From a bacterium (lineage in GTDB: Bacteria > UBA8248), in the NCBI GenBank assembly GCA_965219955.1, contig OZ244799.1, forward strand, positions 3,296,001 to 3,360,000: DNA of 64,000 nt. The letters are read 5' to 3'. Positions 1-64,000 of this stretch are shown in pieces. Below the pieces are notes generated by a model. It saw only the letters and a program-made list of their open reading frames with translations, did no database searches and was not told the origin of the DNA. The position numbers were made by a program, and so were the translations under genes. Position 1 is the stretch's first letter. Each line of letters starts with the position of its first letter.

Positions 1-298
1 CCGAGGTAAGCCTTCTCATGACGGGAAGGGCGAGTTCGCAAAGGGTTCCATTTTGTCCGTTTTGAGAAACGTTTTTCGAGAGGAGGGAGAGGGAAGGCCC
101 CAGCCGGTATTTCCCGTATTCGGCGGAAGCGTCCACGAAGCCCCTGGTCTGGAGGGTCTTGAGGAATCGGTACGTCGTGCTTTTGGGCAGCCGGATCTCG
201 GAGGAGATCTCATCTACAGAAGAAGAGCCGGACCCGTGGGCTATCGCCCAGAGGAGATCGATGGCCTTGTCTATCGTCTTCATGGAAGAGGTAGACAT
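1..298 (-). CDS. IclR-family transcriptional regulator (N-terminal HTH, truncated by window start)
   Basis: Not in the ORF track because it has no stop. Manual translation from the ATG at 298: MSTSSMKTIDKAIDLLWAIAHGSGSSSVDEISSEIRLPKSTTYRFLKTLQTRGFVDASAEYGKYRLGPSL...CELALPVMRRL, a typical IclR wHTH pattern (LPKSTxxRxLxTL...YRLG). Confidence 0.85.
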   Translation of the reverse strand, partial: MSTSSMKTIDKAIDLLWAIAHGSGSSSVDEISSEIRLPKSTTYRFLKTLQTRGFVDASAEYGKYRLGPSLSLLSKNVSQNGQNGTLCELALPVMRRLTS

Positions 299-303
299 TG
301 AAT

Positions 304-320
304 TTCTCAGATATAGAGAA
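304..320. promoter_or_regulatory. Imperfect palindrome, candidate IclR operator
   Basis: TTCTC-agatata-GAGAA lies 5 bp upstream of the IclR start, within an AT-rich stretch (300-370). Confidence 0.35.
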
Positions 321-466
321 TATTATTCTTATTAATTAGTAATATAGGTTTTGCTCCCGTATTTGTCAATCGAGAATTCCGTCGTCCCGACAACGCACCC
401 CGGCGGGCGGAGCCGCCCCCCGGGAGGGCAATGGCAACCCCCTTGAAAGGGAAATCCCATAAACCA

Positions 467-612
467 CCCCCCCCTACCCCCCCTTGTCAGGGGTCAAACG
501 CGAGTGATGAACGAGCGTTTGCATAAGCCATTGACGAAAAACACATCGTCTTGCAAAACCTCCCTCTTCGGTCGGTTTTGACCCCTGTCAAGGGGGGGTA
601 GGGGGGTTGCCT
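467..612. mobile_element. ~145-bp MITE-like element, copy 1
   Basis: Terminal inverted repeats CCCCCTACCCCCCCTTGTCAGGGGTCAAA...TTTGACCCCTGTCAAGGGGGGGTAGGGGG. A near-identical copy lies in inverted orientation at 2257-2403. Confidence 0.75.
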
Positions 613-783
613 TTCGACGAGGAGGGCGGGGCCGGGCGCCTGATCCAACAACGGCGAAAAACGTACTATACTCCTGATGTTCCCCGGAATTATCGGGAGG
701 AGGGCAGGGCCGCTTTTCGGGCCGTTCGCCATTCCTGATGTCTCGATTCGCCATTATCGTGTCCAACCTGAAAGGAGGCTCCG

Positions 784-1812
784 ATGCGCGCGGTGGTTCT
801 GCATGAATGGGGAGGTCCCCTGACGCTCGAGACGGTGCCCGACCCGGCGCCGGGCCACGGAGAAGTCGTGCTGCGCGTGCGCGCCTGCGCGCCGGACCAG
901 TTCGACGTGACCATCCGCGCGGGCCGGATCGGCGGGAAGCTGCCCCTCATCATGGGGCACGAGATCGCGGGCGAGGTGGCGGCCCTCGGGCCGGGCGTCG
1001 AGGGATGGGCCGAGGGCGACCGCGCGGTCGTCCACGCCTATCTCACCTGCGGGCGGTGCCGCTTCTGCCGGCTCGGCCGGGTTACGCTCTGCGAGAATTT
1101 CCTGGGCTACTTCGGCGTGCACCGGGACGGCGGCTACGCCGAGTACGTGCGGGTCCCGGCGGGGAACCTGTGCGCCATTCCCGATGGCGTGGGCTACGCC
1201 GAGGCCACGACCATCGTGAGCCCGGTGGCGACCCCTCTCAAGGCCATCAAGACGCGCGCGGGTGTGAGGCCCGGGGACGACGTGGTCGTCGTCGGCGCCT
1301 GCGGCGGGGTGGGGATCCACGCCGTCCAGATCGCAAAAGCCTTCGGCGCGCGCGTCGTCGCGGTGGACATCGACGACGCCAAGCTCGCCCGCGCGCGTGA
1401 GCTGGGCGCGGACCACGTCGTGAACGGCCTGAAGGAGGACTTCGCCGAGGCCGCGCGGGAGGTCACCGGCGGCGAGGGCGCGGACGCCGTGCTGGAGTTC
1501 GTGGGCACGGAGGGGACGCTGCCGAAGAGCTTCGCTTCGCTCGCGCGGACGGGCGTGCTCGTCGTCGTGGGCTTTCAGCCGGGCGCCGTCTTCGCGAGCG
1601 ACCCGACGCGCTTCGTGAACGACGAGATCACGGTAACGGGTTCGCGCTACGTGAACCGCGCGGAGCTGGCCGAGGCCGCCGACTGGGTCGGGGCGGGCCG
1701 GGTGAAGCCGGTCGTATCAAAGACGTACCCCCTGGCCGATGTGGAACAGGCGCTGGCCGACCTCTCGGAGAACAAGGTGGTCGGCCGCGCGCCGGTCCTC
1801 ATCGACGCGTGA
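784..1812 (+). CDS. Zinc-binding medium-chain dehydrogenase/reductase (alcohol dehydrogenase family)
   Basis: GHExxGxV motif, structural-Zn CxxCxxC-x7-C, Rossmann GACGGVG; RBS AAGGAGG upstream. Confidence 0.92.
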   Translation: MRAVVLHEWGGPLTLETVPDPAPGHGEVVLRVRACAPDQFDVTIRAGRIGGKLPLIMGHEIAGEVAALGPGVEGWAEGDRAVVHAYLTCGRCRFCRLGRVTLCENFLGYFGVHRDGGYAEYVRVPAGNLCAIPDGVGYAEATTIVSPVATPLKAIKTRAGVRPGDDVVVVGACGGVGIHAVQIAKAFGARVVAVDIDDAKLARARELGADHVVNGLKEDFAEAAREVTGGEGADAVLEFVGTEGTLPKSFASLARTGVLVVVGFQPGAVFASDPTRFVNDEITVTGSRYVNRAELAEAADWVGAGRVKPVVSKTYPLADVEQALADLSENKVVGRAPVLIDA

Positions 1813-1831
1813 GGGCGAACGAGAGCGGGGA

Positions 1832-2170
1832 GGGGGTATTGAAAAAGTCACTTCGCCCCTAGCAGCGTCCCCGTTCGCCTCATCCTGAGTAGCGGCCCCT
1901 CGACTTCGCTCGGGGCAGGCTCCGCCCCCCATCTTCCTCATCCTGAGTAGCCGCCGAAGGCGGCGTATCGAAGGTCAATCGCGCCCAATGCGGAAGCGAT
2001 TGCTCCGCATGTCGGAAGACGCCTTCCATCCTTCGATACGGCGCTTACGCGCCTACTCAGGATGAGGTTTTATGGCCACCTGCGCGCTAGGAAGGAGGGC
2101 CGCCGCGTAACCCCATATGGCCCGCTCCCGAATCAGGTTTTTTCAACAGCCCCTCAAGGGGGAGTAAAGT
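1832..2170. repeat. Nested repeat cluster: CTCATCCTGAGTAG...CGTATCGAAGG / CCTTCGATACG...CTACTCAGGATGAG palindromic units inside GGG(C/T)TGTTGAAAAA-type ends
   Basis: Units at ~1878, 1936-1974 and 2030-2067 (inverted pair); flanking ends at ~1832-1849 and ~2136-2153. Confidence 0.8.
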
Positions 2171-2256
2171 CTCCTCCTTCCCCGGTTGGCTTTATACGCA
2201 GAATCACGAGAGCAGGACTTTTTCAGGAGGTAGAGGGAGCTTTCCTCTCGACTGGA

Positions 2257-2403
2257 AAAGCAACCCCCCTACCCCCCTTGTCAGGGGTCAAAACCGACCG
2301 AAGAGGGAGGTTTTGCAAGACGATGTGTTTCTCGTCAATGGCTCATGCAAACGCTCGTTCATCACTCGCGTTTGACCCCTGTCAAGGGGGGGTGGGGGGG
2401 GTT
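2257..2403. mobile_element. ~145-bp MITE-like element, copy 2 (inverted relative to 467-612)
   Basis: Reverse complement of 467-612 with a few substitutions; same TIRs. Confidence 0.75.
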
Positions 2404-2672
2404 CCGTAGGGGCCGCATACATGCGGCGGGATATTTCGAAATTCTCCTGATTCCGGCATGCGCCGGAATGACGAACAAAACCGCACCGCCTCATCCTGAG
2501 TAGGCGCGTAAGCGCCGTATCGAAGGATGCCTTCTCGTCCCGGTGCGAGCCCCTCGCCCTTCGATACGCCGCCCTTCGACAAGCTCAGGACAGGCTCTTC
2601 GGCGGCTACTCAGGGTGAGGAAAGAAGCGTTGGCGGTTTCCAGGGGACGCATACGGGGCTTTTTCAACAGTT
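2404..2672. repeat. REP-like repeat cluster (GTAG-type, ATTCCGGC..GCCGGAATGAC-type and CTCATCCTGAG-type units)
   Basis: GTAGGGGCCGCATACATGCGGC at ~2406, GATTCCGGCATGCGCCGGAATGAC at ~2449, inverted pair 2489-2620. Segment 2555-2639 matches 10989-11073 with 1 mismatch in 85 bp. Confidence 0.8.
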
Positions 2673-2700
2673 CCTCACCAATCGGGCTTGCCCCCACCGG

Positions 2701-3543
2701 TCAGGTGATCGCAGGCTTCCAGTCGTAGATCCGCTGCAGGGCGCCTCCCATGAGGGTTGCGCGTTCGTCGTCGCTCAGGCGGTCCGTGAGGCGGAACGGC
2801 GCGACGCCCTGCTCGTAGGTCAGCAGGTGGACCGCGCGCGTCCAGTCGGTGCCCCACAGGCAGCGGTCGAGGCCGAACGCGTCGAAGACACGGCAGAGCG
2901 GCTCCCAGATGTCGTCGTAGGGGTAGGGTTCGCGGGACAGCGTGCAGGCGCCGGTGATCTTGACAGCGACGTTGTCGTAATCCGCAAGCGCGAGGAGAGC
3001 GGGGAGGTCGGCGAATGGTTCCGGCGGCGCCGGCGGGTGGAAAGGCTGCTCAAGTCCCAGGTGATCGAGGATCAGCATCGCGCCCGGATGCGCGCGCGCA
3101 TACCGCGCGAAATGCTCCAGCATGCCCCAGCACATGAGATTCACCGGCAGCGAGGCGCGGGCGGCGGCGGCGAGAACCCGGTCGATTCCCGGATGTTCCG
3201 GATCGAGGCCGGGGCCGGGGTTCAGCATGACCCGCACCCCCACCGTCCCTGGAACGGCGGCCCAGTCGGCAATCGTCTCCGCGACAGCCGGGTCGGTCGG
3301 GTCGACCGGCTTGATCAGGGCGAACCGGCCCGGATGCGCGGCGTGAACCTCGAGCGCGTAGGAGGCGTCGTAGCGGTAGAGGGCGAACGGCGAGATGAGC
3401 ACGGCGGCGTCCACGCCGACGGCGTCCATGGCCGCGGCCATGGCCTCACCGGTGACCTCGGGCGGCCCCGGCAGATCGCCCGCCCACGGCCGCCCCGGGT
3501 GGTTCCGCTCATAGGCGTGGACCTGGGCGTCTATCGTCAGCAT
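2701..3543 (-). CDS. Amidohydrolase_2-family lactonase/hydrolase (LigI / L-fuconolactonase-like)
   Basis: IDAQVH at the N-terminus, ILDHLG, NVAVKITG, FGLDRCLWGTDW motifs. Confidence 0.85.
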   Translation of the reverse strand: MLTIDAQVHAYERNHPGRPWAGDLPGPPEVTGEAMAAAMDAVGVDAAVLISPFALYRYDASYALEVHAAHPGRFALIKPVDPTDPAVAETIADWAAVPGTVGVRVMLNPGPGLDPEHPGIDRVLAAAARASLPVNLMCWGMLEHFARYARAHPGAMLILDHLGLEQPFHPPAPPEPFADLPALLALADYDNVAVKITGACTLSREPYPYDDIWEPLCRVFDAFGLDRCLWGTDWTRAVHLLTYEQGVAPFRLTDRLSDDERATLMGGALQRIYDWKPAIT

Positions 3544-3647
3544 GTCTTGCGTCCCCCCTCCCGGCGGGCAGGTGCGCAGGATTCGCGTCCCGCTACGCTA
3601 CCACATCGACCATTCGAAGCGCACGGCTCTTCATGGTGGGTTCAACG

Positions 3648-4511
3648 CCCCCTTGTCCGGGGTTGTTGAGAAAGTCCTGCAATACCGGAATGACGGCAAT
3701 GGTATCCCGCCTTGGCGTAGGTAGTGTAGGGGCCGCATACATGCGGCCCGTCGTTGGAAGGCAAAAAGGCCGGGTCGCATATATGCGACCCCTACACACA
3801 AGAGATCCGCCCGGTGAAGGCTTTTTCAAGCGGTGGGGGGTACGATGGTTTTGTAGGGACAGGCCTCCGTGCCTGTCCTGCCCTTCGTGGTTGTCCTTCG
3901 TCAGGACAGGCACGGAGGCCTGTCCCTACAGAACCACCACGCCAGTCCGTAATCACTCCCCCCTTGAGGGGCTTGTTGAAAAACCCCCTCATCCCGAGTA
4001 GGCGCGCTTGCGCGCCGTATCGAGGGACGAGGGAGAGCCGGGAGCCTGGCCTGAGATTGTCGATGGGGAGCGCCCTTCGATACAAACGCTCCTTTCTCAG
4101 TCGCGTTTTACCTTCGGCGGCTACTCAGGGTGAGGCGGCGTGGTTTTGTTCGTCATTCCGGCGAAAGCCGGAATCCATTTTGACTTTTTGCTTTTCGCAT
4201 TGATTCATGCTCGACAAAGCCGCAATCAAACGCCTGAACGCATCCGCCCTCATCGGCTCCGGACTCCGCATTCTCTCCCGTCCCGAGCGGGGCTGACGCC
4301 GGAATAACGATCAAAGACGAAAGGCGAAAATGGATTCCGGCTTTCGCCGGAATGACGGTGGTTTTCCCGCATTGAGGGGCTTTTTCAACAGGCCCCTCAA
4401 GGGGGGAGTGATTCCTCTCTCCTTGGGCTTTTTCAACAATCCCGTCAAGGGGGGGTAGGGGGGGTTGCTTTTCGAGACAGCGTTTTTGTAGGGGCCGTTC
4501 GTGAACGGCCC
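3648..4511. repeat. Large nested REP/MITE cluster
   Basis: GTAG-REP doublets at ~3727-3795 and 3852-3930; a 463-bp element 3951-4413 with 40-bp TIRs (2 mismatches) enclosing CTCATCC-type and GTCATTCCGGCGAAAGCCGGAATCC-type inverted pairs; outer ends near 3660 and 4426. Confidence 0.85.
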
Positions 4512-5480
4512 TCACCGCCCGTAGCGCAGCCTCGCTACGGCGCCCTGTTTCGCGATCTGTCCCTGCGCGTAGCGGCCCGGCATGGCCGGCGAGCGCCAGC
4601 GGCCGGCGAGCTGCATCTCGACCAGGGAGGCCCCCGCGCTCGCCAGGCTCTGCGCGCCCCCCACCCGGAGGCTGTGGCCGCTCACGCGCCCCTCGGCGCC
4701 CGCGGCCTTCCCCCACCGCGCGATGACGCCCCGGATGCTCCTGTCCGTCAGGCGCCCGGGCCGAAGCCGCCCCCCCTTGTAGACGGGCCGGAAGAGCGCT
4801 CCCTCCTCGATGCCCGCGCGCGCCAGCCAGGCCCGGATGCGCTCCACCGTCGGCGCCCCGAGGAACTGCACGACGCCCAGGCCCTCCTGGTCCGTCTTCG
4901 AGCGCCGGATCCGCACCGTCTGCTCGCCCAGGTCCACGTCCGCAACGTCCAGGGCCGCGACCTCCGACACCCGCAGCAGCGCGTCGCTCGCCACCGCCAC
5001 GATCGCGGCGTCACGCACGCCCCCCAGGGTCCCCGTCCCCTCCGCCAGCGTCGCCGCAAGGTCCGCCTCCTCCCAGCGCACCCCGGCCACCTGGCCGCGG
5101 CCGCGCTCCGAACCCAGACGCCTGAAGCCCGCCAGGGCGCGCAGCGCCGAAGGACCCACCGGAGAGGAGCGGCCGCCCAGCCTCGCCCGGAACCGCAGCG
5201 CCGCAACCGCCATCGAGGCGCAGGCCGCCGAGCGGCCCTTCTCGAAGAGCCCCGTGAGGTAGGCCGCCACCCCGGCGTCGGTCTCGGGATACCCCGAATC
5301 CTCGAAACCGCGCAGCGCCGCCTCGTAGGCGCGGCGCGTGTTCTCGGCGATAGAGGCGCGCACCAGATCAGACGCCGCGCGGAACGGACCGAAGCGCGTC
5401 GGGCGGCCTTCGTCGGGTTTTTCCAGGGGGGAGCGTCTCCCCGGCGTCGCGGGTCTCGCCCATGGTTCTCCGTTGTCCAT
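4512..5480 (-). CDS. Tyrosine recombinase (Cre-like phage integrase family)
   Basis: Catalytic residues present: LLRVSE (R), RRSKTDQEG (K), SGHSLRVG (HxxR), GRW, and GRY (Y nucleophile). N-terminal SAM-like AENTRRAY. Start taken at the in-frame ATG 5480 (ORF extends to 5576). Confidence 0.93.
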   Translation of the reverse strand: MDNGEPWARPATPGRRSPLEKPDEGRPTRFGPFRAASDLVRASIAENTRRAYEAALRGFEDSGYPETDAGVAAYLTGLFEKGRSAACASMAVAALRFRARLGGRSSPVGPSALRALAGFRRLGSERGRGQVAGVRWEEADLAATLAEGTGTLGGVRDAAIVAVASDALLRVSEVAALDVADVDLGEQTVRIRRSKTDQEGLGVVQFLGAPTVERIRAWLARAGIEEGALFRPVYKGGRLRPGRLTDRSIRGVIARWGKAAGAEGRVSGHSLRVGGAQSLASAGASLVEMQLAGRWRSPAMPGRYAQGQIAKQGAVARLRYGR

Positions 5481-5635
5481 CGTTTGTCCGGCGTCCTGAA
5501 GTTCCGGCGGCGATTCCCGTTCAAGGGGCTGCCATCCCGGGTCCACGCCACATATATGTCGCCTTCCCGATCCCATGCAACATATATAAGGCCGAAAAGG
5601 AAGAATCGCCCGCCGGAATCGTTTTTTTTACCCTA

Positions 5636-5678
5636 TCTTTACAGCAATCCCTGTCTTTTCTTTACGGCAATCCCTGTC
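5636..5678. repeat. Tandem 20-bp direct repeat (period 23)
   Basis: TCTTTACAGCAATCCCTGTC (5636-5655) and TCTTTACGGCAATCCCTGTC (5659-5678), 1 mismatch. Confidence 0.8.
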
Positions 5679-5693
5679 CTTGCCGCAATTACA

Positions 5694-5717
5694 TTCTTAT
5701 AACTGTTATTATCAGAA
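5694..5717. other. Candidate tyrosine-recombinase crossover site, left (lox/dif-like)
   Basis: TTCTTATAA-ctgtta-TTATCAGAA: 9-bp near-inverted arms (1 mismatch) around a 6-bp asymmetric spacer, upstream of the recombinase. Confidence 0.65.
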
Positions 5718-5745
5718 AATATAACACCTCTCACGACCATGTCAA
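5718..5745 (-). promoter_or_regulatory. sigma70-type promoter inside the candidate invertible segment
   Basis: Minus strand: TTGACA (5745-5740), 16-bp spacer ending TGn, TATATT (5723-5718). Predicted start near 5711, pointing to the recombinase. Confidence 0.7.
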
Positions 5746-5861
5746 GCGCGATTTCGGGGTCCCCGGAGGGGTTTCGGGCGCCGTTTCGCGTCTTTTTTCG
5801 CTCATTTTCGGCCCGAATGCGCCCCGAAACGGCTCTCCCGGCGGAGAACGGGGCTTCCAGT

Positions 5862-5885
5862 GTCCAGTAATAACAGTTAGCGGCG
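5862..5885. other. Candidate tyrosine-recombinase crossover site, right (inverted relative to left)
   Basis: GTCCAGTAA-taacag-TTAGCGGCG; core 5868-5879 TAATAACAGTTA is the exact reverse complement of 5700-5711 TAACTGTTATTA. Confidence 0.55.
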
Positions 5886-6432
5886 GGCAGGCCGGGTTCA
5901 AGGCGCCCGGAAGACACTTGCCTTTGGAGGCCGTGAAGGGCGGGCGCATGCCGCAGGAATATGTGTCCCGCGGAACCACCGGCCCGGACGGCGGCGCGGC
6001 CTCGCCGCCGCGCCCCGGCGCTGCCGATACGGATCAGGACGGGCCGGACGGCGGCCTTTATATACACGCGATAGAGGAGGTTCATCAGACGAAGCCGAGA
6101 ATGCGCTGGAGAAACCTTTATTGACCCGAGTTTGCAACGCGATTCACGAGGCGCGGTCATCCCGGAGATGACGGTGTAAACAAAAAGACCCTCCCCCCCG
6201 AAGAACCAGCTTGCGGCGGGGACCATCCCGAAAGATCCACGCCTCCTGAATGACGTCCCAGGCAGATTGGACGGCGGGCCCGGAAGACGCCGGCTCCCCG
6301 TTCCGCCAGGACAGGCTCACAAACACAAATAGATGAAAGATCCGAATTAAACGCGAGGAAAGGAGGTTAATCGGAGAAAGCCGGAAATTCACTGAAGATC
6401 CCTTTTTCTATGTATTCAGGAGGACTCACTAA

Positions 6433-8334
6433 ATGATGTTCAAAGACAAGTATATTCACAAGTTTTACGCTTTCGCGCTGGCGGCCGTGTTCGCGCTGAC
6501 GCTGGCCGGCTGCGGCGGCGGCGGTGGCACGGCGGCGGCGCCGGACCCGGAGCCGCCCGCAATGCCGGAACCGACCCCGCAGGAAACCTGCGAGGGTGAC
6601 GGCGGCCGCTATAACGCGGACGGCTCCTGCACGAGCGCTGAGGATCTCGCGGCGGAAATGACCGAAGCGGAAGCCCTGAGCGCCGCGCAGGAAGCAGCGA
6701 TGACGGCCTACATGGCGGCGATGGCGGCAGTGGCCGGTGCGGTGGACCCCGTGGCGGCTACGAACGCGCAGCCGCACGCAACCGCGGCCATGGCGGCATC
6801 CGCCTCGGCGGCGGCGGCCACGGATTCGGCGACGGCCATGGAGCACCAGGCGGCGGCCGAGGCGGCCCGCGACATGGCGGTGGAAGCCGGCATGACGCGC
6901 GGCCTGGGGATCACCACACGGGCGAACGCGGCTTCCAACCAGGCCGCCATCGACAGCGCCACTCTCGTCGGCGTGCCTGCTCCCGCTCCGGTATCCAATG
7001 CGGGAAGAGTGGGCAGGGCGATGGCAGCCGCTGCGACGACGGTAGCTGCGGGCGCCGATGGCAATGTCGACGGTAGCGCTACTACTACAAATCCAGATAC
7101 CACCCAGCAGGGCGCAGTGGTCACGTCATCGGCGAGAAACATCGGCAGTGGTCCCAGATTCACGGTAATGGCGCCGACCGGCGGCACCGCCACCCCTCAG
7201 TTGAGAGGCGAAAGCCCGACAGCGATCACGACGCGCGGCGGCTGGGCGGGCGCCGAATTGCTGAGCGGCTCGGGCGCTCCGGGTGGCAACAGAGGGTATG
7301 CCCTCGTATTCACGGACATCAATCCGGCGGCGCAGAGTTATTACACCGCTGTTGATACCACCATCCCCGCTAGCGCGAATTTCCGTAATGCTGACCAACT
7401 AGCAGCAAATGTTGATACAACAGAAACTACCGGCCAAAGCGTAAACAGGGCTGTCATCGGCGGAGAAATCCCGGGAGACGGAAGCCACTTTGTGGGAACG
7501 TATAATCAGATCCCCACCGACAACAACCCGCCTGTTCCGGGACGGTTCTTCTGTGGTACCGGCGTGGCCTGCTCCATCAGCGTAGACGCCTCGGGCGTCC
7601 TCAGGGGGATTACGGGCTACGTGTTCCAGCCCGCCATCGCTGGATCCGTGATGCGGGGAGACTCGGACTATATGACCTGGGGCGTTTGGGTGAACATTCC
7701 GAACGACCCGCAACAGACGAGCGGAACTACTACTGCAGATGCTGCTCTTACGAACCCCGCAACCGCCGCCGCATTCGCCAGCGGCAGGGACCCGTTCCAG
7801 GTTCCGGCCGATCTCACGGGCACGGCGACGTATAACGGGGTCGCGAACGGCCTGTATGCGGCGGGCGGCATGGTCGAGTACTTCGAAGCCGACGCCAGCC
7901 TTTCGGCCGATTTCGGCGGCAGGAGAGCCAACGATTCTGATCCCAGAGATGGTACCGCGAACGACAATGGCCTCCTGGGCGCCGTCACCGGATCCATCAC
8001 CAACATCAAGGCCGGCGGCATGGACGTCGAAGGTTCGCTGACGCTGGGTAGAGCTCCACTGCTCGCCGGTGATCCTGCTGTTACGACACCTGCTACTGCT
8101 CCTACAGCTGATTCCCCGGCCAACGTCTTCAGAGGCAACACCCAAGGCTCCCTGGGCGGCAGGGCCATACAAGGTTCCTGGACGGGGCGGTTCTACGGCC
8201 CCCAAAGGGCGCAGGGCGTGGCGATTCGAACCGAATTCCCCACGACCGCGGCTGGCACCTTCGGCGCCAGAACGCCTGCGGGCGCCCCAGGGGTCAGCAT
8301 CCTGGGTTCTTTCGGCACGTGGAGGGCCGAGTAA
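6433..8334 (+). CDS. Large surface lipoprotein with Ala-rich stalk and TbpB-like C-terminal beta-barrel
   Basis: Lipobox LAGC then GGGGG; RBS AGGAGG. C-terminal strand pattern DYMTWGVWV...GTATYNGVANG...LSADFG...VTGSITNI...WTGRFYGP...AAGTFGA...ILGSFG resembles transferrin-binding-protein barrel domains. Confidence 0.75.
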   Translation: MMFKDKYIHKFYAFALAAVFALTLAGCGGGGGTAAAPDPEPPAMPEPTPQETCEGDGGRYNADGSCTSAEDLAAEMTEAEALSAAQEAAMTAYMAAMAAVAGAVDPVAATNAQPHATAAMAASASAAAATDSATAMEHQAAAEAARDMAVEAGMTRGLGITTRANAASNQAAIDSATLVGVPAPAPVSNAGRVGRAMAAAATTVAAGADGNVDGSATTTNPDTTQQGAVVTSSARNIGSGPRFTVMAPTGGTATPQLRGESPTAITTRGGWAGAELLSGSGAPGGNRGYALVFTDINPAAQSYYTAVDTTIPASANFRNADQLAANVDTTETTGQSVNRAVIGGEIPGDGSHFVGTYNQIPTDNNPPVPGRFFCGTGVACSISVDASGVLRGITGYVFQPAIAGSVMRGDSDYMTWGVWVNIPNDPQQTSGTTTADAALTNPATAAAFASGRDPFQVPADLTGTATYNGVANGLYAAGGMVEYFEADASLSADFGGRRANDSDPRDGTANDNGLLGAVTGSITNIKAGGMDVEGSLTLGRAPLLAGDPAVTTPATAPTADSPANVFRGNTQGSLGGRAIQGSWTGRFYGPQRAQGVAIRTEFPTTAAGTFGARTPAGAPGVSILGSFGTWRAE

Positions 8335-8355
8335 GCAACAGCGCATGACTCCTTC

Positions 8356-8387
8356 GGTTCCCGGGCGTCAGCACGACGCCCGGGGCC
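8356..8387 (+). terminator. GC-rich hairpin after lipoprotein 1 (terminator or mRNA stabiliser; no U-tract)
   Basis: CCCGGGCGTC-agcac-GACGCCCGGG perfect 10-bp stem. Confidence 0.4.
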
Positions 8388-8497
8388 GGGGGATGAACGA
8401 ACGCGGCGCAAGGCGTCGCGCAGGCAGTAGATGGAAACCCAAGTTTTATCCGCTCGCCCCTTCCGTTTTCCCGGAAGGAACCAGCCTTAGGGGGCAA

Positions 8498-10288
8498 ATG
8501 ATGAAAATGCTCAAGCTTTTGGGATTGACGGTATTTGTCGTGTGCATTGCGGCATTTGCCTCCGGCTGCGGCGGCGGTGGCGGCGGCTCTGCGATGACGC
8601 CGGAGGAACCGCCGCCGGTGATGGAATGCCCGGAGGGTCAGGTCGGGACGTACCCGGACTGCACGGAACCGGGGCCGACGGATGAGCAAAGGATAGCCGC
8701 GGCGAGGCAAATACTCGCAGACAACCTCACTGACGCCCGCAGTCTGGCGCTAGCGGCGAGTTCGGTGGCGGCAGCGGTGCAGTTCCACCCCGACGCCACG
8801 GCGGAGCAGGTAGATCTTGCTCTCGGTTATGCAGCCGACGCGCAAGCGGCCCTGGCGGCTGTCGAGGCCGCGAGGGACGCCGGGAATGCGGCCGCCGCCA
8901 CGCTCACGCAGGCGCAAGCCGCGGTGACGGCCGCGCAGGCGGCGCTTAATGACCTGACGGCCGCGCAATCGGCGGCGGCGGGCATCCAGAGCGCCGTGGA
9001 AGCGGTTGCGAGCCAGCGCCAACAAATGCAAGCGAACGAGGCCGCCCTGACGAACAACTCCTCGCTCATCCAGCATGTGAGAGCCAACAAGATCCTCTCC
9101 GACGCGCTGTTGGAGGATCTGGAGCCCGCCCGGCTTGTTGGAGGTCGGGCCGGGGTCACCGACGGTTCTGACCCGCAAATTGCTGAAGATGATACCGAGT
9201 CGTGCACTGCGCCGTGCGCCACGTTCCCTGCGAATACCGGGACCGGCGCAACAGCGGTCGTCGGACAGCGGGGAGTTCGGGTGGGAACCCTTATTTCGAA
9301 CAGCACGACGCCTGCGCTTACCGGAACGGGCCGCCTTCCCTATGGATTCAATCTGGAAATGGAAGACACCCCCTCTGCTGATATTACCACCTTCATCAAC
9401 GCCTACACGGACATTTCGCAAACGCGGCTCAAGGTAAGAAGAAGAACGAATTTCCTGGAAGACGATGCTGCGGAAGGCGATCGGCGGTATGAAGAAGTAG
9501 ATGTGGCAGACACCGACTATCTGCTCGCCGGAATCTGGATGACGGTGAACAACGCCAATCTGGGCGAATCTCAGATACAAGCCTTCGCGTATGGGAGCCA
9601 GCCCATCGTCGCATCTTTCAATTTCTGTAGTGGTATTGAAGGCCCTACTGATCCGGTATCTACAATGGTAACATCAACAGCTACTCCAGCGGTAACAACG
9701 ACGACTACAAGAGCATGTGCGCCGACTGAAGGATTAAGCACCATCGCCGGCGCCAATGGATTTGTGGACGAAGGCAAAGACGTGACGGCCACCTACACGG
9801 GGGATGCGAACGGCGCCTACATCGCGGGAGGAGATACGAGTTATTTCACCGGGAGCGTCGAACTCACGGCCGAGTTCCAGAACCCGATAACTCAAGGAAA
9901 CATGGTTGCTGAGGATGGCAAGGGCAGCATTCAGGGTTCGGTCACGAACATCACCTCCGGTGGACAGTCAATCGTGGGCAGCATCGAGCTTCAAAAACAG
10001 ACCCTTGGAAATGATATAAACACCGCTTTTGCTGGTGCGGCCGTCGGCGTGGTGGACGGCAAATCCTTCGGCGGCAATTGGAGGGGCCAGTTCTTCGGAC
10101 TGAGACACAAACCCAAAACCACGGAAACGGTAACGGATAGAACGGATCCTCTTGCTATAACAACTACCATAACAACGACGTACAAGCCCGATGCACCCGG
10201 TTCGGTTGCGGGAACCTTTTTCGTCAAGCAGCTGAGCAACCCGGCTGGAGAGGCCGCCTTCATCGGCGCGTTCGGGGCGCACAGGTAA
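8498..10288 (+). CDS. Second surface lipoprotein, paralogous architecture (Ala-rich stalk, TbpB-like barrel)
   Basis: Start at ATG 8498 (MMKMLKLLGL...ASGC GGGGGG lipobox). DYLLAGIWM, TATYTGDANGAY, LTAEF, IQGSVTNI, WRGQFFG, VAGTF, FIGAFGA parallel the motifs of lipoprotein 1. Confidence 0.75.
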   Translation: MMKMLKLLGLTVFVVCIAAFASGCGGGGGGSAMTPEEPPPVMECPEGQVGTYPDCTEPGPTDEQRIAAARQILADNLTDARSLALAASSVAAAVQFHPDATAEQVDLALGYAADAQAALAAVEAARDAGNAAAATLTQAQAAVTAAQAALNDLTAAQSAAAGIQSAVEAVASQRQQMQANEAALTNNSSLIQHVRANKILSDALLEDLEPARLVGGRAGVTDGSDPQIAEDDTESCTAPCATFPANTGTGATAVVGQRGVRVGTLISNSTTPALTGTGRLPYGFNLEMEDTPSADITTFINAYTDISQTRLKVRRRTNFLEDDAAEGDRRYEEVDVADTDYLLAGIWMTVNNANLGESQIQAFAYGSQPIVASFNFCSGIEGPTDPVSTMVTSTATPAVTTTTTRACAPTEGLSTIAGANGFVDEGKDVTATYTGDANGAYIAGGDTSYFTGSVELTAEFQNPITQGNMVAEDGKGSIQGSVTNITSGGQSIVGSIELQKQTLGNDINTAFAGAAVGVVDGKSFGGNWRGQFFGLRHKPKTTETVTDRTDPLAITTTITTTYKPDAPGSVAGTFFVKQLSNPAGEAAFIGAFGAHR

Positions 10289-10552
10289 CGGAGCAGGACG
10301 CCTTCGGCCTCGGGGCTTCATCGCCCCGGAGCCTCAGGCGGGCGAAGGAAAAGGAAGAAGAGTGGAAAAGGGGGTTGCCCGTTGGTTGCTTCCCTCGTGA
10401 TAGAGCAAACAGTACCGCTCCTGGTTATGAGTTTGAGTCCTCGAGCCGGGAACGGGAACAACGGGCAGCCCCTGTTCTCGCTTCATCGAAGCAAGCCGGC
10501 ACCCCGACTCGGCCTGCACCTCGGGGAATGTGTCGCAGCAGTTCCCACACTC

Positions 10553-11320
10553 GGGGGTTTTTCAACAACCCCTGAAAGCAGCCCTTCGAGGGGTGTCGGC
10601 CCTTTCCTCCACAGACCACGCGTTTTCGCCTCCCCGCCTTGAAAGGACAGCGCCGAGGAGGGGCTGTCCTTTATCCCCCGACAAGGGTCTGTTGAAAAAA
10701 TCCCCTGAGGGAGCGCGTTGAATTTCACTCCCCCCTTGAGGAGGGGGAGTCGGCAAGACGAGGGCGAAGCCCGAAGTCGCGCCGGTGGGGGGACATGCCA
10801 CAGAGTAAACCTCCCCCCACCGAATCGGCCTTCGCAAAAAACGCTCGGCCTCTTCGTCTGGCTTTCCCCTCGGGAAGCCAGACCCTCAAGGGCCTGTTGA
10901 AAAAGTCCTCTCCGCCTCATCCTGAGTAGCGGCGGAGCCGCGTATCGAAGGATGCCCTCTCACCCGGCGCGAGGTGTTCGACTCCCCGCGCCCTTCGATA
11001 CGCCGCCCTTCGACAAGCTCAGGACAGGCTCTTCGGCGGCTACTCAGGGTGAGGAAAGAGGCGTTGGCGGTTTGTGGAGGGGCAGACCAGGCTTTTTCAA
11101 CAGCCCCCTCAAGGGGGGAGTGGTTCCTCTCTCGTCGGTCGGTTACTTACGACAAATAATGAGAGGCGTTGTGAGATTCTCCGGAAGGGTTTTGTAGCAG
11201 GACAACCCAAAAGGGTTGTCCTGGCCTCCGTGGTTGTCCTTCGTCAGGACAGGCACGGAGGGCTGTCCCTACAGCGAACAATCTCGAAGGTCGGATAGGA
11301 CTTTTTGGGCAACCCCTCAC
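10553..11320. repeat. Nested REP/MITE cluster
   Basis: CACTCCCCCCTTGAG...CTCAAGGGGGGAGTG palindrome interrupted by an element 10890-11106 (GGGCCTGTTGAAAAAG...CTTTTTCAACAGCCC) flanked by a CCTCAA direct repeat; it encloses a CTCATCCTGAG-type pair. GTAG-REP near 11246-11272. Confidence 0.85.
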
Positions 11321-11619
11321 CACCCGGGTTCGCGCGCGCGTTTGCCCGCATTTGCCGTCACCGGGCATTCTCCGGAGGAGGCGATAATCCCGCGCGGGAA
11401 AGGGAGCATCAAACCGGCGGGAGGAGGGGAGAAATGGAAAGGGTGTTCCGGTTCGATCGGAGGGTCGCAGGCCCTCTTTCTTCCGGTCGGCGAACCGCAG
11501 CCGCTCCCCGTCCGCGTTCGGCCCGCGAACCGGAATTTCCGAAAAATAAGATAAAATTGGATAAATTCACGAGGTTTTTCGATAAATTAAAAAATGTTAT
11601 CTTGTTGATAAATAATAAG

Positions 11620-12468
11620 TTATCTGGTTTTCGTCTTCGGGGCGGCGATGATGTAGGTGGGCGCCGCCCGCCCCGGAATCTCGATCTCATCGCGCACCCA
11701 CAACTGCGAACTCGAGCCGCCGTCGAGGTTCATGGCGTCGCGGACGCCGAGGCCGCCCTCCGATTCGGGCAGCGCGAGGAACTCCTGAAGCTCGCACCAG
11801 GAGATGCCGCGCGTCTCGGCCTCGCTCACCAGGACGACGAGCCTGTCCCCGGCGTCCAGGGCGACCACCGTCCTCCTCGTGGCGCGCAGGTATTCCCGGT
11901 AGCGGGACAACCCCTGAACGGGCTTCCCGTCCTCGACGAGGAGAGGCCCCGCCTGGAACGCTTCGCTGACGCCCGCATCCTCGAACTTTTCGCGGGAAAC
12001 GATTTCGGGCCGGCCGCCGCTGCGCCCTGCGGTGAACACCGCTCCGTAATGCAGGAACGTCTTGCGCCCCCGGTACAGCACGCGGCTGTTGAACACCTTG
12101 CCGCCCGAGCGGAAATACCCCATGGGCCGGCCTTTTTCGTCATAATAGCCGGCGTTGAGAACCACGGCGGCGCCCGGCTTTTTGCCGATGGCGCCGAAGT
12201 CGACGGGTGAGAACCACTCTGATTTCTCGCGCCAGTGGAGCCTGATTTCAAAGTCCTGATGCCGCAGGCGAACCGCCTTCATCCGCGCGGTCGCGCCGTT
12301 TTCGAACCGGATTCGAACGTCCCGCGTTTCCAGCGGCAGGGTTCGCCCCGGCGTCCAGCGGCCGTCGCCCACGGGCCGGCCCTTGAGAGGACAATCGGAT
12401 GCGGCCGCCGCGGGCCGGACGGCCACAAGAGAGCCGACAATCAAAATCAACACCAGCAAACGCTTCAT
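11620..12468 (-). CDS. Phosphodiester glycosidase (NAGPA-like) family secreted protein
   Basis: Signal peptide MKRLLVLILIVG...AAA; LNAGYY, QAGPLLV, RRTVVA, AMNLDGGSSSQL motifs. Confidence 0.85.
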   Translation of the reverse strand: MKRLLVLILIVGSLVAVRPAAAASDCPLKGRPVGDGRWTPGRTLPLETRDVRIRFENGATARMKAVRLRHQDFEIRLHWREKSEWFSPVDFGAIGKKPGAAVVLNAGYYDEKGRPMGYFRSGGKVFNSRVLYRGRKTFLHYGAVFTAGRSGGRPEIVSREKFEDAGVSEAFQAGPLLVEDGKPVQGLSRYREYLRATRRTVVALDAGDRLVVLVSEAETRGISWCELQEFLALPESEGGLGVRDAMNLDGGSSSQLWVRDEIEIPGRAAPTYIIAAPKTKTR

Positions 12469-12523
12469 GGCGAAAAGCCCCTCAACGCCGCCAACCCCGC
12501 TTCCGTCCGACTGCGCGCAATGA

Positions 12524-14134
12524 CTAGAAACCAGCCGCGCAGCCATCCCTCCGGTGGTCGGAACCACCCATGAAAACGCCGTCATCCAGCCGGACGATTC
12601 CCTGCCCGCCGCCGAAGCCCTCATAGCCGCCTGCGCGGCGGACGTCGTGGCCGCGCGATTCCAGCTCCCGGAGCACGGCCTCCGGCACGCCGCTCTCTAT
12701 CGCCACCGCCCGGCCACCCAGAACGCGAAAACGCGGCGCTTCGATGGCCTCCTGGACGTCCATGCCGAAATCCACCATGTTCGAGAGCACCTGCACGTGG
12801 CCCTGGGGCTGCATGTCGCCTCCCATGACGCCGAAACTCATCCAGGGTTCTCCGTCTTTCATCACGAAACCGGGAATGATGGTGTGCAGGGGCCGCTTTC
12901 CGGGCGCGATGCAGTTCGGGTGGCCTTCTTCCAGCACGAAGCCGCTGCCCCGGTTCTGGAGCATGATGCCCGTCTCGCCCCCGGTGACGCCGGAGCCGAA
13001 ATGATGGAACAGGCTGTTGATGAACGAGCACATGTTGCCCCGGGAATCCGCCACGGTGAGGTAAATCGTGTCGTTCCAGGTGTCGGGAATCCCGGCTGCG
13101 GGGCTGCCGGCTTTCTTTTCATCGATGAGCTTGCGCCTTTCATCGGCATACCCTGAAGACAGCAGCCCTTTCAGGGGCACGTCCGCCCTGGCCATATCCG
13201 CGACGTAGCGGTCCCTGTCCGCAAAAGCGAGCTTCATCGCCTCGATCACGACGTGGAGATGCTCGGCCGAGCCGTAACTCATCTCCCCGAAAGGATAAGC
13301 GTCGATGAGATTCAGGCATATCAGCGCCGTGACGCCCTGCCCCGAGGGCGGTATCTCGCAAAGCTCATGGCCGCGGTAGGATGCGCGAATCGGCTCGACC
13401 CATTCAGATTTCGTGGCGGCGAAATCTTCCAGTTCGAACAAACCCCCGATTTCCTTCGTGTAGCGGACGATCTCCTCGGCTATCGGGCCTTCGTAGAAAG
13501 CCTCACGCCCGCCACCGGCTATCACCCGCAGGGATTCTCCCAGCTTCGGGTTCCGGAATCTTTCTCCGATCTTCGGCGAACGTCCCGCCGGCAGATAGGT
13601 TCGCCGCGAGTATGCGCACTTTTCCAGCTTTTCCGTCTGGTTCGCCCATGCGCGGCCGATGATGGGAGAGAGGGGAAACCCGTCTTCCGCGTATTGAATC
13701 GCCGGCCCCAGAAGCTCCGGCATTGTCTTTTTGCCGCTGCCGCATCGCTCGTGGGCGGCGAACCAGCCATCCACCGCACCGGGAAGGGTGCAGGAATAAA
13801 TTCCCGTCACCGGCATGGAGGAAAATTCCCGGTAACGCGAGAACGTGGCCCTGGCCGGACTCTTTCCGCTGCCGTTCAAGCCCAGGAGTTCCTTCGCATC
13901 GGCGTCCCAGTAGAGCATGAACATGTCCCCGCCGACACCCGTGGATTGCGGCTCCACCACGTTCAATGCCGCGGCTGCGGCGATGGCCGCGTCCATGGCG
14001 TTTCCGCCTTCTCTCAGTATCTGGAGACCCGCTTCGGCAGCCAGGGGCTGGCTGGTCGCCACCAAGCCCCCCGCCGCGAATACGGGGGAGCGTCCTGCGG
14101 CCAGCGCCGTCCTTGTCGTCGGCTCTTTCAACAT
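12524..14134 (-). CDS. ggt: Gamma-glutamyltransferase family protein
   Basis: GGNAMDAAIA, DTIYLTVAD (nucleophile Thr), LQNRG, KRPLHTIIP, GVMGGDMQPQG; start at ATG 14134 after RBS AAGGAG. Confidence 0.93.
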   Translation of the reverse strand: MLKEPTTRTALAAGRSPVFAAGGLVATSQPLAAEAGLQILREGGNAMDAAIAAAAALNVVEPQSTGVGGDMFMLYWDADAKELLGLNGSGKSPARATFSRYREFSSMPVTGIYSCTLPGAVDGWFAAHERCGSGKKTMPELLGPAIQYAEDGFPLSPIIGRAWANQTEKLEKCAYSRRTYLPAGRSPKIGERFRNPKLGESLRVIAGGGREAFYEGPIAEEIVRYTKEIGGLFELEDFAATKSEWVEPIRASYRGHELCEIPPSGQGVTALICLNLIDAYPFGEMSYGSAEHLHVVIEAMKLAFADRDRYVADMARADVPLKGLLSSGYADERRKLIDEKKAGSPAAGIPDTWNDTIYLTVADSRGNMCSFINSLFHHFGSGVTGGETGIMLQNRGSGFVLEEGHPNCIAPGKRPLHTIIPGFVMKDGEPWMSFGVMGGDMQPQGHVQVLSNMVDFGMDVQEAIEAPRFRVLGGRAVAIESGVPEAVLRELESRGHDVRRAGGYEGFGGGQGIVRLDDGVFMGGSDHRRDGCAAGF

Positions 14135-14167
14135 CCACTCCTTTAGAAGATCCAAGAACTTATCGGT

Positions 14168-15235
14168 TTATGCGTCGCATATTTTCGACCGTTCTCTACC
14201 GCGGAGAAAAACCATCTCACACACCTCTCCGCCGCCAGATGAAGCCATGGCGCCGGGCCCGACGATACACCTTTTCAAAATGGAATTCTCTCCAATCATC
14301 CCGCCCGGAAAGAGGATGGATTCTCGCGCCACGGCGTTATTCCCAAGAGTAGCACCCGCCATCATTGCAGTGAAGGGGCCCGCTCGCGCATTTTTTTGGA
14401 TGACGACATCGGGACCCATCAAGACGGGAGGCTCGATGCTGCCCTCTCCCCATTTCATGACGGGGCCTTCTATCAACAAAAACCCCTTTGGGGGCCAACT
14501 GAAATCCGGCGCGAATTCACCGGACACGACGTCCATGTTCGCCTGCAAATACCGCGACGGCGTGCCGACGTCCATCCAATAGGAATCGCTCAAAACCGCT
14601 CCGATCCGCGCGCCGCTCTCCATCAACCGGGGATAAACTTGCGTTGAAATATCCCACGCCACGCCCGCAGGGATATGACTCAACATTTCAGGGGACATGA
14701 TGCTCAACCCGGTGAACATCGCCTGGCTCAGTTCGCCCTGCGGAATCCCCGGCGCGCTCGCACCCAAAAATTTTCGCAAACGCCCTGCCTCATCAAATTC
14801 GAGCACCCCGTACTCTTCAGCCTCAGGGGAGCGCCTGAGAATGAGGGTGGCGAGAAAATCTCCCTCTCGATGATGGTCCAGCGCCGCTTTCAGATCCGCA
14901 CCACACAGCGCATCCGCGTTGATGACGAAAAAAGGCTCGTTCTTCTCGCACAAAAACGCCTCCGCATTCCTGATTCCACCGGCGGTGCCCAAAATCTCGG
15001 GCTCGTGGAAATAGTGGATATGGACGCCATGCGCATAGTCGCCCAAAGCGGAGCGAATTTTCTCCGCGCCATGGTGCAAATTGACTGCGGCTTCTTTCAC
15101 ACCGAGAGCCGCCAATTTCTCCAGCGCAAAACCGATGAGCGGCACGCCGCCCAAGGGCAGAAGCGGCTTGGGAATCTCCTCTCCCAATGCTCCCAATCTT
15201 GTCCCATAACCAGCCGCCATCACGAACGCCCGCAT
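14168..15235 (-). CDS. NDP-sugar synthase / mannose-1-phosphate guanylyltransferase-like nucleotidyltransferase
   Basis: MAAGYGTRL...PKPLLP, EPEILGTAGG, WMDVGTP, C-terminal hexapeptide repeats. Confidence 0.85.
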   Translation of the reverse strand: MRAFVMAAGYGTRLGALGEEIPKPLLPLGGVPLIGFALEKLAALGVKEAAVNLHHGAEKIRSALGDYAHGVHIHYFHEPEILGTAGGIRNAEAFLCEKNEPFFVINADALCGADLKAALDHHREGDFLATLILRRSPEAEEYGVLEFDEAGRLRKFLGASAPGIPQGELSQAMFTGLSIMSPEMLSHIPAGVAWDISTQVYPRLMESGARIGAVLSDSYWMDVGTPSRYLQANMDVVSGEFAPDFSWPPKGFLLIEGPVMKWGEGSIEPPVLMGPDVVIQKNARAGPFTAMMAGATLGNNAVARESILFPGGMIGENSILKRCIVGPGAMASSGGGEVCEMVFLRGRERSKICDA

Positions 15236-15337
15236 TGCGCGCACCTTTCCTGGCTTAAAATCATCTTTCCTTTTGCTCCGGGAACAAAACAAAACCGGGC
15301 ATTGCAGTCTGCCCGGCTTGTTTGATTTTCTATATGA

Positions 15338-17671
15338 CTACCCTGCTTCGACGCCTTCTTTGTGAATAGCCATGGCGACGCTCTCCGGCGTGATGGGCAG
15401 CTTGGTGAAACGATGACCGACGGCATCGCGCACGGCATTGGAAATCGCGGCCAACGTGGGCACCAGGGAACTCTCTCCCACACCCTTGGCGCCGTAGGGC
15501 CCTGTCTCATTGGCCGCTTCCACGATAATGGTGGTGAACTCGGGCGTATCCATCGAGACGGGAATCTCGTATCGGGCCAGATCCGGCGTAAGGACGCGGC
15601 CATCATGCACGTCGATTTCCTCGATCAGGGCTTGTCCGAGACCCATCTCGATACCCCCTTGAATCTGCCCGACTACCCCTTGCGGGTTGATGGCCCGTCC
15701 CACGTCATGGGCGGCGACCATGCGCCTCACCCAGACCTCTCCCGTACCCGGGTCGACCGCAACGTCCGCGACCTGCACGCCATAGCTGTACACCATGAAC
15801 GGCTCGCCCTCTCCTGTTTCGGGGTTGAACGTCAAGGGGCCGGTGCTGAACCAGCCCTGGCCTGTAATCTGCTTGCCGACCAAAAGCGCCTGCGAGACCA
15901 CCTCGCCAAACGAGATAGAACGCTCAGGCGCGCTTTTGACGAACACGCGCCCATTCCTGAAAGCGATGTCTTCGGCCGGCCCCTCGAGCATCTCCGCCGC
16001 TACGGGGGACAGGATATTCCGAACTTCCGCGATGGCCTCGCAAATCGCATTGCCGGGAATGGTGGTGGAGCGCGAACCAGCCGTAAAACCACTCTCGGGA
16101 ACGGCATCGGTATCCACCTGCATGACGCGCACGTCCTCAAAGCGCACGCCCATCGCTTCCGCCGCTATCTGGGCCAGCACCGTGTGCGAACCCTGCCCGA
16201 GCTCGATGATTCCTACACCTACCTGGACTTTACCGTCATCGGTGACATGAATCTGCGCGCCGCAGGAATCAGACGGCGAGGCGGCGCCCGTGGAATACCA
16301 AAAACCCGCCATTCCACGCCCGTACAGCAGGCCCCCTCCGTTTGCGTTTTCCCGCGGATGCGGCCCGAGCGCATTTTCCGCTTCGTCGAGACAATCCATG
16401 TACCCCACACTCTGGTCCAACACCTGGCGGGTTGCAGTCGAAGAACCGAGTTTGTAGCCGTTCAGTCGCCTCAGTTCGAAGGGGTCCATTCCGAGTGAGA
16501 GCGCCAGTTCATCCATCTGGCTCTCAATCGCAAAATGCACCTGGGGAACGCCCAAGCCACGCATCGCGCAGGTATTGATGTTGTTCGTGAGCACGAGATA
16601 GCCGTCGGCCCAGACGTTGTCGCATTCATATGCACCGGAGGAATGGATGATGAGCTTTTTGATGATGCCGGGTCCTACCGCGGCGTACGGGCCTTTGTTG
16701 AGATAAATATGGATGCGCATGGCGGTGATTTTACCGTCTTTCCTGGCGCCGATTTTATGCCGGATCACCGCAGGCACTCGTTTCGCCTTGCCGCCCAGGG
16801 ATTCTTCCCTCGTGTAGTTGTAGATGGCGGGGCGACCTGTCTTAAGCGCGACCAAGCCCGCCCGCATGGCGATTTCGATGGAGGTTTCCTCTTTTCCACC
16901 GAAACCGCCACCCGGTGGCGTTGAGATGAACTGAATCTCGTTTTGCCCCAAACCCAGCACCGGAGCGATGACGCGCCTCACCATATGCGGGCACTGGGTG
17001 GGCCCCGTGCAGGTGATGGAGCCATCGGGGTTGGGAACCACATAGCCCGCATCTGGCTCAAGATAAGCGTGATCGATGAACTGCGTTTCGTACGTATCCT
17101 CCAGAATCACGTCCGCCTCGGCGAAACCCTCTTCCACATCTCCTTTTCGAATTTTCAGGTGGGTGAGCACATTGCCTTTGGCCACCGGATGCTCCGGCTG
17201 GACAACAGGGGCGTCATCTTTCAGGGCGTCCTGTGTCTCGAAAACAGCCGGAAGCGCTTTGGCTTTGATTTTCACCAACCCGGCTGCGAACTCCGCCTGC
17301 TCCAGCGTGTCCGCCGCCACAATGGCCACGACATCCTGAAGTGAATAGATGCGCTTATCCACCAAAGCCGGCTGATCGGGAATCAACATACCGTAGAGTT
17401 TCTGGCCGGGGATGTCCTTCGCGGTCAGGACACAGGCGACGCCCGGCGCATTTTCCGCCTTGGTCGTGTCGACCCGCTCCAGTGTTCCGCAAGCGATAGG
17501 AGCTGTCACCGGAACAACGTACAGCGGATTGAACAGTTTGTGGTCCGCAGCGAATACGGGCGAACCATCCGCCTTGGGTGGCCCATCCACCCGGGGCATG
17601 TCGGCGCCGATGAGATCCCCATCGTCATCAGGTCCACCGAACATCTCTTGGTAAAAACGTTCTGACATCAC
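15338..17671 (-). CDS. Xanthine dehydrogenase-family molybdopterin-binding subunit
   Basis: HAYLEP, GGGFGGK, AMRGLGVPQ, ELGQGSHT, GQIQGG, GPYGAKGVGE motifs. Confidence 0.92.
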   Translation of the reverse strand: MMSERFYQEMFGGPDDDGDLIGADMPRVDGPPKADGSPVFAADHKLFNPLYVVPVTAPIACGTLERVDTTKAENAPGVACVLTAKDIPGQKLYGMLIPDQPALVDKRIYSLQDVVAIVAADTLEQAEFAAGLVKIKAKALPAVFETQDALKDDAPVVQPEHPVAKGNVLTHLKIRKGDVEEGFAEADVILEDTYETQFIDHAYLEPDAGYVVPNPDGSITCTGPTQCPHMVRRVIAPVLGLGQNEIQFISTPPGGGFGGKEETSIEIAMRAGLVALKTGRPAIYNYTREESLGGKAKRVPAVIRHKIGARKDGKITAMRIHIYLNKGPYAAVGPGIIKKLIIHSSGAYECDNVWADGYLVLTNNINTCAMRGLGVPQVHFAIESQMDELALSLGMDPFELRRLNGYKLGSSTATRQVLDQSVGYMDCLDEAENALGPHPRENANGGGLLYGRGMAGFWYSTGAASPSDSCGAQIHVTDDGKVQVGVGIIELGQGSHTVLAQIAAEAMGVRFEDVRVMQVDTDAVPESGFTAGSRSTTIPGNAICEAIAEVRNILSPVAAEMLEGPAEDIAFRNGRVFVKSAPERSISFGEVVSQALLVGKQITGQGWFSTGPLTFNPETGEGEPFMVYSYGVQVADVAVDPGTGEVWVRRMVAAHDVGRAINPQGVVGQIQGGIEMGLGQALIEEIDVHDGRVLTPDLARYEIPVSMDTPEFTTIIVEAANETGPYGAKGVGESSLVPTLAAISNAVRDAVGHRFTKLPITPESVAMAIHKEGVEAG

Positions 17672-17752
17672 AAACCTCCGCTCATGAAAAACCTATGGTT
17701 TCGATATGATGGAATTGATTTGAATGATTGCAAGGAAACAGCCGCCAATCGC

Positions 17753-18697
17753 TCAATCTGACTCCGGTCCACCGGGTTTTCTCCGGAGCAAGCGCTCTAT
17801 CTCATCTGCTACCTCGGCGCCGGGAGGCAACTTCCCCTCCTCTGCCTCTTCTTCGAGTTCTCCATCGAACGCATCCTGAAAATCCAAACCTGGGATGTCA
17901 TCCGGGATCTGGCCTTTCTGAACGTCCTCCACATATTTGGCAATGCGAGGATCTCTGGCGATGATTTGCTCAACCTGACCATCAAACGTATCGATGGCGA
18001 TATCGAAATCCTCCAAGGATATTTCAATACCACCCAGGTTACTCAATTTGTCCAACAGGGCGCGCGTTGCTTTCGGGTTGGATAGAGATGCGATGTAGTG
18101 CGGCACATTCACCCATAAGCTCACCGCCGGAAAACCTTCATCCTGCATGAGCGTATGAATGACACCCACGATCCCTGTAGGACCTTCATAGCGTGTAATC
18201 TCCACCCCCGAGGGTTTTACCAATAACGGATCAGTAGCAATAGCCATCAAATGGCTGGGCTGGGTATGCAAATCTCCCGCGAGCAACGCCCCCATCGTCA
18301 CGATCATGCGCGCACCGTAGTGGCTGCCTATCGCCAGCACATCGCGGCTAAAGTGTTTCCATTTCAAATGAGGTTCCGTACCGATCCCTACGAGCAGGTC
18401 ACGCGCCAGGCCCGGCGTTTGACAATAGAAAAATTCGTTCAGCGGCCAGGTAATCTGCCGCTCACCGGTTTCGCTGAGCTTGACTGTTGGCCTCTGATCC
18501 GCAAATTGGAAAAAATCATCCGACTGGATTTGCGCTACACGCTTTCCCTGGAAATGTTGAATCAAATAGCGCGCCGCCGCCGTTGCGGACTCCGCCGCAT
18601 CATTCCATCCAGAGAATGCCATAACAAACAAAGGATCGTTGGCGTCCTCCACCTCATGGAAAAAAGTGACGCCCATATTCAAGACCTCCATTCTCAC
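17753..18697 (-). CDS. PAC2 (proteasome assembly chaperone) family protein
   Basis: AFSGWNDAAESAT, F..RP.V, GTEPHLKW, YEGPTGIVG, VPHYI..NPKAT motifs. Confidence 0.85.
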   Translation of the reverse strand: MRMEVLNMGVTFFHEVEDANDPLFVMAFSGWNDAAESATAAARYLIQHFQGKRVAQIQSDDFFQFADQRPTVKLSETGERQITWPLNEFFYCQTPGLARDLLVGIGTEPHLKWKHFSRDVLAIGSHYGARMIVTMGALLAGDLHTQPSHLMAIATDPLLVKPSGVEITRYEGPTGIVGVIHTLMQDEGFPAVSLWVNVPHYIASLSNPKATRALLDKLSNLGGIEISLEDFDIAIDTFDGQVEQIIARDPRIAKYVEDVQKGQIPDDIPGLDFQDAFDGELEEEAEEGKLPPGAEVADEIERLLRRKPGGPESD

Positions 18698-18794
18698 GTC
18701 GTATGTCTAGATTTTTCCAAATTCAACAGGGAGAACATGTCCGTCCATATCACTTGTTTAGAGCAAACTTCTCCTCCCCCGATCGTTTCTCCTA

Positions 18795-20000
18795 TCAGGC
18801 TTCTTTTGGAAAATTCCCGCTCTCCGGTGGATGGGTGAATAAATTGCTCCTGTGCCCTTCCAACCCGGGCGTTTCCCATGAGGGAGCACCCCCCATCTCG
18901 GGCAACTCGCCTTGCGCCACTTCTTTTTGGAGTCTCCTCCACTCGTTCTGGAGATCCAGTGAATGGCCCCTGAAATGCGGCATGACGTACCGCGCGAACA
19001 TCTCGAGTGAGTTTCTTATTTTCTGATCGCCCACCCATTCGTGCGTCGTGAGCATGAGTCCGCCGAATCCGCCTGATTCCTCCTGCATTTTCTCTATCAT
19101 CTCAATCGCGTCATCCGGAGTGCCCACTATCCAGTATCTTTGCTCTGCGGCAACTTTCGGGGTGATTTCAGAACGCGGCTGATCAGGATACGCCTCATAA
19201 GCAGGTTTCAATCCGATATCCATGAAGTAATTCATATCGCGCTGGGCAATTTTTTCGACGTCAGCCCATGCCTTCTCTCGGCTTTCGGCAAGATGCACGT
19301 ACGTTGTGATTCTCCAGTTCTCGCGCGACACTCGCGTGCCGTATTTTTGCGCGCATTCCTCCATATAGGGCCATTGCTCGGAAAGCGAGAGGTTCTCCAT
19401 GATTTTCTTGCCGCCGAAGGAGAGCAAAATCATCTCGTGCCGAGCGGCCATATCGATTGCGCCACGACTCCCCGCCGACGCGATGGCTAACGGCATTCTG
19501 GGCTTTTGGTAGGAGCGTACCTGCAGACACACATTTTTCAACTTCCAGAACCGTCCCTCATAATCGAAAGGCTCAGGCGATTCCAGGAGCTTGATCATGA
19601 TATCCACCGATTCGTTCATCATCGGACGTAGATCACCCGAAGGAATGTCGAACAGCTTGATGTCGCTTACCAAATTGCTCGGGCCCACTCCAAAAATGAC
19701 GCGTCCTCTGGTGAGTTGGTCCAAAAACGCCATTCGCTCCGCCAAGTGAAACGGATGATGAAAAGGGACGCTGATCACGGAAGTACCCAATCGAATTCGC
19801 TTCGCCCTGGCCGCAGCCATGGCAAGAGCCATCTCCGGTGCCGGCATCGTCTCCCAACCACCGGAATGGTGCTCACCGATATAGAATTCATCAAAATCCA
19901 GTTCATCGGCATATTCGATGAGTGAAATATCACGCTGATAGGCAAGCGACGGATTTTCAGAAGGGTGGTGAATCGGCATCATGAAAAAGGAAAATTTCAA
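18795..20000 (-). CDS. LLM-class flavin-dependent monooxygenase (limonene 1,2-monooxygenase-like)
   Basis: ADELDFDEFYIGEHHSGGWE, RIRLGTSV, LDQLTRGR, VGTPDD, FARYVMPHF. Confidence 0.88.
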   Translation of the reverse strand: MKFSFFMMPIHHPSENPSLAYQRDISLIEYADELDFDEFYIGEHHSGGWETMPAPEMALAMAAARAKRIRLGTSVISVPFHHPFHLAERMAFLDQLTRGRVIFGVGPSNLVSDIKLFDIPSGDLRPMMNESVDIMIKLLESPEPFDYEGRFWKLKNVCLQVRSYQKPRMPLAIASAGSRGAIDMAARHEMILLSFGGKKIMENLSLSEQWPYMEECAQKYGTRVSRENWRITTYVHLAESREKAWADVEKIAQRDMNYFMDIGLKPAYEAYPDQPRSEITPKVAAEQRYWIVGTPDDAIEMIEKMQEESGGFGGLMLTTHEWVGDQKIRNSLEMFARYVMPHFRGHSLDLQNEWRRLQKEVAQGELPEMGGAPSWETPGLEGHRSNLFTHPPESGNFPKEA

Positions 20001-20197
20001 GGCGAGTTCCCCCCTCCAATAGAAGTGTGAACTGGAAAATCATGAATCTTTCAAGTGATGATATCCTATTTACGAATTTCCAGCATCCCGCAATTAAAAT
20101 CAAAACCTCCTCCTCTTGTCATGATCCTCTTATTCCTCCATTATCCTCGCGCTTTGGGCGCATCCCCGGATATCGCGAAATCTGACTCGAGGTAAAA

Positions 20198-22003
20198 TTG
20201 GCTATCACGGAACGAACCGAACTGAGAAATCTCGCCATCATCGCTCATGTCGACCACGGCAAGACCACCCTGGTGGATTCGATGCTCTGGCAAAGCGGCA
20301 TCTTCCGCGAAGGGCAAGACGTGGCCGATCGCGTACTTGATTCGATGGATCTCGAGCGGGAGAAGGGAATCACCATCATGGCGAAAAACTGCGCCATTGA
20401 TTTCAAAGGCATCCGCTACAACATCGTGGACACGCCGGGCCATGCGGACTTCGGCGGCGAGGTGGAGCGCGTCCTCTCCATGGTGGATGGCGTGATGCTT
20501 TTGGTCGATGCTTCGGAAGGGCCTCTGCCGCAAACACGGTTCGTGGTCAGCAAAGCCCTGGAGCGGGAACTCCCCTTCGTCGTGGTCATCAATAAGATTG
20601 ACCGCTCTGACGCAAGACCAGAGCAGGTACTCGACGAAATCTACGACCTGTTCATCGATCTGGATGCCGGCGAAGCCCAGCTCGATTTTCCCGTGCTCTA
20701 CGCCGTCGCTCGCGAGGGCAAGGCCGGCTTCGAGCCCGATGCCCTCTCTCCGACACTGGAGCCTTTATTCCATACACTCCAAAGTGATATCCCCCCTCCC
20801 TCATACGACGCGGACAAACCACTTCAAATGCTCATCTCCCGACTGGAATACGATAGTTATGTCGGTCGTCTCTCCATCGGTCGAATTTGGAATGGGCAAC
20901 TCAAGGCAAAGACCCAAGCCCTGGTTCTGGGGCCAAACGGGAACCAGATAAAAGGGGAGATCGCCTCTTTATTCGGCTATGAAGGGTTGAGCCGCTACCA
21001 GATGGAAGAAGCGCGCGGAGGTGACATCGTTGCCGTAGCCGGCTTGGAGGAGGTGGAAATCGGTGACACCATAGCAGATGTGGACAACCCGGTCCCGCTT
21101 CCCGCCATCAGCGTGGATGAGCCCACCATCGCCATGAATTTCAGGATCAACGATACTCCCCTGGCAGGCCGCAGCGGGAAATACCTCACCTCGCGCCAGA
21201 TCCGAGAAAGGCTCTTGAGGGAGGCGAAGAACAATGTGGCCATTAAAATCGAGGAGACCAACACCGCGGATACCTTGCGCGTGTCCGGCCGAGGTTCTTT
21301 GCAACTCGCCGTCCTGATCGAGCAACTCCGGCGCGAGCAATACGAACTCACCGTCGGCCGACCCGAAGTCATCACGCGCAAAGAAGGCGGCCAAATCCTG
21401 GAGCCCATGGAAAACGTGGTAGCAGACATTCCGGAAGAATTCATCGGGGCCATTACACAGGGTCTGGGAGCGCGCAAAGGTAAAATGACCAAAATGATCA
21501 ACCATGGAAAAGGGCGCGCGCGGCTCGAATTTTCCATTCCCAGCCGGGGCCTCATCGGCTATCGCAACGAATTCCTCACCCAAACGCGGGGAACAGGCAT
21601 ACTCACTCACATTTTCGCCGGATGGGGGGAATGGGCGGGCGAGCTCCCGGGCAGGTCGACAGGCGCATTGATATCGGATCGTGCGGGCAAAACCACGTCA
21701 TACGCGGTGGAAAACATCCAAGAGCGCGGAACTCTCTTCGTCGCGCCGACGGAAGAAGTCTATGAAGGAATGATCATCGGCGAGAACAGCCGCGAACAGG
21801 ACATGTTCGTCAACATTTCAAAGGAAAAGAAACTCACCAACATCCGGGCAGCCCACGCCGACATATCCGCTCAACTCATACCGCCCAAACGATTCAGCCT
21901 GGAAGAAGCGCTCGAATTCTTGCGCGAGGGCGAATGCCTGGAAGTAACTCCCGAAATCTTCCGGTTGCGTAAAACGAAACTAAAAGCCAGAAAACACGCC
22001 TAA
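20198..22003 (+). CDS. typA: Translational GTPase TypA/BipA
   Basis: [49 protein letters not shown]-like segment, KKLTNIRA. Confidence 0.96.
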
Positions 22004-22007
22004 TGCG

Positions 22008-22505
22008 CTAGCCATCCAGCACCTTGTTCCACTCTGAAATCCTGTCTTTTTGCGCTTCGAACAACCCGGAGGCGTCACCTTCGACCTCGATTTTTTCAAT
22101 CCCGTCACCCTGCTCAATCGCATTCACCACGTCCTGCCCGGAAGTGACGCGCCCAAAAACGGTATGATTGCCGTCGAGCCAGGCGGTGGGCACATGGGTG
22201 ATGAAAAACTGAGAACCATTCGTGCCCGGACCCGCATTCGCCATCGAGAGAACACCGGGACCGTCGTGGGGAAGATCCGGGGAGCATTCATCCTCAAACT
22301 GATAGCCGGGACCACCCGTTCCAGCACCCAATGGACAGCCACCCTGAATCATGAAATCAGAGATCACACGGTGAAAAATAAGGCCATCGTAGAAACCCCG
22401 CTTGGCGAGGTTTACAAAGCTGGCCACTGTCACCGGGGTTTTGTCTTCATGCAAATCGAGCCGTATCTCACCCCGGCTCGTCTTTATTACAGCGGAAAGC
22501 GCCAT
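22008..22505 (-). CDS. Cyclophilin-type peptidyl-prolyl cis-trans isomerase
   Basis: [41 protein letters not shown]. Confidence 0.95.
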
Positions 22506-22623
22506 GAATTGCTCCTTTAGAATATAGGCGGGCGCAAAAACATCGTCACCCATGAATGCACCAAACGTGAATCCCAGAGTTGACGGCGAAGAATAACAGA
22601 ACCGTCCTTTCCGGTCTAAACCC

Positions 22624-23637
22624 TTACGGGTTTCCTTTCAGCTCGAAAACCTCCGCCAAAAGCTCATAGGACTTCACCCTGGCCTCGAAGCTGTGCATCA
22701 CGTTCACGACGACGAGTTCCTCGACTTTGTGTTCGGAAGCCAAGGTCTCGAGCCTTTTCTTGACCTGTTCCGGATCCCCGGCGATGGTTCTGCTGTCGAT
22801 ATCCTCAGCGAAGGCGCGCTCCATGTTCGTCCACGGGTAGGCGAGCGCCTCCTCGGGCGTAGGCACGCCGCCTCCCTCGCCGCGGCGGCTTCTGAGCATA
22901 ACCAGGGGCCTGCTGGCCGCATGGTAGAACGCTTCTTCTTCGGTGGGCGCGCAGATCACAAAAACCGCCAGACTTCCCGCGGGCTTCCTGCATTTGGCCG
23001 ATGGGCGAAAATCCCTCCGGTACATATCCATGACCTGGACGCTGCCATACGTGTTGATGAAATGTGCGAATGAAAAAGCGCAACCAAAATGAGCGGCGAG
23101 AATCGCGCTTTGATCCGAGGTTCCCAGGAGCCAGATCTCAGGCGCCGTCTCTCCGCTGGGCATAGCGCTTATACGGGCGAAGGGGTGATCTTCGGGCAAC
23201 GACCCTTCAACCCAACCCCGGAGGTCCGAGACCTTTTGCGGGAAATCATCGTAGCGAAAACCACTCTGCTCGGGCGCCAAAGCCGCGGATGTGAGTCTGT
23301 CCGCTCCAGGAGCGCGGCCCAAACCCAAATCGATGCGGCCCGGGTAGAGGGTCTCCAGCACCCGGAACGATTCGGCCACCTTGAGTGCGCTGTAATGACT
23401 GAGCATGACCCCGCCCGACCCCACGCGAATCGTCTCGGTCGTCGCGGCAATCCGGCCGATCAAGACTTCGGGCGACGTGCCCGCAAACGCCCCATGGCTG
23501 TGATGTTCCGCCAGCCAGTAGCGGTGATAGCCCAGGCGTTCGGCAACTTGCGCCAACTCGACGGTCTCGCCGATGGCGTCCGCCGCCGTTCCTCCCGATC
23601 GGATCGGAGATTGATCCAAAACACTCAAACGAATCAT
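22624..23637 (-). CDS. LLM-class flavin-dependent oxidoreductase (luciferase-like, YhbW type)
   Basis: [50 protein letters not shown]. Confidence 0.92.
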
Positions 23638-23677
23638 CTATTCGAGAACCACTTGAAAGCAGAATTCCGGGGAAAGT

Positions 23678-24325
23678 TTATTTCTGAACCGGTTTCACCT
23701 GAATATATTCTTCGAGATGAATCACGCCCTTTGTTCCGCGAATAATCTGAAGAACCAGTTTTTTTTCGAGCTCCGTTCTTGCACGGCCGATTACATAGAC
23801 CTTGTTCCTCACCGACTGCCAGCGGTAATTCACGGAATTCACGCCCTCGGTCGTCAAGAACTGGCCCTTGAGCTTGGCTTCTATCCACGCATCGCTGGCG
23901 ATCCGGCTGAGCTTGACGATATCGCGCTCCACGGCCGGTTGCGTCTTCGCTACCTCGCGGTTGCGCTCCACCTCGGCCGGAGAACCGAGAAGGATATGAT
24001 CATAAACGGCTTTGATTCTGGGGTCGCCCCGCGCAATACTCAAAACACCTTCTCGTTTTCTCTCCGCATCCACCACGCCGGTCAACAACACCCTTCCTTC
24101 CCACACGTCCGTATTCACGTCGACAGGCAAACCACTATCCACACGCAAATACTCTTGCAACAAATTCGCATGTATTTTCGCATCTTCAAGCTGCCGGTTC
24201 AGAGAGCGGTCCTCTAAGGCGCTCTTGATACCCTTTTGGGCGACCAGAAACGCTCCGGGCACACATCCATTTACCCACAATGGCAAAAGCGCGACGATGA
24301 AGATGAACCTGTTGAATTTACTCAA
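23678..24325 (-). CDS. Dual BON-domain lipoprotein (DolP/OsmY-like)
   Basis: Lipobox VNGC; two BON repeats (EDAKI...GRVLLTG; SDAWIEAKLK...VYVIG). Start inferred at TTG 24325. Confidence 0.82.
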   Translation of the reverse strand: MSKFNRFIFIVALLPLWVNGCVPGAFLVAQKGIKSALEDRSLNRQLEDAKIHANLLQEYLRVDSGLPVDVNTDVWEGRVLLTGVVDAERKREGVLSIARGDPRIKAVYDHILLGSPAEVERNREVAKTQPAVERDIVKLSRIASDAWIEAKLKGQFLTTEGVNSVNYRWQSVRNKVYVIGRARTELEKKLVLQIIRGTKGVIHLEEYIQVKPVQK

Positions 24326-24558
24326 GAGTTCCTCTGAAGGGCGACGTGAAACAAAGGCACTCTTTATTTTGCCTTCAGACTTGAGCAGAGGCAACCACCA
24401 GAAAAACGAAAATCCTTCTAAAGCTTCCGCGCCATTATCGAGACCATTCCGCTGTTTCGATTGCAATGCTTTGTGAGAAAACGCATCATGTATCCATTCA
24501 TGAATCAATCGCCACACCATCGAATGTTCACAAGGTCCTTCTTCGCTCAGGAGAAAAA

Positions 24559-24759
24559 ATGCCGATTTCAGACGATTCGTTAAAGTCCCGCTGCGAAGAC
24601 GTGTTCGGAGAATCGCTCGACTCCGAACGTCGCGCCCTGCTCATCGCCACGACAGAAAACATGGAGAAAGGACATCCACCATTGCGGGAACACCTTTCGC
24701 CGAAAACAGAACCTGCCGGACACTGCGGATTCTTGCATTCCCTCGCGAGGGAGAAATAA
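24559..24759 (+). CDS. Small hypothetical protein directly upstream of the amidase
   Basis: ATG 24559 with RBS AGGAG; 66 aa; stop 1 bp before the amidase start. Confidence 0.6.
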   Translation: MPISDDSLKSRCEDVFGESLDSERRALLIATTENMEKGHPPLREHLSPKTEPAGHCGFLHSLAREK

Positions 24760-24760
24760 A

Positions 24761-26173
24761 TTGACAAGCGACATCACGACCCTCACCGCCGCGGAAATCG
24801 TCACGCAAATCAAAGAAAGAACCATCAGCGCCGTCGAAGTCACCGGGGCGCATCTGGAGCGCTCTGAGAAAATCGGGGAGGCTTTGAACTCCTGGATCAA
24901 GCTCGATTCAGAGGGCGCCCTCAAGGCGGCGCAAGAAGTGGACGCCGCCATTGCCCGAGGCGACGACCCGGGACCCATGGCCGGCGCGCCGATAGGCTTG
25001 AAAGACTTGATCGACATGGAGGGTCTGCCTACCACGGCGGGCAGCATCATCGACAAAAACAACGTCGCGGACTCAGATGCCTTGCTGGCCCGAAAGATAC
25101 GCCGCGCCGGCGGCGTGATACTCGGAAAACTCAACCTGCATGAATTCGCATTCGGCCCCACCGGGCACAATCCCCATTACGGGGATCAGAAAAACCCTTG
25201 GGATACCGATCGGGTCACGGGCGGGTCGAGCGGCGGTTCGGGCAACAGCGTTGCGACGGGCCAGGTTTCCATCGCCATCGGTTCCGACACGGGCGGGTCC
25301 ATTCGGATTCCCGCATCCCTATGCGGCGTCATCGGACATAAACCCACGCATGGGCTCGTCACGAAATCGAACTGCGCGCCGTTGTCGTGGTCGCTCGATT
25401 CCTTCGGGCCATTGTCGAGGTCCGCCCGGGACTGCGCGCTCATGATGTCCGCCATCGCGGGACACGACCCGGCCGACGCCTCATCCATCGCCTGTGAGCC
25501 GCTCGACTTCATGGGGGCGCTGAACAAGCCCATCGAAGAGTTCCGCATCGGCCACGCGCGAGAATACTATGAACAACGCTCGGAACCTCCCGTGGCGGAA
25601 GCGGTGAACAATCTGGCCAAGACGCTTCAGGAAATGGGCGCCAAAGTTGTCGATATTGAAATACCCGACGTTGAAACCGCGTTTCATGCGGCCGCCGTGT
25701 TGATGGTATCCGAAGCGGCGGCCGTGCATGAAAAAAACATAAAAGAAAACGCGCAAGATTTCGATCCCGCGGTTCTCGAGAGAATCAGGCCCGGTTTTTT
25801 CATTCCCGCCACATCGTATATCCAGGCGCTTCGATTCCGGGAGCAATGGACGAAGCAAGTCTGCAGGGAAGTATACGGTCAGGTAGACCTCGTTCTCTCC
25901 GCCGCCACGCCGGTCCCCGCCGCTTTGCGCTCTCAGTCGACCGGAACGGTGCGTGGGAAAGAAGTCGAGATTCGAACGCTCATGATCTCCTTGACGAGGC
26001 TTTGGAATTTCCTCGGCGGACCGTCGACGGCCTTTCCATCGGGCATGAGCGAGGAGGGTCTACCGCTTGGCGCGCAAATCATGGGCGCGCCTTTTGCGGA
26101 CCACCATACGCTGGCGTTGGTGCATCAACTCGAGAAAATGGGTGTGGTGAAAGTGGAGATGCCGCCTCTATAG
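24761..26173 (+). CDS. Amidase signature family enzyme (GatA/AtzE-like)
   Basis: GLKDL, GKLNLHEFAFG, GGSSGGS, GSDTGGSIRIPAS catalytic signature. Confidence 0.93.
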   Translation: MTSDITTLTAAEIVTQIKERTISAVEVTGAHLERSEKIGEALNSWIKLDSEGALKAAQEVDAAIARGDDPGPMAGAPIGLKDLIDMEGLPTTAGSIIDKNNVADSDALLARKIRRAGGVILGKLNLHEFAFGPTGHNPHYGDQKNPWDTDRVTGGSSGGSGNSVATGQVSIAIGSDTGGSIRIPASLCGVIGHKPTHGLVTKSNCAPLSWSLDSFGPLSRSARDCALMMSAIAGHDPADASSIACEPLDFMGALNKPIEEFRIGHAREYYEQRSEPPVAEAVNNLAKTLQEMGAKVVDIEIPDVETAFHAAAVLMVSEAAAVHEKNIKENAQDFDPAVLERIRPGFFIPATSYIQALRFREQWTKQVCREVYGQVDLVLSAATPVPAALRSQSTGTVRGKEVEIRTLMISLTRLWNFLGGPSTAFPSGMSEEGLPLGAQIMGAPFADHHTLALVHQLEKMGVVKVEMPPL

Positions 26174-26188
26174 CTCAGAGGCGCTGCT

Positions 26189-27445
26189 CTACTCCGGCCT
26201 GGCTCCGTCCGGACCCATCGGGAACTTCTCACAAAGCGAGCGTACGTCTTCCCTTACCGAGGCGATGCGCGCCTCATCCGTGATATCGGCCAGCACGTCG
26301 GCTATCCAGCCGCCCACGACTTTCATCTCGGCCTCTTTCATGTGGCGCGAAGTCAACGCGGGCGTCCCGACGCGGATCCCGCTCGTGAAAGCCGGTTTCC
26401 TGGTGTCGAAAGGAATCGCATTTTTATTCACCGTGATTCCCGCCTGGCCCAGGGCGGCTTCCGCCTTCTTGCCGCTGAAACCGGCCTCACGCAGATCGAG
26501 CAGAATCAGGTGATTGTCCGTGCCGCCCGAGACGAGGTGGATGCCGCGCTTCAGGAGTGCGTCCGCGAGCGCCTTTGCATTTTTCACAATCTGCTCCGCA
26601 TAGGCCCTGAACTCCGGGGTGCTTGCCTCCTTGAACGCCACCGCCTTGGCTGCGACGACGTGCATCAAGGGTCCGCCTTGAAGGCCGGGGAAAACAGCTT
26701 TGTTCATCCCGGCCGCGTAGTCTTCGTCGCAAAGAATCATCCCGCCGCGAGGACCCCGGAGCGTCTTGTGCGTCGTGGTCGTGACAATCTGCGCATGGCC
26801 CGCGGGGCTGGGGTGCGCACCGCCTGCGATGAGACCCGCAACGTGGGCGATATCCGCCATCACCACGGCGCCCACCTCATCCGCAATCTCCCTGAAGCGC
26901 GCATAATCGATCGAACGCGGATACGCGCTCGCCCCCACGACGATGATTTTGGGACGGTGCTCCTTTGCCTGGCTTTCCACTTCGTCAAAATCGATGACGT
27001 GGTTTTCGGGATCCACGCCATACGCCACCACCTTGAACCAACGGCCCGAGAAGGTGACGGGGTGGCCGTGAGTGAGGTGGCCCCCATGCGAGAGGTTCAT
27101 TCCCAAAAGCGTATCGCCCGGTTCGAGTAGGCCGTAATACACCGCGGCGTTCGCCTGGGCGCCGCTGTGCGGCTGCACGGAGGCGTGATCCATGCCGAAA
27201 AGAGACTTCGCCCGCTCGATGGCGAGGGATTCGGCCACGTCTACGAACTGACACCCGCCATAGTAGCGCCTTCCCGGAAATCCCTCCGCGTATTTGTTCG
27301 TCATCACGCCGCCCACCGCTTCCATCACTGCTTCGCTCACATAGTTCTCCGAAGCGATGAGTTCGAGCTCGTCCGCCTGGCGTTCTCTTTCATCTTCCAT
27401 GGCGGCGAAAATATCGGGATCTCTCAGCGCAAGTGCCGACGACAT
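26189..27445 (-). CDS. glyA: Serine hydroxymethyltransferase
   Basis: [38 protein letters not shown] lysine motif. Confidence 0.97.
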
Positions 27446-27510
27446 CGAGTGGGACCTCCAGATTTTCTGTTCAGGCGTGGGGAATGTTTCGGAACATCTC
27501 GGGCGGATTG

Positions 27511-27539
27511 AAGCTAACAAACCGACCTCAAGACGTCAA
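27511..27539 (-). promoter_or_regulatory. Candidate sigma70 promoter of glyA
   Basis: Minus strand TTGACG-17 bp (ending TGn)-TAGCTT. Confidence 0.45.
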
Positions 27540-27608
27540 TATCAAATGACAAATGTGCCATTATGACGCAAAAGGTATAATGACATTCAGAAACTTCACG
27601 AAAAGGAA

Positions 27609-28079
27609 TTGATGATGCCGAACGAAACCGATGATTTGCTCGATATCTCCTCGGATGGAGTACCCAACACGTCGCTTCCGCCTGAGCCGGAAGAACTCGG
27701 CGCGCTGGATTCGCTGTGCGATGTAATTTTATCGAGCGAGGAAAACCGCGGGCCATCTATGGAGAAACTGCAAAGCCTCGTGGCGCGCTATCCGGAAGCC
27801 CTATCCGGCTGGGTGGCCATGGGGCGGATTGCGCTTGCAAACGAAGAGACGATCAGCGCATACGCCTACTTTCGGGTCGCCTACCACAGGGGGCTGGACA
27901 AGGCCCGCGCCTCGGGCTGGCGCGGCGATGGGCGCATCCCCTGGGAAATCACCGCCAACCAGCCGTTTTTGCGCGCCATTCAAGGCTTGGCGCAATGCGC
28001 CGACGCCATCGGAGAATCCGCCGAGGCGAAACGCTGCAATGAATTTCTGGGAATGCTCGACCCGAATCATCCGTTCTAA
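27609..28079 (+). CDS. DUF3151-family protein
   Basis: AYAYFRVAYHRGLD..R.SGWRG.G.IPWE..ANQPFLRA matches the recalled DUF3151 signature. Confidence 0.8.
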   Translation: MMMPNETDDLLDISSDGVPNTSLPPEPEELGALDSLCDVILSSEENRGPSMEKLQSLVARYPEALSGWVAMGRIALANEETISAYAYFRVAYHRGLDKARASGWRGDGRIPWEITANQPFLRAIQGLAQCADAIGESAEAKRCNEFLGMLDPNHPF

Positions 28080-28193
28080 TACGACGTTTTCTTCATACGA
28101 TGTGTGGAACCTGAGAAGAATGCCTGCGAAGCGGCTGATCGCTACGCCGATACCAAAGAATAAAAAAATCCATCCTCAGGATGAGCTTTCCGC

Positions 28194-28520
28194 TCACCCC
28201 CCCATGTATTGTCCCATCAAGAGGACGAGGTCGCCTTCTTTCATCTCGGAATCGAGCGTGTGGTGAATACCCAGGAGCGCATCGTTTACGGCAATTTCGA
28301 GGTGTTCGGCCAGTTGGCCGGTGCCGTTGTGCCAAAGCGCTTCGTCCAGGGACCTGTAGCGCCGGCTCATCTTTTTGAGGACTTCGCGAAGCGTGGCGCC
28401 TTCGGGCACTTCCTCATCGAAAACCTTGCGTTCGTTCCCGTCACCGCCCACGAAAGTCGACGCCCAGGAGATGAACTCCAGCCGGACACGAATCGCCTTG
28501 ACGCTTTTCGTCTCGTTCAT
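28194..28520 (-). CDS. MoaD/ThiS-family ubiquitin-like sulfur carrier
   Basis: Beta-grasp pattern (EGATLREVL...IAVND...KEGDLV) and C-terminal GG; last gene of the AOR operon. Confidence 0.85.
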   Translation of the reverse strand: MNETKSVKAIRVRLEFISWASTFVGGDGNERKVFDEEVPEGATLREVLKKMSRRYRSLDEALWHNGTGQLAEHLEIAVNDALLGIHHTLDSEMKEGDLVLLMGQYMGG

Positions 28521-28547
28521 CGCGTCATCCCCTGTCTCCAAGGTGAG

Positions 28548-30419
28548 CTATACGTTCGCACCCCATAGCGCTTCGGCGACATCTTCCAGATCGAGCTCGC
28601 GCAAAAGTTCGGGCTTGGGGCGGCCTGTCTCCCTGTCGTAGCCGGTCGTCTCGTACCAGATATCGAGCATTTTCTCCCATTGATCCATTATCGAGACGCC
28701 CGCGATCGGTCCATCCACCGGCGTGGAACCATACCGCTTGGATGGCTTCTCGACCTCAGGCCCAATGCCGCAGCGCAAGTTGAAGGCGCGCATCAAGGCG
28801 TTGATGCGCCGGCCGGTCTGCATCGCTTCATCCTTGTCCACGTCCCAACCGGTGGCGGCCTGAATCGATCGGCACAAAACGTCCATCGGCGCGCGCGTAG
28901 TGAACACGCACGCCCCCAGGGAATCCTCATACGCGCGTCGGCCCCTGAGGCCGCCCACGTGCTTGGGCACCGCCTCCGCGTCCTGCGGGTGCACGCGCGC
29001 GGGAAGGTCGTAATCCGTCGGGAACACCGGGGGAGCCGTATCCATCGTTCCGCCCGAACCCGTGCAGGTATCGATCATCTCCTCCCAGCGGGAGCGGTGG
29101 TCGTGCCCCCTCGGGGAATTGCCGACTTCCGTGTAAATGGCGCAATCCTGCGCCTCGCCGCCGAGTTTCTCCGCCGCGAGCTTCGTTCCCTCGGCCAGCA
29201 GGTCGCCCATGCCTTCGCGCTTGCAGATCATCTCGAGAAGCTTGTTGGCCCCGTCGATATCGCCCCACTCCAGGCGGAAGCCGAGGTCCTGATCCGTGAT
29301 GTAGCCCTTTTGCTGACACTCCATCACCCAGCCGCAGAGCCAGCCGAACTCGTTCACGTCCACACAGGCGCGATCGAGCTGGGTGTTCATCCAGGTGACC
29401 TGCTGCGGGTCCGTGGCGCCAATCGTCCAGCCCGCGCCCGACCAGCCCTCGTACTCGGGCTCGTCCACCACCTGCCCCTTATAGGGGCCGGAGGAGATGA
29501 CCTGCATGTGGCAATGGTGCATGCCGCACGCGCTGCACTGATGGCCCCGGTGGTCGAAACCCTCGCGCAGGCCGTTGGCCTCCCATTGCTTCGTTTCGAC
29601 TTCCTCGGGCCACACGTTCGTCGTGTAGTTCCGGATCGGGAGCGCGCCCATGCCTTGCAGGTTCCGGACGCCGCCCAAGGTGCCGTAGAGGTACAAACCC
29701 TTGGTGGAGGGATCGGTCTGGAGGCTGTGGGCGATATCGTCCGCCGCGGCGAAGAGCGCCTTGGGATGGGCGGCGGCGACTCCCTTCGTTCCGCGCTCGA
29801 TAGCCACCGCCTTCACCTTCTTCTTGCCCATCACGGCCCCGCAGCCGTTCTTGCTCGCCACGTGGCCGTAATCGCCCTGTATGGCGGAGAAGCGCACGAG
29901 GTTCTCGCCCGCGGGCCCGATGCTGTAGACGCTCAAATTATGGCCGCTCAGATTCAGCGTCTTCTCGAGCGATTGCTGTGTCTCCCAGGTGTCCTGGCCC
30001 AGCAACCCGGAGGCGTCGCGAAGCTCCACCCCGTCATCGCGAATGTGGAGATAGACCCAATCGGGCGATTCTCCCTGAAAGACGATAGCGTCATAACCGC
30101 AATACTTGATGTTCGCGCCGAAGAAACCGTTCGCCTGGGTGTTGGTCGCGCCGTTGGTCATCGCGCCCCGCGTCACCACGGTGAGCCCGCCCGTTCCCCA
30201 GACCGGCAGACCCGCGAGAGGACCCGTAGCCAGAACCAATCGGTTCTCGGGATGATCCCAACCCACGTCGGGCGGCACTTCCTCCCACAGAATCTTGGCG
30301 CCCAGGCCCGCGCCGCCCACCCATTTTCTGCGGTCGGCGGCTTCGAATTTCTCTCCCCAGGTCTTCCCGCTCGAGAGATCGACCCTGAGGATTTCTCCTG
30401 CATATGCGTAATCAGTCAA
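28548..30419 (-). CDS. Aldehyde ferredoxin oxidoreductase (AOR/WOR tungstoenzyme family), catalytic subunit
   Basis: ILRVDLS, IGPAGENLVRFS, GAVMGKKKVKAV, CSAC...C, EPEYE, DSLGACVF. TTG start 30419 after RBS AAGGAGG (ORF extends to 30440). Confidence 0.92.
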   Translation of the reverse strand: MTDYAYAGEILRVDLSSGKTWGEKFEAADRRKWVGGAGLGAKILWEEVPPDVGWDHPENRLVLATGPLAGLPVWGTGGLTVVTRGAMTNGATNTQANGFFGANIKYCGYDAIVFQGESPDWVYLHIRDDGVELRDASGLLGQDTWETQQSLEKTLNLSGHNLSVYSIGPAGENLVRFSAIQGDYGHVASKNGCGAVMGKKKVKAVAIERGTKGVAAAHPKALFAAADDIAHSLQTDPSTKGLYLYGTLGGVRNLQGMGALPIRNYTTNVWPEEVETKQWEANGLREGFDHRGHQCSACGMHHCHMQVISSGPYKGQVVDEPEYEGWSGAGWTIGATDPQQVTWMNTQLDRACVDVNEFGWLCGWVMECQQKGYITDQDLGFRLEWGDIDGANKLLEMICKREGMGDLLAEGTKLAAEKLGGEAQDCAIYTEVGNSPRGHDHRSRWEEMIDTCTGSGGTMDTAPPVFPTDYDLPARVHPQDAEAVPKHVGGLRGRRAYEDSLGACVFTTRAPMDVLCRSIQAATGWDVDKDEAMQTGRRINALMRAFNLRCGIGPEVEKPSKRYGSTPVDGPIAGVSIMDQWEKMLDIWYETTGYDRETGRPKPELLRELDLEDVAEALWGANV

Positions 30420-30436
30420 GACATCGACCTCCTTGT

Positions 30437-31759
30437 TCATGAAGAAATGGCTATTTCATGCGCAGATATCGACGGACGCCCCAAAACGGTTTCCGGCAGC
30501 AAGCCGCCCGCGGCGCCCGAGGCCAGGAATGCACGCTTCACGTCGAATGGATTCTCACGCAAATGCTCTTTCCACTCCGAGATATCCACCCCCGTGTACA
30601 CGAGACCCTTCAACATCCCCACGTCGTTCGTCGTCCAGATTTCCCGGGTCTTCCCCAGGATGATCGCGCCGGTCAGCCTCCCGCCGTGAAACAGGAGCTT
30701 TCTGTAGGCGGGCCGCTCTGACCGCACAGCCTCGAAGACTTCGGCATCCGGGTCGTCCCAGGCGCCGAAGCTCGCGATCTCCATATCGAGCACATCCACG
30801 ATGTTCATGAGCAGGCTGCCCTTGTAGGCGACCTCCTGGCCGGCCATGTTGGCAGCCGCCACGCGGCCATGCTGCATGGCGGTGGGTTCGATGGCGTGTA
30901 CGACCTTCTCGCCGGTGACCGCGTCGGGGCCTTCCGCGATATCTCCCGCCGCGTAGACGTTCGCCACGTTCGTGCGGCAATGCTCGTCCACCAGAATTCC
31001 CTGGTTGGTCTCGAGGCCGCTGCCCGCCACCCAGTCGATGTTGGGCTTGATGCCCGTGGCCATGATGACCAGGTCGACCTCCAGATCGGCGCCTTCCTTG
31101 AACTTGAGGAGTTTCGCATCCCCTTTGTCCTCGATGGAGGTCACTTGCGTCGAGGTTCTCACTTCCACGCCTCGCTCATTGAGCCAATCCTGAACGATTC
31201 CGGCACCCGTATCGTCTATCATGCGCGGCAGTATGCGCGATTCGAGTTCCACGACGGTCAGCTTCACCCCCTGATTCACCAGGGCGTTCAGAATCGTAAA
31301 GGCGATGAATCCCGCGCCGATCATCGCGACGCGGGCGCCCTCGCCCACGCCGGACGCCACGGCGCGCGCCTGGGGAAACGTCCAGAAGCTGTGCACGTTC
31401 TCCCCGTCCGCGCCGGGCACGGGCGCTTTCACAGGGGAGGAACCCGTGGCGATTAGAAGGTTGTCGTATTCAATCTCGTCGCCCCCCTGGAGGATGAGCT
31501 TGCTCGCGGACGTGTCGATTCTCTCGGCGCGCGCGCCGAGCCTCGCGTCCACGTTCAAAGCGGCGAGCTTGGGAGGAGAGGCGATGTAGACGTGTGATTC
31601 TGCGATGTCCCGCGCCAGGTAATAGGGCAGCACCATCCGCGAATACGGGGTCTCGTCCGCGACGAGGACGATCTCGGAATCTCCTTGATCCAGTTCCCTG
31701 AGTGTAGTGATGGCGTTCCAGCCGGCGGTACCGCCGCCCACGATGACGTGTCTGGCCAT
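30437..31759 (-). CDS. FAD/NAD(P)-dependent oxidoreductase (AorC-like subunit)
   Basis: VIVGGGTAG, LLIATGS, IGAGFIA, VYAAGDIAE motifs. Confidence 0.9.
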   Translation of the reverse strand: MARHVIVGGGTAGWNAITTLRELDQGDSEIVLVADETPYSRMVLPYYLARDIAESHVYIASPPKLAALNVDARLGARAERIDTSASKLILQGGDEIEYDNLLIATGSSPVKAPVPGADGENVHSFWTFPQARAVASGVGEGARVAMIGAGFIAFTILNALVNQGVKLTVVELESRILPRMIDDTGAGIVQDWLNERGVEVRTSTQVTSIEDKGDAKLLKFKEGADLEVDLVIMATGIKPNIDWVAGSGLETNQGILVDEHCRTNVANVYAAGDIAEGPDAVTGEKVVHAIEPTAMQHGRVAAANMAGQEVAYKGSLLMNIVDVLDMEIASFGAWDDPDAEVFEAVRSERPAYRKLLFHGGRLTGAIILGKTREIWTTNDVGMLKGLVYTGVDISEWKEHLRENPFDVKRAFLASGAAGGLLPETVLGRPSISAHEIAISS

Positions 31760-31761
31760 GA

Positions 31762-32241
31762 TCAGAGCACCCCCGCAAGCGGTCCGGCGGGCGATTTCGC
31801 CCGCTCCGCGGCAAAGGGCCCGACCCAGTCGGTCTTATCGGCCTCCTCAAAAACGATCGCGTCGGTGGGGCACACGGACGCGCATGCTGGATTCCCGCCG
31901 CACAAGTCGCACTTGAACGCCTTGTGGGTGTCGATGTCGTAGAACATCGTTCCATAGGGACAGGCAATCGTGCAGAGCTTGCAGCCCACGCAAATGTCAT
32001 CCGCCACGTCCTTCGCCCCGGCCGGCGAGATGCCGATCGCCTCGACCGGACACGCCGTCAGGCACCATGCCTCGTCACACTGAGGACAGGTATAAGGCGC
32101 ATAGCTCGTATGACCTTCGAAAGCAGAAACCCGGATGACCGCCTTCGAGGGCTGAAACGTCCCCGTCTGCTCGTATGAGCACGCGAGTTCGCAACGCATG
32201 CAGCCGGTACACTTCTCGGGAATGATCTTGAGTATTTTCAT
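31762..32241 (-). CDS. 4Fe-4S polyferredoxin (AorA-like subunit)
   Basis: CTGCMRCELAC, CPQC..WC..ACP, CVGCKLCTIACP, CDLC...CASVCP. Confidence 0.92.
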   Translation of the reverse strand: MKILKIIPEKCTGCMRCELACSYEQTGTFQPSKAVIRVSAFEGHTSYAPYTCPQCDEAWCLTACPVEAIGISPAGAKDVADDICVGCKLCTIACPYGTMFYDIDTHKAFKCDLCGGNPACASVCPTDAIVFEEADKTDWVGPFAAERAKSPAGPLAGVL

Positions 32242-32400
32242 CGCACCCCCACGATTTTTTGGTAGGGTTCCCCGCATCGCATCTCACGAATTTTTATGCG
32301 GAAAACACATCTTTGAAATGATGAAGACGCGCGCATTCTCGCAGAGACGCACGACCCCGGTCAAACGAAAATCCCGATTTTTGAGCGCGCGCATGGAGCA

Positions 32401-33282
32401 TCAACCACCCGAGGTCACCAGAGCGGCTCCCGCCACGACGATGAGCGTTCCCACCACCAGACGCTTCGTGATGACTTCCAGGTCGCGAAGCAGCACCACC
32501 GACAGCAAAAGAACGAAAATCGGGGTCATGCGAACGAGCGGGGAAATCACCGCGAGTTGCCCGTCGCGCAGCGAGGTCCAGAACAGCACGGCGGAGAAGA
32601 GCCCAAACACACCCGCCGGAATGCAAGCTACCGCGATCTGTACGTTCCACTGAAATTTCTGGGCTTTCGATGCGAAGGACGAGGAAGCCAACAAACCCAC
32701 GTTGGCTATCAGCGTGGCCACCAGAATTCCCAGCCAGGGCGCATTCATGGCGGCCAGCCCGGCTTTTCGAAGATAGGGCGTAACGCTGAAAGCCGCCATC
32801 GCGATGAAAGCGAAGGTGTAGCGCTTCAGCGAATACTCTCCCGTTATCCGCTCGCCGGTGAGCCAGATCATCCCGATGACGATGAGCAAGATTCCCAGCC
32901 AGACGCCGGAGTCGGGACGCTCGCCCAGAATCAGCACGCCCATCAGCGCCGAGCCGATGGGGGTCGCCGCCACGAGCGCGCTCGTCCTGCTCACACCGAC
33001 GTACGCACTCGAGCGAAGGGCGCTGTAGCGCGCTACGAGATTCCCCACCAGGCCCGTGAAGAGAAACAAGATGAGAGCCGCCACCCAATCGCCTTCATAG
33101 ATATCGAACGATGGCGAGAAAAAGACGGCGAGGACCGCCATCCACCCGTTCACCCAAAAAATAATGGTGATCGCCGAGGCGCGCTCGAGCAGTCTGCGAA
33201 CGAGTATTTGATTGCATGCGAACAAAAAAGCGCCCAGCAAAGCACGAAACTCGGGCGGCGCCTCCACAATCAAATTTCCCAT
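32401..33282 (-). CDS. DMT/EamA-family transporter
   Basis: About 10 hydrophobic helices; ILGERP; ISPLVRMTPIF. Confidence 0.85.
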   Translation of the reverse strand: MGNLIVEAPPEFRALLGAFLFACNQILVRRLLERASAITIIFWVNGWMAVLAVFFSPSFDIYEGDWVAALILFLFTGLVGNLVARYSALRSSAYVGVSRTSALVAATPIGSALMGVLILGERPDSGVWLGILLIVIGMIWLTGERITGEYSLKRYTFAFIAMAAFSVTPYLRKAGLAAMNAPWLGILVATLIANVGLLASSSFASKAQKFQWNVQIAVACIPAGVFGLFSAVLFWTSLRDGQLAVISPLVRMTPIFVLLLSVVLLRDLEVITKRLVVGTLIVVAGAALVTSGG

Positions 33283-33336
33283 TTCACTCCTCAAGAACCA
33301 CCACAAAAGCGCGGCCTACCCAAAATGAATGAGCAC

Positions 33337-34221
33337 CTATCTGCCCAGTACGATCAGAACGGCGCCCTCCACGGCAAGCAGCCCCCCGGCGATCACCCGC
33401 AAATTGATGCGCTCGAGCCTTTGATAAAAGACCCAGGAAAAGAAGATCAAGAATAAAATGGAGAGCCGATTTATCGGGATCACCTCTATGAGCTTTCCGT
33501 TCTTGATGGCGAGCCAAAAGCAGTACGCCGAAATAATGTTGAAAATCCCTCCGATGAGAACCAAATACAGGCTCTTTTTATTCCATGTTTTGGGGTTGAG
33601 TTCATGATTTTCCACAAAAGGGATGGAGCCGAGCTGGAGAAGCGCGCCCGCGAGCGCCGTGGTGGCGATGCCGAAAGCGGGTGAGGGAATCGTCTGAAAC
33701 GCGAGCTTCCGCAAGGGCGGGGCGAAGGAGAAGAAAAAGGCCGCGAGAATCGGAAGGAGATAATATAAAAAGGGCGCGCGCTTGCCGCCCGCCCCTCTCT
33801 CCTGAACAAGGAGTATCGCCCCCAACACGATGGCGAAAGTACCCAGGGCGATCGGGAAATTGATCGTCTCGCCGAAAAGGAGCATGGCCAGCAAAGCGCT
33901 CCATATGGGATGGACTTGCAGGAAAATCTGGGAACGCGCCATTCCGATGAGCGTCGCCGAGATGAAGTTCAGGTTTCTCGACAGGAAATGCGAGCAAAGC
34001 CCCGCCAGAACGAACCAGAAAATCCCCGCCAAAGGCCATTTTTCGAGACCCGCACCCAGTATGTATATGGTCGAAGCGTAAGTTACCAGCGTTAAATTGG
34101 TCACAAAGGTGATCGCCTTCGGTCCTATCCACTGCAGGGCGCCTCGATAGATGGTTTGCGTGACCGCCAAAAAGACAGCGGACAAAAAAGACAGAAAAAT
34201 CGGAGGGAGTGACTCGATCAA
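33337..34221 (-). CDS. DMT/EamA-family transporter
   Basis: About 10 TM segments; HPIWSALLAMLLFGE; VIPINRLS. Start inferred at TTG 34221. Confidence 0.8.
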   Translation of the reverse strand: MIESLPPIFLSFLSAVFLAVTQTIYRGALQWIGPKAITFVTNLTLVTYASTIYILGAGLEKWPLAGIFWFVLAGLCSHFLSRNLNFISATLIGMARSQIFLQVHPIWSALLAMLLFGETINFPIALGTFAIVLGAILLVQERGAGGKRAPFLYYLLPILAAFFFSFAPPLRKLAFQTIPSPAFGIATTALAGALLQLGSIPFVENHELNPKTWNKKSLYLVLIGGIFNIISAYCFWLAIKNGKLIEVIPINRLSILFLIFFSWVFYQRLERINLRVIAGGLLAVEGAVLIVLGR

Positions 34222-34367
34222 AGGCGATCCAAGAGACAGAGAGATGTTACGAAGCGATAGATTCTCATTATGACACGAGAAGTCTCCGCCTGAAATCAGC
34301 GAGACAAAGCAAAACCGGGTGCCGCGTGATATATTTTCAACTCCGCTTCCATCTGAGGATGTTAAAC

Positions 34368-35042
34368 ATGTCTCTTGACGCTTCAAGACCCGCTGCGGAG
34401 ATTTTTCCCGAATACGCTCTACTGCCTGAAATGTACGCCCGGGAAGTGGAGGGTCTCACCGGGGAGCAACTCGATAAAAAACAACCCGGGAAAAGCTGGG
34501 GCCTGTGGTCGATCCGCGAGCAGGTCAGCCACATGGGATATGTGAATTACAGGTGGTTTTTGCAGGTCTGGGGGAAATCCCTGTTTGGAGAAAACTTGCC
34601 GAAGCCGAAATCCCTATACGACACGGGTGGCGCGGATCGACTCCTCGATCCCGAAAGATTCCACGAGATGGACGATCTGCTCGCCGCTTATGAAGACGGC
34701 TGCCGGCTGGCTCTGGATATCCTCAAAAACGAAACCAGAGAATCCCTGCGGGAAAAAACCAAAATCAGAGAAGTTCCCCGAAACTACGAATGGCCCTCTG
34801 GCGATCGGTATATCGACTGGATTGAAAACGTGGTCCTCAAAATCCACCCCGACGGTTTTTGGCGAGACGAGAAGAAAGACAACGTCTTCCACTACAACCT
34901 GGAGTGGACTTTTCGCCATGTGCTCTGGGAGGGATACGCCCACCTCAAAACCATCCAGGCGCACAAGCAGGCGCAGGGAATCGAGGCGAAGACAGCGCTG
35001 GATGAGGGCGTGGGCTACCTCGCCGCGCTCACCTGGGAGTGA
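34368..35042 (+). CDS. DinB-superfamily protein
   Basis: WSIREQVSHM and HVLWEGYAHL helices typical of DinB/YfiT folds; start ATG 34368. Confidence 0.7.
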   Translation: MSLDASRPAAEIFPEYALLPEMYAREVEGLTGEQLDKKQPGKSWGLWSIREQVSHMGYVNYRWFLQVWGKSLFGENLPKPKSLYDTGGADRLLDPERFHEMDDLLAAYEDGCRLALDILKNETRESLREKTKIREVPRNYEWPSGDRYIDWIENVVLKIHPDGFWRDEKKDNVFHYNLEWTFRHVLWEGYAHLKTIQAHKQAQGIEAKTALDEGVGYLAALTWE

Positions 35043-35571
35043 GCATCCGTTGCACCAGGCTCTCGGGCGCGTCGTCGACCGAGAAGGAATCCAGGATTTT
35101 CCCCGAGATGAAACCTTCTTCGTTCATGTGGCGGAAAAAAACCAGCAAAGGATCGTAATAGCCACGGACGTTGAGCAGGCCGACGGGCTTGTCGTGATAC
35201 CCGAGTTGAAGCCAGGTGATCATCTCCATGGTCTCCTCCAGCGTGCCGAGTCCGCCCGGCAGTACGATGAAGCCATCGGACAATTCCGCCATCAGCGCTT
35301 TTCTCTCGTGCATCGTGCGCACGACGCGAAGTTCGGTGATCCCCTCATGGGCGACTTCCATGTCCATCAACTTATCGGGAATCACGCCGGTAATCTCGCC
35401 TCCGTTCTCGAGCACGGCGTCGGCCAGAACGCCCATGAGTCCGATTCCCCCCGCGCCATACACCACGCCGATTCCACGCGCGCCCAAGGCATGTCCCAAA
35501 GCTTGCGCCGCTTCCCGGTATTCAGGCCGAACCCCTTTTGATGAACCCGCGAAAACACATATTCGTTTCAA
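35029..35571 (-). CDS. LOG-family nucleotide phosphoribohydrolase (TIGR00730-type)
   Basis: ICVFAGS, YGAGGIGLMG, MHERK, PGGLGTLEE. Confidence 0.92.
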   Translation of the reverse strand: MKRICVFAGSSKGVRPEYREAAQALGHALGARGIGVVYGAGGIGLMGVLADAVLENGGEITGVIPDKLMDMEVAHEGITELRVVRTMHERKALMAELSDGFIVLPGGLGTLEETMEMITWLQLGYHDKPVGLLNVRGYYDPLLVFFRHMNEEGFISGKILDSFSVDDAPESLVQRMLTPR

Positions 35572-35697
35572 GGAAATTTCCTCCCCGCCAGGGCGGCGCC
35601 CAGGCAGGGGTCGACATCCTCTGGCTCTTGCTTTTCACTGTGACTTACTACTTCCATTGACGCCACCCATCATACTACCGCTACACTCAACTTCGCC

Positions 35698-36426
35698 ATG
35701 AAAATTCTGATATGGAACATCATGCACGGAGGCGGACGCCGGGTACCCGCCATCGTAGAATACATTCGTAGCGGAAGGCCTGACCTCCTCGTATTGAATG
35801 AGTTTCGCGGCACACCTCCCAGCCGTGAGCTCGCCTCCCGCATCGAAGAGTCGGGACTGCCCCACCAACTGAGCACGACACCCGAAAACCGACCAGTTAA
35901 AAACGCCTTGCTCCTCGCCTCGCGCTGGCCGCTCAGGCGCATCCACTGGAGAAGATCGCCCGAACCGGAAGAGCGCCGCCTGCTCGTTCATGTTCGCGCA
36001 CCCACGCCCGTCACCATTTGCGGCGTACACGTGCCCAACCGCGTAAGCGGAATCAAATATCCCTTCCTGGATGCGCTTCGCGATTTGGCGCTCCGCTGGC
36101 GCGGTGGCGGGGCGATTGTGGCGGGTGATTTCAACACCGGGCGAATCGGCGAGGATGAAACGGTGAAATGCTTCAACCGGCGCGAAGACGATTTCATGAC
36201 CACCATGTCGAAGGCAGGCTGGGCGGATGCCTATCGCAGCGTCCACGGCCAAAAACGCGCCTATACCTGGCGTGCGCCCGGCGGTGGAGGGGGCTTCCGC
36301 CTGGATCACGCGTTCATCAATCGCCGCGCGCAAGGCAGGCTGCTCGACGCGCGCATCGACTGGCCGCCGGGCAATCCGAGGCCGCCGAGCGATCACGCCG
36401 CTTTGTGGATCACGTTGAAAGATTGA
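35698..36426 (+). CDS. Endonuclease/exonuclease/phosphatase (ExoIII-like) family protein
   Basis: IWNI, LVLNE, VAGDFN, YTW, FRLDHAF, SDHA. Confidence 0.88.
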   Translation: MKILIWNIMHGGGRRVPAIVEYIRSGRPDLLVLNEFRGTPPSRELASRIEESGLPHQLSTTPENRPVKNALLLASRWPLRRIHWRRSPEPEERRLLVHVRAPTPVTICGVHVPNRVSGIKYPFLDALRDLALRWRGGGAIVAGDFNTGRIGEDETVKCFNRREDDFMTTMSKAGWADAYRSVHGQKRAYTWRAPGGGGGFRLDHAFINRRAQGRLLDARIDWPPGNPRPPSDHAALWITLKD

Positions 36427-36479
36427 TTCTGGTTGTAGTAGATGAAGGCTACTCTTTTGAACGGACGGGAGAAAAAACC

Positions 36480-37658
36480 GTGAGCAGACCCCTTGAGGGC
36501 GTCAAAGTATTGGACCTGACCCGTCTCGTCTCGGGCGGGATGTACGGCATGCAACTGGCCGACGCCGGCGCCGACGTGGTCAAGGTCGAAGTCCCGGGCC
36601 ACGGCGATACGCTGCGGGCGTGGAACCCGTACTGGTGGAAGGTCTACGGCCGGGGGAAGCGCTCCATCACGGTGAACCTCGCCACATCGCGAGGGCAGGA
36701 ACTTCTCCGAAAACTGGCGGCCGAGGCGGACGTTCTCGCCGAGAATTTTTTCGTCGGCAAACTCGAAAGTTGGGGCCTCGGGCCGGACGAGTTGTGGAAA
36801 GTGAACCCGAGACTCGTCATCGTCCGGATATCCGGATGGGGGCAGGACGGCCCTTACCGCGACAGGCCCGGCTTCGGCACCCTGGTGGAGGCGATGTCAG
36901 GCTTCGCCGACATGAACGGGTTTCCCGATTCCCCTCCCCTCGCTCCTCCCCAGCCGCTGGCGGATATGACGGCCGCGCTACAGGGCGTCGCCTCCACCAT
37001 GTTCGCGCTCTACCACCGCGACGCCCTGGGGGGCGGCAAGGGGCAGGTTATCGATCTGGCGCTTTACGAGCCGCTCTTCACGATGCTGGGCCCACAGGCG
37101 GCCCGCTATCTCATCGAAGGGGAAAAGCGGCCTCGCCTGGGCAACCGCTCCGAAAACTCCGCACCCAGAAACATCTATCCCACGAACGACGGGAAGTGGA
37201 TCGCAATATCCGCTTCCACCCAGCCGATGTATGAGCGCCTCGCCCGCGCCCTGGGACGCGAAGACATCATCACCGACGAGCGGTTCTTGAACAACGAGAC
37301 GCGCGTCGTGAACCAGGATGCGCTCGACAAAATCGTGGCCGACGCAATCGAAAAACTCAGCTGCGACGAAAATATGGATAGATTCAACGCGGGCGGCGTC
37401 ACGGCGAGCCCGGTCTACGACATCGAAGACATCCTCTCGGACCCCCATTTTCAGGCAAGAAACCTGGTTCGCCACGTGCCTGACGCGGATTTCGGGGCCG
37501 TGCCCATGCAAGGCGCTTTTCCGGGAATGTCGGAGACGCCCCTCGACATCGCCTGGACGGGACCTGCCCTGGGGGAACACACCGAAAAAATACTCGGCGA
37601 ATGGCTGGGCATGACGCCCCCGGAAATCGAGCGCTTGCGAAACGAAGAAGTGCTGTAA
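36480..37658 (+). CDS. CoA transferase family III (CaiB/BaiF)
   Basis: PLEGVKVLDL, LADAGADVVKVE, RGKRSITVNL, ISGWGQDGPY, GEHTEKIL; GTG start 36480. Confidence 0.92.
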   Translation: MSRPLEGVKVLDLTRLVSGGMYGMQLADAGADVVKVEVPGHGDTLRAWNPYWWKVYGRGKRSITVNLATSRGQELLRKLAAEADVLAENFFVGKLESWGLGPDELWKVNPRLVIVRISGWGQDGPYRDRPGFGTLVEAMSGFADMNGFPDSPPLAPPQPLADMTAALQGVASTMFALYHRDALGGGKGQVIDLALYEPLFTMLGPQAARYLIEGEKRPRLGNRSENSAPRNIYPTNDGKWIAISASTQPMYERLARALGREDIITDERFLNNETRVVNQDALDKIVADAIEKLSCDENMDRFNAGGVTASPVYDIEDILSDPHFQARNLVRHVPDADFGAVPMQGAFPGMSETPLDIAWTGPALGEHTEKILGEWLGMTPPEIERLRNEEVL

Positions 37659-37661
37659 CCG

Positions 37662-38504
37662 TTACCCCCTGGAAAACAGAACCACGGACGCCGCGGCGAA
37701 TGCGACTCCCACACCTTTTCGCAGCGTTAATCTTTCTTTCAAGAAGATGATGGCGAGCACCCCGGTCAACACGAAACTCAACTGGGCGATGGGCGCCACG
37801 ACGACCGCCTCGCCGTAGGTGAACCCCACGGCGATGGCCACATAGCTCGAAGAGGTGAGCACCCCGCACACGAAGGGGAGCCAGAGCGGCACGCCGCGCC
37901 TGGGCAGCGGGTCTTTTTGAATGAGCACGTAGGGCACGGCCATGCAGAAAACGCCCACGCTTTGCATGGCCGTCATCATGGCGGGTTTGGCCCCCATCCC
38001 GAGTCCCAGTTTGTAGAAAAGCCCGATGACGCCGAACATGCACATGGCGCCGACCGCCAGGCCGACGGAGCGCTTATCCCCGACGGACGCCGCCGCGACG
38101 CTCCCGCCCGCCGTCACGGCGAGAGCCGCAAGAACCAGGGCGAAGCCTTTGATAAGGTTTACATTTTCGCCGAGAAAGAAAATCGTGAGGGCGGCCGTGA
38201 CCGCGAAGTTCAGGCGGACGATCGGCACGAGCGCCACCGCCTCGCCCCGCTTCAAGGCGAGCAGAACGAATAAAAACGCGGTGAACGCCAGAATCCCGTT
38301 GATGAACCCAAAGGCGAGGCCCGGATTCCAGAGCAACTCCTCGCGATACCAGGCCAGGCCGAACGCGTTGGGCAGATACGCCATGTTCTGCAGGAACATG
38401 AAGGGCCCGCTGCGCATATCCCACTGCTGGCCCCATTTGTAGAGAAAGTCATTGACGCCGAGAAAACACAACGACATGAGCGCGAAGACGACTTCGGGCG
38501 GCAT
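37662..38504 (-). CDS. DMT/EamA-family transporter
   Basis: Two EamA repeats (ALKRGEAVALVPI; GEAVVVAPIAQLS..FLKERL). Confidence 0.85.
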   Translation of the reverse strand: MPPEVVFALMSLCFLGVNDFLYKWGQQWDMRSGPFMFLQNMAYLPNAFGLAWYREELLWNPGLAFGFINGILAFTAFLFVLLALKRGEAVALVPIVRLNFAVTAALTIFFLGENVNLIKGFALVLAALAVTAGGSVAAASVGDKRSVGLAVGAMCMFGVIGLFYKLGLGMGAKPAMMTAMQSVGVFCMAVPYVLIQKDPLPRRGVPLWLPFVCGVLTSSSYVAIAVGFTYGEAVVVAPIAQLSFVLTGVLAIIFLKERLTLRKGVGVAFAAASVVLFSRG

Positions 38505-38816
38505 ACGCGACTCCCCGGCGCGGACGTCCCTGCTCGCCACGCATACCGCTTGGCTGATGGGGGGATGAAAGCGCCCTCAATTCAGGGAAGCTTCAAGGGG
38601 CAGGCTTCAAAAACCGAAAAAAATGATACGGCCCCCACCCCGCCGTGTCAACGGAATGCATGGCGGCGAACACCTCCATTTTCCCCATTCCGACCGGCCT
38701 GGCGTAACCCCCTGCGTTCAAAACATGCTATCTTAGAGTCGATAAGCCAGATAAAACCGTTACAATCCAAAAAACTGTGTGTTTTTCTTTCATCTTTCAA
38801 CTTGGGAGCCGAAGGG

Positions 38817-39281
38817 TTGGGTCGTGAATATCCGCTTCGCCCGATTGTCGGCGTGGGGGCCATCATCATCGAGGACGAAAACGTCCTCATCGTCCGCAGG
38901 GGGCAGCCTCCCAAGATGGGCGCCTGGAGCATTCCGGGCGGAGGCGTTGACCTGGGTGAAGACCTCGAGCAAGCCTGTATGCGAGAGGTCAGGGAAGAGA
39001 CGGGCCTGGACGTGGAGATTCTCTCCGAGGGCCGGGTTTTGAACCGCGTCACCCGGGACGAATGGGAGCGGGTGCAATTTCATTACGTGCTCATCGATTT
39101 CGTGTGCCGGCCCACCGGGGGCGTGCTTCAGGCGGCGAGCGATATATCGGAAGCCAGGTGGGTGCCGTTGAGCGAAGTGTCTTCTTTAAGTCCGATGACG
39201 AGTGGAACGGCGGAATTCATACTGGAATCGGTCGCCGCGCTCAACCAGTCATCTCGCTGGAAATATCGAGAAATCACTTGA
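38817..39281 (+). CDS. NUDIX hydrolase
   Basis: WSIPGGGVDLGEDLEQACMREVREETGL Nudix box; TTG start inferred. Confidence 0.9.
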   Translation: MGREYPLRPIVGVGAIIIEDENVLIVRRGQPPKMGAWSIPGGGVDLGEDLEQACMREVREETGLDVEILSEGRVLNRVTRDEWERVQFHYVLIDFVCRPTGGVLQAASDISEARWVPLSEVSSLSPMTSGTAEFILESVAALNQSSRWKYREIT

Positions 39282-40000
39282 AAGACAGCAGCGAAAAAAG
39301 ATCTCCGGATGAACAGCTCGCGGCTTTGGTTTTGCGTCTCGCCGCACGCGAACTCCGGACTCCCGCCTCTCACCTCAGAGAAAAGTTTCTCGCCCTGGCC
39401 CAGGAATCAGACCCCTGGAAGGCCCGCGAGGAAATCCAGGATTTATCCGAGAACATCCAGCACTTGAGCCGCCTCATCGAGACCCTCTCCGACGCCGCCG
39501 ACATCGAAGCACAACACGTCAGCCTGGATAGCGACGAAATCAACCTCGCGCACCTGTTCAGCGAACGCATCGGCAAGCGGCTGTGGAATTTTCCGTCTTT
39601 TCGGTTTTTGCCGGAGATGCCGTCCCGGCTCGACATATACGGCGACAGGACGAGGCTCACCTTTCTCATCGACGATTTGCTGGACGCGGCCATACACATC
39701 GCGCCCGAGGGCGGCATCATCCACGCGCTTCTCGCGAGGAAAGACGACCGAATCGTCTTATCGACCACCAACCGCAACGCAGAACTCTCGCGCTCTCGTT
39801 TCGAGTCGTTTATCGACTGGATGGCGAATGACCTGGAGAATCCGGGCGCGCTTCAGGGCATCGGAATCGGTCTTTATCGAAGCTATCTCACCGCCTTCAT
39901 CCTGGGCGGGCACCTGGAGATCACGACATCGCCCGAAGGCGGCGCATCCTTCACCGTCGAGTTCCCCGCACATCATTCACAACGTTCCGATTTTCCATAG
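39278..40000 (+). CDS. Degenerate histidine-kinase-like protein (HisKA + HATPase fold)
   Basis: ARELRTP at the H-box, DDLLDAA at the N-box, GIGIGLY G2 box, GGHL...GGASFTVEFP; TTGA overlap with the NUDIX stop. Confidence 0.72.
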   Translation: MKDSSEKRSPDEQLAALVLRLAARELRTPASHLREKFLALAQESDPWKAREEIQDLSENIQHLSRLIETLSDAADIEAQHVSLDSDEINLAHLFSERIGKRLWNFPSFRFLPEMPSRLDIYGDRTRLTFLIDDLLDAAIHIAPEGGIIHALLARKDDRIVLSTTNRNAELSRSRFESFIDWMANDLENPGALQGIGIGLYRSYLTAFILGGHLEITTSPEGGASFTVEFPAHHSQRSDFP

Positions 40001-40012
40001 GAATCCATCTAC

Positions 40013-41086
40013 ATGAGCGACATCAAGCGAATTTCCGAGGAAGCGCTCGTCCGTTTCGCCACAAAAATCATCATGGCTCTGGGAACTCCCGAGGAGCGCG
40101 CCAGGGTAACGGCGGAAATCCTCGCAGCAGCGGATATGCGCGGAATATCGAGCCACGGCGTGGCGGGCGGCACGGGCTTGCGCGAGCTCGTCGACCGCAT
40201 CCGAAAAGACGCCATCGACCCGAAAGCCACTACGAGCGTCAAGCGAAATGAAAACTGGGCCGTCGCCACCATGGATGCGCAGGCCGGCATCGGCCCGGCG
40301 GCGGCGATGGATGCAACCCGCCTCGCGGGCGATCTGGCGGAAGAATACGGCATCGGAAAAGTCTATGTGCACAACGCGAACCACTTCGGGGCGGCGTGCG
40401 TGTACGTGGAGGCGCTCATCGAACGGGGTCTGGCCGGCCGCGCCACATGCACCTCCGGCGCCTGGATGAAGCCTTTCGGGGGAAACAGGATTCGATTGGG
40501 CACGAACCCAATTGCCTGGGGGGTGCCCGCGGGGGATCAGGCCATCGTCATCGATGCGGCCATGACGCAGCGCGCCGTCAGCCCCGCCATCCGCGCCAGC
40601 CGCGCGGGAGAGGCGATTCCGCCCGATTATTTTCTCGATGAAAACGGAGAGGTCATTTCCGGTCACGTGCCGTATGACGAACTGATCAAAGGCTCCGTTC
40701 TGCCCCTGGGAGGAACGCAGTTCGGCTACAAGGGCTCGGGCCTGGCCGTGCTGGTGGACCTGGACGGCGTCATCGGCGGCGGCGCGACGGAACGCATTCC
40801 GACCCTGCGTGTTCAAGACGATGTCCGCATCACCCAGACGATAGAGGCCTGGAGGCTGGACGCGCTCTATCCCATAGAGGATGCGAAGAGGCGCCTGGCC
40901 GAGGCGGTGAGAGACATCAAAAACTGCGGAGGGGCGGAGATGCTGCTGCCCGGAGAGCGCGAGGCGCGGACAAAACTGGACGCGGAGAAAAACGGCATCC
41001 CCTATGAAGCCAGCCAGTGGGATACGCTCAAAACGTTAGGAGACCTGGTGGGCGTCGATCCGCCCGAAGCCCTTCAGGAGAATTGA
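40013..41086 (+). CDS. Ldh_2-family (malate/L-lactate/sulfolactate) dehydrogenase
   Basis: ADMRGISSHG, NANHFGA, LGTNPIAW, PLGG..GYKGSGL, LPGE. Confidence 0.9.
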   Translation: MSDIKRISEEALVRFATKIIMALGTPEERARVTAEILAAADMRGISSHGVAGGTGLRELVDRIRKDAIDPKATTSVKRNENWAVATMDAQAGIGPAAAMDATRLAGDLAEEYGIGKVYVHNANHFGAACVYVEALIERGLAGRATCTSGAWMKPFGGNRIRLGTNPIAWGVPAGDQAIVIDAAMTQRAVSPAIRASRAGEAIPPDYFLDENGEVISGHVPYDELIKGSVLPLGGTQFGYKGSGLAVLVDLDGVIGGGATERIPTLRVQDDVRITQTIEAWRLDALYPIEDAKRRLAEAVRDIKNCGGAEMLLPGEREARTKLDAEKNGIPYEASQWDTLKTLGDLVGVDPPEALQEN

Positions 41087-41157
41087 TCCGCTGAGCAAGT
41101 TGTTTTCGGTGTTTCGACTGTAGAGCACTCGCCGGAGCCGCATCCCAAAATTGCCGC

Positions 41158-42408
41158 CTAATCGTTTCGTTCCAGGCGAACGGTTTCTATCTGCCGCTCG
41201 TTCGCCGATTGCACGGTGAGCGTCCAGCCCTCAAGCAATATGCACTCGCCTTGCTTCGGGATATGCTCGAAGCGTTCCAGGAGATAGCCCGACAAGGTTT
41301 CGTAGTCCCCATCGGGGACGGGCAAATCCAGCGCCTCGCGCGCATCCTCTACCTCCATGCGGGCATCGACCAGATACCGATCTTCACTCACCTTATGGAA
41401 CATGCGGACTTCGTCGACGTCATACTCGTCAGCGATGTCGCCCACGATCTCCTCCACCAAATCCTCCAAGGTCACGATGCCGGTACAGGCCCCGTATTCA
41501 TCCACCACCACGGCCATCTTGTCCTTTCGGCTCATCAACTCATCGAGAAGCCTGTCGGCGGGCTTCGTCTCCGGCACGAAGTATGCGCTTCGGATGAGGT
41601 CTTCTTTCGCCTTGAGGCGCCCGGCGGCGTCGGGTCCCAGCCCGATAATGTCCCTCGCGTGCACGACGCCGACGATGTGGTGCAGGTTCTCCCTGTAGAT
41701 CAGAATCCTCGAGTGGCCGTCGTCCTCGATTTTTTCGATTACCTCCTCCACCGTGCTCTCTTCCTCCACCGCGGAGAGGTCCACGATGGGCACCAGCACG
41801 TTTTCCATGTCCAACTCACCGAACGTGAAGATGCGGCCGATCATCTGGCGTTCGAGAACCTGCACGTCTCCGTCGCTTTGCTCCTCCATCAGCGTCTCGA
41901 GTTCCTGCCGCGTGACGAAAGGCGTGCTCTCCCCATTTCGCCTTTTCAGCCCCACTACGGCGCCGATGAGCGCGCTGATGAGCCAGACCAGGGGATACAC
42001 GACCAGCCTGGCGCCCCAGACGACGCGCGCCAGCACGGGGGCGAGCACATCGGCGCGGGCCTGGCAATAACCCTTGGGAACCACCTCTCCGAACACCACG
42101 AGCAGCGGGATCACCAAGGCGACCGAGAGCGCCTCCCCATACGCCGGGCCGACGAAATTGATGGCCGCGATGGTGGCCAGGGAAACGTTCGTCACGAAAC
42201 TCGCGTTATGACAGGTGAGAATCGTGCCCATGAGCCATTCGGGTTTTTCCAGAAGTTGCAAGGCGAGATCTGCGCCCCTGTTCCCTCCCTCCGCCTTGGC
42301 GCGCAGACGGGCGCGGTCCGCGGAAACGATGGCGATCTCAGCACCCGAGAACAATGCTTCCGACAGGAGAAGGATGAGACCGATGACGATGACCGAGAAG
42401 ATATCCAC
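41158..42408 (-). CDS. Hemolysin/CNNM-CBS-CorC family membrane protein
   Basis: FSGAEIA, FGEVVPK, CBS pair with VVDEYG..GIVTLEDLVEEIVG, YETLSG. Confidence 0.92.
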   Translation of the reverse strand: MDIFSVIVIGLILLLSEALFSGAEIAIVSADRARLRAKAEGGNRGADLALQLLEKPEWLMGTILTCHNASFVTNVSLATIAAINFVGPAYGEALSVALVIPLLVVFGEVVPKGYCQARADVLAPVLARVVWGARLVVYPLVWLISALIGAVVGLKRRNGESTPFVTRQELETLMEEQSDGDVQVLERQMIGRIFTFGELDMENVLVPIVDLSAVEEESTVEEVIEKIEDDGHSRILIYRENLHHIVGVVHARDIIGLGPDAAGRLKAKEDLIRSAYFVPETKPADRLLDELMSRKDKMAVVVDEYGACTGIVTLEDLVEEIVGDIADEYDVDEVRMFHKVSEDRYLVDARMEVEDAREALDLPVPDGDYETLSGYLLERFEHIPKQGECILLEGWTLTVQSANERQIETVRLERND

Positions 42409-42409
42409 T

Positions 42410-43681
42410 TCAATTATCCTCCCGTCTTCGCGCGCGCACCTGGAGAACGCGGGAACCGCTTGTCTCTACAACCGTGAATTCCACGTTCCCCAGCCGAACC
42501 CGTTCGTTCAGCGTGGGCACATGGCCCAGCAACGTGAAGACCGCACCGCCCAGCGTGTTCGCCTCCTCGTAGTCGGGAAGCTCCCAGCCGCTCACCGCCG
42601 AGAATTCGGCCAGTGGAACACGGCCCTGGCACAGGTATGAATTTTCACCTTCCTTCGTAATCCAGGCCTCCTCGGCCTCTTCGTGTTCATCCTTGATCTC
42701 GCCGAAAATTTCCTCGAGAAGATCCGTCATCGACACCAGGCCGAGGGTGCCGCCGAACTCGTCCTGAACGATGGCGACGTGGGTGCGCTCATGCCGAAAC
42801 CGGCGGAACAGGCGGTCGAGCTTCATCCCGCCCGGAACCACGAGGGGGGGACGCAGCATCTGTTTCGTCAGGCGCTCCTCGGGACCGAAATTCTTTCGCC
42901 CCGCCTGGCGCAGAAAATCCTTGACGTAAAGAATACCCACTATCTGATCCCTGTCCTGCCGGAAAATCGGGATGCGTGAATGCGTCGCCGTGCGGACGCG
43001 ATCGATCACCTCGACGATAGGCAGGCTCATCTCCCAACACTCCAGATCCATGCGGGGCACGGCCACGTCGGCCACGGTTCGGTCGTGAAAGCCGAACACG
43101 TTGTGAATGAGTTCGCGCTCGCCTTCTTCGAGTTCGCCTTCGGCATGGCCCGCGTCCACGAGATGCAGGAATTCGTCTTCCATCAGAATGCTCTGGGAAT
43201 CGCGCGAGGGCGCTCCCATCAAGGTGAGCACGCCGTTCGCCACCCGCAAGAACATCCACCGCAGCGGCGAGATGATTCGCGCGAAGAGAGATATGGGAGA
43301 CGCCAGGAACCGCGAGAACCGCTCCGGATACCGCGCCGCCAGGGATTTGGGTGTGATCTCGCCGAATACCATGAGCAGCGGCGTCATGAAGACGGGCGCG
43401 AGCCACCTCTTCTCGGGCTCCAGGTAAGCCACCACGACGCCCGTGAACAGCGCAGAGGAAGCGATGTTCACGATTTCGTTGCCCATCAAAATAGAGGTGA
43501 TCAACCGCCTGGGCCTGTCCAGAAGGTCGGATATCCTCTCTCCCGTGCCGCCTTCCCGGCGCATGGCCCGCACCCTGGGACGCGGAAGGGAGAACAGCGC
43601 CGTCTCACTGGCCGAGAATCCGGCGGAGCAAAGCATGAGGAAAACGAAAGCGACAAACCGGAAAAGCAGGTCGGCATCCAT
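42410..43681 (-). CDS. Hemolysin/CNNM-CBS-CorC family membrane protein (tandem paralog)
   Basis: FSASETALFS, FGEITPK, HSRIPI, DEFGG..MTDLLEEIFGEI. Confidence 0.92.
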   Translation of the reverse strand: MDADLLFRFVAFVFLMLCSAGFSASETALFSLPRPRVRAMRREGGTGERISDLLDRPRRLITSILMGNEIVNIASSALFTGVVVAYLEPEKRWLAPVFMTPLLMVFGEITPKSLAARYPERFSRFLASPISLFARIISPLRWMFLRVANGVLTLMGAPSRDSQSILMEDEFLHLVDAGHAEGELEEGERELIHNVFGFHDRTVADVAVPRMDLECWEMSLPIVEVIDRVRTATHSRIPIFRQDRDQIVGILYVKDFLRQAGRKNFGPEERLTKQMLRPPLVVPGGMKLDRLFRRFRHERTHVAIVQDEFGGTLGLVSMTDLLEEIFGEIKDEHEEAEEAWITKEGENSYLCQGRVPLAEFSAVSGWELPDYEEANTLGGAVFTLLGHVPTLNERVRLGNVEFTVVETSGSRVLQVRARRREDN

Positions 43682-43757
43682 CAGTCAATGCCTCCCGGCT
43701 GATCGGGATGAAGATGTATGAACCCCGGAGGTTCGGGGTCAGGCGCAGGTTCTTCCG

Positions 43758-44639
43758 CTACCATGAGGCTGTCAATCTCCTTAAATAATTTCGAAACGCA
43801 GGGCCGATATCCTCACGATCCAGTGCGAACTCGACCGTTGCCTCCAAGAAACCAAGTTTATCACCTGCGTCAAAGCGCTTCCCTTCGTACTCATAGGCGT
43901 AAAGCCTGGTATGTTCCAGCAGACCCCGCAACCCGTCGGTGAGCTGAATCTCTCCTTTCGCATCCGGCCTCAGGCGTTCGAGGACCGAGAAAATCTCCGG
44001 CGGCAAAACGTAGCGGCCGATGATGGCGACGTCCGAGGGCGCATCTTCCGGCTCCGGTTTTTCCACCATCCCCTTGAGCGGCGTGACGCCCGGGGCGGGC
44101 GACGGCTCGCCGGAAGGATCGATGACGCCGTATTTGGAGAGCGCGTGCTTTTCGACCCGCAGCCCCGCGACCACGCCGCCGCCATGCGCATCGAATACGC
44201 GCACCAGCTGGCCGATGGCGGGCTCTTCGCTCCTGATAACGTCATCGGACAATATGACGGCGAAAGGCTCATCGCCCACAGCCGGCTTCGCGCACAAGAT
44301 CGCATGACCCAAGCCCAAAGGACGCTTCTGGCGGATGGACGTGATGCGCGCTTTCTGCGAAATTTCCTCCACCACGGCCAACAATCTTTCCTCACCCCTG
44401 TCGCGCAGATAGGATTCCACCTCGAACGCCACATCAAAGTGGTCCACCATCGAAACCTTTCCGCGTCCGGTGATGAAGACGATCTCCTCGATGCCGGCGT
44501 CCAGGGCCTCCTGCACGCCGAACTGGATTTGCGGAATGTCCACGATGGGGAGCATCTCTTTCGGGATCACCTTGGTGGCGGGCAAAAACCGCGTGCCGAG
44601 TCCCGCCACAGGAAAAACAGCCTTGCGAACCCGGCTCAT
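43758..44639 (-). CDS. galU: UTP--glucose-1-phosphate uridylyltransferase
   Basis: KAVFPVAGLGTRFLPATK..PKEMLPIVD, PLGLGHA, VEKP, GEIQLTD. Confidence 0.96.
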   Translation of the reverse strand: MSRVRKAVFPVAGLGTRFLPATKVIPKEMLPIVDIPQIQFGVQEALDAGIEEIVFITGRGKVSMVDHFDVAFEVESYLRDRGEERLLAVVEEISQKARITSIRQKRPLGLGHAILCAKPAVGDEPFAVILSDDVIRSEEPAIGQLVRVFDAHGGGVVAGLRVEKHALSKYGVIDPSGEPSPAPGVTPLKGMVEKPEPEDAPSDVAIIGRYVLPPEIFSVLERLRPDAKGEIQLTDGLRGLLEHTRLYAYEYEGKRFDAGDKLGFLEATVEFALDREDIGPAFRNYLRRLTASW

Positions 44640-44727
44640 GAGAAGGTTCCCATGAGAATAAAGATGTGTCGGTGCGTGTGATTACGTGACATTTGCCCTC
44701 GATCATAAAAAAAGGCGCAAGCCGAGG

Positions 44728-46827
<2,100 letters not shown>

Positions 46828-47856
46828 CTAGAGGGATTCGAGACGCTTTCTGGCGTCGGACGCCGCGCTCGAATCCGGATATTTGGCAATTACCTGGCCG
46901 AGCAACTCCATGGCGCTCGCGCGATCGTCTATATGCAAAAACGAGAGCGCTTCCAGAAGAAGGGCTTCCGGCGCCTTGTCCCCGTTGGCGAAATCGACCT
47001 GAACCTTGTTGAACGCCAGAATGGCGCGCTCGAAATTCTTCTCCTGATAATAAGACTGCCCTATCCAGTATTGCGCGTCATCCGCCAACTCATGCTTAGG
47101 ATATTCGGAGATGAACCCGTTCAGCAGGGTGCGCGCCTTTGTGAAATTTCTCTCATCGCGCAGGACGCGGATGGCCTTTGTGTAGTCTTCTTCCGGATCG
47201 GGCGGTCTCGGCGCGGGCGCCGGCTGTTGGGGTCGACTCACAGGCTCTTTGGGAATGACGGCAATCCGCTCGTCTGCAACGGGCCGGCCCGCTGCCTGAG
47301 CGTTCTGGTTTAGCGGCAAGCCTGCGGACGTAATTCGGGGGTTGGCGGGAGGAATGCCTACAGGCGGCATCCGGGACGGCGCACCCACCGTCGTGACGAC
47401 AACCTCCACTTTTTTCTTCGCAGCCACCACAGGAGGCTTCGTGCGCAGCCGGTTCACCTCATTTTCGAGCTTCTCGATTCGTTCTTCAAGTTTCGCGATG
47501 GCCTTCTCTGTTTTTTCCTCTGCTTTTTCGAGAGATTTCTCGGAATCCTTGCGCGCGCGCTCCACCTCATCCGTGACCCCTTGAATCGCTTCGCGCGTCT
47601 CCTCGATACGCTGCTCCTGGTTGCGCATTCCGCGCCTGAGCCCTTGCAGATTCTGCTCGATCGCCGAAACATCGACTGGTGGATTCTGCACGGCGACCTG
47701 AGCGGGCGGGGCGGCACGAGGCGGTGCATTCGCTCCCGAGACGACTGCTCCACCAGAGCCGCCCGCAGGTGAGTTCGTCTCGGGACAACCAAGCAGAACC
47801 AGAGAGAGTGCGGCCAACGGAATGATTCGAAGCCTGGAAGTCTTGAAAGTTCTCAT
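46828..47856 (-). CDS. cpoB: Tol-Pal protein CpoB/YbgF (lipoprotein-like N-terminus, coiled coil, TPR)
   Basis: LLGC lipobox, coiled coil, ADDAQYWIGQSYY...DKAPEALL..YPDS; follows pal. Confidence 0.85.
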   Translation of the reverse strand: MRTFKTSRLRIIPLAALSLVLLGCPETNSPAGGSGGAVVSGANAPPRAAPPAQVAVQNPPVDVSAIEQNLQGLRRGMRNQEQRIEETREAIQGVTDEVERARKDSEKSLEKAEEKTEKAIAKLEERIEKLENEVNRLRTKPPVVAAKKKVEVVVTTVGAPSRMPPVGIPPANPRITSAGLPLNQNAQAAGRPVADERIAVIPKEPVSRPQQPAPAPRPPDPEEDYTKAIRVLRDERNFTKARTLLNGFISEYPKHELADDAQYWIGQSYYQEKNFERAILAFNKVQVDFANGDKAPEALLLEALSFLHIDDRASAMELLGQVIAKYPDSSAASDARKRLESL

Positions 47857-47924
47857 AAAGAAAAACTCCCCGGCGGCCTGTGCCGACGGGGAGTCCTTTT
47901 CCTTTGCGCAGGACTGCCGGGCGA

Positions 47925-48518
47925 CTAGTTCATGCCCGCCGGAATGCCGCCGATGACGTTGAACTTCGCCCGACGGTTCTTGGCCCATCCCGCTTCGTTG
48001 GAGCGCGAGTCGGCCGGACGCTCTTCGCCATAACTCACCGTATCGACCCGGGAGGACTTGACGCCGAGCGACACGAGATAATCCTTGGAACTCTGTGAGC
48101 GCCGATGCCCGAGCGCGATGTTGTATTCCACCGTTCCGCGCTCGTCGCAATGCCCCTCGACCTGCACCCGGATGCTCGGAAACTCCTGCAGGAAGCGGGC
48201 CTTGGCATCCAGGGTCGCGCGCATGTCGGAGCGGATTTCCGATTTATCGAAATCGAAGTACACCAGATCATTCTCAAACGCGGCCAACGAGCGCTTGAAA
48301 GCGGCGCGCTTGCGACGACGCTCCGCCTCCGTCACATCCATTTCCTTTTTCTTCATGGGTGGTTTGGGAGCTGGCTTTTCTCTCACCATGGGAGCCGGCG
48401 GTTTGGGCGGCGGCAGTTCTTCGGTTTCCACCGTTTGCTTCACGCAACCTACGGCGAATACGAGCATCGCAGCCATCAGCAAGGATTGAAAAGATTTAAT
48501 ACGGCCCGATAACAACAT
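47925..48518 (-). CDS. pal: Peptidoglycan-associated lipoprotein
   Basis: AVGC lipobox; VYFDFDKS, VEGHCDERGTVEYNIALG, SYGEERP, KNRRA. Confidence 0.95.
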   Translation of the reverse strand: MLLSGRIKSFQSLLMAAMLVFAVGCVKQTVETEELPPPKPPAPMVREKPAPKPPMKKKEMDVTEAERRRKRAAFKRSLAAFENDLVYFDFDKSEIRSDMRATLDAKARFLQEFPSIRVQVEGHCDERGTVEYNIALGHRRSQSSKDYLVSLGVKSSRVDTVSYGEERPADSRSNEAGWAKNRRAKFNVIGGIPAGMN

Positions 48519-48631
48519 GCAGACATCCCCCTCGGAGTCTTTAGTTCGTATGTGTTCAGAGTGAGAAGCGTGATACACCACGGAGCGGAAACTCTTCCCC
48601 TCTTCATTCATCCCTAGTTATACGGCTAGGA

Positions 48632-48660
48632 AGTATAAAGGGCGATTGCGCGATGAGCAA
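48632..48660 (-). promoter_or_regulatory. Candidate internal sigma70 promoter for pal-cpoB
   Basis: Minus strand TTGCTC-17 bp-TATACT in the tolB-pal gap. Confidence 0.5.
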
Positions 48661-48706
48661 GCCCGTTTCTTGTTTTTTCAAGAGATATATCCCGATTTTC
48701 AACATT

Positions 48707-50068
48707 TCATCTCGAGGTGGGCGACCAGGCGGGCTCCTGTCCGGGTTGAAGGCGCTTGAGTTGCGTGCCCGCGGAGGTCATCACATATACATATTTCCGG
48801 CCGGTCCGATCGGAGGAAAAGGCGATGTGCCGCCCATCGGGAGACCAGGTGGGCGATTCGTTGCGCCCCTGGCTGCCCGTGAGGCGGCGCACGTCTCTGC
48901 CGTCGGGGGTCATGGTGACGATGTCGATTTCCTTGCCCCTCTTGATGCGGCTCGTCAGGGCGATCCTGTCTCCCCGGGGGCTCCACTCGGGTTCGGTATT
49001 GTATTTTCTCGTGTATTTTCCTTTGTACGTGATGCGCTTCGGGCTGGAGCCGTCGACGTTCATGACGTAGATGTGAGGATTCCCCGAACGGCTCGAGGTG
49101 AAGGCGATCTTCTTGCCGTCCGGCGAGAAGGTGGGAGACACGTCGATCCCGAAGCTCCGCGTGAGCCTTCTCTTCACGCGGGTGCGCAAGTCGTAGCGGA
49201 AAATCTCGTAGTTCCGTCCCACGAATTCGGAAAACGCGAAATAGCGCGAATTCGGAGAAAAGGCGCCTCCGATGGCCTGCGCGCGGGAAGAACTCACCTT
49301 GAACTCGCGCGCGCCGTTCGTGGGCAGCAGAAACACGCCGGGGGGCCTGGATTTGAACGAAGAATACGCCATCCACCTTCCGTCCGGAGACCACGCGGGC
49401 GTGTTGTTCCCCATGCCGTTGCGCGTCACGCGCCTGAGTTCGGCGCCGTCCCAGTCCATGATGTAAATCTCCCCGCGCTCTTTGAGCGAACGCCGCGAGA
49501 CGAATGCGATTTGCGTGTCGAACACCCCCTTCTCTCCCGTAAATCGCTCGATCACAGCGTTGGCGAACCTGTGCGCCAGCAAGCGCCATCCGCTCCTGGG
49601 GTAGCGGTAGCGCTTGCCGAGTTCCTGGGCGGAGCGGAGCGTGTCGTACAGGTAGACTTCCGCGGTGATGGTTTTTCCCGTGATGGTGTAGCCGCCCTTG
49701 ATGAGGGCATCCACCTTGACGACCTTGCTCCAGTCGGAGAAGCGCTGCTCGTCCCTTCGAATCCCCGCGCGCATGGGGTTCTCCAGATAGCCCTTGCGGT
49801 CGGGTATGAAGAACAGGCCGCTGCGCCTGAGGTCTGATTCGATGACTTGCGCGATCTTGAGGCCCAGCGGGTCGCGCCCGGAATCCAGGGGGCGAAACTC
49901 GGGGACAGCCAATCGAATTTTTCTGGCCGTGGGGGAATAGATGTCGATGAACTCACGCGCGGCTTGCGCAGCTTGAGGCCATGAGAAAACCATGACGATG
50001 AGAAAAACCGCCCAATGAAGCATGGGGCCCTCACGCCTGTTCGGTCTGGTTTGAATTTTTTCTCGCAT
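48707..50068 (-). CDS. tolB: Tol-Pal beta-propeller protein TolB
   Basis: DLRRSGLF, AHRFAN..FTGEKGVFDTQIAFV, repeated PxWSPDG (PD40); ATGA overlap with tolA. Confidence 0.93.
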   Translation of the reverse strand: MREKIQTRPNRREGPMLHWAVFLIVMVFSWPQAAQAAREFIDIYSPTARKIRLAVPEFRPLDSGRDPLGLKIAQVIESDLRRSGLFFIPDRKGYLENPMRAGIRRDEQRFSDWSKVVKVDALIKGGYTITGKTITAEVYLYDTLRSAQELGKRYRYPRSGWRLLAHRFANAVIERFTGEKGVFDTQIAFVSRRSLKERGEIYIMDWDGAELRRVTRNGMGNNTPAWSPDGRWMAYSSFKSRPPGVFLLPTNGAREFKVSSSRAQAIGGAFSPNSRYFAFSEFVGRNYEIFRYDLRTRVKRRLTRSFGIDVSPTFSPDGKKIAFTSSRSGNPHIYVMNVDGSSPKRITYKGKYTRKYNTEPEWSPRGDRIALTSRIKRGKEIDIVTMTPDGRDVRRLTGSQGRNESPTWSPDGRHIAFSSDRTGRKYVYVMTSAGTQLKRLQPGQEPAWSPTSR

Positions 50069-51132
50069 CAACGGCAAAAATCCTCTCCGCAGAATCGAAA
50101 ACCGAGCAAAAGCCAGTTTTCCTTTATCGTATCGGGCGGCTTGGGCAGGGAGGGTTCGGCGGCCCGCTGCACGGCGCGCAGCGCCGCCTGATCGTAAATG
50201 TGGTTCCCGCTGTAGCGCACGACCCGCAAATTGCGGTAATTCCCTCCCCGGTCCACGTCTATCGTGACGTCGGTCTTGAGTCGGCTCAAATCTGCAATAC
50301 CGGGCGGCACGGACCAGAAACCCCGGATGCGCTCCGCCAGAAGTCCATAATATCGCTCCTTTTCGGTTCGCGCGACGCCGCCGCTGCCGCCCGCGCGGCT
50401 GCCGCCGCCCTGGCCGTCGCCTCCCCCCTCGCCGGCGTATCCCTTACGAGGCGCCCGGCGCTTGGGCACGAGGTCCGCTTTCGCGAGACGATCATCGCTC
50501 TTCCAGTCATCGCGGGGCTGCTTCTTCGTTTCCGCCGGCTTGTTCTTTTCGTTTTTCTTGAAACGATTGCGCCAGCGCTTGGCGCGCGCTCTACGATCGC
50601 GTATCCGCTTGAGACGCGCTTCGCGTACAGGGTCGCGCTTTTTCTTTTTCCGAACGACCTTTTTGTTATTCTTTTCTTTCCCGGTCTTGATTCGCCGGAC
50701 ATTCCTGGTGGGTTTCTTTTTCTTCTTGACGACCTTTTTTTTCTTCACCCTGGCGGGCGCGGTTTTTTTCTTGGGCGCCGCTATCTTCCTCGCCCCCTCG
50801 TCCGGCCCTTTTCGGGGGGCGGGCGCTTCCATGTCCTCGGGCCGGTCGCCGGACGTTCCCCGCGCCGAACCGCCCGGAATTTCATCCGCTCCCACCAGGC
50901 TGACGGCCGTCCCGCTTCCGAAAAACCGGTATTTCGGCTGAGAGGGCGCCAGGCTCACCCAGACGAAGAGCGCCGCGTGCAAAACGGCCGAAGCCGCCAG
51001 CGCCCGGAGAAAACGGCGGTCGCGGAGCAACCCGGCCTTCTTGCCGTTCTTCACCCGAAGGCCCGCGCCGCGGCGGGGTGGGCGTGCGCCTGGGGAATTG
51101 GAATCTTGCGGGAACTCCGGTTTTTTATTCAT
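50068..51132 (-). CDS. tolA: TolA / TonB C-terminal domain protein
   Basis: Single TM with SAVLH, long Lys/Arg-rich linker, C-terminal W..P...SGN..YDQAALRAV; lies between tolR and tolB. Confidence 0.8.
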   Translation of the reverse strand: MNKKPEFPQDSNSPGARPPRRGAGLRVKNGKKAGLLRDRRFLRALAASAVLHAALFVWVSLAPSQPKYRFFGSGTAVSLVGADEIPGGSARGTSGDRPEDMEAPAPRKGPDEGARKIAAPKKKTAPARVKKKKVVKKKKKPTRNVRRIKTGKEKNNKKVVRKKKKRDPVREARLKRIRDRRARAKRWRNRFKKNEKNKPAETKKQPRDDWKSDDRLAKADLVPKRRAPRKGYAGEGGGDGQGGGSRAGGSGGVARTEKERYYGLLAERIRGFWSVPPGIADLSRLKTDVTIDVDRGGNYRNLRVVRYSGNHIYDQAALRAVQRAAEPSLPKPPDTIKENWLLLGFRFCGEDFCR

Positions 51133-51147
51133 GGGGCCACCGACTTC

Positions 51148-51588
51148 TCAGCGTCTGCGCCGCCCGCCCCGAGAGGATTCCAGGGGGTCGGTCACCATGT
51201 TGAGGCGGCCTATGCCCGCAGCGCGAATGATGGCCATGACCTTCACCACTTCGCCATAAGGAACCGAGCGATCCGCCCTGAGAAAGATTTCCTTGCGCCT
51301 CCTGTCCTTGAAGAGCACCGCGAGCTTCTCCTTGAGCTCGGAGGCGACCAGCGGATTATCATTTATATACATGTCGCGCTTTTTGTCCAACGTGATGACG
51401 ATGGCGTCCTCGGCCACGTTCGCCTTCGCCGCCTGCACCTGCGGCAAATCCACGTTCACGGCCTGGTTCTGCGTCTCTAGCAGGGGCGCCGTGACCATGA
51501 AAATCACCAACAACACCAGCATCACGTCCACGAGCGGCGTGACGTTGATGTCCGAGATGCTCGAACCACGGTTCAGCTTAACGGCCAC
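51148..51588 (-). CDS. tolR: TolR
   Basis: INVTPLVDVMLVLLVIFMVTAP, VDLP, RADRSVPYG. Confidence 0.92.
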   Translation of the reverse strand: MAVKLNRGSSISDINVTPLVDVMLVLLVIFMVTAPLLETQNQAVNVDLPQVQAAKANVAEDAIVITLDKKRDMYINDNPLVASELKEKLAVLFKDRRRKEIFLRADRSVPYGEVVKVMAIIRAAGIGRLNMVTDPLESSRGGRRRR

Positions 51589-51603
51589 GGGAGGCTCCGC
51601 TCG

Positions 51604-52365
51604 TCATAAACGCATGAAATGGCGGTCGACCAGGTTGAGGAAATCCGCCGTGAAGTTTTCGATTTCATCCGCGATCACCTTCACGCGGCCCTGGTAATGA
51701 TTATAGGCGATCACGGCGGGGATGGCCGCCAGCAGCCCGAGCGCCGTGGCGATGAGCGCCTCGCTGATGCCCGGCGCGACGACGGCGAGCCCGGCGGAAC
51801 CCTTGGCGCCAATCTCGCGAAACGAATTCATGATGCCCCACACCGTGCCGAAGAGCCCGATGAAAGGCGTGGCGCTCGCCGTGGTGGCCAGAAAGGTCAG
51901 CATGCGCTCGAGCCTGCCCACCTGTTCGTTCGCCGCGCGCCTCAGCGCGCGCTCGACGCTTTCCACCCCCGTCATTTCCGAGGTGAGAACGCTCGCATCC
52001 TCTTCTCCTTCCCGCGAGCGCGTTTTCAGCACCTGTTCGGCTTCCTGATAACCCGCGGCGAACACCTCGCCCACCGGACTGCTCTCGTGCTCGGCGAGTT
52101 CCGCATACAGCCTGTCGAGGCGCTTGGAGCGCCAAAACGCATCGACGAACAACGCCGAGCGCCGCCTCGCGCCCCGAAGCTCCCAAAACTTCCAGATGAT
52201 GATGGCCCAGGAAGCGAGCGAGAAAAAAACGAGCACCAGCAAAACGAAAAACACCATGCCGCCCGATTGGGTGGCGAGGGTGATGACGTCCATTTCTTCT
52301 TGAAGCGATGCAATCGGCGCGGATTCGCCCGTCGGCAACGCGGCCGCGGCCAAAAACGGGAGCAA
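51604..52365 (-). CDS. tolQ: TolQ
   Basis: SWAII, FLATTASATPFIGLFGTVWGIM, VAPGISEALIATALGL. Confidence 0.93.
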   Translation of the reverse strand: MLPFLAAAALPTGESAPIASLQEEMDVITLATQSGGMVFFVLLVLVFFSLASWAIIIWKFWELRGARRRSALFVDAFWRSKRLDRLYAELAEHESSPVGEVFAAGYQEAEQVLKTRSREGEEDASVLTSEMTGVESVERALRRAANEQVGRLERMLTFLATTASATPFIGLFGTVWGIMNSFREIGAKGSAGLAVVAPGISEALIATALGLLAAIPAVIAYNHYQGRVKVIADEIENFTADFLNLVDRHFMRL

Positions 52366-52446
52366 GTCGATTCTCCTTCTGGGCGGAGTCTGCAGTATCC
52401 CCTCTTTTCCGGGTCGCCGTCAAACCAAACGAGTCGCCGTAAATCG

Positions 52447-52476
52447 TTGACATCTCCTCTGGCGCCCAGTGATAAT
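52447..52476 (+). promoter_or_regulatory. Candidate sigma70 promoter of the M20-slt-anmK operon
   Basis: TTGACA-18 bp-GATAAT upstream of RBS AGGAGG and GTG 52511. Confidence 0.45.
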
Positions 52477-52510
52477 GAGCCTCCCGCCCACCCCAGGAGG
52501 CGTTGCCTGA

Positions 52511-53695
52511 GTGGATATTCACGAGGCAAAGACCGCCATATCGAAGCTGATCGACGATGAGGCGGAAGCACTGTGGGCGCTCTCATTGGCGATTCACGCG
52601 GACCCCGAGCCCAGTCTCGAAGAACACCGCGCGGCCGAGCGCCTGTGCGTTTACCTGGAGAATAACGGGTTCACCCTCACCCGGGGCGTGGCGAACCTGC
52701 CCACCGCGTTTCGAGCGGACAGGCCCGCCGTGGATGAGAAAAAACCCTCCGTATCATTTCTCTCGGAATACGACGCGCTGCCCGGCCTCGGTCACGCCTG
52801 CGCCCACAACATCATCGGTGTCGCCAGCGCCGCCGCGGGCGTTGCGCTCAAAGAAGCGCTCGGCTCCGAATACGGAGGCGTCACCGTTTTCGGCACGCCC
52901 GGAGAGGAAGGCGGAGGCGGCAAGGTGCTGATGGCGCAAACCGGCATGTTCCGGGAAACGGGCGCCGCCATGATGATGCACCCATCGGACGAGACCAGAG
53001 CGGACGTCGATTTTCTGGCGCTCTCGGAGCTTCGCTTTCACTTCAGGGGACGCGCCGCCCACGCTTCCGCAGCGCCCGAGCAAGGCGTCAACGCCCTCGA
53101 CGCCCTCATCGCCACGTTCAGCGCCGTCTCCCTGCTCCGCCAGCAACTCCCCCCGGGGGATCGCGTGCACGGCGTCATCACCGAGGGTGGGGAGGCGCCC
53201 AACATCATCCCCGAAAAGGCCTCCGCGTGGTTTTTCGTGAGGAGCGAAACGATGGAGGGGCTCGATGCGCTGCTCGCGCGGGTCATCGCCTGCGCGGAAG
53301 GAGCGGCCCTTGCGACCGGAGCGGAACTCGAGACGGAGAAAAACCCCGTCATCTACGCTCCCATGCGGGCCAACCCGCCCCTGGCGTCGCTATTCCTGAA
53401 AAACCTGAACCGGCTCGGCGTTCATGAACCCGAATCCCCGCCGCCCCTGCGGATGGGATCCTCCGACGTGGGGAACGTGAGCCAGCAAACGCCCACCATT
53501 CATCCGCAAATCCAGATGGTTCCGCCCGGCGTCTCCGCGCATACGCCTGAGTTCGCCGAAGCATCAGCGGGAGCGGAAGGCAGGCGCGTCCTGCTTACCG
53601 GCGCCAAGGCGCTGGCGATGACGGGGGCGGATTTTCTTCTCGATGAAGGAGCGCGCCGGGCCGTTCAAGCCGAATTCGAGAACCGGAGGACATGA
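52511..53695 (+). CDS. M20-family amidohydrolase (AbgB/PM20D2-like)
   Basis: EYDALPGLGHACAHN, GTPGEEGGGGK, GRAAHA, GSSDVGNVS. Confidence 0.9.
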   Translation: MDIHEAKTAISKLIDDEAEALWALSLAIHADPEPSLEEHRAAERLCVYLENNGFTLTRGVANLPTAFRADRPAVDEKKPSVSFLSEYDALPGLGHACAHNIIGVASAAAGVALKEALGSEYGGVTVFGTPGEEGGGGKVLMAQTGMFRETGAAMMMHPSDETRADVDFLALSELRFHFRGRAAHASAAPEQGVNALDALIATFSAVSLLRQQLPPGDRVHGVITEGGEAPNIIPEKASAWFFVRSETMEGLDALLARVIACAEGAALATGAELETEKNPVIYAPMRANPPLASLFLKNLNRLGVHEPESPPPLRMGSSDVGNVSQQTPTIHPQIQMVPPGVSAHTPEFAEASAGAEGRRVLLTGAKALAMTGADFLLDEGARRAVQAEFENRRT

Positions 53696-55977
53696 AAATC
53701 AAGGAACGGAAAACAGAAATGAAGCTGCGAGCCTGCATCATCGCCACCATCGGCATCCTTCTGCTCTCAACCAGCGCATGGTCCGCACCGAAAGCGCCGC
53801 CGCCGTCCACGAGCAAACCGGGCGCTGCGCGCGCCGTGAAGCCGCCGCTCGAAAACAAAGCCGCGCGCCCTGCCCTGCCCGCAAGGGTCGAAACACTCCT
53901 GGCGAAGGAGCGGCATGAGGAACTCATCCAATTGCTGCGCCGGGGAAAAGCAGACCTGGGCGGCAGGCGTTCTTTTTTGCTGGGACACGCCTACCTGAAA
54001 CTCGGGCAGTTTCGCCCGGCGGTCAAGGCGTTCCAAAAGGCGCTCAAGCAGATTCCCGCGCTCGAGAACTACTCGCTCCTGTTTCTGGCGAAAGCCGCGC
54101 TCGGAGCGAAGGATAACGCCATCGCCCGGCGCGCGCTCGAAAAACTCGTCAAAAAGGGAAAAAAAGCGCCCGAGCCTCCCTTCGTCTACAAGGAGTTGAT
54201 CCGCATTCTCCGGGAGGAGAAACAGCCCCTGCGCGCGGCGAAGATCGCCAAGCGCTACCTCCTCCTGTTTCCGAAAAGCTACGAGGCGCCCGATCTGCTG
54301 CTCAGGCGCGCCAAGGCGCTTCGCGCCGCGCGGCGAAACCGGCAGGCCGCGCTCGCCTTCCGGGAGTTGTGGCGGCGGCACCCCGAGCACCCCGCCGCAC
54401 GCCGGGCGCTGCGACGCTCGCTGAGAATCGGCGCCGCGCTCTCCCCGCCGCTCAAAAAACCGGGACCCAAGGCCCACTATGAACGCGCCCGGCTCCTCAG
54501 AAAGCGCTATCACTTCGAAAAGGCGTTGCGAAGTTTCCAGGACTTGAAGCGCCGGTTCCCGAAATTCTACTCCCACACCGGCTATCACAAGGGAGTCGTC
54601 TTCAACGAAGCGCTGACTCTCTTCTCCCTGCGCCAAACGAAACAGGCGGATCCCGCCCTCAGGCACGCCATCAGACACTACGCCGCAGGCAGCGCCAGGC
54701 GCGCGGAGGCGCGTTATTTCCTGGCCAGAAACCACCTGCGCAAAAGGAATCAACCCGCCTTCGAAAAACAGGCGCATCGCCTGCTCAAGGAGACGCAAAA
54801 GGGGAAATGGGCGGCGAAGACGCGCTACCTGCTCGCCCGCGTATATGAGGACGACCGCAATTTCAAAAAATCCGCGCGCTATTACAAGGAGGTGATCTCC
54901 AGTCACCCGCGCTCCTCCCTGGCGCCCAAGGCGCTGTTCCAACTCGCCTGGCTCCGTTTCCAGTCCAAAGACTACCGGGGGGCGCACAAAGCATTCTCCA
55001 GGATGAGAGCCGTTTACCCCGAACACTGGCTGGTCTCATCCGCCACCTACTGGGCCGCCTTCTCGGCGGAAAGAACAGGGGACCGAAAGAGCGCCCTCGC
55101 CCATTACCGCGCCTGCGCCCGGGGTCACCGCCACCGCTATTACGGACAACTCGCCCTGCGGGCCATCGGCCGTCTTGCGCGCAGGGGAGATTCAGGCGCG
55201 CCGAAGCCGCCCCCTTTGAGAGAGTCCGGCTTCCGCAAGTCGCTGCGGCCACCGCCTAAAAGCGCACAGGTTCGAGAGGCGGCCGCGCTTCTCTCCTCCA
55301 TGGGTTTTCATGAACTCGCCGCCAAGGAGTACCGCCGCCTCGGCTCATCGCCTTATTCGCGCTACCAGGCGGCTCGCGCCTTCACGGCGGCGGGCCAGAG
55401 CCACCGCGCCATATACCTGATCAACGAATCTTTCTGGGATGCGGTGCGCGCGGGCGGAAGCGACCTGCCGAGGGAATTCTGGGAAACGGTATATCCGCTC
55501 GTCGTAAAACGCAGAGAACCCGGAGGGGCGAATCCCTATCTGGTGAACGCCGTCATCAGGGCCGAGAGCGCCTTCGACCACCGCGCTATCTCCCCCGCCG
55601 GCGCCCGGGGGCTGATGCAGCTCATGCCCGCGACCGGGCGCAGGCTTGCGAGGAAGCACAAAGTCCGCATCAAGTCCGTGAGCGACCTCTTCGACCCCGA
55701 GATCAACACCCGCCTGGGCGCGAGGCACCTCGGCGCGCTCATCCGCGAGTTCGGCGGCGCGCTCGTTCCCGCGATAGCGAGCTACAACGCGGGCCGCTTG
55801 CCCGTCAAAAGATGGTGGGAGGCCGGACGCAACAAGCCGATAGAAATCTTCATCGAGGAGATTCCCTACCAGGAGACGAAAAACTACGTCAAAAGAGTAT
55901 TGGGCTATTACCACGAATACAAAAGAATCTATGGGGAGACGAACCGCTCGAAACGGGGGGGAATGCCCCCCTCATGA
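53692..55977 (+). CDS. TPR-containing soluble lytic transglycosylase (Slt-like)
   Basis: Signal peptide, TPR superhelix, IRAESAF (catalytic Glu), GARGLMQLMP, ASYNAG, ETKNYVKRV. Confidence 0.92.
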   Translation: MKIKERKTEMKLRACIIATIGILLLSTSAWSAPKAPPPSTSKPGAARAVKPPLENKAARPALPARVETLLAKERHEELIQLLRRGKADLGGRRSFLLGHAYLKLGQFRPAVKAFQKALKQIPALENYSLLFLAKAALGAKDNAIARRALEKLVKKGKKAPEPPFVYKELIRILREEKQPLRAAKIAKRYLLLFPKSYEAPDLLLRRAKALRAARRNRQAALAFRELWRRHPEHPAARRALRRSLRIGAALSPPLKKPGPKAHYERARLLRKRYHFEKALRSFQDLKRRFPKFYSHTGYHKGVVFNEALTLFSLRQTKQADPALRHAIRHYAAGSARRAEARYFLARNHLRKRNQPAFEKQAHRLLKETQKGKWAAKTRYLLARVYEDDRNFKKSARYYKEVISSHPRSSLAPKALFQLAWLRFQSKDYRGAHKAFSRMRAVYPEHWLVSSATYWAAFSAERTGDRKSALAHYRACARGHRHRYYGQLALRAIGRLARRGDSGAPKPPPLRESGFRKSLRPPPKSAQVREAAALLSSMGFHELAAKEYRRLGSSPYSRYQAARAFTAAGQSHRAIYLINESFWDAVRAGGSDLPREFWETVYPLVVKRREPGGANPYLVNAVIRAESAFDHRAISPAGARGLMQLMPATGRRLARKHKVRIKSVSDLFDPEINTRLGARHLGALIREFGGALVPAIASYNAGRLPVKRWWEAGRNKPIEIFIEEIPYQETKNYVKRVLGYYHEYKRIYGETNRSKRGGMPPS

Positions 55978-57188
55978 GCAATCCCCGTCCTCTTCTGGCC
56001 ATCGGCCTGATGTCGGGAACCTCCGCCGATGGCGTGGACGCCGCCCTGGCGCGGATTCACCCGGGCGAACGTACACAAGTCGAAACCCTGGGCTTTCACG
56101 CCGCTCCCTACCCAGGGGACCTGAGAGAACGTCTTCTGCTCGCCGGGGGCGAGGGGGGCGCCCGGACGGACGAGATATGCTCCCTGCGCCGGGAGGTGGG
56201 TGAAGCGTTCGCCTCGGCTGCGCTTGAAGTCGCGTCACGAACCGGCGCCGAACTCGAGAAAATCGACTTCATCGGCAGCCACGGCCAGACGATCCGCCAT
56301 CTGCCCGAAGGCATGGAGGGCGAACGCGGGCCGCTGCTCCCCTCCACCTTCCAGATTGGCGATCCCGCCTTCATCGCCCAGCGCACGGGAATCACCTGCG
56401 TCAGCGATTTCAGAACGCGCGACGTGGCCGCAGGCGGCGCGGGCGCTCCCCTGACCCCCTGGGCGCACCGGGTTCTCTTCAGCCTGGAAAACGCCGCCTC
56501 CGCCTTCTTGAACCTGGGCGGCATCTCGAACATCACCTATCTCCCTCCTGCGGGAGAGGAGGGCGTCTTCGGCTTCGATTGCGGACCCGCGAACATGCCG
56601 CTGGACGCTCTCGCGGGGCGCATCACGAACGGGGAGAAAACCCACGACACCGGCGGCGAACTGGCGGCGGCGGGCCGCGTATGCCCCGATACCCTGGCCG
56701 AACTCCGCCGACACCCCTACCTGAAACGGAAACCACCCAAAAGCACGGGCAGGGAGATGTTCGGCGAAGCGTTCGTCGCTGAAACCCTGGAACGCACGAT
56801 CTCGCGCGGAGGCGGCGAAAAAGACGCCATCGCCACCCTCACCGCCTTTTCCGCGTCGTGCGTCGCGGATGCGATTCGGGATTTCTTTCCGGAGGATCCC
56901 CCGCTCTCCGAGGTGGTGATCGGCGGGGGCGGCGTCCACAACAATACCCTCATGCGCGGCCTGCGCGACGCCCTGGGCGATCTCTCCCTCGTCGGAAGCG
57001 ACGCGCGAGGCGTCTCGCCCGATGCGGTCGAAGCCGTCTGTTTCGCCCTGCTGGCGTGGGGCACGCTCACCGGAGGGACAAACAACCTGCCGGGCGTCAC
57101 CGGTGCGAAGGGGGAGGTATGCCTCGGGAACATCACGCCGGGGCGGAATTTCGCCTCCCTGATGAGGTGTTTTTACAACTCCGCGTGA
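55974..57188 (+). CDS. anmK: Anhydro-N-acetylmuramic acid kinase
   Basis: IGLMSGTSADGVD, GSHGQT, GGAGAPL, NLGGISN, FDCGPAN, PKSTGRE; ATGA overlap with slt. Confidence 0.95.
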   Translation: MSNPRPLLAIGLMSGTSADGVDAALARIHPGERTQVETLGFHAAPYPGDLRERLLLAGGEGGARTDEICSLRREVGEAFASAALEVASRTGAELEKIDFIGSHGQTIRHLPEGMEGERGPLLPSTFQIGDPAFIAQRTGITCVSDFRTRDVAAGGAGAPLTPWAHRVLFSLENAASAFLNLGGISNITYLPPAGEEGVFGFDCGPANMPLDALAGRITNGEKTHDTGGELAAAGRVCPDTLAELRRHPYLKRKPPKSTGREMFGEAFVAETLERTISRGGGEKDAIATLTAFSASCVADAIRDFFPEDPPLSEVVIGGGGVHNNTLMRGLRDALGDLSLVGSDARGVSPDAVEAVCFALLAWGTLTGGTNNLPGVTGAKGEVCLGNITPGRNFASLMRCFYNSA

Positions 57189-57214
57189 GACCGAACATAC
57201 ACAAACGGCCCTGA

Positions 57215-57700
57215 AAGGGTTTGTTGAAAAAGCCCTCTCAAGCGGTGGGGGGTGCGATGGTTTTGTAGGGACAGGCCTCCGTGCCTGTCCTGCCTTCCAT
57301 GGTTGTCTTTCGTCAGGACAGGCACGGAGGCCTGTCCCTACGGTAAACAATTCGATGATCGGGATGCCCTCCCTTCCTCGGGAGGACTTTTGGGGCAGCC
57401 CCGACAAGGGGGGAGTGATTCCTCTCTCCTCGGGGTTTTTGGGCAGCCCCTTGTCAGGGGGGCAAGATAAGAAAAAGGCCCCCCTGTTAAGGGGGGTTGG
57501 GGGGTTTCGGCAAGGCGGACCCCGGAAAGGCAACCCCCCCTACCCCCCCTTGTCAGGGGGGTCTTTTTGTTGCTCCCCCCTTTCGGGGGGACCTTTTTTT
57601 TATATTCCCCACCGTGGTGGAGGGGTTGCCTTTTTTACCCCCCTGACAAGGGGGGGTAGGGGGGGTTGCTCCTTTGAGGAGGGGTTTTTCAACAGCCCCG
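57215..57700. repeat. Nested REP/MITE cluster
   Basis: Ends GGGTTTGTTGAAAAAG / TTTTTCAACAGCCCC; a GTAG-REP doublet ~57264-57341 near-identical to 3852-3930; CCCCCCTACCCCCCTTGTCAGGGG...CCCCTGACAAGGGGGGGTAGGGGG palindrome at ~57530-57670. Confidence 0.85.
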
Positions 57701-57748
57701 GAATGCGGCATCATGCCCTCCCGACTCTCAAACCTCAGGAGATAAAAC

Positions 57749-58936
57749 GTGGATGCCGCCATCGAGGCGCAAGCCGTCTCACTCACCAAAGAGCTTATTG
57801 CGATTCCCAGTGAAAATCCCACGGGCGATGAGTTCGCCATGGCGGACAGGATGGAGGCCTTTTTCCGGGGCATCGGCCTCGAGGTTATGCGCGAGCGCGT
57901 CGCCGAAAGGCGGGAGAACGTAACGGCGGAGATTACCGGCGCGGGGGGCGGCCCCGCTCTCGTCTTTCTCAATCACATGGATACCGTGCCTGCGGGCGAG
58001 GGGTGGTCGCGCGATCCGTTTCTCGCCGCGGAAGAAGACGGGAAAATCTGGGGCCGGGGAAGCTGCGATATGAAAGGCGGCATCTCCGCCAGCCTCGCAG
58101 CGATGGAGAGCCTGAAGCGCCGAATCGACGGCGGCGCAAAGGCAAGGGGCACGGTTCGCTGCTGCATGGTGGTGGATGAGGAAAGCGGCTGCATGACCGG
58201 CACAGAGGCGGCCATCGCGAGCGGACACATCCATGCTGATGACGTCGTGATCTCCTGCGAGCCGACCGAACTCGCCCTGGTGACGGCGCAAAAAGGCGCC
58301 ATGTGGTTCGAACTCGCCTTCAGTGGAAAGAGCGCCCACGCCGCGACGCCCCACATGGGCGCGGACGCGATTCACGCCGCATCCCACGCCGTGGTGGCGC
58401 TGCAGGAAGCGGTGGCGCAACTCCACCACGAAGACCCTCTGCTGGGACGATGCACCATGATCACCAGCATCATCGAGGGAGGCCACAAAACCAACGTGGT
58501 CTCCGAGAGATGCGTGATGCAGATAGACTCCCGTTTCGTTCCACCCCTGCGGACGGGGGACATCCAGCAGATCATTCACGAGAAAGCCGCCCTGGCCTGC
58601 GACCGGGTGAGCGGGGTCGAATTCTCCCTGCGCGCCACGATTGCGGACCGCCCGCCCGTGACGGCGGACACCGACAGCGCGGGAGCGAGGCTCATTTTCG
58701 AGACTTTGAAGGAAATCCTGGGCGCAGAGCCTAAGCCCGCGGGGGTGAGCTATTATTCGGACGCGGGCATGGCCGCGGCCCAGACCGGAAGCCGAAACTG
58801 CTTTCTCCTGGGACCTGGAAACATCGAACAAGCCCACACGCCCGACGAGTTCATCGAGGTCGATTCGCTGAAAAAAGCCGCGCGCCTCTACGGCAGGCTG
58901 CTCGAGAAATTCGCGCTGGACGAAGACTCGCCGTAA
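57749..58936 (+). CDS. M20-family metallopeptidase (ArgE/DapE-like deacylase)
   Basis: HMDTVP, GRGSCDMKGG, VDEE, CEPT, GKSAHA, GPGNIEQAHTPDE. Confidence 0.9.
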   Translation: MDAAIEAQAVSLTKELIAIPSENPTGDEFAMADRMEAFFRGIGLEVMRERVAERRENVTAEITGAGGGPALVFLNHMDTVPAGEGWSRDPFLAAEEDGKIWGRGSCDMKGGISASLAAMESLKRRIDGGAKARGTVRCCMVVDEESGCMTGTEAAIASGHIHADDVVISCEPTELALVTAQKGAMWFELAFSGKSAHAATPHMGADAIHAASHAVVALQEAVAQLHHEDPLLGRCTMITSIIEGGHKTNVVSERCVMQIDSRFVPPLRTGDIQQIIHEKAALACDRVSGVEFSLRATIADRPPVTADTDSAGARLIFETLKEILGAEPKPAGVSYYSDAGMAAAQTGSRNCFLLGPGNIEQAHTPDEFIEVDSLKKAARLYGRLLEKFALDEDSP

Positions 58937-58945
58937 ATTTCGCCA

Positions 58946-61231
58946 TCACTCACCGGCGCGCTTGTCCAGCGCCCGGAGCATCTCCGTGACGCTTTCGAGC
59001 GCTTCCGCCGCGCCGAGTTCCTGGAACATCCGGCGCGCCTCGGTCAGACACTCGCGCGAGGCCTCCCACTCCCGACCCTCGAAATGCACCCGGCCCAGGC
59101 TTCCGAGCGCAACCCCCTGGGCGAGAACGCTCCCTTGCTCGCGGTTGATCTCCAGGGCCGCCTCATACGCCTCGCGCGCTTCGGGCAAATCGCCCCGCGC
59201 GTAGTGAATGTTCCCCATGCCGCTCAGGTTCGCCGCCTCGCCTCTTCTGTTTTCCAGTCCGCGATTCAGGCGCAGGGCGTTCTCGTAATACCGAAGCGCG
59301 CGCGTAAATTGCTCCTGCGCCGCAAAGCTCACCCCCATCTGACCGTACACCAGGGCTTCACACGCCTTGTCCCCGATTTTCTGGCAAAGGCTCAGGGCCT
59401 CATCCAGACTCACCTGCGCCGCTTCGTATTCGCCCGTCTCGCTCAGGACGGAGGCCAGCGCGGTATGCGCCCGCGCCTCGTTGCGCCTGTCTCCCAATCT
59501 GTGGAACAGGTGCGCCGCCTCGGAAAGATGCTCCCTGGCTTTTTCCTTTTCCCCCAGACGACGGAACAACCGGCCGACCCGCATGCGCAAGATGGAGAGT
59601 TGTTCAAGCTCACCCTGCGGCCCGATATAGCCGAGCGCCTTCTCATAGGATTCCGCCGCCTTTTCGTCATCGCCCCTTTGCTGGTAGAAATACCCCAGAT
59701 TCCTGGAGACCACCGCCTGCATCGGAACGTCCCGGCCCGCTTCGCGGAAAGCCTCGCGAGAATAGGAAATCGCAGGCTCCACTTTCTCCCGCATGTAGGA
59801 AGCCACGGCCAGCGCGTTGAGAATGGGCGCGAGCCGACTCGTGCGGCGCAGCGATTCCTTGAGGTGCTCCGTCGCATCCTCAACGCGCCCCAGAATCATC
59901 TCCAGAATGGCCAGACGCAGATATTCCTCGGCCGCGGGCGACTGCCGGGCTCTCTCGCGCTGGCCGAGATCGATGCCGGCGGCATTTACCACGCCCGGGG
60001 CCCAGGCGGGAAGTTTCTGCTCCATGTTTTCCGCCAGAAGCAGATCTTCCGGACAAATATCCGCCACGAGTTCGCGTATCAATTCAGAGGGCGTGTTCGC
60101 CGGAGGCTCATGCGAGGCGGCTGTTGGCGGAGCGGAGCCGGAGACGAGTTGCTCCACGTCATCTTCCAACGGAAAATCAAACGCATCGGCGTCTTCTTCT
60201 ACCTCGATTTGCTCATGCGTGACGTCGCTTTGCGTAAAAGCGTCCTCCTCTGCGCGCTCGCGCTGAATGAGGGAGATAATGTCTTCCTCGGCAGCGGGTT
60301 CCTGTGCGGCTTTCTCTTCCGGATCCGGCGGCGATTCCGGCGCGGCTCCCACGACCTCATCGTCCACATCCGCCCGCTCCTCAAGCGTGGGTTCCGGGGG
60401 AGCATCCATCACGCCTTCGCCCTCACGCGTGAGACGAAACACCTCCGCGCCTTCTTCCTCATCACCAGGCGCATCATCGCCGGAAACCGCATCATCGCGA
60501 ACCTCGCTCACGGCGGGAATCCGCACGCGCAGGGGAGCGTCCGCGCCTTCGCTCGTTTCGGAGATTCCCGGGTCTCCCCCTTCATCGGCGAGAACTTCTC
60601 CCACCGTGATCTGCGTTTCGCTGTCGAGTCCGCCGGCCGCCGGGGTATCTTCCGTCGGCTGATGAGAAGGCTCGTCTTCCACCGTAAACCCGGGCGGCTC
60701 AACCAGGCCGGCCTCCGGCAGTTCATCCGACGCGCGGCGGTGTTCCGCACCCTCGAGCGCGGGCAAACCGTCCCACCAGGAAACACCCGGTTCTGCGGCA
60801 GGCGCGTCATCCCCGTGAAGCGCAGGCTCTTCGTCATATTCCGGAAGAGACTCGCCTTCGGTGGGGAGAACCTGATCCTCCGGGAGAACCTCGCGACTCT
60901 CCTCCCCGATGACCCGCACGCCTTCTTCCACGTCATCCAGCGATTCCGGGGAATCCCCGGTTACCTCACGGACGGTTCCGCCCTGCACCGTTTCTCGTTG
61001 ATCCTCGTCGACGTCAGGAATGAAATCGTCGATGAACCGCGAGGAAACATCCTCCCAGACGTCAGGCGCTCTGCCCCCGGACCCGCCTTCCGAAACGCCG
61101 TCCCATCCACGCGCCGAACCCCTTGCGCGACCCGAGGCGCGGCGGCGCATCCACAAAACAACGGGGATGCCCAGAAGGGCGAGCACACCCGCTGCGCCGA
61201 ACACCGTCTTCCAGACAGCCATCTCAAACAT
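58946..61231 (-). CDS. Membrane-anchored protein with long acidic linker and C-terminal TPR repeats
   Basis: N-terminal TM followed by RRR; ~350-aa Asp/Glu/Pro-rich region; multiple TPR motifs (NLGYFYQQRGD..A..YEKAL). Confidence 0.8.
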   Translation of the reverse strand: MFEMAVWKTVFGAAGVLALLGIPVVLWMRRRASGRARGSARGWDGVSEGGSGGRAPDVWEDVSSRFIDDFIPDVDEDQRETVQGGTVREVTGDSPESLDDVEEGVRVIGEESREVLPEDQVLPTEGESLPEYDEEPALHGDDAPAAEPGVSWWDGLPALEGAEHRRASDELPEAGLVEPPGFTVEDEPSHQPTEDTPAAGGLDSETQITVGEVLADEGGDPGISETSEGADAPLRVRIPAVSEVRDDAVSGDDAPGDEEEGAEVFRLTREGEGVMDAPPEPTLEERADVDDEVVGAAPESPPDPEEKAAQEPAAEEDIISLIQRERAEEDAFTQSDVTHEQIEVEEDADAFDFPLEDDVEQLVSGSAPPTAASHEPPANTPSELIRELVADICPEDLLLAENMEQKLPAWAPGVVNAAGIDLGQRERARQSPAAEEYLRLAILEMILGRVEDATEHLKESLRRTSRLAPILNALAVASYMREKVEPAISYSREAFREAGRDVPMQAVVSRNLGYFYQQRGDDEKAAESYEKALGYIGPQGELEQLSILRMRVGRLFRRLGEKEKAREHLSEAAHLFHRLGDRRNEARAHTALASVLSETGEYEAAQVSLDEALSLCQKIGDKACEALVYGQMGVSFAAQEQFTRALRYYENALRLNRGLENRRGEAANLSGMGNIHYARGDLPEAREAYEAALEINREQGSVLAQGVALGSLGRVHFEGREWEASRECLTEARRMFQELGAAEALESVTEMLRALDKRAGE

Positions 61232-62831
61232 TCGCCGTCTCCCGCCGCGGGAGTTTGCGCAGGGCGCGCCCGGGACGCACACCCGTATGACCTCCACCCT
61301 CCACGACGACCTCTCCGTTCACCAGAACCATCTCGATTCCCGAGGGGTATGCAATGGGACGCTCGTAGGTGCACTCATCACGTATCTCGTCGGGGTCGAA
61401 CAACACGAGGTCGGCCTTCATCCCGGCCGCAAGACGCCCCCGATCCGCTATACCGAGCCGGTCGCATGGAGCGGAGGTCATCTTCCGGATCGCCTCGGCC
61501 ACCGGGAACAGGCCCTCGTCCCGCGCCAGCGCGCCCAGGACGAAGGGAAAGGTTCCGAAATTTCTCGGGTGAGGCCTGCCCGCGCCCAGGGGTGGTTCGT
61601 GCGTGAGCGCGCCCGCGTCCGAACCCACCATGACGTAGGGTTTCTGGAGAATGCGGCGCATGTTCCCGGCGCTCATCATGAAAATGAGAATCTCGACGTT
61701 CATCCTCTCCTCGACAAGCAAGTCGAGCATCGCATCCACGGGAGCCATGCCCCGGGTCTCGCCCAGGCGAGTGAGGGTGAGGCCCTCGCAGGGCCGGTTC
61801 GCCTCCGTGAAGACCCGGCTGATCAGGATGTTCTCCCAATAGGAAGATTCGGGGTGCGCTCGTGTGATTTCGTCCCGAATCTTCGCCCTGGTGTCCGGGT
61901 TCGCGAGGCGCTCCACCTTCTCATCAAGTGCGCCGTCATGCGCCCAATCGGGCAACAATGCGCTCAGGTGGGTGTTCGAGGCCGTGTATGGATAGCGATC
62001 GCAGGTCACGTCCTCGCCCCTCTCGCGCGCATGCTCGATGCGGGCGAATGCTTCGTCGAGCTTGTCCCAATTGCGCTCGCCCGCCGTTTTCAAATGGCTG
62101 ATCTGAAGCGGCAGCTTCGCCGATGCGGCAGCGCTCATCACCTCGTCCATCGCTTCGAGCAAACCGTCTCCCTCGCTGCGCATGTGGGTGGCCAGCAGCC
62201 CCCCGCATCGCGCCGAGACCCGGCAAAGCGCCGTGAGTTCCTCCTTGTCCGCGAAACAGGCCGGCGCATACACCAATCCGGTGGAGAGGCCGAAAGCCCC
62301 CTCCTCCATCCCGGCGGAGAGCATCTCCTCCATTGCGGCGAGTTCCTCCGCGCGGGCCGGGCGCGCTTCGCCTCCCATCACGCTCGCGCGAATCGTGTTG
62401 TGTCCCGCCAGATGCGCGTAGTTGATCGATACGCCCACCGCGTCCACGTGATCGAGGTGCTCGCCTACGCCCTGAAACGGGAGGTCCAGGTCGAATTGCT
62501 CCCGGTACCATTTCCTGCGCTCCCCGGCCTCGGCCCCGCGAATCGGGGAGGCGGCGTAACCGCAGTTGCCTCCCACGTCGGTCGTCACCCCCTGGCGGAC
62601 CTTTGCATGCGCCTCGGGATTGATGAGGAGGTAATAATCCGAGTGACCATGGATATCGACGAACCCGGGGCTCACGGCCAGACCCCGCGCGTCGACTTCT
62701 CGCCGGGCGGAGCCGCTCACTCCGGGCCCTACCTCCGCAATGGTGTCTCCGCGAACGGCGAGCGCACCTTCATACGGAGGGTCGCCCAAGCCGTTGAATA
62801 TCATGGCATGGTGAAATATGACGTCATACAT
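61224..62831 (-). CDS. N-acyl-D-amino-acid deacylase (D-aminoacylase) family amidohydrolase
   Basis: PGFVDIHGHSD, QGVTTDVGGNCG, STGLVYAP, THMRSE, ISHLK, HPRNFGTFP. Confidence 0.92.
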   Translation of the reverse strand: MYDVIFHHAMIFNGLGDPPYEGALAVRGDTIAEVGPGVSGSARREVDARGLAVSPGFVDIHGHSDYYLLINPEAHAKVRQGVTTDVGGNCGYAASPIRGAEAGERRKWYREQFDLDLPFQGVGEHLDHVDAVGVSINYAHLAGHNTIRASVMGGEARPARAEELAAMEEMLSAGMEEGAFGLSTGLVYAPACFADKEELTALCRVSARCGGLLATHMRSEGDGLLEAMDEVMSAAASAKLPLQISHLKTAGERNWDKLDEAFARIEHARERGEDVTCDRYPYTASNTHLSALLPDWAHDGALDEKVERLANPDTRAKIRDEITRAHPESSYWENILISRVFTEANRPCEGLTLTRLGETRGMAPVDAMLDLLVEERMNVEILIFMMSAGNMRRILQKPYVMVGSDAGALTHEPPLGAGRPHPRNFGTFPFVLGALARDEGLFPVAEAIRKMTSAPCDRLGIADRGRLAAGMKADLVLFDPDEIRDECTYERPIAYPSGIEMVLVNGEVVVEGGGHTGVRPGRALRKLPRRETANV

Positions 62832-62900
62832 CGTGGACTGCCCGGGGCGGATTCTGCTCGACCGTCGAGCATAGCAGGAAAGCGAATTATGGGCGAATCT

Positions 62901-64000
62901 TCATCCGCCTGCAATCGGCGGCGCGTCCGAGACCCATTTTCCGTCTATCATCGCGGCGATCAGCTCAAGGGAACCGGGTTCGAGAACGCAAATATCCGCG
63001 CGCAGACCCGGGGCGAGACGGCCCCGGGCGGATCCCAGGCCAAGGACGCGCGCGGGGTTTCGCGTGGCCGTCGCCAGGGCGCATGCGGCATCGAGCCCGC
63101 ACCATTCCCGAAGGCGCGGGAGCATTCGAGACAGCGAGAGACGGCTGCCGCTCAACACGCCCCCGCGCATCACCGCGTCGACCGGCATCTCATCTTTCGT
63201 CTCGTGCGCGGCGTCTCGAGGCCTTAAGCCTCCATCGGCCACCAGGTCCGAGGTGAGCACCGTCCGCTCCCAGCCCCTGGCGCGGACGAACGAGGCGAGC
63301 GATTGCCGTGCCACGTGCACGCCGTCCGCTATCAGGCCGGCGGAGAGCCTCGCATCGTTCTGCACGTAATCCATCGGCGAGGCGCTCCTGTGCGCGGGCG
63401 TCTCCGGATGGCCGTAGCTATTGAACGCATGAACCGCGAAAGCGCCGCCCGCCTCCAGAAACGCCTCCACGCAAGCGGCTGAAGCCCGGGTGTGTCCCAT
63501 GGCGGGAACGACGCCCTTCTCCGCCAGCCAGCGGGCGAAGTCCGCAGCGCCCTCCAAGCCCGGTGAGAGCGTGACCACAGCAAGCCCCGGCGCGCCGCCC
63601 ACACCAAAGCCCCCGGCGGCCCGGGCGATCGCCTCGACCTCCTCTTTCGAGGGCGCGCGGATGTGCTCTTGCGGATGAGCGCCCCTCATCTCCGGTTCCA
63701 GGTAAGGGCCCTCCAGGTGAACGCCCAGGATGCGCGCCTCGGCAGCGTCTTCTTCTCGTTGCAGCGCCCAGGCATCGCTCACCGCGCGGGCGGCGTTGAT
63801 CAACTCGTCCCGGGAAGCCGTGGTGAGGGTGGGCAGAAAAGCCGCCGTGCCGCGCTTCGCCAACTCCCGGGCGATCCGCCGCACGCCGGCGGCGTCGGCC
63901 GCGAGCATCGCATCCGCCCCCAGGCCGTTCACCTGAAGATCCACGAAACCGGGACAAACCAGCGCGCCGCCCAGGTCGAGGGCGCGCGCTCCGGCAGGCA
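62901..64000 (-). CDS. nagA: N-acetylglucosamine-6-phosphate deacetylase (5' end outside the window)
   Basis: PGFVDLQVNG, FLPTL, GVHLEGPY..RGAH, MGHT, IADGVHV, LSGS, TRNPARVLG. Confidence 0.85.
   Translation of the reverse strand, partial: PAGARALDLGGALVCPGFVDLQVNGLGADAMLAADAAGVRRIARELAKRGTAAFLPTLTTASRDELINAARAVSDAWALQREEDAAEARILGVHLEGPYLEPEMRGAHPQEHIRAPSKEEVEAIARAAGGFGVGGAPGLAVVTLSPGLEGAADFARWLAEKGVVPAMGHTRASAACVEAFLEAGGAFAVHAFNSYGHPETPAHRSASPMDYVQNDARLSAGLIADGVHVARQSLASFVRARGWERTVLTSDLVADGGLRPRDAAHETKDEMPVDAVMRGGVLSGSRLSLSRMLPRLREWCGLDAACALATATRNPARVLGLGSARGRLAPGLRADICVLEPGSLELIAAMIDGKWVSDAPPIAGG

What the first reader, a model, noticed from the sequence alone, without database searches (positions are those of the whole stretch)
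4512..10288. Candidate invertible-promoter switch: tyrosine recombinase, 174-bp flippable promoter and two surface lipoproteins
Seen in sequence: between the recombinase (minus strand) and the lipoproteins (plus strand) are two sites with an identical 12-bp core in inverted orientation (5700-5711 TAACTGTTATTA; 5868-5879 TAATAACAGTTA). Each reads as arm, 6-bp spacer, arm: left TTCTTATAA-ctgtta-TTATCAGAA, right GTCCAGTAA-taacag-TTAGCGGCG. The segment between them holds TTGACA-16 bp-(TGn)TATATT, with its predicted start just inside the left crossover. Established: tyrosine recombinases act on inverted arms around a 6-8-bp spacer, need spacer identity, and invert DNA between inverted sites (FimB/FimE-fimS precedent). 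Inference: as assembled the promoter fires toward the recombinase with lipoproteins OFF. After inversion it would fire toward the lipoproteins and away from the recombinase. One promoter toggling between the switch enzyme and its cargo gives built-in feedback, here run by a Cre-like resolvase-type enzyme.
Basis: partly seen in the sequence, partly recalled or inferred. Interest (0 to 1): 0.9.

Follow-up and report, generated by a model that had tools for sequence, protein, structure and literature searches.

The report
Invertible promoter switch for surface lipoproteins
A short promoter-carrying DNA segment, flanked by matched recombination sites and sitting beside a Cre-like recombinase gene, looks like a flip switch for two surface lipoprotein genes, and it belongs to a many-copy family in uncultured marine (sponge-associated) bacteria, some copies of which are found flipped.

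Summary
A perfect 12-bp inverted pair (5700-5711 / 5868-5879) flanks a near-consensus promoter, between a Cre-like tyrosine recombinase gene and two lipoprotein genes.

The ~180-bp segment is a multi-copy element: 59 complete copies in 12 of 23 genomes of the genus.
- In 58 of 59 copies the two cores (TAA-N6-TTA) match perfectly, yet N6 takes 23 different forms.
- All four half-sites share TCYGNTAA.
- Seven of 59 copies lie flipped relative to collinear flanks, with the breaks inside the cores, and then point the promoter at the cargo gene.
- Cargo is mostly (42 of 59) a lipoprotein with a near-invariant signal peptide. The lp1 model matches TbpB, hemophilin, NHBA and fHbp folds, and the genome has one Slam gene.

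At this locus itself only the assembled ("OFF") orientation was seen, in three orthologues and in contigs of four runs.

This is a new variant of a known kind (inverton), with copy-specific spacers. Interest 0.62.

The parts
4512..5480 (-). Cre-like tyrosine recombinase gene. 322 aa from M33; the open frame runs on to 5576, giving 354 aa.
   Evidence: Pfam PF00589 at E 1.8e-18. Best PDB relative is Cre at E 1.7e-15 over residues 96-350. R202, E205, K227, H301, R304, W327 and Y336 align with Cre's catalytic residues (Cre residue roles recalled). The closest homologues are 322 aa.
5481..5694 (.). Region between the recombinase start and the left site. It would be the 5' leader of the recombinase if the switch promoter reads into it.
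   Evidence: Local direct repeats at 5531-5587 and 5636-5699. No hairpin followed by a U-run in the leftward transcript. No other consensus promoter.
5695..5716 (+). Left recombination site: half-site TCTTATAA, spacer CTGTTA (5703-5708), inverted half-site TTATCAGA.
   Evidence: Half-site consensus TCYGNTAA: C at -7 in 59 of 59 copies (inner left arm 58 of 59), TAA in 59 of 59 for all four arms.
5703..5876 (.). Invertible segment, spacer to spacer, 174 bp (core to core 5700-5879, 180 bp).
   Evidence: Multi-copy element, 59 complete copies. Seven are flipped exactly at the cores.
5718..5745 (-). Promoter TTGACA-16-(TGt)TATATT. The predicted start at about 5709-5713 lies at the inner edge of the left core.
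   Evidence: 11 of 12 with TG. TTGACA present in 53 of 53 copies examined; TATATT at 16-nt spacing in 31 of 53. The start site is predicted, not mapped.
5776..5803 (+). Weak terminator-like hairpin plus T-run inside the segment, facing away from the promoter. Possibly insulates against read-through.
   Evidence: Flagged in locus A and at the same place in L051 and L041. The stem is weak (6 pairs). Low confidence.
5863..5884 (+). Right recombination site: half-site TCCAGTAA, spacer TAACAG (5871-5876, the reverse complement of the left spacer), half-site TTAGCGGC.
5885..6432 (+). Leader between the switch and lp1. It would be the 5'UTR of the ON-state transcript.
   Evidence: Its first ~100 nt are conserved among copies. 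No + strand promoter or terminator match. No hairpin plus T-run in the first 200 nt in 0 of 59 copies. Contains a local duplication, 6075-6119 / 6361-6405.
6433..8334 (+). lp1: lipoprotein of 633 aa, with a helical N-terminal part and a TbpB-like beta-rich C-terminal part.
   Evidence: Lipobox LTLAGC. No Pfam or NCBIfam family. AF2 model pLDDT 75.8. Foldseek top hits are TbpB, hemophilin, NHBA C-domain, fHbp and LbpB.
8498..10288 (+). lp2: second lipoprotein, about 596 aa from MMKMLK..ASGC. Its C-terminal domain is related to that of lp1.
   Evidence: 27% identity to the lp1 C-terminal part. No promoter match between lp1 and lp2, so an operon is likely (inferred).

Best explanation
This is a tyrosine-recombinase inverton: a phase-variation switch.

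Sites and enzyme. Two 22-bp sites lie in inverted orientation around a 174-bp segment. Each site is an 8-bp half-site TCYGNTAA, a 6-bp asymmetric spacer, and an inverted half-site. The divergently encoded Cre-like recombinase would bind the four half-sites, synapse them, exchange strands across the identical spacers through a Holliday intermediate, and flip the segment (inferred from the Cre mechanism).

Expression. The segment carries one strong sigma-70-type promoter whose predicted start lies at the inner edge of a core. As assembled it points at the recombinase, and lp1-lp2 have no promoter of their own (OFF). After inversion it would read across the right core and a 554-nt leader into lp1-lp2 (ON).

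Family. The locus is one of four such switches in this genome, and relatives carry up to 16. Each copy has its own spacer sequence. Spacer identity is needed only between the two partner sites, so private spacers would let similar recombinases flip each locus on its own while disfavouring recombination between loci (inferred).

Cargo. The cargo proteins are TbpB-fold lipoproteins, probably surface-displayed through the genome's Slam translocon (inferred).
For: - The inverted pair is exact and unexpected by chance in the window.
- Family census: 59 complete copies in 12 of 23 genus genomes. The two cores match perfectly in 58 of 59, with 23 different central hexamers. TAA and TTA are invariant in 59 of 59.
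- All four half-sites share C at -7 (59, 58, 59 and 59 of 59) and TAA.
- Seven of 59 copies are flipped relative to their flanks. They carry 6 different spacer/genome combinations, so at least 6 independent events.
- For L041 vs L065, L052 vs L037 and L060 vs L035 the flanks are collinear and only the ~185-206-bp segment is reversed. Flank sequences show the swap occurs at the cores.
- In the three flipped copies with the family's conserved-signal lipoprotein cargo, the gene starts 229-272 nt beyond the core that the promoter now faces.
- A recombinase gene lies divergently within 450 bp in 25 of 56 copies with enough flank.
- The recombinase's best solved relative is Cre, with all seven catalytic positions kept.
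- The promoter matches 11 of 12 with TG and is the only consensus site in 5400-6500. TTGACA is present in 53 of 53 copies.
- A terminator-like hairpin plus T-run is present on the non-cargo side in 20 of 59 copies and on the cargo side in 0 of 59 (example folded).
- Cargo: 42 of 59 copies have a lipoprotein with the signal YAFALAAVFAL..LAGCGGGGG. The lp1 model matches TbpB, hemophilin, NHBA and fHbp. There is one Slam gene, PF04575, 94.8 bits.
Against: - No flip was seen at this locus. The three copies with spacer CTGTTA (G000, G011, G003) and all four copies in this genome have the same orientation.
- Logan contigs of 4 runs (3 samples) cross both cores in the assembled orientation with no strand-change joint. 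Contigs drop minor variants, so this does not exclude low-level switching.
- The -10 hexamer departs from TATATT in 22 of 53 copies, some losing the A at position 2.
- There are no RNA or start-site data, and promoter rules for this lineage are assumed.
- Spacers are not fully private: G002 has 16 copies but only 8 spacers, and G012 has 16 copies and 13 spacers.
- 27 of 56 copies have no adjacent recombinase, so action in trans has to be assumed for them.
Confidence: 0.78

Rival explanations
1. Locked or fossil switch. The family inverts, but this copy no longer does, or does so only on evolutionary time scales. The promoter then serves in practice as the recombinase's fixed promoter, and lp1-lp2 are silent or expressed from an unrecognised promoter.
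For: Only one orientation was seen at this locus in three orthologues and in contigs of 4 runs. All four copies in this genome are in the same state.
Against: Both cores are still perfectly matched, the recombinase is intact with all catalytic residues, and the promoter is the best in the family. Decayed copies look different: L049 has a spacer mismatch, and L061 has a fragmented recombinase. Being mostly OFF is what phase-variable antigen families usually show.
Confidence: 0.12
2. Static regulatory site. The palindromic left site is an operator, or a dif/res-like resolution site, for the recombinase. The right copy of the core is incidental and nothing inverts.
For: The left site has the better palindromic arms (TCTTATAA / TTATCAGA). 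The right site's arms are weaker at this locus.
Against: The right core co-varies with the left in 58 of 59 copies across 23 spacers. Seven copies are flipped at exactly these points.
Confidence: 0.04
3. MITE-like mobile element. A ~180-bp non-autonomous transposon with terminal inverted repeats has spread through the genome and inserted in either orientation.
For: It is multi-copy (up to 16 per genome), short, has terminal inverted repeats, and is AT-rich at the ends.
Against: The flanks outside the repeats are homologous among copies too: recombinase on one side, leader and lipoprotein signal on the other. Whole modules were therefore duplicated, not the 180 bp alone. Termini differ between copies in the central 6 bp while matching within a copy, whereas a transposase would need shared termini. 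Flipped and unflipped copies sit at the identical position in collinear flanks. No flanking direct duplication is visible.
Confidence: 0.03
4. Structured RNA or single-stranded DNA element whose closing stem is the 12-bp pair. The co-variation would then reflect base pairing, not recombination.
For: Compensatory change in a 12-bp stem is the classic sign of RNA structure. The segment has nested imperfect inverted repeats (I8, I9, I13).
Against: No Rfam match at E up to 1. Variation is confined to the central 6 bp with invariant TAA/TTA. No G-U-type intermediates occur in 58 of 59 copies. This rival predicts neither flipped copies nor the adjacent recombinase. The only consensus promoter would transcribe just ~30 nt of the segment.
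Confidence: 0.03

Closest known systems
fimS switch of E. coli with FimB/FimE
   Same: A short invertible segment carrying one promoter, flanked by short inverted repeats. It is flipped by tyrosine recombinases encoded next to it and turns a surface structure on and off.
   Different: The recombinase here is not of the FimB/FimE family: the NCBIfam tyrosine-type DNA invertase models score 25.5 and 17.2 bits against cut-offs of 222 and 221. Here the element is a family of up to 16 copies per genome with copy-specific spacers, the recombinase is divergent, and the cargo is lipoproteins rather than fimbriae.
Bacteroides invertible promoters for outer-surface proteins and capsules (Tsr tyrosine recombinases, Mpi), and gut invertons in general
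   Same: Many invertible promoters per genome control surface lipoproteins or polysaccharides, most of them OFF at a time, and some have a dedicated neighbouring tyrosine recombinase. General framework seen here in abstracts or listings of PMC8748976, PMC11892184 and PMC10939037, and in passages of PMC9881135. The Tsr and Mpi details are recalled.
   Different: Different phylum (records titled 'Nitrospinota bacterium') and different habitat labels. The recombinase clade is Cre-like. All copies share one half-site consensus and differ only in the spacer.
Cre-loxP of phage P1 and engineered heterospecific lox sites (lox511, lox2272; recalled)
   Same: Best solved relative of the recombinase, with all catalytic residues kept. 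Each site is two inverted half-sites around an asymmetric spacer. Inverted sites give inversion. Different spacers with the same arms form sets that need not cross-react.
   Different: 8-bp conserved half-sites and a 6-bp variable spacer, against 13 and 8 in loxP. The sites are chromosomal and serve gene regulation rather than plasmid maintenance. The spacer diversity is natural, with 23 forms. Orthogonality is inferred, not tested.
Clostridioides difficile RecV switches (flgB, cwpV, cmrRST, pdcB)
   Same: A tyrosine recombinase flips several short regulatory segments upstream of surface or signalling genes. Seen in abstracts of PMC7446863, PMC9286219 and PMC5914908.
   Different: There, one recombinase serves sites with unrelated repeats. 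Here there are many paralogous recombinases, with sites that share arms.
Slam-dependent surface lipoproteins (TbpB, LbpB, fHbp, NHBA) and hemophilin
   Same: The lp1 model's best structural matches are these proteins. lp1 has a lipobox, and a Slam (PF04575) gene is present in the genome.
   Different: No sequence-family membership. There is an extra long helical N-terminal domain. The Slam gene is not adjacent to this locus. The ligand is unknown. Control by DNA inversion is, to my recollection, not described for this class.

Membership tests
Inverton (invertible promoter run by a site-specific recombinase) | Segment bounded by inverted repeats | tested here: met
   12-bp perfect pair at 5700-5711 / 5868-5879. 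The same holds in 58 of 59 family copies.
Inverton (invertible promoter run by a site-specific recombinase) | Both orientations occur, with breakpoints in the repeats | tested here: met
   Met for the family: 7 of 59 copies are flipped, with collinear flanks. Not seen at this locus itself.
Inverton (invertible promoter run by a site-specific recombinase) | Recombinase gene at or near the element | tested here: met
   Divergent gene 219 nt from the left core (from the M33 start). Adjacent in 25 of 56 family copies.
Inverton (invertible promoter run by a site-specific recombinase) | Promoter inside the segment; expression of the neighbouring gene depends on orientation | tested here: inconclusive
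   Consensus promoter, 11 of 12 with TG, with a conserved -35. No RNA or start-site data could be obtained, because the one run search was used with kind dna.
Cre-like tyrosine recombinases | Catalytic R-E-K-H-R-W-Y set and two-domain fold | tested here: met
   phmmer alignment to Cre over residues 96-350 at E 1.7e-15. R202, E205, K227, H301, R304, W327 and Y336 are aligned. The fold was not modelled.
Cre-like tyrosine recombinases | Site made of two inverted half-sites around an asymmetric spacer that must match between partners | tested here: met
   TCYGNTAA-N6-TTANCRGA. The spacers are asymmetric (by eye) and match within a copy in 58 of 59. Cleavage positions are not testable here.
FimB/FimE-type DNA invertases | Score above the NCBIfam model cut-off | tested here: not met
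   NF007371 scores 25.5 bits against 222. NF007370 scores 17.2 bits against 221.
XerC/XerD/XerA and integron integrases | Score above the NCBIfam model cut-offs | tested here: not met
   Best is XerA at 54.7 bits against 220. XerC scores 42.3 against 335. The integron integrase model scores 12.6 against 265.
Slam-dependent surface lipoproteins | Lipobox plus C-terminal handle and 8-stranded barrel | tested here: met
   LAGC lipobox. Foldseek: TbpB at E 8e-5 with probability 0.98, hemophilin at probability 1.00, NHBA C-domain with TM 0.65 on the target. Whole-protein TM scores are low (0.17-0.19) because only part aligns.
Slam-dependent surface lipoproteins | Slam translocon present; surface exposure | tested here: inconclusive
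   One PF04575 gene at G000:C1:2998776-2999645, 94.8 bits. It is not adjacent to this locus. Surface exposure is not testable here.
MITE / transposon | Shared termini among copies, target-site duplication, unrelated flanks | tested here: not met
   Termini differ between copies in the central 6 bp, flanks are homologous, and no duplication is seen.

The most novel reading that the evidence does not exclude
The genus carries a genome-wide switchboard of up to 16 independent promoter invertons. All are built on one lox-like half-site but have naturally diversified, largely private 6-bp spacers. A pool of paralogous Cre-like recombinases can therefore act in trans, including on the roughly half of copies that have lost their own recombinase, and flip each surface-protein locus separately without scrambling the chromosome. 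That would be a natural counterpart of engineered heterospecific lox sets, used by an uncultured sponge-associated symbiont to vary TbpB-fold surface lipoproteins.
Probability: 0.45. Interest if true: 0.78.

Novelty: new variant of a known kind. Interest (0 to 1): 0.62.

Why it matters
Invertible promoters are well known in gut and pathogenic bacteria. This family is in an uncultured marine lineage: records are titled Nitrospinota bacterium, and near-identical contigs occur in runs labelled sponge and marine metagenome. My six literature searches found no description of it.

It gives a concrete hypothesis for how such symbionts vary their surface: a panel of TbpB-fold lipoproteins, cadherin/fn3 proteins and RTX proteins, mostly OFF with a few ON.

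It also offers a natural data set on how recombination sites evolve. There are 23 spacer variants on constant arms, each mirrored in its partner site. Finally, it may be a source of Cre-like enzymes with short sites and ready-made non-cross-reacting spacers for genetic tools.

Tried and rejected
Steps that led nowhere:

1. Read-level proof at this locus. All 23 runs found were held only as Logan contigs. Laying X20, X21, X1 and X3 showed contigs crossing both cores in the assembled orientation and no strand-change joint. Contigs cannot show minor variants, so this neither proves nor excludes switching.
2. JGI metagenome contigs. An exact 24-mer from the segment found nothing. A looser motif found 2 stretches, both unrelated chance matches.
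3. Rfam. No family at E up to 1 in 5300-6600.
4. More distant recombinase homologues. L085 is 75% identical, L089 47% and L091 45%. None has a comparable AT-rich inverted pair upstream. As far as searched, the element is confined to the genus. Two other 'relatives' hits (G024, G044), and the G006 and second G008 hits, are short or weak matches.
5. My first arm-based orientation classifier missed three flipped copies (L099-L101). They were corrected by reading the flanks and by a flank k-mer classifier.
6. My first leader-motif regular expression was wrong and was dropped. Only the signal-peptide test from that call is used.
7. Paralogous lipoprotein loci C and E, which lack the element, have only marginal 9-of-12 promoter matches about 0.8-1 kb upstream. 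This is inconclusive as a control.
9. Jiang et al. 2019 (PMC6543533) is not held. Supplements of papers were not consulted.
10. Literature searches, plus a term search in PMC9881135, gave no paper on invertons in sponge symbionts or Nitrospinota. This covers only the held library.

Readings considered and rejected: integron attI/attC, because the integrase model scores 12.6 bits against a 265-bit cut-off, and RecA-driven inversion between 12-bp repeats, which are too short (general knowledge).

Full report
THE OBSERVATION

TAACTGTTATTA at 5700-5711 and its exact reverse complement at 5868-5879 form a 12-nt, 100% complementary inverted pair with 156 nt between the arms (pair I7).

In the 64-kb window these are the only two hits at up to one mismatch, against a mean of 0.00 in 100 shuffles. 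In the whole 4.28-Mb genome there are these two exact hits and one one-mismatch hit. The backwards control pattern gave 3+4 hits. What is unusual is therefore the exact, inverted, closely spaced pair, not the word itself.

The promoter is the only sigma-70-like site in 5400-6500 on either strand (the scan lists a second, overlapping reading of the same site): minus strand, TTGACA, 16 nt, TATATT with TG, 11 of 12.

THE GENES

The ORF 4512-5576 (-) is a Phage_integrase-family protein (Pfam E 1.8e-18).
- It reaches no NCBIfam cut-off for Xer, integron or FimB/E-type enzymes.
- Against solved structures it matches Cre far better than anything else: E 1.7e-15 over residues 96-350, with XerA next at 2e-3.
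- R202, E205, K227, H301, R304, W327 and Y336 align with the Cre catalytic set (the roles of the Cre residues are recalled).
- The closest database homologues are 322 aa, which points to a start at M33, nt 5480.

lp1 (6433-8334) has the lipobox LAGC. lp2 has ASGC only from the start at 8498. Neither has a Pfam or NCBIfam family.

An AlphaFold model of lp1, built from a 33-sequence alignment, has pLDDT 75.8 and pTM 0.68. It has a helical N-terminal part and a beta-rich remainder. Its best PDB matches are TbpB (E 8e-5), hemophilin, the NHBA C-domain (target TM 0.65), fHbp and LbpB. Whole-protein TM scores are low because only part aligns.

The genome holds one Slam gene (PF04575, 94.8 bits), not adjacent to this locus. 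'Surface lipoprotein' is thus plausible but inferred.

THE DECISIVE EVIDENCE: PARALOGUES AND RELATIVES

The genome has five lp1-lp2 pairs, and a second recombinase (68% identical) sits in the same divergent arrangement at one of them.

Three of the five pairs (A, B, D) share the segment between the cores, and a fourth copy (F) precedes a different lipoprotein with the same signal peptide. In each copy the 12-mer differs but is mirrored exactly in the partner: A has TAACTGTTATTA, B has TAATTATTGTTA and D has TAAATGTTGTTA.

A search of relatives with window 5690-5890 showed that the segment is a multi-copy element. Full copies occur in 12 of the 23 genomes of the genus that are held, with 16 complete copies each in G002 and G012 and four in this genome.

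I fetched all of them and scored 59 complete, distinct copies. One more is cut by a contig end and one is a 70-nt end fragment.
- In 58 of 59 the two cores are perfect reverse complements. One (L049) has a single mismatch.
- Positions 1-3 and 10-12 are TAA and TTA in 59 of 59.
- All variation lies in the central six positions, which take 23 different forms.
- Read toward the spacer, all four half-sites share C at -7 (59, 58, 59 and 59 of 59), mostly G at -5, and TAA. The consensus is TCYGNTAA.

This is the pattern expected of a tyrosine-recombinase site whose arms are read by the protein and whose spacer needs only to match its partner.

FLIPPED COPIES

Classifying each copy by which flank carries the conserved cargo-side leader gave 52 copies in the orientation of the window and 7 flipped.
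- The flipped copies are L041 and L101 in G012, L052, L099 and L100 in G002, L060 in G014, and L061 in G005.
- They carry six different spacer/genome combinations, so at least six separate events.

Pairwise comparison shows what an inversion predicts. For L041 vs L065, the flanks align +/+ at 89% and 92% while 188 bp between them aligns reversed. The same pattern holds for L052 vs L037 (flanks from two different genomes) and for L060 vs L035.

Reading the junctions shows the outer flanks exchanged and reverse-complemented exactly at the cores.

A 12-bp repeat is shorter than assembly k-mers, and several of these genomes are single-contig assemblies. Misassembly is therefore an unlikely cause (inference).

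In the flipped copies the promoter faces the cargo. In L041, L052 and L060 a lipoprotein gene starts 229-272 nt beyond the core.

CARGO AND POLARITY

- In 42 of 59 copies a lipoprotein with the nearly invariant signal YAFALAAVFAL..LAGCGGGGG lies within 900 nt on the cargo side.
- Other cargos include frames with Cadherin-like and fn3 domains, RTX repeats, and an MpaB/Lcp domain.
- TTGACA is present in all 53 copies examined at that stage. TATATT at 16-nt spacing is present in 31 of 53, and the rest have variant -10 hexamers.
- A hairpin followed by a T-run stands on the recombinase side, in the path of the OFF-state transcript, in 20 of 59 copies. It stands in 0 of 59 in the first 200 nt on the cargo side (my own scan). 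The L051 example folds at -29.3 kcal/mol, z -3.6.
- Locus A has no such hairpin.

The switch itself is supported. As assembled, the promoter points at the recombinase. No other consensus promoter precedes either the recombinase or lp1, so 'lipoproteins OFF, recombinase transcribed' is a fair reading of this locus.

The proposed feedback loop is not a general design:
- 27 of 56 copies with enough flank have no recombinase beside them, 4 have only fragments, and 25 have a full gene.
- In this genome, the promoter of orphan D faces a repeat field and a gene whose N-terminus I recognise as smpB. That of orphan F faces a thiI-like gene (both names recalled from the N-termini).
- A third of copies terminate the OFF-state transcript.
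- Three of the seven flipped copies are orphans. This suggests recombinases act in trans, or that the gene was lost after the flip.

WHAT WAS NOT SHOWN

No flip was seen at this locus.
- The three copies with spacer CTGTTA (this genome, G011, G003) all have the assembled orientation.
- The public runs are available only as contigs. In X20 and X21 (one sample), X1 and X3, contigs cross the left core and/or the right core as assembled, with no strand-change joint. Contigs drop rare variants.
- I have no RNA data.
- Spacers are largely but not wholly private: 4 of 4 distinct in G000, 6 of 6 in G003, 13 of 16 in G012, but 8 of 16 in G002.

RIVALS

- MITE. Rejected because whole modules, not just the segment, are homologous. 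Termini differ between copies. Flipped and unflipped copies occupy the same position in collinear flanks.
- RNA stem. Rejected because there is no Rfam hit, variation is confined to six central positions with no wobble intermediates, and the flips and the neighbouring recombinase would be unexplained.
- Static operator. Contradicted by the co-varying right core.
- Locked copy. This is the serious residual doubt. Intact cores, an intact enzyme and the best promoter of the family argue against it.

COMPARISON WITH WHAT IS KNOWN

The system works like fimS and like the Bacteroides and C. difficile invertible promoters. The general picture was seen in abstracts and passages of PMC9881135, PMC8748976, PMC11892184, PMC7446863 and PMC5903667. 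The fimS and Tsr details are recalled.

It differs in four respects:
- the Cre-like enzyme;
- the multi-copy family built on one half-site consensus with diversified spacers;
- the TbpB-fold cargo;
- the host lineage, with relatives' records titled 'MAG: Nitrospinota bacterium' or 'MAG: bacterium', and near-identical contigs in runs labelled sponge and marine metagenome.

My searches of the held library found no description of it. Jiang et al. 2019 was not available.

VERDICT

A real feature: an inverton, and a new variant of a known kind.
- Confidence 0.78 that this locus is a working switch of the family.
- Near-certainty that the family inverts.
- Interest 0.62.

Noticed in passing
window 2449-2692, 3846-4474, 10872-11274: The recombinase-lipoprotein module is bracketed on both sides by fields of several kinds of short palindromic, REP-like repeats. 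One example is a 90-nt unit at 2550-2639 and 10984-11073, 98% alike. Others are hairpin units at 3846-3936 and 11217-11274. They also create many spurious ORFs.
   Followed up: partly
window 5636-5699 and 5531-5587: Next to the left site there are three tandem ~23-nt direct repeats (TCTTTACrGCAATCCCTGTC..). The orthologues L005 and L006 have only one copy. Upstream of the recombinase start there are two 27-nt repeats ending in ACATATAT. These may be protein-binding sites or just local duplications.
   Followed up: no
window 6075-6119 and 6361-6405: A 45-nt stretch including the lp1 ribosome-binding region is duplicated 286 nt upstream (76% alike). This makes the leader at loci A and D about 200-300 nt longer than in most copies: 554 and 474 nt, against about 230-270 nt.
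   Followed up: no
window 5752-5830: The part of the segment upstream of the -35 holds four copies of TTTCGGG / CCCGAAA, two direct and two inverted, arranged roughly symmetrically (pairs I8, I9 and I13). They are fairly conserved in the family. This may be a site for an accessory protein; unexplained.
   Followed up: no
G000:C1:2609926-2622000 (outside the window): A recombinase pseudogene (2609926-2610325) lies next to a 1986-bp inverted duplication, 99.95% identical (2611128-2613113 vs 2616034-2618018). The duplication contains lipoprotein-gene fragments and is followed by ~675-bp tandem repeats. This may be a different, larger inversion system.
   Followed up: partly
G000:C1:2998776-3002695 (outside the window): The single Slam (PF04575) gene lies next to another distant lp1-like gene, which resembles a classic Slam-plus-substrate pair.
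   Followed up: no
G000:C1:2361124-2364587 (outside the window): At paralogous locus C the lp2-like gene matches in two pieces about 1.7 kb apart. It appears interrupted or rearranged.
   Followed up: no
L035 (G011:C20): Two recombinase genes in tandem on the recombinase side of one switch: matches at 184 and 1306 nt from the core.
   Followed up: no
L049 (G002:C1:3371526-3371721) and L061 (G005:C304): Possible decayed switches. L049 has the only spacer mismatch among the 59 copies. L061 is flipped, and its recombinase matches only in three fragments, so it may be locked ON.
   Followed up: no
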